Origin: Zootoca vivipara
Taxonomy: Eukaryota
Reading direction: 5' to 3'
NCBI RefSeq assembly: GCF_963506605.1
Contig: NC_083277.1
Location: forward strand, 88,226,001 to 88,290,000
DNA: 64,000 nucleotides
In this document: positions 1 to 64,000 of the stretch, in pieces
How positions within the stretch are numbered: position 1 is the stretch's first letter
How the letters are laid out: each line of letters opens with the position of its first letter
Program-made: the position numbers and the translations under genes
The notes under the pieces: generated by a model
Seen by the model: the letters and a program-made list of their open reading frames with translations, nothing else
Databases searched by the model: none
Told to the model about the DNA's origin: nothing

Positions 1-1454
1 AACATAGGCAAATTCAAACCTGGAAATAACACATTGATTCTTTTCAGGGTCAGGTAGTGATGCAATTGTTTATTTATTAACCAAATTTGTATACCACTTA
101 ATTGTAAATAAAACCTCTAAGCAATTTACAAAGAATCCAGTCAGATGACTTCTTCTTCAGAAGCTTATTGGCAATTCAGACTGTCTCCACCATCAGCAAA
201 GGCGATGGAGAGATATCCTCTACATATCTTCTTGGGGTCAGTGATTTATGCGAGGTGAAGTGGTTAGATTGGAACCTGGGATCTCATTCCAACTCTGCTG
301 TGAAGCTCACTAAGCGATATTGGGACAGCTGCTATCTCTTCCAGCCTAATCTACTTCCTATGGTTAGTCTGATCTAAAAGCAAAATAAAGTGAGAGCCAT
401 GTACATTGCCCTGAGCTCTTAAGAGGAAGGGCAGGATACAAAAGGAATAAATAATTACCAAGTGAATTACCCTCAATTTGCTGCTATGAATGCTCCTTCA
501 GTACAAAAGTGAAAATGGCTTAATTAGCTAAACAGCAATGACACTCATAAAATTTTAGGAAACATGCTTTGAGCTAAAGAAATCTCAATTCTGAATCATG
601 TTACAGCAGCCATCTGGGATGCTGCTGCGGTTGGTATATGATCTTCAGAGCTCCCCTGAGAATGTTAATCTCCTTAGCTCCTTGGCATGTGATTCTGTTT
701 GAGGCATTCTTTCTGATTACTTCAAATTGTGGGGTGGGGTGGGGAACCCAAGCATTTCCTTCATATTGTAAATAATATTTCCACATGAAAGTCACTCAGG
801 GCTGAATATTGGGTAGTCTCAGATGGTTGTGCTTTTGAGTGGAACAGCTTGCAAATGGATTACCAGGTTCAAGTGAAACATTAACAAGGGCAGGATGGAA
901 AATAGACTTCATCGCCATACATGGAGGACAGGAGTCGCTCGGCATTGACACCCTATTTCTGTACTCAAGTCTGTCCACCAGCTGGTAAGTGCTGATGCAA
1001 AGGTAACTGATCTCAGGAAAAACATGGGTCCCTAATGTCCATAAAGGAACATTACTGGGTGAAGGTTTAAAAATAGAGGCAATCAATGTGATGCACCCAA
1101 GGCTGTCCTGAGAGCAGCTCTACTCTTGTAACAGTGCTGACAGAAAAGAGTGACGTGGGTTCCAGTTTTCCATGCAAGAAGTGTGCCTGTTAAGATTACC
1201 TTATGAAGGAGTGAGTGGATCCTCCTTACACTTGAGCAGCAAGTTGCTTCTTAACCTGATCAGCAATAAGTCCTACAGATTAAAAATGGGTGATGTGGGA
1301 TACCTTTCTGTTTAACTTTTATCACCTCTGTTATGGAGGCAAGCCACCTATTTTTGAGGGCTGTAGCCTTTAAACAAAAAGTACAGTAGGCAACACACAG
1401 CAACACTGGAGGCTGGACCATTAGGGGGAAGGAGGAACTGCTCCACTAACCTAA

Positions 1455-1762
1455 GGGCTCATCCATACTTTCTTTGTTCTGCATTTCCAGACACAGGTCC
1501 ATGCTTCAAAACTTCCTTTCTTCTTCTTTGCCTCAGAGATTTCCCCACGAAAACCTACTCTTTCCCTGCAAAAGCCTACTCTATACCACCAAATTGGAGC
1601 AAATGACAATTCACAGAAACCCTGAATTGCTGTTTGTTCTGATTCAATGTTAAAGAGCGGATTTTCCTGGAGAAAGCAGCAGAGTGGGGAAAGCAGTTGG
1701 ATATGGGCTGGGAAAATGCAGACCTGTGCCTAAAAAGCTTGGGACAAAAGATAAATGAGCCC
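1455..1762. mobile_element. Probable PIF/Harbinger-type MITE
   Basis: TIR GGGCTCAT/ATGAGCCC, flanks TAA/TCA; degenerate relative at about 31750-31950. Confidence 0.55.
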
Positions 1763-4700
1763 TCAATCTGGTATCATTCAGCCTCTGTCTTCCTGCCTTC
1801 CTACTTGCACCCAATCCAAGGAGTAGCACTGCCCACCAGCTTCCTCAATGTCAGTGTTGCACTTGTCGAATTCAGCAGGGAGCAGGTTGGGGACAAAACT
1901 AGAATTGGCTCAGGCTCCAAATACTGTTGGACTTCCAACCTGATGTCCTACAAGTCCCAGTGGGCATCAGCCACAACCGCACTGCAGTGTTCCCTTCCAG
2001 CTTCTCACTATGGAACCAGATTTCTTCAAGCTACTACAAGACCAATAACAAAATAGTAAGACCAATTACTTAGTCACTTCTCCTGGTTTTGTGATGTAAT
2101 ATTATGTATAAAACACATGCGGTATAAATTGGTGATGAAAGACACGGCAAAAAATAAAGAGGGTAGGAAATAATCTAAGACACAGATTATGTATAAATGC
2201 AAGCAGGAGAAAGGGAAGGAAGAACAACTGCAATATAAATGTGATTAAGAAGATCAAAGTGCTTTGGGTTTTTGTGCACAAAGGGCAGGCCAACCAGGAG
2301 CAGCTGTAGTCTTTAATTCAATAGTGGACACGATCACTCCTGCAAGAAACATACCAACCAGTTCAAAGAACTCGAGGGAAATAAAGAGCAAATGATGGAA
2401 AGATAGATCTAGGTCCCGGAAACCTGCATTTGACTGCCATGGCAATGTATGATATAACTCTGTCAACTTGTTCAAGATTAGGTTCTCACAATCAACCAAA
2501 ATTAAGGAAGGAGATGTTTAGTCAGATTATCAGAAGAGAGCCAAAAGGTCTTTACTGTTTCAATGAGAAGCAACAGCAATGTGTTCAAGAACTGGCTGCC
2601 GCAGAACCACACTGTGCGGGGACAGATTTTATGCATGCAGTAGTCAAGAAGTGAGCCTCTGTAGAGATGTTTGGCAGCCTGCACCACCATCAATAAACTA
2701 TGCCACTGGCATATGCAAACCATTAGAGGCTTCTGGGCAAGAACCTCCTAGATGAAGAAACAGTCTGAAAAAGTGTAGTCAGTGCTTGCCTAAAGCAGGG
2801 GTGGCACTTGGACTAATTTCACGCAGGTGAATGGGAAGAAATGGGTGACAGAGAGGGGGGGAGAGAAAGAAAGACAAAAGGAGCTACCCCATCCATTTAT
2901 GCCTCAGGTCCATGCATTCTGATTGACTCTCAGAATGTGCACCTCCCAGGAGAAAAAAGGGTTCTCCACCCCAGCTCAAAGTTTAGAAACAGGAGCAGCT
3001 GTGTGGGGCTTCGTCTGTCCACATGTTTCTGCAATATATCAGCTTCTGCATATCATGTATGCATCTTTTTCTTCTCATCTCCATAAATCCCTATACATTA
3101 TTATTCCCCTTAAACTATCATTGAAAGATGCCTACCAATGAACCCTTGGTTTGGACATTTCTGACTGAATGAGTATTTTCTCACAAATAAAGTGTAAGAA
3201 ATTTAAAAGGAGGTTGGAGAAAAAAATGGAGAGCACACTCTCCCACAGGTGTTCTGCCTTATCCAATATTTTATTAATGAGCTGAATCCAGAGCCAATGT
3301 TTAAGAGCCAAGTCAATCCACCTAGATCCTGAAATGTATATAATTTCATTGTGTACTAAACAGCAGAGATGGGAAACGTCCGATGGCAGTTATTAGATCA
3401 CACAGTCTTGCTGTTATTGCACTCCTGTTCTACTTTTTGCTGTGCTTCTGCCTTAAGCCCCTTTCTCCGCTCCCCCCGCCCCCCCCCCAGCATGAACTTC
3501 TCAGCCTTGTCATATTACTCACCAGCTGTGTAACAGGAACCCTTCAGCTGTTTTGATGTATGAGGCATGAGCATGTCTGAGCCTCATCCTGTCCTTTTGA
3601 GACCCTGTGTCCAAATACCTGGTGCTGGCTAGAGAGACAGGAGAAGTTTATTAACCCTCCCAGCTATGGTGAATTGTTTGAAGTCGCTCCTTCTAAATTT
3701 CCATTTCCCTGATGTTACCTCTGTCTTCATCAGGGTGATGTTTTTTGTCTCTCTCATTCTGTGACTGATGTTATTCTCACATGTCATCGGTGCCTGGTTC
3801 AAAATCCCAAACCCAGCGAAATGGTACACACATCATCTGCTGTGCTTGTGCCCGTGCCCACTGTTGCACGAGTGTGCCCAAGTGGTTAACGGTTAACACT
3901 CATGGTTAACCAACAATTCGTTCAAGAACAAAGCTTAGAACATCACAGTGTTTCCTCATTAAATCAATTTAACGCTTTCAGTTCTACTTTTCCTGTAACA
4001 GTTATAGTTGTTAGAGGAGACCTCCTCGAGGATGCCCCAATTAAGCACCACAATATCCTGGCAAAGGGAATACGAAAAGTCCTTTAAAAAAAAAAAGGTT
4101 AATCTAACCAACAGTACTATCTCTGCAGGGCAAAATAAAAAAAATAAAAAAATATTTTAAGCAGAGAAAAATCTAGCCTTACCATCTTCATGGTGCAGAG
4201 CTTGGAAGAATCCTAACAGAAGTGTGTAGAGAGGAGACATTCAGCCTGGGAGCAGGATGGCTCCAGTACTTTTTTTGTTTTGTTTTTGTTTACCCAGAGC
4301 CAAGATTCCTGAGCATTCTCTGGTTACAGGAGAGCGGCTGAAGTCCAAGGATGCTGTTGGAAAAAGATGATCCCTTGAGGCATTTCTGCTAATACTGAAA
4401 ACATGGTTGAGCACGACTCTATAAAGCTGCAAATCCCGCAGGGAATGTTTTTAGAAACACATTAATGCCTCGCCTAAATCAGAGGCAGGCCAAAGCCTCA
4501 GTCAAAATTTCAGAGCAGTATCACAAGGAATAGGAGGCACTCAAATGCCATAATTCTACTTTTTGTGTGAGTGTGACATATTTGAACATGGGACTTGAAC
4601 ACAGCAAACTAGGCTCCTCTTTCCATTACTGCCATCCCCTCCCTTAAATTGCCTCTCAGTCCTGAGGAAGAAATATGGCATGTTCTTATTCAGTGACCAA

Positions 4701-6884
4701 GAACTGAATAGTGTTGTATTCAGTGCTTTTTTGTGGTGGTACAAGCACTCCTTTTTTTGTTGCCCATTGTAACCATTATGTGCTGCCACCCCTGTTACTT
4801 TTATCAAGATACAAGTACCAGCACCTCATTTATTTTTTTGCCCGAAAAAGCACTGGTTGTAGTCAACTAAGTTTAACTCAGAGTAGACCTGTAATAGTTT
4901 TAACTTAGTTATATTCATTAATCTTGATGAGTCTACTCTGAGTAAAATATAGTTGAATACCACCCGTTTTCTTTGGGATCTCCACCTGGCAACTCCACTT
5001 CTATTTATTTTCCTGCACCCAATTTACTTTCACTTCCCACATTTTTTATTTTAGCTGTACTGGTGATGTAAAAAGTACTTTGCTCCTAATTTCAAAGCAG
5101 TTAGGACCTCACCTTTTCAACTGTTAAATGAAGTGAATGGGGGAAGTTTTTATTTGTCCACCTACTTTCTGGTTAAATTATTTATTTCTTATTTATTTGA
5201 AGAATTTTGGATCACACTCTTTAGCCCAGCAAGTTTTCCAGGGCAGCTTCCAGGTCACTACAGATGAGAGAGGCCCTGCCCTCAGGCTTGCAATCTAAAA
5301 AAAAACCCATGAGATTGAGAGAGAAGTGGAAATAAGCAAACTCAAGCACAAGTTCTTAATTACAAGTTCTTTTAATGACCAGCTGGGGTAGAAAAGTTCA
5401 AGGAGAGGAGGAGCCAAACATGGCTGGCTTTTCAGCTGTGTCATTGGAATGGTTGCCGTGAAATGACGAGGAAGGAAGGAGCCTGGGTTTACAGCAAATC
5501 TGATTATGGCCTTGCATCATTTCTCTTCCTTCCTCTATTACAGCCTGATGTAATAGCTACTGCCAGGTGACAGTTCGGAGAGAGGGAGGAGTCCAAATTC
5601 TCAGCACAGTTTTTGGTGACCCTGCATCTCTTCTTTTCCAGTGTAGCAAAATCACATCCAGAACAGAAGTATGCTACGTAAGATGGTTTACAATTTGAAT
5701 TTGGATACTTATGTCCAGGGGTAATATTCACCTTGACTTCTTAGGTAGGCCTTCAATCTGTGGATGACACTTAATGGTGGAAGGTTTCTTGGGGTGTGGG
5801 GAGGGACTAGCTGTGGAATACATGACATAACTGGATCTGAGTTTGCAGCTCAAGCTTAGGAAGCACGTCACTTTTCAAAATGAACTTTAAAAAATCTCTT
5901 TTTAGTCTTTTTAAACTATGTGTTGGTTGGAGTGTATCTACCAGATGATTACCTCAATCAGCTTTTTTTGTGTGTCGTATTGTGCCTTTCTGTTGTATGA
6001 TTTTTAAAATATAGTTACAGAAAATCAATGTTGGGCAGAAAAGCAGTGTTTGACAAAAACTGTAAATGGTTCCAAATAAAGTATGTGCTAACAAGTGTTA
6101 TTTCTGAATTCCATATTACATGTACCACATAGGACAAAATTCAAATTGTAATACAATAAAATACAATATCTAAGAGAGAAATATTTCTTAGCACAACACA
6201 TTATAATTTCATATAAGACCAAATCCCCAAAAGCCTCTACCAGAGGGCAGGCCCATCGTAACTGTAAATAGGTTCCCTATTTAAATGCATTGTTTTCAGC
6301 TTCCCCTCACCCTTGAGCTTTGAGACCAAAACAAATTTATTTTTAAGTAACACAAGTAAAGATCTGCTTATATAATCCATTATCCTGAGATAGAAAACCC
6401 ACCAACTCATTCCAACTTATTATTTATATCGGAACATAATAAGCTGCCTTGGTTAGGGGTGTATTGAGCAGAAAAGCAAGTGAAAGAATATGAACAACTC
6501 CTGGAAAGGGCATGGAGTAATCCCATAAAGGGTTAGGAGAAAACCCCATTGAATTCAATAGGACTCCTGAGTGATCAGACATGGTTAGGATTGCACAGTT
6601 GCTCATTTTTCTTTCGTGAGAAGTCGCTAAGCAGCAACTAGGCAGCCATTGTAAACATGGCTGGGAATTTGGATGAAGAATAGTGGATCAATTTTGCTCC
6701 CTTACCCAAAGGTTTCAATTTCACACATATTTGGAATTCTAAATTTATTAATTTGGAGCCAGTGGTGAATGTGTTGGGTGTAAGATTAGGCAGATGGTAG
6801 TTTGAGTCCCCACTTGGCCATTGGAGGCCTTGCACCAGTCACTATTTCTCAGGGTAAAGATAAAATGGAGAAAAGAACCATGTA

Positions 6885-7047
6885 CAGTGGTACCTCAGTT
6901 TAAGTACGCAATTGGTTCCGGAAGTCTGTACTTAAGCTGAAGTGAACTTTCCATTTGAAAGTAATGGAAAGTGGATTAATCCGTTCCAGACGGTCCACGG
7001 AGTACCTAAACTGAAGCGTGCTTAACCTGAAGCGAACTTTCCCACTG
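6885..7047. mobile_element. Tc1/mariner (Tigger-like) MITE inserted in a SINE
   Basis: TA|CAGTGGTACCTC ... CCACTG|TA; same family as 60800-61226. Confidence 0.8.
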
Positions 7048-8571
7048 TATGCTACACTGAGCTCCTTGGATAAAGGATGTAATATTACTAATTGGGTTAG
7101 CAATAGGCTTTAACCCCTTAATCTAAAACAGATTCAAAGCTTGGGTACAAAAAGTTTGGGTTTAAAAAAGAATTCAAATTTTAAAATGTGGTAATATTGA
7201 AGGTTTAATATTTTTGTCATTAGAAACGCTAAATTCCTAGATAACGCTGCTTCAGTGTGTTTCTGTTTCAGAATTTAAAAATGTAAAGCACCACCGGTAG
7301 CAAACTGAGAAAACTGCAAACCTGGTCCTGAAGTCAGATATGCCCCTAAAAATTACATGGATCTGCTTAGTCCACAATGGGAAAGAGATGACAAACAGTT
7401 GCAGTGGAGCTTAGTGGACAGGATGAATGCCTCTAGCCTGCACTGCCTCTACCCACATTGTAGAGAAAACAATCTGGATACTTTGTATTATGCTGGAAGC
7501 CAAACACTGGAGTGCGAAACGTCCTTGTTATGCGAATAACTCCCTCTTTAATAGATAGCGAGGCATTACAAATATCCTCAAACAATCCCAATGGCTTTAT
7601 GTCTGGATTAGGCCTTCTCCATGTGTGTAGAATCTCTTCCAAAAGGAATGCCTTTGGCTGATTCACAACACAAACATAGCCAGAGAATGCATGGCCTGTG
7701 ATCACTGTCAGCCTTACAACAATGAGCAGACAAAGGCAAAAACGACGTGCTAATTGAAAGCAACACTTCATGCATTTATAGGTCAGGCTATCTACCAACT
7801 GCTAAAATGTCTCACAGAGCAGCTTGCCCATTTCCGTGGGAATATTTTCAGAGATTTTGAACACATGCCCTCTCTTCTTGTAGCATTGAAAGTTTGCATA
7901 ACTTTTTTGTTTTGTTGATCACATAAAACAAATGGCCTTCTAATGTACATCACAATATAAGCGCTCTCTCTCCCTCCCTCCATGTGTGTGTGTGTGTGTG
8001 TGTTGGTGGGTATAATCAGTGGGGCCTGTATAGAACACACAACTAGAAAAAGCAGTCAAAAGAAGACAGAGATTTGGGTAAAATGTGCATATCCTGATTT
8101 ATATGTATAGGCAGCAACCATTTGGCCTGGGGGTTCCATTCCTGGCCCCCATGTGTGTCAATGGAGCATGCATAAGCCCACTCTGCCCCATTCTGCTCTG
8201 CTACACCCCCATTCCACCCCCTGTTCTGCCCTCTTCCGTGTCCAAAGGGACCTGTTTGTCAGCAGCCACATGTTAATTGGACGAGCGCGAAATGCTCACC
8301 GCCTGTATGGAAGCCAATTTAAAAATTATTACAAATTAAAAAAAATTAAATCACACTACACTATACATCTCACCATAATTGGAGAAGTTGTGAGCAATTG
8401 ACCCAGTTGCCTGCTTGTTTGTTATCTGAGTGAAATTATTTCTGTGCAATACCAAGGCTCCTGTTCTCCCTTCTTACAGTGATTTGCTTTTAAAACAGTT
8501 TCAGACCAATGAACCCTTCAGAGAGAGGGCTGTCCTCTGTTGTCCCCTTTACAGAAGACCGTCCTCTATAA

Positions 8572-8777
8572 CAGTGTTTTTCAACCTTTTTTGGGCAAAG
8601 GCACACTTGTTTCATGAAAAAAATCACGAGGCACACCACCATTAGAAAATGTTAAAAAATTTAACTCTGTGCCTATATTGACTATATATAAAGTAATTTT
8701 TCAATTTTTCCCACGGCACACCAGGCAACATCTCGCGGCACACTAGTGTGCCGCGGAACAGTGGTTGAAAAACACTG
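8572..8777. mobile_element. hAT MITE, 206 bp
   Basis: TIR CAGTGTTTTTCAACC/GGTTGAAAAACACTG, 8-bp TSD CTCTATAA. Confidence 0.92.
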
Positions 8778-11434
8778 CTCTATAAAGTAGGACACATGGC
8801 TGCCCCTAGAAACAGGCCCTATCTTACTTACTATTGCTGCGTTAAAAAGCAGCTAAAATTGGAATTTTAACATTTCAGGAGGGCAGGTTTAAAAAAAACT
8901 AAAGAGGATTTACAGGGAGAGACGCAGGTTGTACAAGTTATGTAAAAGTTAGTATTTCTCAATCTGTAGACTTGGAAAGAGATGAAAATAACGTAGGATT
9001 CTACTTAAGATAAATCTCTCCCTGCCCGGTTTTCCTCAGGCTCAGCAATTAAGGGTCTGATGGCAATTCAGTGGCGTGATCTGGAAGAAAAGAAAGTACA
9101 GTACCAGTAACTGAGAAATGCTAACATCCATAGGCCTGAAGGAAGCAGAACTCATCCCAGTTATTTCAGCAGTATTCATACAAAAATACAATTAAGAATC
9201 AAGAGGACAATTTAATGTAGACACAGCACAGAACACCTGAGAGAAGCTTGGGAGGCCCTGCCCTAATTTATACACTTTTGGACACCTTTTTTTTTTGTTA
9301 AAAGAACCGTATCCCAAAATTCAGTGAAGCAGAAATTTCAAATGATAGCCATGTTTTGGTTTGTGTACTGTTTTCAGAGGAGCGAATTAGGTAGATGCAC
9401 ATTTAAATATGTACCAAAACAAAAAAACAAAAAAAAACCATATCCCTAGGCAAAGGAGACAGCAACAGGGTCCTAAAAGTGGCATACGAAGAAGCCTTTT
9501 CATAATGAATTCACCAAAAGTTACACCAAACACTTATGATAGCCAAGACCCTTGATTATGGGAGATAAGGAGTGAATTAGCTACTACAGCAATATTATGT
9601 TTCCTAGTCACCTAAAAGAAATGTATACAATACAATAATCTCTGTCAGCAATGGCTCTCTTTGAAAGATTGCAGGAAGAGCAGTTGCAGCCCTTTCCAAT
9701 CAAAGAAATCAAATCTACTTTATTTCTGAGAGGTGACGATCGAGCAGTTTTTCTAAACAACACATTTTCTTAATGTGCTCACTCTTAATGAATAGAGGGT
9801 GCGAAAAGAGCCTTCAAATGTCTTTTTGTTACCTGCCTATCTTCATGATCAATCTGAAATGAATGATATTCATTTCCCCCCCCCAGGCAGGCAGGAAAGC
9901 AGCCATCATTCATGGTACACATATTAAAAGGCTTCTGACCAAAGAAGGCCCTGTGCATTAGACTGCAACAGCAATATCTATTCAAGGGAGAAGTCTGTAA
10001 GCACTATAGACGGTCTATGTGAGGGTATCATTTCTTTAAATGAACCTGTAATGTGTAAAACAAATGCATAAATCCCAGAGTTCTTATATTTGGCCCAGAT
10101 CATATTCCATCCACAGCTGATGGACATATGCTGCACTCTCTCTCTTGAGAGCTCCAAACACCCACCACAAGTAATAACATGTCAGCGAAAAATAAGCTTC
10201 TTATGGCTGAAACCTAACCCTGGGGACATCGGTAAAAATAGCTCGACTGAATGTGCTCCTTGGAGATGTGCTTGTAAAGGAAACGCTGGTCCCAGGATAG
10301 GAGCACAATTTTTTAATGCCAAATTGGGTTCCCTTCTAAGGGGAGTTTCTCTTTTGTGTGGGGCCTTTCCACATACAAAGCACGTGCTCTATCACTGTAC
10401 TATTTTGTATCTTATTTTTTTGCAGACAGGACATACAAATTTATCAACTGCAGAACAGTCAGAAAGTCTACAGAGGAAAGGTAGACATACCCGTAGTTTG
10501 CTAGGCTGGAAAACTTAAAAGGCATACAGAGGGCAACTGGCCTTGTCACTTTGCATTCAGGAAATTATTAGTATACCCTTATGCTACCGCTTAAACATCA
10601 ATCAGTTCCTTTAAAAAAATCTCATTTTCAGAAACAGCATTTTATGTTTGAGATGGGACTGTCTGGATATGATATGTATTTGAGCCTGAACGTCAGAAAC
10701 AGAGGAAATTGGAATCTCCTGCACTTTGGTTAAATTAGCAAAGACCAGAGTAGGAAACCTTTGCTTTTACTAGAAGGGTATAGCTGGTGATAATGATTAA
10801 AGTTGTTTTAGCTTTGATTTTAGTGCCTAAACTGAAGCTTAGCTCTTTGGAAAATATTACTCTCTAGCTGGCAAAACACAGTGGTGCAAAGTGGAGATAA
10901 CAGGCATTCTGCATCAATGTTTCGGAATTGTGTGCTCTTCGAAGAGTATCATTGGCGCTAGAATTTACAGAAGGTGCACAGAGAATCGGGCCCCTAATCT
11001 CAATAAGAGAGGGAAGCTTCAGCTCCCAAGCTGCAAAACTGCTTATGATCATCCATTACTAACAGGTCCTTCCAAGAAGGCAAAGAAAAAGAATTTAAAG
11101 GGTGAAGAAAGGGAAAGGAATTTACTACAGATGCAAATTTAGTCCTGGGATCTTTTTAGAAGTCAAGAGGCAGTGTGTGGATATTCTTATTTTATCTAAC
11201 TAGAGGAAGAAGTTTCTTAAAGCCTGCTTCAGCTGTTAGCATATGGAAGATATGCTGTTATTCTAAAGGTCACCATTCTGCCTCCTGAGCAACTGTTGTA
11301 TCCTCTCAGGTCTTACTCTGACCTGACAGTCTTTCATCTCCTGACTTTGAAACTCCAAAGCTCAACAGCTTTTCTGGGTGTTCCTGTTCCTTGGGGATGA
11401 AAAAGCCCATTATGCTCATAGAGTGTAGTGGGGG

Positions 11435-12269
11435 TTGCGGACGAGCTCAAAAGAAATCTGGGAGGGGGTGGGATGTAGTTAGGCTGAGTCACGGGGCGTG
11501 CCATTGAGTTGATTGACAGCAGCATTTTACTTAATGCCCACGTTGCTTTCGGTTTCCCTCACTCGGAAAAAACCCTTCAAATCTCCCGCCCGCCGCTGCT
11601 TTTAGGCCTAGTCGACACTGTTTGCCCGTTTGCGGGGGTCGCCTGTATTCAGGGGCCCAGTAGGAATTTTGCCACTTGGCTGATTGGCTGTTGCCATTTG
11701 GTTTTTGCCTACTGACAAGCAAATTGTCACAAGTTGTTAGGTTGGCCGTTAGGCTTTGGTTAAAATTGGTATAGGAGGGGCATGGCATAAAAAATACCTA
11801 CCCTTACTTGCTCCTTATAGAAGTATTCCGTTAAAGGAATCCTGGGGCTCAGGGACTCTAGTCCATTCATCCTGCCATAGGCAAGGATGGTGTGGCCATT
11901 ACAAAGCCGAGCCTTGCGGAACACTCCTTGGGGGAGGAGAGTGCCTGTGAACCGTACCTCCAATCCCTTGGGGTGTTTACTTGACTTACCTACCATTAGG
12001 CAAGTCGGAGCTGGTCCTGACCCAATGGGTCAGATGGAATTGGTCCTGCCCAACCAGGGCAGATGGAATGGTCCTGACCCAATGGGGGTCAGATGGAAAT
12101 GGTCCTGTCCCTTAGAGTGGACAGATGGATTAACCAAAGCCTAAGCCAACACTCAGAATTAAAATGTATTTTGAATAAAGTTGTGGCCAAAATAATGCCA
12201 AAAACCCAAACCTAAAATATCGTGTCAGTTGTGAGTTATTTTGGGATTTCTGGGAGCTTTGTCACGCAA
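11435..12269 (+). mobile_element. LTR-like or tyrosine-recombinase-like solo repeat without TSD (copy A)
   Basis: GGGG|TTGCGGAC...GTCACGCAA; CpG-rich; shares TTCCRTTAAAGGAATCC, CCAAWGCCTANGCCAA and AATAAAGTTGTGGCC with 62765-63270. Confidence 0.65.
12012..12129 (+). repeat. Four tandem ~29-nt hairpin units
   Basis: TGGTC-CTG[stem-loop]CAG-ATGGA x4 with variable but self-complementary interiors. Confidence 0.9.
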
Positions 12270-15105
12270 AAAAACCTGACCAGGCCAACTCAAGTCAAAG
12301 AGATGATAGAAAAACAGAATAGAGATGCTCAAACTTTGAAAACAAATGTTATGCTGTGCAGCAGCAGAAATGTACTCCTTGCTATGCTTTAAAAACTGCT
12401 CAGAGTCAGCTTAGAGACTACTTAGTTCCTTCTTCACATCACAGCTGAGTTACAATGGTACAATACCAATATTTCCTTCAGTAAACAAAGTGTGAAGGAT
12501 ATATGTCAGTAACACTTGAGGGTGTGTGCTGGGGACAGCTTTCTGATGCATGTCCAAAGAGTGCTTAGGACCATTTTGCCACCTAAAGTACTTAAGAGCT
12601 CTCCAAACTACAGGCACAGGTTTCAGTTCTGTAGCAAATGTTTTGTATCAAATCAGCTGGTGTTCTGTATACACTCTGCTTCAGATGGAACATACCCCCC
12701 CCCCACACACACATTTCTTATGAACTGCCATCAAACCAACACAGAAGGCTAAAGGCATGCTGACAGTTCTGCTCAAGAAGAATGCAAAAGCTACACAATT
12801 TGTATTCTGTGCACCACAAATTTTAAACACCCTACAGGTCACATAATTGTATTGCATTTTATACTTCAGCCTGCTACAGCATAATGCCACAACATTACAT
12901 AAGTTTGCATTTCATCCAGTGTGTTAGTACAATATAGTCAAATTTATTTTATCCAGAGTGGAAAACACAATGAACAGATTTCTATTCTGGATCTTCTCAA
13001 ATTACCCTATTCCTGTGCCTTAGCAACGATGCTTGATGATGGTCATTCCCTCAATGATTCCATAACCCAATAGACCTTAGTAGCTGCAATATTTATGCCT
13101 GCCAGTTGCCAGGTTTATGGGGCTTTATGTAATTCACCATGTCCATGGTCCACAGAATCCTACTATATACAGTATGTGCTGTGTGAAGTCAAGGTCCATA
13201 TGTTGAATTGGTGCTGGAGATGCTACCCCAAAGCTTTACTGATGCCAGATGCAGCGACCTCTTCCTTTGCCCATTTGTTTGTTTGTTTGTTGTTTGTTTA
13301 TGTTTATGCCCCTACAAGGGTCACCTCCTAACTTCCTGCAGATTTAGCCAAAGTAAAAACAGCCTCCTAAAAACAGCAGCCCTGTTTACTTGTATTCCCT
13401 TGATTATCATTGCAGTGGGTGGGTGGAGTGGGGACAAATTAATTACATATCCCTGTCACCATTCCTACAGTCCTTTTTGAGCTAGGAACTGACTGACTGA
13501 CTACAGCAGAAAGCCTATTTGACTCAAGTATGCTCTCTGCACGATGAACAAGCTTGGAAAGGTTCTTAGAACATGCAGGGAGATCTACTCAAGTAGTGCT
13601 TGACTGCAGTATTCAGCCCCTAGCATTGGAAGTGGGCAGCAAGAACGGTGACAGAAACATATCAGAGGGAGCAGGGTCAATGGACATGTCCCCGATTTCC
13701 CATCATGTGAGATGAGTCTCATGGGAGGAAGAAGGGAGACCTGGGCTAGTAGGTAAAGGGGATACCGCAAAATATCCCCTCTTCTCCCCTGTATTACAAG
13801 CACCGTGTTGCAAATCAGAACCTCCTAGTTGTATCCAGCATTCTCTGTACCAAACCATCTCTCTGTACTCCCTAACCGACAGTGTAATGGATATTAAAAG
13901 TGCTTTCAGAAGTGCCATTTACAATGCTGAAGCAGGGAAGAAAAGGACAGCAAACAGGAGAATGTTTTTTCCCTCCATGGCACAAGCTTTGGTTTATCTG
14001 AATAAAGGCCAGACAGACCAAAACGATCTCAAGGAGACCCCTTGATCATTGATATTTATTTATTGCCCAGCACGACAGCTGGAAATTAGATCTATGTAAT
14101 TACTATACTTTGTTAGCAACTTAAGCTAGAGCAGACAAGTCTCTTTAGCAGGCTTTCTGCAACTCCAGGCACAAACTTGGCAAAGGCGTAAGGGCCCAGT
14201 AAAAACTGATATGGTTCCCAGACTTGTCTCAGAGATGACAGGCTCAGAAATGAGGTGCCTCCTTAGAGATGGTTTATGCTGAGTCTGAAGCAACTTATCC
14301 TTCTGGCACATTTGACCAACTCATATGGCGTCTTTTGCACAACTGTAACTCCATGCAATATTCTGTAATGCTGAATTGCTTGGCAGTTCATACAGAAAAA
14401 GATTTGATCAGTGCTTTGTTTTTAACTCTTAGTGCCTGTTAAGCAGAAAACAAACCTACCCGGGTGTTCTTACTTCTTTCCTTCAAAAGTCTCTGTGTGG
14501 CTCACTCGTCAAACCCTTAAAAAAATAAATCACATCTTGACAGGATATCAATGTCTGTGATACTGAGGAGATGCTATGACAGACACTTTTCTTATCAATC
14601 CCGAATGAGGCCCTTAGCAGTAATCTAATATCCTATTTGCCTAGGTGAAAATGTGAGAATTAGCAGCAGCACTGCTTATGCAAACTTACTGTATCACAGC
14701 TCTCTCCCTGCCCTGCCACCCCTATCCTCCAGCACAGCCCAAGAGGTTGTCAAAGAAGCTACAAAATGGGATGAAAATGTAAAAACATTCCAGCAACTGA
14801 AAAACATGTTCTTGGTACTTAAGTCCCACTGTTGGGACTTAAGGTGGTTTTGTTTGTTTGTTTGCTCACCACATGGCTAATTAAATTCGACTAATGATAG
14901 GACATGTTAATACCAATCATATAATCAAGTACATGGAGACCAGATCACTTTATGAACAGTAGAATTGCTTCTCATGCCATTGAAATATCAAATGTACACC
15001 CATTGAGAATGAAGTATGACAGCTATATGAAGACACAACTACCAAGTTCACAAGTTGACCAGTAGTGTAAAACTTCTATAAGGATTATAGATTGTATGTC
15101 TTGAT

Positions 15106-15142
15106 GGGGTGGGGAGGGGAGGGGAGGGGAGGGGAGGGGAGG
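15106..15142 (+). repeat. (GGGGA)n tract, G-quadruplex-capable
   Basis: Seven GGGG runs with 1-nt spacers. Confidence 0.85.
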
Positions 15143-15234
15143 TTGAAGTTATTTTAAACTTCATTTTAACAAGTGTAGAAAATAGCCACATAGCAAATCT
15201 TATATAATAAACAGGATAACATTCTCATAATAAT

Positions 15235-15820
15235 TTGTTGTTGTTTAGTCGTGTCCGACTCTTCATGACCCCATGGACCAGAGCACGCCAGGCACTCCTG
15301 TCTTCCACTGCCTCCCGCAGTTTGGTCAAACTCATGTTGGTAGCTTCGAGAACACTGTCCAACCATCTCATCCTCTGTCATTCCTTTCTCCTTGTGCCCT
15401 CATTTTCCCTCAACATCAGGGTCTTTTCCAGAGAGTCATCTCTTCTCATGAGGTGGCCAAAGTATTGGAGCCTCAGTTTCAGGATCTGTCCTTCCAGTGA
15501 GCACTCAGGGCTGATTTCCTTAATAATGGATAAGTTTGATCTTCTTGCAGTCCATGGGACTCTCAAGAGCAGGCATCCCCAAACTGCGGCCCTCCAGATG
15601 TTTTGGCCTACAACTCCCATTATCTGTAGCTAACAGGACCAGTGGTTGGGGAAGATGGGAATTGTAGTCCAAAACATCTGGAGGGCCAAAGTTTGGGGAT
15701 GCCTGCTCAAGAGTCTCCTCCAGCACCATAATTCATCAGCATCAATTCTTCGGCGATCAGCCTTCTTTATGGTCCAGCTCTCACTTCCATACATCACTAC
15801 TGGGAAAACCATAGCTTTAC
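15235..15820 (-). mobile_element. BovB/RTE LINE 3' fragment interrupted by a hAT MITE
   Basis: VFPVVMYGSESWTIKKADRRRIDA, LRVPWTARRSN, LKLRLQYFGHLMRR; tail GACTAAACAACAAC. Confidence 0.9.
15570..15705. mobile_element. Palindromic hAT MITE
   Basis: TIR CAGGCATCCCCAAACT/AGTTTGGGGATGCCTG, 8-bp TSD CTCAAGAG; degenerate relatives near 17530, 38556 and 39955. Confidence 0.9.
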
Positions 15821-16659
15821 ATAAGAAGTGATTAGATTATTATATGATGGACTGTGAAGATACAGGTGCTCGTTTTGGAAGTGATTGGACAGGTGGCCAT
15901 AGCTAAACCACATTTTCTGGGGAGCACATTTGAAGAAATAGTTGAAACAAAGGTGACAATCGTTGCAGTTCTAAGGCTGATGGACTAAAAATTATGGTGC
16001 TGAGATAGATGAAGAGGTTTCAGCTATCTACTCTGAGGTCATTATTCCTCCTTAAGACAGCTTGGGTAGAGGATGGGCTCTACAAAGCTTGGTGCCCCTG
16101 GCAAGAGTCACTGTCTCAATCATGGCACTGCATACGTTCCGTGAATGTATTGGGGCAGTGGCAGAGCAACTGTGGTTGATGACAGCATCCATATGGGGCG
16201 GGGGCATGGGATGTGTTCCATGTGCGTTTGTTTATCAGGTTGTGCTGTGTTGCGCTGTTAGTATATGTGGCTATGCAATTGGCAGAGCATGTGGTTTATT
16301 CGTCCTGGGTGTGCTGATTGGCTGTCACAGTGAGCATTACTAGGGATGCACTGTACACTGTGTTCCCTGTTTGCTTGTATTCCTGTACTGGTGAGTATGA
16401 GCTGCTTTTCCCAAAAAGTGCTTGGGAACTCTCCTCTGGGTAGCAACTGGTGGGCCCTGTTTCCATGGCAATGTCAGCTCTCTGTGTACTGATGGCTTCT
16501 TTTCACTCCACTCAGCCAACATTTGCCCCTTAAAGGGATTCACTGGATCATGAACTAAACTAGTCTAAATTATGCTGGCTTCCCCTAGGATTGTGCTGTT
16601 AATCCTCTGTCCTAATACCTCAATCAATTATATAAGTAATCTATAATTTGAAAGCAATC

Positions 16660-17080
16660 AAACAACCCTGATCTAAACAGGGTTTTTAACTTTTTACTTT
16701 ACAGAACAAGAACTCTTGAAAATAAGACAACATTTTAGATTCACAATAAATCAGTGAAATACTTAGGAATTTTTTTCCTGAAGAGTAAATGAACAGTGAC
16801 AGGCACTAAAATATAATACTTTGGGAAAGGAGATAAAGAAAGATGTGAAGAAATGAGAGTATCTTAAATTATCCTTCTCGAGAAGAATTGCAGCAATAAA
16901 AATGAATGTACTTCCAAAGATAAACATATTTTCATAACAAAAATAAAATGAAATTATGGCAATAGATCATTGATTATCTTGTATGTGGGGGGAAACAGAA
17001 TATTTTTTAAAAAAACATTATGTATTAGTAGGAAGGAAGAGAGTCTTTCCTTACCAGATTAGAAGACTTAATTGTATAAG
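16660..17080 (+). mobile_element. Degraded L1 ORF2 fragment
   Basis: Similar to the 19400 element (aaatacttaggaat 'KYLG', gcaataaaaatgaatgtacttcc 'AIKMNVLP'); many indels. Confidence 0.5.
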
Positions 17081-17132
17081 CTAATTGTATAAAATGAATT
17101 GCAGACTAGTATATTGAGAATATATATATATT

Positions 17133-17490
17133 GCGACGCGGGTAGCGCTGTGGTTTAAACCACTGTGCCGCTTGGACTTGCCGATCGGAAGGTTGGCGGT
17201 TCGAGGCCCTGTGACAGGGTGAGCTCCTGTTGCTTGGTCCCAGCTCCTGCCAACCTAGCAGTTCAAAAGCACACCAAAGTGCAAGTAGATAAATAGGTAA
17301 ACGGTAAAGCGTTTCCGTGCGCTGCTCTGGTTTCACCAGAAGCAGCTTAGTCATGCTGGCCACATGACCCAGAAAAACTGTCTGTGGACAAACGCCAGCT
17401 CCCTCGGCCTGTAAAGCGAGATGAGCGTCGCAACCCCAGAGTTGTTTGCGACTAGACTTAACTGATAGGGTTCCCTTTACCTTTACTTTT
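17133..17490 (+). mobile_element. Sauria SINE
   Basis: tRNA-like head with A/B boxes, (ACCTTT) tail, 13-bp direct repeats TATATTGAGAATA at 17110-17122 and 17491-17503. Confidence 0.88.
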
Positions 17491-18129
17491 TATATTGAGA
17501 ATAAAGTTTTTGTTTAGGAGAGTTTTTGTTCTAGATCCTCCAGCACAGTGGTGAAAACTGTGGTTCTCTAGACTCTCCCATCTTCTGAGGAGGGACTGAT
17601 GGAAGTTGAAGTCCAACCGCATATGGAGGCCACAGCTTCCTATCCCTATCATACAGGAAAATATATTTTTAGTTAGGGTAACTGTGATGGCAGCATGGCC
17701 AGGCAACTGCTAGTTACCCAGCACCACCTCCTCACTGCTTTCTCCATTGTCACACTTCTGCTCCAACTATGCTGCCATCATCTTCTCCTCTTCCCCTTTC
17801 CAGAAATATATGGAGAGGTCCCACTCATGCATCTGCCCACTGGGACTGGCTACACTAAATGCCCTACTTCTGCTACAGGGGACAACTAACAGTGCATTGT
17901 CATAAGAATAGCCCTGCTGGACCAGGCCAGTAGCCCATCTAGTCCAGCATCCTGTTCTCAAAGTCACCACTCAGACGGTGAAATTCATAAATCCGAATTT
18001 ACAAACCCAAATAAAACACCCAGTCCTCGACCCCCTCCCCGCTTTCTTCAGTTACTTACTGTATGTTATAACTTTCCTCACTGCACATCCAGTTCCTCAC
18101 TGCACATCCACTGCACATCTATCTACTAG

Positions 18130-18565
18130 TCCACATATCACCAGTCTTGAAAGACCTACATTGGCTCCCAGTATGTTTCTGGGCACAATTCAAAGTGTTG
18201 GTGCTGACCTTTAAAGCCCTAAACAGCCTTGGCCCAGTATACCTGAAGGAGCGTCTCCACCCCCATCGTTCTGCCTGGACACTGAGGTCCAGCGCTGAGG
18301 GCCTTCTGGCGGTTCCCTCGCTGCAAGAAGCCAAGTTACAGGGAAGCAGGCAGAGGGTCTTCTTAGTAGTGGCACCCGCCCTGTGGAATGCCCTCCCACC
18401 AGATGTCAAAGAGAACATCAACAACCAGACTTTTAAAAGACATCTGAAGGCAGCCCTGTTTAGGGAAGCTTTTAATGTTTGACAGACTATTGTATTTTAA
18501 TATTTTGTTGGAAGCCGCCCAGAGTGGCTGGGTAAACCCAGCCAGATGGGCAGGGTATAAATAAT
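18130..18565 (+). mobile_element. L2-type LINE 3' end
   Basis: HISPVLKDLHWLPV...FKRHLKAALFREAF* then conserved tail ...gggcagggtataaataataa followed by (GTT)n. Confidence 0.8.
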
Positions 18566-19024
18566 AAGTTGTTGTTGTTGTTGTTGTTGTTGTCATCGTT
18601 GTCATCCCTGACATTCTATTTGAGTTATTTTCACTGCACATTTTTATATCAGTCATGCTAGTGATTTAAGTTGTTTACAATAGTTCTTCAAATAATCAAT
18701 ACATTTCCCCCATTCTATAATAAAACATTTCTCTTCTTGATTTCTTAACCTTCTGGTAATGTCTTGCCATTTCCTAATGCTAACATACGATTGTGGCTGA
18801 GGCTAAGGAAGAGTAACTGAGCATCTCATATTACTGTAGTGGGTGCAGGGATCATCTCTGCAAAAGCTCTAGAGGAATGTCCTTTGAGCTTCATAACCTT
18901 TGTACAATTCGCCTGGTGGATGTGGATGTTCAGTAGTAGTAGGGTAAATCTTTGCTTGAAAGTCAGTAAGCTTGTAGAGCCCTCCAGACCACTAGTTTTG
19001 TAGTAATAATTTTGCATATATGTG

Positions 19025-19088
<64 letters not shown>
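19025..19088 (+). repeat. Compound microsatellite (CA)n(GA)n
   Basis: Read directly. Confidence 0.95.
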
Positions 19089-19092
<4 letters not shown>

Positions 19093-19399
19093 GAGGTTGA
19101 AAACTGTTGTACTAATTGAGCATTTAAATATAGTGGGAATCTCTGGCAAGATGCAAGAAGGTGTTCATCCTTTCCAGCATGGAAGCATCCAAGCTCTGTT
19201 TCTTCAAAGTACACATACCACTTTCCCCATTATTATTAGAAGCTGATAGGCAAGTGTATTCAGGGGTCCTGTGTGAAACCCCTGCATTCTCAGAAATATG
19301 CTCCCCGTCAAATCAAGTGCTCTTCTCTGTGTTTTGAATCTTCCCAGACTACAAAGGTGTGCCCACATGGAGATTATAGGAAAAGAAGGAATTTACTAG

Positions 19400-21230
19400 A
19401 AAGAATAACATGGTCTGAATTTTGCTAAGAAAGTGAAATATCTAGCTGTGAATCTGACTGCAAAAAATTGAATTTGTATGAGGATAATTATGAGAAATTA
19501 TGGAATGAAATTAATAGAGATTTAGAAATATGGTCTAATCTGAAATTATCTTTGTTAGGCCGAATCGCTGCTGTGAAAATGAATATGCTGCCTAAAATAT
19601 TGTTTTTATTTCATATGATTCCTATCATCAACAATGTGAAATGCTTCAAAGAATGCCAAAAAATATTATCTAAGTTTATTTGGCAGGGGAAGAAACCCAG
19701 GATTAGTTTAAATTGTTAACAGATGTAAAAGAAAGAGGTAGCTTCGCCCTGCCAGATTTAAAACTTTAATTTGAAGCAGCAACATTTTGTTGGTGTATTA
19801 GATTTAGAAGGATTTGATAATGTATTTGGTTGGCATGCATATTTATGGTATGACAAGATCAAGGCTCACAAAGGTTTAAAAAATCATATAATTAGAAAGA
19901 TATTGTTCAATGTTTGGATAAGATATAAAGATTTGCTAGAAAGAAAAACACCTAGATGGATCTCACCATTAGAGGCGAAGGCTAATAAAAAAGTAAATAT
20001 GGGTGTTAAATGGTTAAAATACAGTGATTTGTTGGTTGAAGAGGAAAATAAATTCAGGTTGAAATCCTATGAACATCTTAAAGAAAAGTTAAATGATTGG
20101 TTACAATATCACCATATTAATGATATGTTCAGGATTGATAATAAGAACTGTGGTTTTCAAAGTCAGTAATCTAAGCTGGAAACAGAGTTGATAGATGTAA
20201 AGATGAAAAATTTATCCAGAATGTATAATTTGTTGCTGGAGTGGCATACGAAAGATGAACAAGTTAAATCAGTGATGATTGATTGGGCTAAAGATGTGGG
20301 GCATAATATGTTGAATGATTGGGAGAAATTGTGGGAAAAGACCCTTAAATTTACGGCATGTACTACTTTTAAAAGAAAACATAATGAAAATGATGTATAG
20401 ATGGTTTTTAACACCTGTTAAATTATCAAAGATGTACCGCATTGCTGATAATAAGTGTTGGAAATGTAAAGATAAAGAAGGGACCTTTTACCACATGTGG
20501 TGGACATACCCCAAAGTAAAAGACTTCTGGGAAAAGATTTATAATGAAATGAAAAAAGTGTTGAAAAAAACCTTTACTAAAAAGCCAGACACCTTCTTAC
20601 TCGGAATAGTAGGGGGAGAAATCCCCAAGAGAGACATTGCATTCTTTTTGTATGATACAACAGCTGCTAGAATATTACTCGCCAAGAATTGGAAGACATC
20701 AGAGATACCTACAATAGATGAATGGCAAATGAAGATGTTGGACTTTATGGAACTCGCTGAAATGACTGGGAGACTACGTGACCAGAAGGAAGAGACGGTG
20801 GATGAAGATTGGGAAAAATTTAAAATATATTTGAAAAAATATTGCAAGATTTAGAAAAGTATTTCCTTTGTGGAGATTATATAGGCTATATGCATCAAAA
20901 TAAGATTTGAAGTAGTGTTAGCAAATGTAGAATTAAGTAATTGGTTAATAGAGTAAAGAATAATTAAATTAAGATTTGGTTTTTAGATGATGGAAAATAA
21001 ACTGCTAAAGATGTATTACAATGAAATTCAGAAAGAAGGGAATGAGGGAAGTCATTTGAAGATGTGAATGAAAATAAGGTTTATATAAGAAATATTTTTA
21101 TGTATTTTTGTTTTTTAGTTTTATTTTTTATTAGTTTGTTGTATTTTGTTCATTTATTGTTTGTTAGAAATGTTATTTGTTTGTTGCTGTTTCTTATAAA
21201 ATGAATATATTTTTTTTAAAAAAAGAAAGA
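19400..21230 (+). mobile_element. 5'-truncated, disrupted L1/Tx1-clade LINE (ORF2 C-terminus, 3'UTR, A-tail)
   Basis: ORF pieces LSLLGRIAAVKMNMLPK, FIWQGKKPRI and zinc-knuckle-like CWKCKDKEGTFYHMWW; T-rich 3'UTR and A-rich end. Confidence 0.85.
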
Positions 21231-21265
21231 ATAATATGATTTTAACAATAAAGCTTAACAGTATA

Positions 21266-21479
21266 CAGTGGTACCTCGGGTTACAGACGCTTCAGTTTAC
21301 AGACGCTTTAGGTTACAGACTCTGCTAACCCAGAAATAGTACCTTGGGTTAAGAACTTTGCTTCAGGATAAGAACAGCGGGAGGCCCCATTAGCTAAAGT
21401 GGTACCTCAGGTTAAGAACAGTTTCAGGTTAAGAACGGACCTCCAGAACGAATGAAGTTCTTAACCCGAGGTACCACTG
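21266..21479. mobile_element. Tc1/mariner (Tigger-like) MITE
   Basis: TA|CAGTGGTACCTCGGGTTA ... TAACCCGAGGTACCACTG|TA. Confidence 0.9.
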
Positions 21480-22100
21480 TACATTTATATTACTAGGAAT
21501 ACATAAAGCAATATTCTAGCACTGCATCTAACTTAGAAATGCATCTAGCATCTAGCAATGCATCTAACTTAGAAAAAAGGGGAGAAACAGTTGCAAAATT
21601 TACCTATCCTAGCACTCAGTAAAGCACTCCTGAAACTGTATGGGTGTGGGTGTGTTGGGTGATAGAATACCTGGGACCAGGCATTGAGCTCAGGAGTCTA
21701 CCAAAGTGATTTCAGATGTAATAACACTTGTAATGTGGAACTATTTATGATAATTAATCCTATGAGCCCAAGAGTAGACGTATGGGAAAGGTATTACACA
21801 GGAAACAAAACCAGAAATGTAAGGGTCATAGGTTCAGGATATTCTGCAAAAGCAGGAAGAACTCATCAGAAGGGTCAACTGAATCATAAGGTATGGAAGC
21901 TCTGATAGAGAGTGTCCGAGGCTGATGGTTTGTTTTACAATATATCTTCAAGCTAATTATGACTTGCATGCTGTGTTATCAAGACGGCAGCCTGGGCTCC
22001 TGACAACACCTACTGGAGCCTATGTGATTGGTTGCAAATGTGAGTGGTTTGGTGGTGAGCTGGTGAGAGGCCAACTCTAGTGGCAGAAAACGACATTGGG

Positions 22101-22454
22101 TTGTATCCTTATCCCAGGAAAAGTGGGTGGGTAGGAGACTAGCACCCCTCACCACTCGTCAAAGTAAAGTAAACCCAGTAAAGGTGTTGAGGGGAAGCTT
22201 TCTGACTGAATGCCCAGACGGGGGCTAATTTGATGCACATCATAGGGTGATCCTTAAATCCAGGATTGAGTCTAAAAGCTTAAATAACCAGCAAATGGAC
22301 AGGTTAATTCAAGATCCATGCCCAATGCCTATGCCAAAGCCTACTGACATCTGTAATCAGTAAAGTTGTTCCCATTTTGATCCCAAGGCACTGTGTTGTA
22401 TTCATTTCTACCTATCACATCTGTGACCTTGGGCTTACTGCGCCTGGCCCACAA
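22101..22454 (+). mobile_element. Degenerate member of the same repeat family (copy B; 5' limit uncertain)
   Basis: GGG|TTGT...CACAA; CCAATGCCTATGCCAA 22322-22337; AGTAAAGTTGTTCCC 22359-22373. Confidence 0.5.
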
Positions 22455-22999
22455 TATAAAAATCAACAGTGTGACACTTTATGATCAGAATAGATCCTAT
22501 GAATCCATCATAAATGTTTGCACAACAATTGTGCATTCTGCTGACTACATCCTCCATTTGGTTGCATAATTAGCATGGAGCTGATGCATAAGCATTCCAT
22601 GGCATTGTGCATACAGCCCAAGATGGTAACACATTAACATAAAACTGGAGCACACATGTCCACATGGATACTCCCTAAAGACTTGCACTAATTGCATATG
22701 CAAGGGGATAATGTAAAGTTTCTGAATAGGGTAACAGTTATGTGCCACCTGTATTGTGGTGCTGAATAAATGGGAGAAGGCATGCACGTATTTCCTTCTT
22801 TGAGCTTTAACATGTTTGCATTTGGAAATACTGTTGAAGAAAGATGAGAAGGAAGAGTAGTAGGAGTCAACATAATCTTCATTGCTAACTGAACTGTGAT
22901 GTGTCTCCCTTTAATAAGCTTTTAGGATGTGATAAATGTTCATCAGTTGAGCTTCTTAACATGAATATTTGATCTATTTACTCCAGCGATTGCCAAGAA

Positions 23000-25500
23000 T
23001 GTGTGGAAATAAATAGGAGAGAAGCAATCTCTCCTATTAGTTGTTTGCAGGGTCACATGGAATACTTGATTTGAGAAATGACAACCAGGATAGTTCTCTT
23101 AATCATAGCTGATCTCCTGAATCCCCAATCCTCAAGTTTATAATCTGTTTATGGGTGCATCTTCTTAGTTTTTAAAACTCTGTGCTTCAAGGCCTTCTAG
23201 ATGGCCCCTAGTTAAGGAACAATTCTATGCCTTGTGCCATTTTCAGCAAACCCCACTATGGTCTCAATAGTGGCCTTGAGGCCCATTACCTCCTTACGGA
23301 GCGAAACCATACTTCCAAAAATTCCTTCAAGCATGTGTTGAGATAGAAAACAATGATTCCGTGGAGCCTCCCACAGTTCAGGGCCCCCACTCTCATCTGC
23401 TCACTGAGTTTCTGTGCCAGAAGTCTCTTTGCCTATAGCTAGCGTAGTTTTAGCCTGGGGGATTGGTATTGTGCAGGGTCTGGGTTCATGGACCAATTAA
23501 TCATTTCATCAGCAGTGGCAGCATCATACTGTCCCCCGCAGTATGGTGATCCATACTGAAACCAGAGCTGTCAGAACTATTGAGGGAACCCACATATCAA
23601 TCTAGCAGTGGCTGATTTACATCCAGGTGCCTCGTGTTTGCAGTTCCATTCCTGGTTAGTAAGTTGTTACCTGTCCCATAAATGGCCGATATAGATTTCT
23701 GCTGCTGACAGTGTCCTGTTTTTTTTAAATAGCTTTTTATGAACTGTAAGGATGGGGAGTGAAAAGTTCTTATTTTGGCCGACTTTCTTCAAAGTTAGTT
23801 GATGGACTAGCAGGCGCTGGCTGATCTCCCAGATGCTGAGTCATTCCAGCAACTCCAATGTGGTAAATAAATAAAAAATGGAAGATGGGGCATCATTACA
23901 GATAAAAGAAGAGTATGCTTCCCTCAACTTTCAACATTCACATGGCTCACTAGATAGACTTGTTCTGGGCAAAAGATGACCAATAAGCAATGTGATTTTA
24001 ATTCTGAGATGTTCTTTCAAGGGATTAGGGACTAATTCAAGAAGCCACTCAAAGCCTTAAGTCAGTCTGTCACACCTTTTTCTCACTCTGCTTTTTTACC
24101 TCAATTTCAACACATTCTTGGAAGACTACAGTAGCTGCCTTTGATCTTTTAGATTTTGTAAGTTTAATTGTTCTGGAACCTTGGCCTGTAGCTATCCACT
24201 ACTTATTCAGAAATAGCCCCTAAGTCATGTCCTGCAGGTTTTTATATTATGGGTTGCTACATGCTACAGTTCTCTCAGCTATGCTCAGGGTCACCCAGCA
24301 CTCCTAGAAATGACATCAATCTCAAGCTACTTGCTGGGCTGATGGATGGAGCTGTGCCAAAGTATCGAAGGATGCCAGACCATGCAGTCAATCTAGTAGA
24401 AAATCTCATGGGGATTTCATCAGAACACAACAGCTGTATATCTGTACAATCTTTATATACAAGGGTCATTTTACATTCCCTACTCTGGAAGGAGTTAACC
24501 TCATTTTGGATTCATATATTGCTTTCAGCTCTTTAACATACAATGATTTGGAGTAGGATTCATAGGTTCTTATATATTCATAGATTTAAACATAAAGATG
24601 ATGCCCTGGTGTCTGGAATAAAAGTATTTTCTGTCTCATTTATAAAGGACAATAATGGAAGCCAAGTCTCACCAAAAGTGTCTATTCATGAAGTGCCTTT
24701 AAATACCCTTCAGTGGTGAGGAAGGCGTTCTGATAGGACCACATTCCAAAGATTATTAATCAAGATTTCAATGGAGATTTTTCTAGGTTGCTTCCAGAAT
24801 CGGGCTATTGTTATTTGGGCTGTTGATAATAATAATAAAATACTAAATCTCTGCATTTAAGGTTATTGTTTAAATTTGAGACTAATGATAACGCAAGAGC
24901 CGAAGTGGGTGGAAGGGATTGCTGCATCCTTTTGGAAATCATGTGAAACACCTTTTCCCAAAAGGAGTATACCATCGTGCAACTCTAGCATGCATGAAAA
25001 TATGAGCATATCTCCCCACAGCCTTTCCAGCATAGGGAAGAGATGCTAGTACTTATTTGGGCTAGACGTAATGGAGTCCAGTGCCAGCAAAATATAATTT
25101 TAAGAGAAGCCTGCGTATTATTCTAGAACAGGCATAGGCAACCTTGGCTCTACAACTCCCTGAGCTCCACAAATAGTATTAGCTTTTATTACCATTTTTT
25201 AAGCAGAGATGAAAAGATATGGGTGGGCAAAACCTGAAAAAAAGAGAGAAAACTTTGGAAGAATAGACATTTTAACCACGGCTATCCTTCCAAGCCAACT
25301 GAGATTTAAATGTTTCCATTGCACCAATTCTTGGGAAATATCTCTGAGCAGGTTTTTATAGTTTTAGCGCCTAAGCTGCTTTAGATCTGATGTTAAATTG
25401 ATACCAAGATAACTAAAGCCACCATGAGCAATGCTAAATTCTGCTTGTGATATTAGTTGCTCACGAGTAATTGTGGGTAGGTTAATTGGAAGAATGGCTG
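23000..25500 (-). mobile_element. Old degraded L1-like LINE remnants
   Basis: Minus-strand FSYLGINLTSDLKQL (25364-25558 ORF) and scattered RT/EN-like fragments; boundaries uncertain. Confidence 0.4.
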
Positions 25501-26107
25501 AAACTACTTTATTTTGTACACAGCTGTGTGATGCTTGACCACACACACACAAATTCACAGGTATGCTTCTTATAATGTTTGGTGAAACTTAACATGTAAC
25601 CCCCCCCCCCAAATGGCCTCGTTACATGTTAACATGTTACTAGAGTTCACCAGATGTACATACTTTGGATGTACGTTTATAGCTTTGTGCTAAGCTTCAT
25701 ATATGCAAAAATATGCAGCCTCTGGTGTATTAAATGCACATCCAAAGGCACCTTAAGCAACTCTATGTCCAAGTGACCACATCAATCAATCTTAAGATGG
25801 CAACTCTTTCTTATGCCAAGAACAGCAATTCCAAAAATTCTTATAATAACAATATAATCTTAATTAGTTTGGAGGATTAGAATTAAATTTGCAAATACTT
25901 GTTTATAAGCACTTCACAATAGGAAACATTATCAATCCCATTTTCTTCTCTTCCCACCCACCTATCCAAAGCAGAACAGTGAGATATGAAAGCAATGCTC
26001 AGGAGGTCATTCAGCAATGACAACACCAGCAATAGCACTCAAGAGGCCCTTGTGCCATACTCTGGCTTTCTTGAATAGCCCAGATTCTCTCCTTTAAGAC
26101 CGTTGTG

Positions 26108-26315
26108 AAATTATTTATAGGGCATTTACTCACATAGTCTGTAGGACATCAAATATTTCTAATTATATCCAGTCATGTCAAATGACAATTATGCCTTAGC
26201 CAACTTTGCCAAACAATGCTTTACAGGGAAAGGTTAGCCAAAATGCCTTGAGTGAAGAATGGCTTGGGGGTGGGAGGACAGGGGCTGGTACTTGTGCTCA
26301 TCCGAGAGTATAAAA
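26108..26315 (+). promoter_or_regulatory. Proximal promoter of the complete MYH gene
   Basis: MEF2 consensus TTATTTATAG 26111-26120, AT-rich box ATATTTCTAATTATATCC 26153-26170, CAACTTTGCCAA 26201-26212, TATAAAA 26309-26315. This arrangement matches fast MYH promoters and is repeated at 59090-59279. Confidence 0.8.
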
Positions 26316-26337
26316 GTGTCTTGGTCCAATTTGTGTT

Positions 26338-26360
26338 GTCCTTCCACAGATAGTTAATAG
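26338..26360 (+). other. MYH non-coding exon 1 (start approximate)
   Basis: About 30 nt after the TATA box; ends TAG|GTAAGT (consensus donor at 26361). Confidence 0.7.
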
Positions 26361-26580
26361 GTAAGTGCTGGGGGGTGATTGTGGGGGTCTGGAGGGGGGT
26401 AGCGCCCCTGAATTCCACTCATGCCCATCCATTCCTTCTGCCTTTGCCATTAGCACAGGAGAATTGACTATGTCAAACTGAATTTCAAATATGCTCATTT
26501 GCTTCCAGTCAGTAATTCATTGTTGGAAGACTCTTTGAAAAGTCACCAGTAAGAAGAGATTTGCACTTTTTGTTTTCCAG

Positions 26581-26628
26581 TACTGGCCGGTGCTGAGTCT
26601 GCGCACTATTCATTTCGTATATCAGGAG
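26581..26628 (+). other. MYH non-coding exon 2
   Basis: Acceptor ttttgttttccag|, donor GAG|gtaaga; similar to exon 2 of the next gene (TGGCCGGTGCTGAGTCTGC vs TGGCCAGCCTCAAGTCTGC). Confidence 0.7.
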
Positions 26629-27330
26629 GTAAGACTGTGATTGTACCCATTCTTGGGGAAGGGGGAAGAGGTTCAAAGAAAGTCTCCTTTTGGCTGAGAA
26701 TACAGGTGCCGTGCCCCTTGCTAATTATGTACTGCATGAAATATTTCATGGCTATTGTGTTCAGATTTTATTGCACAGTGTCCATGTTAACTGATCCTGC
26801 AGTTCTGGCGTGTGAGGCATTACTAGCAAGTGCTCCTCCCCTCTAAGCACAGGGTAGAAGTTCCAGCTTTTAATTGCCCTCTGTGACATTATCTGATACT
26901 TCCAGAGAAAATCTAATTGCAATATGGGCAACCACCAAAGTGGGCAACAAGTTGGCATCCAGGACAAAGTGAATTCTCTAATGAACACCACTGATGGAAT
27001 CTCTTTGGGAATGTGTACTGGGGTAGACTAGCAGCAATAACACTGTGTTTGACTGTTCCTTTATTTTGGGTTTAGTTTTGAGAAATGATAGTGAAAATCA
27101 TGTCTTGCCTTTTCATTTATTTACATTATTAGTTAATATTATAACATTGGCATCTCTTAACAAATTGAAGTAAAATTTTATAACTGGGACTGTTTGAGAG
27201 CTGCTTTATGATGCATATATTTAGTTCCTCGAGAAGCAGAATCCAAGCGGAAAGGAAGGTAACGTCTAGGGCTAACCATGAGCTTCCATCAGAATACAAC
27301 AGTTAGGATTTCTGATGCACAACCAAGAGT

Positions 27331-27695
27331 AATAATAATAATAATAATAATATATTATTTATACCCCGCCCATCTGGCCGGGTCTCCCCCGCCACTCTGG
27401 GCAGTTTCCAACACACATCAAAATATATTAACATATCACAGACTAAAAACATCCCTAAACAGGGATGCCTTTAGGTATTTTCTAAATGTCAGGTAGCTGT
27501 TTATCTCTCTGACCTCTGATGGGAGGGCGTTCCACAGGGCAGGTGCCACTACCGAGAAGGCCCTCTGCCTGGTTCCCTGTAGCTTTGCTTCTCGCAGTGA
27601 GGGAACTGCCAGAAGGCCCTTGGCGCTGGATCTCAGTGTCCGGGCTGAATGATGGGGGTGGAGATGCTCCTTCAGGTATACTGGACTGAGGCCAT
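27331..27695 (-). mobile_element. L2-type LINE 3' end in MYH intron 2
   Basis: Reverse complement of the same family as 18130-18565, with (TAA)n tail. Confidence 0.8.
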
Positions 27696-29254
27696 ATACT
27701 CATCAATCAACAAGATAAGAGAGGGAAATGGAAGTTAACAGGGAGGGTGGCAGCTTAGTGTTTTGTATGAACAGGTCCATGGTTCAATCCATGGCATCTT
27801 CAGGTAGGGCTGGGGGAGATGCCTGTTTCAAATCCTGGAAAGCTGCTGTCTCTTTGTAAATATAATACTGAACTTGATGCACCAATGGTTGAGCTCCGTA
27901 TGAGGCAGCTTCCTGGGTTACTATGATGATTGGAGGCTAAATACAAGCAAGCAAGCTGGAGCTGGGAGCCAAAGAAACATATTCAGCTAGAGGCAGGAGG
28001 ACAGAACAGCTTAAAATTAGAGCAAGAAATTCAGAGGGGAAACAAATTCAATATGTTCCTAAAATCCAGTTTGTCTTGCAAACTTTCAAATTCATTTTCT
28101 AGCTGCTTGAAAGTATTGGTGCAATCATGAAAAGAAATAAAAGAGCCATTCATAATTGAGTTGAGGTGCTGTGTCAGAGTCGGATTGGACACTAGCACTG
28201 CTCAGCGGGTGCAGTGACCCCTTCTGCTCACCGAATGTGTGGGCAGATGGCAGTCAGTGGGAGGCCCTGAAATGGTGCTTTCTGTTGGCTGGCAAGTGGG
28301 AGGGCCTAAGCTGTCATGGGATCCATTGGATCCCATGCCAGACCCACTGCTGGCAAGTGCCCATCCTCTGTCCCCCAGAGGGCCCAATACCTACACGAGC
28401 TCCACAAATGAGAGGTCATAAAAGGATGTTGACAAGATGTTGCGCCTCCTCCTGCCACAGAAGGGTAAATTCAGGGAATATGGGCTAACATTTTGATGCC
28501 CACAGTGTTGTGTAGACACACAAAAAAAGTATGTCCATAAATGAGAAACAGTGGTGCCACAATAAACATTCACTTGGCATCACCCTTAATTTTGGCTCTA
28601 ATTCTGTTGGCATTCAACCACCTGAGTTCCGTATTAGAGGGAACAAGTGGGGCTTGCAAAAAAAATTTTTTTTTACTGTAATTTCTCTTTTAGAATGAGC
28701 ACTCCACCTTAGGCTTCTACCCAGCCATTTACTCCCAGCAGTGCATTTCACTCTTCTTCCTCCCCAACCAGTTTTCTGTTCCCCTTAACAACTGACACTT
28801 AACATTCTCACTAGCTTCTTTTGGAACTTTTTTGCCTCCTTAGGCTTTTTAAAAAGCTCCCCTGCCCCACTTCTGCAAATGTTGATGTTCAACCAAGCAT
28901 GCTTCTACCACCTTGTTTCTAATGGCCATCTTTGTCACTAGTCCTGTTGGCACACACCACCTGAGCTTGCTACCGGACTGCTGTGATGATGATGAAGTTC
29001 TATGGAGTACCATGACACAAAACTTTCTGCAAATTGTGCCAAGTTGCAATACAGATCTTTCACAGATGTTGGCTGCCCCATTAATTTTGATAAATCGACC
29101 AATCCATAAATTTGTTCATTTCTTTGCTTGAATGAGTGGGGAAACTTAATGTTTGTTCTGATCTTACAACTTCTAAACTTTGATGGATTGGCATGATCAG
29201 TTTGGGGAATCAACATAATGTGACTGTGGTCACCTAGTAGAGCACCCAGATATA

Positions 29255-30285
29255 GCAGACCCAGGATGGGAGAGTGCTAGAGTCCTAGTGCTCATCAAGT
29301 TGCATGGGATCAGTTCCAATCTGTTACCTCCAAGGATGTGGACAGGCTGCTTGGACGAGTGAAACCAACCACCTGTCTCCTTGATCCTTGCCCATCCTAG
29401 CTCATAAAAATGAGCCGGGAACAGCTGGGTGGGGTGGTGAATACCTCCCTCTGTGAGGGAGTCTTTCCAGACTAGCTTAAAGAAGTGGTTATTAAGATTG
29501 AAGTTGAATCCCGGCAGGACAGAAGTACTGTTTTGGGGGGACAGAGAGTGGGCAGGTGTGGAGGACTCCCTAGTCCTGAATGGGGTAACTGTGCCACTGA
29601 AGGACTAGATGTGCAACCTGGGAGTCAATTTGGACTCACAACTCTCCATGGAGGTGCAGGTCAATTCTGTGTCCAGGGCAGCTGCCTACCAGCATCACCT
29701 GGAACAATGGCTGACACCCTACCTGCCCACAGACTGTCTCACCAGAGTGATGCATGCTCTGTTTTCTCCCACTTGGACTATTGCAATGCACTCTACATGA
29801 GGCTACCTTTGAAGCTGACTCAGAATCTACAACGAATCCAGAATGTGGCAGCTAGACTGGTGACTGGGAGTGGCCACCGGGACCATACGACACTGGTCCT
29901 AAAGGACCTTCATTGGCTCCCATTGTGTTTCTGAGCAAAATTCAAAGTGTTGGTGTTGACCTTTAAAGCCCTAAACGACCTTGGCCCAATATATCTGAAG
30001 GAGTGTTTCCACCCCCATCACTCAGATCAGACACTGAGGTCCTCCTCTGAGGGTCTTCTGCTGGTTCCCTCACTGCAAGAAGCAAAGTTGCAGGGAACCA
30101 GCCAGAGGGCCTTCTTGGTAGTGGTGCCCTCCTGTGGAACACCCTCCTTTCAGATGTCAAGGAGATAAAGAACTATACAACTTTTAGAAGACATCTGAAG
30201 GCAGCCCTGTTTCGGGAAGTTTTTTATGTTTGATTTTTTTATGTTTTAATATATGCTGTAAGACACCCAGAGTGGCTGGGGAAAC

Positions 30286-30322
<37 letters not shown>
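29255..30322 (+). mobile_element. L2-type LINE ORF2 fragments with (TAA)n end, MYH intron 2
   Basis: LDYCNALYMRLPLK...LQRIQNVAARLVTG...LKDLHWLP; internally deleted. Confidence 0.8.
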
Positions 30323-30324
<2 letters not shown>

Positions 30325-30501
30325 CATAATTTCAAATATATTGACATACTTAGTACTCATGTGCCTCCTCAACAATTTCCTCTACTTATAAGACATACCA
30401 ATATTAGAAATGCAAGAGAATATATACAGTGGCATTACACAGCTGCAATTTTCATGTGAGCTGTCTTTCTCTGTAACAGTGTTCTCTGCTAAGCTGCAGC
30501 C

Positions 30502-54019
<23,518 letters not shown>

Positions 54020-54117
54020 GCTCACCAAAGAGATGTAGAGTGACTGAAGAGAAGCACAAAATGTGAAGCTCTTTGTCACTTCCTGTAACTAATGTTTATT
54101 CCCCTCACTGTTTAGAA

Positions 54118-54123
54118 AATAAA
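54118..54123 (+). terminator. Polyadenylation signal of the MYH gene
   Basis: AATAAA about 100 nt after the stop, downstream of the MYH 3'UTR motif CACAAAATGTGAA. Confidence 0.8.
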
Positions 54124-54643
54124 GATTGTAGATTCCTTTGCATACTAAAAATGGGCATGGCTTTTCATTTTAACTTGCTAGTAAGTATTAGAGACCTGGA
54201 AGGATTGGGCATTTCTGGTGACAGTCTTAACTCTGCCCTATTGTGCATTCAGTTGAACACTGTTCTCAGATTCATGAATATATATGATGACTCTCAGAAA
54301 CATTATTACATAATCAGCGAATCACCATGAAATTGAAGTCTTCTTGCAGTTCACATTAAGCCTTAGTTCTAACCTTTAATCCCTTTGGGTTTGTCTTCAT
54401 GAAGCAAAGGCAGAAAACAAATAAATGAGCAAAATCTTATACATTAGTTTAAGTAAATGGTAACAAAGCACAATGTCATTGTTATATTGAGCCCAGGTGC
54501 TGAACACCAAATGGGATGAACAGGAAAATGTGCAAACATATATTGTAAGCAAGGACCTAAAATTGTGTTTTTTGTTTTACAAGAAAGCACTTTCATGAGA
54601 TGGGTGTATCAACTATTTCTGAACTGTACTGCGTCCTCTAAAC

Positions 54644-55088
54644 CAGTGTTTTTCAACCTTTTTTGGGCAAAGGCACACTTGTTTCATGAAAAAAATCACG
54701 AGGCACACCACCATTAGAAAATGTTAAAAAAAATTAACTCTGTGCCTATATTGACTATATACCGTGTTTCTCATATTATAAGACATGTCTTATATTTATT
54801 TTTTTCCTCAAAAAAACACACTATGACTTATTTTCAAGGGGTGTCTTATTTTTTCCCTCCTCCTCCTGCCGCGGCCGGCATTGCTGCTGCGCCTATCACT
54901 ATGTCTTATTTTCGGGGTATGGCTTATATTCCTTGAATGCTTAAAAATCCTGCTATGGCTTATTTTATGGGTATGTCTTAAAATATGAGAAACAGGGTAT
55001 AAAGTAATTTTTCAATTTTTCCCACGGCACACCAGGCAACATCTCGCGGCACACTAGTGTGCCGCGGAACAGTGGTTGAAAAACACTG
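54644..55088. mobile_element. Second copy of the 206-bp hAT MITE, with a nested element
   Basis: Near-identical to 8572-8777; TSD CTCTAAAC. Confidence 0.92.
54762..54997. mobile_element. Tc1/mariner-type MITE nested in the hAT MITE
   Basis: TIR CCGTGTTTCTCATATT/AATATGAGAAACAGGG; TA duplication shown by comparison with the empty site at about 8683-8690. Confidence 0.88.
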
Positions 55089-56719
55089 CTCTAAACTAAG
55101 AATGAACCTAATGATCACTGACGCTTAACCATATGCAACTCTATGTTGGATTGTGGTAATGCTGTCCAAAGAGTTGTCTTGTCCTTGGGACAAACTGTAA
55201 AGATCAAGGCAGGTTGCCAAGTATGCAAAGGTTCTAAATAAGCGTTTACCTCATATGTAGTCATAAGATATCAAATGCAATTGTATGGAGCTATTAAAAT
55301 CAACAGATGAGTTTTGGTTATAATATTTTTTAAATCACTGATCAATACTATGAAAACTCATGTTAAATAGATTGATTTAAACAAATAAAGAGTGGCTGGG
55401 GGAACCCGGCCAGATGGGCGGGGTATAAATAATAAATTATTAAATTATTATTATTAAAATAATACCAAGAGTATGTTACTTAGTATTCACATAATAGTGT
55501 TATATCAAAGGGATCAACTCTTTTAGGGGTTTATTATCTGGTTCCAAACTGAAAATACATACAATGCAAATGATATAAACTTTGGATGTGAGTTAAACAG
55601 GAAGTAGCACACAAGTGAAGTAGTTCTGAATAAATTGCATGTATTTGGGCAAAAATGTAAATTAACACAACCTATACATTTTGTACAAATCTTATTGGTC
55701 AGAACAGGACTTTCAATTTCCCTCCAGCTGTCCCCTCCCCCCAGCTTCAGAGAGCCCCCCCAAAGCTCCAGAGTAGATTTTGGGGGTACACAGTGGGCTG
55801 TAGTGGGGAGAAGGTGAAGGAGAAACCTTGTGTGGTGGACACCAGTTCACACTATGTTGAATCTCACGCAACATCTATATATTGGGTTTCTGGTAAGTCT
55901 ACTATTAAAACAAATATATATATAAAACTGTCAAAAAAGTTTGCCTTGAAAACTTTGAAAACATAAAATATTTACCAGAACGTCTGCAAGGAAGTACAAA
56001 CGTTATGCAGAACAGACTACTGAACTACCAAATGCTATAACTGGAAGGTATTTTCAATATTGTTTTAAACAGTATGATAATCACACAAAATATAATATAC
56101 CTCTCATTCTTTTTTTGATCAGTTACTAGCTCACTGGATTTTAATTCTGCTTCTGGTTTGGGCCTATATTGAACATACATCCTGATATAGGAGAATAAGT
56201 ATACATTGTGTGTCAAGTGTTCTTAAATTTGAATGATCCAGTGCAGCTGCTGAGTCACCTATCACAACTGTTTTAAACAATGGTTGTATAGGAAAAAATA
56301 CTGTATCATTTCATATGTTGGGTTTTTTCAGGTGGGGGTGGGGGTGGTGCTAATTCACTGTGCAGTCAGTCATGGCAAAAAATAAGATGGCATTAACTGG
56401 GGGGGGCAGGACTCTTTATAATAACCTTGTATAAGAAGTCTGTAAAAAAGGGAAGAAACTTCTAGTAGTTGCCAATTAACTACCAGTAGCTTTTCCATAG
56501 CAAAATGTTAATAGAATCCCTGAAAGACCCTAGAAAAGACATTATTTATATCACCAAAAACATCTGTACTTAAAACTACCCATGCAGGATCTGCAGCAAT
56601 CACTGATGATTTATTACTTAACAGAATTTATGCTTAAGTAATATTTGTATTTTCCTATAAATTAAGCATTTAACCAATAAGTAGTTCTCATCTGTGGTTG
56701 CTTTGTTTTAGCAAATGCT

Positions 56720-56970
56720 TTGTTGTTGTTTAGTCATTTAGTTGTGTCCGACTCTTCGTGACCCCATGGACCATAGCACGCCAGGCACTCCTGTCTTCCA
56801 CTGCCTCCCACAGTTTGGTCACTCATGTTCGTAGCTCTGAGAACACTGTCCAACCATCTCGTCCTCTGTCGTCCCCTTCTCCTTGTGCCCTCCATCTTTC
56901 CCAACATCAGGGTCTTTTCCAGGGAGTCTTCTCTTCTCATGAGGTGGCCAAAGTATTGGAGCCTAAGCTT
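56720..56970 (-). mobile_element. BovB/RTE LINE 3' fragment
   Basis: LKLRLQYFGHLMRREDSLEKTLMLGK...RQRTRWLD; same tail as 15235. Confidence 0.88.
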
Positions 56971-57766
56971 CAGCCAATGCTTTATTGTTTTCAAAGTTGT
57001 TCCTTTCCTTCTTGAAGCTACAAAAAATATTTTTACTCCTTCCATGTTGTTCTGCATACAGTTTTACCATCCCTACTGTCTTATAAATCCTCTCCAAATT
57101 GTTTGCATAGTCACCCATATCCAGGCTGAGGATCATCTAATACCAAGCAGTGCATCGTTGCACTCTCTCCCCCCCCCCCAATCTAAATTATACCAGCACA
57201 AATCAAACAGCCATTGGTTGCACATGTGGGCTTGAAACAAAATACACAAAACTGTAAGAGAGGTCCCTTCCACTTGTTTGATAATATGGTGTTACTGTGG
57301 TTTACGTAGAGTGTGTAGTTCTTGGGTGTGCAAGAAGTGAGAAGCCATCTTAAAGCAATTATCATGTTCACTACCACAGAACCTAAGTCCTATAATGCAT
57401 GTCTCCAAAGCTCTGGGAAATGTTCCCAGTGACCAAGTCATGTTACAACTTTTAGGGGGTGGTCGCAGATTGTGATTAAGGTCAGGGAATGGAACAAAAT
57501 ACCTGGGAAACCTATTCTTACAACTACTAAAACGCCACTGATAGCTAAGTAAGTGGTACAGCTCCTAGTTATCAGCTATCTATCTAAGCAGATGAAAAAA
57601 GACAGGAAGGAGTGACTATTGAAGGCCAAAGGTAGGTGAATGTCAAGCATGAGGGATCTACTTCTTTTCCCTAAAACCTCAAGGTCCACCAACTAGAACC
57701 AAGGGAATAATAGTGGCTCAGAAAGAGGCCAGATGCACACTTAGAATTGAAGATCAGGACATCTCT

Positions 57767-57853
57767 TAAAGACTTAGTTGGTCTTTAAGGTGCTACTGAA
57801 GGAATTTTTTTATTTTACTTCGATCCAGACCAACACGGCTACCTACCTGTAAC
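57767..57853 (+). mobile_element. 87-bp Penelope-like 3'-end insertion
   Basis: Near-identical to the reverse complement of 48941-49023; 12-bp direct repeats CAGGACATCTCT at 57755-57766 and 57854-57865. Confidence 0.85.
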
Positions 57854-59089
57854 CAGGACATCTCTGAATTCAGCATAATTTGTAAATTTGGTTTCAGTTC
57901 CAGAACTTTCCACAGCCCTTGGGGGGGGGGGTGGGACTTGTGATTGTTAAATAATAGCAAAACAGAAATCCTTGTTGATCTACTACACTTCACCCAGAGA
58001 TCTGCCTCTAGATCCTTAACAACATTCTCCTCACCGCTGTTGTAGGCACCCTCCTGGCGTTCCAAAGCAGAACTCCTGGCCTTCCAAACAAGCGGGCAGT
58101 GGCTAGATAAAAATGGAAGTGCAAGGAATTGAATAGCTCCTAGATTGGGTAGGGAGAGTGCAGTGGAGTGATGTTGGGCTTCGTCAGGTATACATCTGGG
58201 GAAGAAGTTAAAAGGAGAACTCAATACACAAGGACTTGGAATAGAATTATATCCAATTGTGGTGTCCCACTTGTGCAACATATTTCTGCATGTGCAAATG
58301 GGACTTACTTTTCCAACCCCCCCTCCCCCCCAAAAACCAATTCTCTGGATGGTTGCAGGAAATTATGGAGCAGATTATGGAATTAACGGTGTTACAGATG
58401 AAGGAGAACTCCCATTTGTATCCACTGGTCCAACAGTGGATCTCACTCATCGAATCCTCAATGCAGCATAAGAGCCTCAGGATTTTTACGTCCGACTGAC
58501 AGCACATTCATTTTTCTGTCACTTTCATCTCCTTCCCAACAACCTTTGCCTTTCAAGACAGGAGTTACCCTTCACAGCCTCTTCATTTGGACTCCATTGC
58601 AGAGCACATGCTCTCTATAACTAAAATTCTAGTCATGGTCCGGAGGGTTTATGAGCACAGTAGTTGTCCAAAACGGTAATCATAGAAGGGATGCCAAGCA
58701 TCTTAAGCCTCCCATTCCTTACCATCATCACGTCTGTTCATCATACACTGCCTGAAAATAGTAGACAGGCTCCCATATTTTCATTAAATGTATTTTAAAT
58801 GCTTCAAGATTTTGGAGACACAAACATTTGCTGTAATAAATTTTGTCAAATCATTTTTTCTAGGTTTTTTTTTAAATGTGTGCATGGTGCTAGTACTAGT
58901 GAGGAAGTTATTTCTCATTTGTCCTCTGCTTACACTTTTAATTGTTTAGCATTCCTAAGTGCAGATTTTTATTTTTATTTTAAATAAAACCTAACCTACA
59001 AAACAAAAATAAATCGTGGGACATGTTAAGTGTGATTTTCTATCTGGATAATTTCACTGAAAATATAAGAAGTCAATGAGTCCAGTAAA

Positions 59090-59279
59090 ATATTTTTAGA
59101 AATGATACAAGCACTTGTAGTAATGGAGTGACTTGAATATTTCTAATCTAAATATATCCAATGAGAATATGAGTAAGAATGATGCTTGCAGTCAACTTTG
59201 CCAAAACAATACTTTGCCAGAAATATTTGACCTGACCTATGCCAGAGGAGGTGCTATTCCCTGAGCAGACCTTATAAAA
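59090..59279 (+). promoter_or_regulatory. Promoter of the next tandem MYH gene
   Basis: MEF2-like ATATTTTTAG 59090-59099, AATATTTCTAAT..ATATATCCA 59136-59160, CAACTTTGCCAAAACAAT 59193-59210, TATAAAA 59273-59279; collinear with the first promoter. Confidence 0.75.
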
Positions 59280-59301
59280 GAGATCCTAGGACCTATCTTG
59301 T

Positions 59302-59336
59302 CTCTGATCTGCCTGCTCTCTGCATACAGCTTCAAG
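59302..59336 (+). other. Next MYH gene, non-coding exon 1 (start approximate)
   Basis: Downstream of TATA, ends CAAG|GTAAGT. Confidence 0.65.
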
Positions 59337-59561
59337 GTAAGTCATGTGCAGAAACAAGGGATGCAGGGAAGGAGTCGAGGCCTGAAATTCTTCACACCCC
59401 ACGTCACTTTGTCACCTCTGGAACTAATCTATATGTGGATAATCAAACCTGCCCTGGAATTCAAACCTGTTCTTTCATCTATTTCTTCTCTCTCACCTAT
59501 ACTTGGAGGTTTTTTTTGGCAGCAATTAAAAGAGGTTCATTTTTATTTATCTTTTTTTCAG

Positions 59562-59602
59562 TGGTGGCCAGCCTCAAGTCTGCATATAACGCCTTGTACA
59601 AG
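59562..59602 (+). other. Next MYH gene, non-coding exon 2
   Basis: tttttttcag| ... CAAG|gtaagc; similar to 26581-26628. Confidence 0.65.
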
Positions 59603-59742
59603 GTAAGCGTGCTAATCCTCATGGCACATTGAGAGTATAATATAAAGTATCAATGCTCTTGAAAAATTATATTTATAATGCAATTTATGCCAATACTAGT
59701 TATGTGTCTAAAATATAATTTGGAAACTGGAATTTTTGTATA

Positions 59743-59970
59743 CAGTGGACGCTCAGGTTGCGAATGTGATCCGTGCGGGATGCACATTCACAACCCACGC
59801 CTGCACACGCACGGGTTGTGATTCAACGCATGCACAAAGTGCGATTTAGTGTTTCTGCGCATGTGCACGAGCTGAACCCGGAAGTAACCTGTTCCAGTAC
59901 TTCCAGGTTCTGTGCAGAGTGCAACCTGAAAAAACATAACCCGCAGTGGACGTAACATGCGGTATGACTG
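59743..59970. mobile_element. Tc1/mariner-type MITE
   Basis: TA|CAGTGGACGCTC ... GCGGTATGACTG|TA. Confidence 0.75.
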
Positions 59971-59997
59971 TAGATGAATTAATGTAGAAAAAGAAAT

Positions 59998-60353
59998 AAA
60001 GGTAAAGGTAAAGGGACCCCTGACCATTAGGTCCCGTCGTGACCGACTCTGGGGTTGCGCGCTCATCTCGCATTATTGGCCGAGGGAGCCAGCGTATAGC
60101 TTCCAGGTCATGTGGCCAGCATGGCAAAGCCACTTTTGGCAAACCAGAGCAGCACATGGAAACGCCGTTTACCTTTCCGCTGTAGCGGTTCCTATTTATC
60201 TACTTGCATTTTGACATGCTTTCGAACTGCTAGGTTGGCAGGAGCTGGGACCAAGCAACGGGAGCTCACCCCGTCACAGGGATTCGAACCGCCGACCTTC
60301 TGATCAGCAAGCCCTAGGCTCAGTGGTTTAACCCACAGCGCCACCTGGGTCCC
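59998..60353 (-). mobile_element. Sauria SINE
   Basis: AAAGGTAAAGGTAAAGGGACCCC tail on + strand; direct repeats AGAAAAAGAAAT at 59986-59997 and 60357-60368. Confidence 0.88.
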
Positions 60354-60799
60354 TACAGAAAAAGAAATGCAAATGTGCAATTTCAAATCAGTGATGATAA
60401 ATAGGAGAGTCAGAGTGGTGTAATGGTTAGAGTGTTGGACTATGACCTGGAGATAGGGCATGTTGAATTTTTCAACATTCAAATCCCCCAAACGTGGGGT
60501 GCTAAAAAGCTGCAACATGACTTGCGAATTCAAAAGATATTTTGGTCACATTAAAATCGGCCAAGAGAGTGACCAACACCTGGCCACTCCCTTAAATAGG
60601 CTGGGGGTGGGCTGCTCGCAGCCCCTAAGCCCCAACCTCCAATTGGCTGAGGGGGCACTGCCCACCCTTACCTGAGGGCCCAACGTGGCAGTGCCAGCCA
60701 TCCTCTCCCTCAGCTGCACCGGAAGATGGTAGCTCCTTGAACCCTCCACAGTCACCCACCTGGAGTCCCAGGTGAGCGGATATTTTGGCTAAATTAATA

Positions 60800-61226
60800 C
60801 AGTGGTACCTTGGTTTAAGTACACAATTGGTTCCGGAAGTCTGTACTTAACCTGAAGCATACTTAACCTGAAGCAAACTTTCCCATTGAAAGTAATGGAA
60901 AGTGGATTAATCCGTTCCAGACGGTCCGCGGAGTACTTAAACCGAAGCGTACTTAACCTGAAGCGAACTTTCCCATTGAAAGTAATGGAAAGTGGATTAA
61001 TCCGTTCCAGACGGGTCCGCGGAGTACTCAACCTGAAGCATACTTAACCCGAAGTATGAGTGTAATTGGTTCTGGAAGTCCGTACTTAACCTAACGCGTA
61101 CTTAACCTGAAGCGAACTTTCCCATTGAAAGTAATGGAAAGTGGATTAATCCGTTCCAGACGGGTCCATGGAGTACTTAAACTGAAAGTACTCAAACCGA
61201 AGCATACTTAAACTGAGGTATGACTG
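60800..61226. mobile_element. Tc1/mariner-type MITE with internal tandem triplication
   Basis: TA flanks; unit ACTTAACCTGAAGCGAACTTTCCCATTGAAAGTAATGGAAAGTGGATTAATCCGTTCCAGACGG at about 60861, 60951 and 61100. Confidence 0.85.
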
Positions 61227-61230
61227 TATA

Positions 61231-62003
61231 CCATATTTTTCGCTCCATAAGACACACTTTTTCCTTCCTAAAAAGGAAGGGGAAATGTCTGTGCGTCTTA
61301 TGGAGCAAAGACACTGGATGGCAATGGGATCCCTTGGCTGCCGCTGCAGTCACCAGCGGAGGGATGCCTCTGCCACTGGAAAGCACCGCTTTCGGGCTGC
61401 CCGTTCCTTCCCACCAGCGACAAAGGGGGTGGGGGAGGAAGGGGCAGCAACTTCCCTCCATGAAGGCAGAGTCTCCCTCCCTGACCCCACACCCCCAGGC
61501 TCCCCTCCGTGAAGGCAGCATCTCCCTCTCTAGCAAAGATGTAGAACTTTTTTTTAGGGGAGCCAAAGTAGCTGAGTTTCTTTGGGGGGGAGCCAATGAT
61601 CTACCAGTGATCTACCACAGACATCCAGTGATCTACTAGTAGATCACGATCTACCTGTTGGACATGCCTGGTTTAGTACATTTGATTCAGATTTTTTTTC
61701 TTGTTTTCCTCCTCTAAAAATTACAGTGGTACCTCAGGTTGAGTACACAATCCATTCCGGGGTGCCGTTCACACCCCGAAAAGTACTAAACCTGAGTGGC
61801 GCTTTAGCGCATGCACGAAGCGCCGATAGAGTGCTTCTGCACATGCACACAGCTCGCAGAACGCTTCTGTGCATGCGCACGCAGCAGAACCCGGAAGTAA
61901 ACAATTCCAGGTCTGCTGAGTACTTAACCCAAAAATTCACACCCCGCAGCGAACGCAACCCAAGGTATGACTGTAGGTGCATCCTATGTAGCGAAAAATA
62001 TGT
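61231..62003. mobile_element. Non-autonomous DNA transposon hosting a hAT fragment (about 61545-61670) and a MITE (61724-61973)
   Basis: TIR-like CCATATTTTTCGCTCCATAAGA / TCCTATGTAGCGAAAAATATG; same family as 32298-32883. Confidence 0.75.
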
Positions 62004-62764
62004 AATTTAGCGTAGCTTGGTAAATAAAATTTGTGTAAAATTATAAAGAAATCATTTTAAATGGTTGCCAAGTACTTGCAGTCATATTTATTTATATATT
62101 ATACATATTTCACATTACCTGACACTTTCAGAAGGTAAAATTAAAATTCTTTGGTTTTCCCAAGAACAGCTTATTTGCTTCTTAATCAAATGTAGACTAG
62201 CCAAGCTAAATGTTGTCCAATCACAAATATAGCTGATTTGAATTCCTCACACCCAAAACCCACATTTTTAAGATCCATCACTGAAGAAATTTACAAAAAC
62301 TAAGTTTCACCCCCTAAAATGACACACCTTACTGGGATCCAGGGTTCGAATCCCACTTAGCCATGAAGCTCACTGGGGGACCTTGGGCCAGTCACTGCCT
62401 GTCAAGTCTAACCTACCTCACAGGGTTGTTATGATGATTAAATGGGGAGAAGGAGAAACAGGTAGATCACTTTGAGATCCCTGGGGGGAAAAAGGTCGTA
62501 TAGAAATGTAATAAATAAATAGGTAGGTAGATAGATAGCCTGAAAATGTGTAACTTAGAAACCTGTACCACAAGTTTTTATTTGAACAAAAGTCTGGTAC
62601 TTCCATCATTTTGAGATGCTCAATAGAAGATAGTGTTTCAATCTCACACACCAGATCTAGATATAATAAGGAAGACGTATCAGTTGCTTACCCAACATAC
62701 ATTCTAAACGATGTTTTACTTGTAGACTTGGAGCAAAGTCTCTCCTCATTGCAGAGGGGAGGGG

Positions 62765-63270
62765 TTGTAAATGGAAGTCACTCCCGCGTTGGCAAGGGGG
62801 CGTGTCAGCCCCTTGCCTTACCTGCCCTTGCTGCTGAGCCACGCCTCCAGTAGCCAAACAAAAGGGCTGGCGCTGGGGTGGGGTTTAGCTGCACTTAATG
62901 CAGCCGCGGCAGTTCCCTGCCTCCATTTTGCACCAGGTTTCCCATCTTTAGGGTGTTCCATTAAAGGAATCCGGCGGTCGTGGATCCCGTCCGATGCCCT
63001 GCTGGTGGCTAGGGCCATGGCACGACCCCCAGTGGCATCAGGGGGAGCTTCCAGTTGTATTTGCATCAACAGGCTCCACCTTCGGGTTGTTAACCTTTGA
63101 TGACTCCACGCTGAGCGGGGGAAGTCATCTAGTCTGTTCATTCCAATGCCTAGGCCAATACCACTCACATGCTGTAACCAATAAAGTTGTGGCCTTTTCA
63201 CCCATTAACTTAAACATTGTGTCCCTGTGTCTTTATTTCCTCAAGCGGGTGGCGGGTTCTTGAATCACAA
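62765..63270 (+). mobile_element. Member of the same repeat family (copy C)
   Basis: GGGG|TTGT...TCACAA; motifs at 62956-62972, 63143-63158 and 63180-63194. Confidence 0.65.
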
Positions 63271-64000
63271 GCTGATTTATTTTTTTCAAGTTCTTGGAAA
63301 GATCGTACTGGGATAGTTTAAACACCAAAAGCTAAAGAAGTTTGAATTTAAATTAATGGCTGCAAATACTAGAAATGGAATCCCCCCCCCAACACACAAA
63401 AATGGTAGAGCTCAAAAAAGAATGAAATACAAAACTCTTTCCAGAGAAAAGCACAGGAGAGAGTTGCTTGCCTTTCCTACATAAATTTCAGAGTTCCTTC
63501 CCTGCTTTCTTCCTGTCTTATCAGAATAACTTGCATATAGCCAAGGTAGGTTCACCCATGAGGCAAGGCAAGGCAAGGCCGCAGGAATGGCTGTGGCACC
63601 CCCCTTGGTGGCTGGCTCTGCAGCCTCTTGAGCAGCCGCTGCTGGTCTCTTCCCACCCCTAGGGAGTGGGGGGTGCCTTCTGACGTTTTCTGAGCTCTGC
63701 ACCTGTCTCGTGTGATTCAGAGCGGGCTCCTTCCCCACCCCCATGGCAGCTTTTGATTCCCACTTCAACTATTGGGTAGGGGTGATTTAATCCCCAACCC
63801 CTGTTCCAACTGTAGATCTTAACTCTGCCCCCGTTCCTAATGTAGATCTTCACTCACACCTTCTTTCTTGGCAGGAGGCCGGACACCATTTTGTGGTTCA
63901 CCTCAGGTGCCAAAATGTCTTATGCCAACCTGGCATGTGGTTAAATACCCAAAAGGAGCATGTGCTTCTGAATGCCAGTTGCTAGAAATTGCAAGTGGGG

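Follow-up and report, generated by a model that had tools for sequence, protein, structure and literature searches.

Selected pairing in a tandem hairpin array of the B repeat of a Ngaro retrotransposon: evidence from copies in the Zootoca vivipara genome

The window analysed here, a stretch of 64,000 nucleotides of Zootoca vivipara DNA, contains at positions 11402-12269 a solo A-spacer-B unit (868 nt) of a Ngaro tyrosine-recombinase (YR) retrotransposon, and an array of four short hairpins lies in its B repeat. Comparison of related copies indicates that pairing in the array is selected, being kept in replicating lineages and decaying after insertion, and that a larger covarying fold of the plus-strand RNA includes the array among its domains. 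We give roughly even chances to the idea that the array is kept paired as a multivalent docking module on this RNA, likely for the zinc-finger Gag (ORF1). All features given below are on the plus strand, in window positions.

The four-unit array reported in the earlier note was present as described, with stems at 12017-12033, 12046-12062, 12074-12092 and 12105-12124, and in the window sequence every unit has GGTC on its 5' side and ATGGA on its 3' side. Sequence and unit comparison place A-U at stem position 4 in units 1 and 3 and C-G in unit 2; unit 4 has U-A, the state of most single-unit relatives. The linkers (11-12 nt), said to be constant, are nearly so but not identical, since they occur in three slightly different forms, ATGGAATTGGTC, ATGGAATGGTC and ATGGAAATGGTC. 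The hairpin noted just upstream (H5, GAC...GTC) was located at 11983-12006 by sequence and comparison with relatives, and the AATAAA noted downstream at 12174. TRF gave a period of 29 for the array (3.4 copies, 82%). It is the sole chain of at least three spaced 6-bp hairpins in the window, and no such chain occurred in 20 resampled windows (0/20), a rarity that is expected from tandem duplication by itself. Compared with shuffles, the 131-nt array by itself folds weakly better (z -1.68, 16/200) and its 431-nt context, closed by a 15-bp perfect helix, folds strongly (z -4.94, 0/100). In the window copy, units 1 and 3, which have a common stem, are predicted to prefer cross-pairing in equilibrium folding (P 0.83-0.92), which in the full context is favoured by 2.1 kcal/mol over four local hairpins.

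The host element was identified from its copies and its full-length relatives. The unit is a dispersed repeat with 3666 first-look candidates in the genome, and 40 scored copies, the window itself aside, have 90-96% identity. Thirty loci have the same ends (...AGCCC / ...CACGCAA), unrelated flanks as judged by eye, short common junction letters and no TSD. Full-length relatives carry A1, ORF1 with a CCCH finger, RT, YR, a GDSL/SGNH ORF, B1, A2, a unique spacer C and B2, and the split direct repeats of Ngaro (A1...B1-A2-B2) were found in L113, L118 and L119. Indeed, the array-bearing full-length L119 reads A1-ORF1(CCCH)-RT-YR-GDSL-B1-A2-C-B2, with all four repeats present. Since L113 (B1-A2-C-B2) and L118 (A1) belong to the window's own family, the window unit is a solo A-C-B unit with the array within B, and the earlier placing of the array in the 3' part of an element is borne out. 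The A repeat, promoter-like in part, covers 11402-11610, with an approximate, inferred 3' boundary (its start corresponds to the A1 of L118, and the sister L119 has an A of 207 nt). The B repeat covers 11742-12269, where both B1 and B2 of L113, 99% identical over 525 nt, align. The poly(A) signal is part of a family hallmark, AATAAAGTTGTGGCC (12174-12188), which has 8368 exact matches in the genome (control 0); in most of 30 fetched YR loci it lies 3' of the YR match. RVT_1 was matched in L119 (E 9e-12) and L113 (E 1e-12), and Phage_integrase in L066 (E 9e-8) and, below the cut-off, in L119 (E 2e-5). The ORF4 that follows YR, counted here as SGNH, matched Lipase_GDSL_2 at E 8e-5, below the cut-off; no methyltransferase was matched in the scanned ORFs of the relatives, as expected for Ngaro. 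A DIRS-like reading with inverted repeats was dropped once the split direct repeats had been found.

Both the host element and the solo units are of kinds already known. Solo AB repeats are described from Cafeteria Ngaro (PMC8547959), and SIRE is described as A2+B2 of VIPER with an exclusive middle of ~30 bp (PMC6681497); as far as the available parts of these two sources go, both are isolated A-(spacer)-B segments with element ends, like the window unit. In contrast to both, the solos studied here bear the array and a covarying RNA fold, and they are more numerous than ORF-B copies even in the youngest subfamilies. In the window's family, the exact C-B junction was matched 136 times and the ORF4-B1 junction 8 times, with patterns that differ in stringency and with one of the eight (L081) belonging to a single-unit sister family. 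Among 20 single-B copies of the youngest subfamilies (L182-L201) there were 17 solo A-C-B and 3 ORF-B copies, and 9-unit solos lay 2-4 mismatches from a full-length end. Since homologous recombination should favour ORF-B, this excess suggests that the element's own machinery may make solos. The exact B|A junction of the window's family had a single match in the genome, outside any element, the junction of the full-length L113 being a variant. That match, an isolated 19-nt junction with no element around it (L032, C1:71542456-71542474), may be due to chance or may be an excision footprint.

Selection on the pairing is indicated by the changes that copies share, as compared with those seen only once. 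With units anchored on CUG...CAG, stem position 4 was Watson-Crick in 36/36 unit types common to at least two copies (U-A in 13, C-G in 12, A-U in 11), against a mean of 12 in a shuffle that ignores ancestry, and in 42 of 49 singleton types; as we read the tree, it holds only about 4-5 independent double changes. In an unanchored test of 45 four-unit copies, counting B1 and B2 of one element as two, none of the stem-breaking changes was shared and 9 were singletons, against 19 shared loop variants and 23 seen once (Fisher p=0.018). The stem changes that did recur between copies came down to both halves of one C-G to U-A swap. For the linker, 4 variants were shared and 14 single, which beside the 19:23 of the loops is weak evidence of constraint. 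Given that stem breaks are singletons and never shared, selection acts on replicating elements and not on the host copy. Moreover, the swap can be followed stepwise from C-G through U·G (L124) to U-A (L076/L080), L124 being sister to the U-A clade on the tree, and U·G also stands at position 4 in the single-unit L153 and L179. Such wobble intermediates point to RNA and speak against palindrome correction in one step. Single-unit families and the distant L027/L173/L181 type likewise retain the CUG/CAG base of the stem, and array homogenisation thus gives no explanation for its conservation. Bulged and mismatched units are stably inherited. RNAalifold on 20 units returned only 5 pairs, with loop gaps misplaced by MAFFT, and end-anchored counts were used instead. 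The earlier note had claimed a selected, modular structure that would be refuted by unit divergence without maintained pairing; the claim is supported by the shared and singleton changes together with the covarying context, and shared unit types do keep their pairing.

This context consists of five hand-named helices (43 pairs). In 15 family representatives they were 94.9% paired, and 12 of the 43 pairs change on both sides (shuffled mean 6.4, 0/500; slid controls 29-47% paired), scores that are inflated by kinship and by derivation of the structure from the same 15 sequences, with several pairs taking three states. Helices spanning about 370-600 nt covary too. The long helix P1 closes the array domain, with its 5' strand at 11742-11763 and its 3' strand, placed by complementarity and covariation, at 12130-12149; it is complementary in 15/15 representatives and 7 of its 18 pairs show two-sided changes. 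The 5' strand of P0 (11726-11735) pairs with AAGTTGTGGC at the poly(A) signal, with 97% of cells paired and no double change, and a conserved hairpin with a GUUAAA loop (11825-11840) has 2 of 5 pairs changing on both sides. Among 631 cells of the five context helices, G·U was found in 25 vs A·C in 7, and the plus strand folds better than the minus strand in 14/15 representatives. The structure had been proposed as RNA or ssDNA; the excess of G·U over A·C, the U·G intermediates and the strand seen in RNA reads argue for plus-strand RNA and against minus cDNA.

Spacer C carries a further hairpin (11658-11714), in which a U4/U5 internal loop is flanked by G-C helices, the outer one covarying. It is found in 15/15 representatives with U runs of 4-8 and 3-7, and it appears ENE-like in form, with a putative triplex. 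The ENE of KSHV PAN RNA and Arabidopsis Evade has, as described in the part of the source available, the same U-rich internal loop and G-C flanks near the 3' end of a retroelement RNA (PMC12501189); the likeness concerns the spacer C hairpin, with its putative triplex, and not the array, and the element here is a vertebrate YR element. At the other end of the unit, a 5' terminal hairpin and a segment complementary to the element's 3' end (11404-11446) were recognised from sequence and resemble a splint of the B|A junction. In the B1|A2 junctions of L113, L066, L074, L067, L073, L119 and L115, a long imperfect hairpin was seen in 7/7 examined, its small internal loop falling on the integration point, and the start of A holds a complement of each joined end, much as a built-in ICR would. 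This segment could act as a splint for circularisation or offer the recombinase a duplex site. The ICR of DIRS-1 is likewise complementary to both joined ends, although in DIRS the repeats are inverted and here the segment is a fold-back at the start of A (PMC7192593, in the part of that source available). The two B repeats of one element may also fold differently: in B1 of L113 (7120-7150) the P1 helix can continue into the ORF4 stop region, and in B2 spacer C pairs with the poly(A)-signal motif, with a pairing probability of mostly 0.8-1.0 vs 0.2-0.6 over its middle. This modelled difference is a possible candidate for a 3'-end switch.

The array arose by tandem amplification, in one clade, of one ancestral stem-loop (CUG-N-CC/GG-N'-CAG). 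In a tree built from B with the array left out (130 rows, 83 of them different), the multi-unit families group as one clade (99/93, the bootstrap not having fully settled) beside single-unit families; only the topology of this tree was used, its unit labels being undercounts. The two branches of the multi-unit clade differ in linker (AUGGAAUUGGUC vs AUGAUGUGAGUC/CUGAUUGAGUC). Unit number runs from 1 to 9 across the fetched unit-bearing loci and from 0 to 9 among families, and 44 of 60 de-duplicated copies of the window's family have four units (range 1-6). In a sister lineage, a hand tally of 80 matches gave 7 units in 22 insertions and 9 units in 16, and the numbers in B1 and B2 agree in 17/17 insertions with both. 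Of the three groups, that with 9 units is the youngest, with 1.0 substitutions per 788 nt; its nearest relative is the 7-unit sublineage, from which it probably descended. A 5-unit sublineage is likewise young (median 2 substitutions), so greater length is not established as better. Units may be gained and lost through reverse-transcriptase slippage across the ~17-nt CAG-linker-CUG block. The earlier argument that neutral tandem duplication would not preserve pairing thus stands in part: the array did arise by tandem duplication, and it is selection that prunes the units.

As regards function, the array-bearing element has an ORF1 that combines a CCCH and a CX2CX3HX4C finger with an RG-rich tail (finger matches are below the cut-off, Pfam E 0.012 and MBNL1 E 0.008), and unit-like hairpins with conserved flanks are confined to B; together, these observations favour a docking module for ORF1p. 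The reader would be the element's own ORF1p, acting during RNP assembly or packaging. As the loops take 36 forms, reading of the loop is unlikely; as the upper stem covaries and the CUG/CAG base is fixed, any reading would be of the stem base and its flanks. The recognised feature would be the invariant CUG/CAG base with its GUC and (A/C)UG flanks, and extra units would add avidity. Retroviral Psi and other signals made of several stem-loops are bound by Gag. Like them, the array combines several short stem-loops on the element's RNA with a zinc-finger Gag; it differs from them in its 3' location, its tandem, near-identical units of variable number and its free loops, and binding is here predicted. 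Unlike a packaging signal needed by all active relatives, the array appears dispensable for Ngaro as a whole. Indeed, an unselected sample of B repeats, some of them truncated (the first 30 hallmark matches on contig 1), held 3 multi-unit, 5 single-unit and 22 unit-less repeats, and families without a unit carry intact ORFs.

A less favoured possibility, though one of some weight, is that the array is a tolerated expansion segment, in which unit number is neutral and units need only fold on themselves, sparing the P1/P0/ENE-like architecture. This would fit the range of unit number (0 to 9 among families, 1 to 6 in the window's family), the youth of both the 5- and the 9-unit lineages and the location of the array within a multiloop whose closing helix covaries strongly. 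However, fold-neutrality alone predicts free covariation at every stem position, whereas the CUG/CAG base never covaries and is kept in relatives that have no array, and linker changes are mostly singletons. More speculatively, and with a rather low probability, the A-spacer-B end of vertebrate Ngaro elements might give rise to an ENE-protected, multi-domain RNA of ~600 nt, spread as a mini-element by the parent's recombinase and competing for Gag through an array of evolving valency (5 > 7 > 9). Such an RNA, if real, would provide split-repeat YR retrotransposons with their first defined cis-acting RNA signal.

Selection at the level of DNA is very unlikely to account for the array. The unit ends would then be E-boxes (CAGATG, CAGCTG, CAGGTG) of an enhancer, in keeping with CACGTG in some loops, the position of B1 just 5' of the A2 promoter, the spacing of about 29 bp and the shared variants of the first linker base (ATG, CTG, GTG), which keep CANNTG; but the two-sided changes and the G·U intermediates are left unexplained, and the shared AAGGA and the CAGAAG/CAGACG variants of single-unit families break the E-box. 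Slightly less credible still is covariation without selection, as a mutational artefact of template-switch palindrome correction and slippage. Short inverted repeats and a reverse-transcription step are known to favour such events, but the persistence of U·G intermediates along a stepwise wobble path largely refutes it; bulged or mismatched units are stably inherited, long-range helices of about 370-600 nt covary as well, and inserted copies decay freely. A hammerhead, relic or active, with an amplified stem I is the least credible reading: in L084-L112, sister subfamilies have GUC-hairpin-CUGA(U/UG)UGA-GUCC...GGAC-GAA, which mimics the type III motif order, but no exact CUGANGA or GAAAC core is present, the window linker is AUGGA, single-unit sister lineages have no core, and a genome-wide pattern for a hammerhead core 5' of the hallmark motif gave one match, a non-hammerhead. 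With no Rfam score above the gathering threshold and no hammerhead core, the processing role suggested earlier finds no support; X17-X19 reads show no pile-up of ends inside the array, where fragmented RNA-seq would hide one.

These reads come from three raw RNA runs of the host species (X17, X18 and X19; about 7.5 million reads each), in which 570, 376 and 213 reads, respectively, matched at a threshold of at least 85% likeness. Most are less than 95% alike and thus derive from related copies. First mates of X17 and X18 map to the minus strand from about 11630 to 12230; given a library of the usual stranded type, this would mean plus-strand RNA. Read depth over the array was 61-128 in X17, 16-70 in X18 and below 5 in X19, and the compensatory 12050/12058 pair was seen in X17 reads (58/73 and 50/65). 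In X19, opposite-strand reads with a depth of up to 87 cover the ENE-like spacer (11632-11717). A separate short RNA, deduced from missing reads over A, was not accepted: A of the expressed subfamily is about 78-84% alike, under the 85% threshold, so this gap is uninformative. Among indexed runs recorded as RNA, none contained the stretch in question.

The closest described relatives are amphibian Ngaro elements of the DIRS-53_XT type, with A1-ORFs-B1-A2-B2 split direct repeats and a B of 152 bp (PMC9210276). In the part of this source available, the repeat plan and the gag-like, RT, YR and SGNH/GDSL ORFs are the same as here; in contrast, B measures 395-708 nt here and a unique spacer C separates A2 from B2. 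The word "hairpin" is absent from that paper. In literature outside the main reviews (Goodwin, Poulter, Butler; Tycowski 2016), Repbase reports and supplements, we found no description of a hairpin array or a covarying RNA fold in the terminal repeats of Ngaro, and possible short-transcript and solo-unit precedents in PAT and TOC1 found no confirmation in the literature. It is an open question how YR retrotransposons choose, protect and prime their RNA; for DIRS-1, the available part of one source states that no primer is known (PMC7192593). Thousands of Ngaro B repeats, natural variants with 0-9 units and recent copies give access to a covariation-backed map of cis-acting RNA, and the 0-9 unit variants are a ready dose series for protein-binding tests.

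Some further observations concern the surroundings of these elements. One family copy (L031) contains a SINE-like element, presumably of the Sauria type, with a 42-bp target duplication, and a full-length Ngaro lies within a ~146-bp satellite array (L072). In the window, 30960-51077 holds what we take, from their motifs, to be myosin heavy chain exons, and 49479-50312, on the minus strand, a presumed Penelope-like RT/GIY-YIG fragment; the surroundings of the insertion yielded no second myosin paralogue. A second Ngaro A-B remnant, internally deleted and belonging to an array-less family, lies at 62735-63270.
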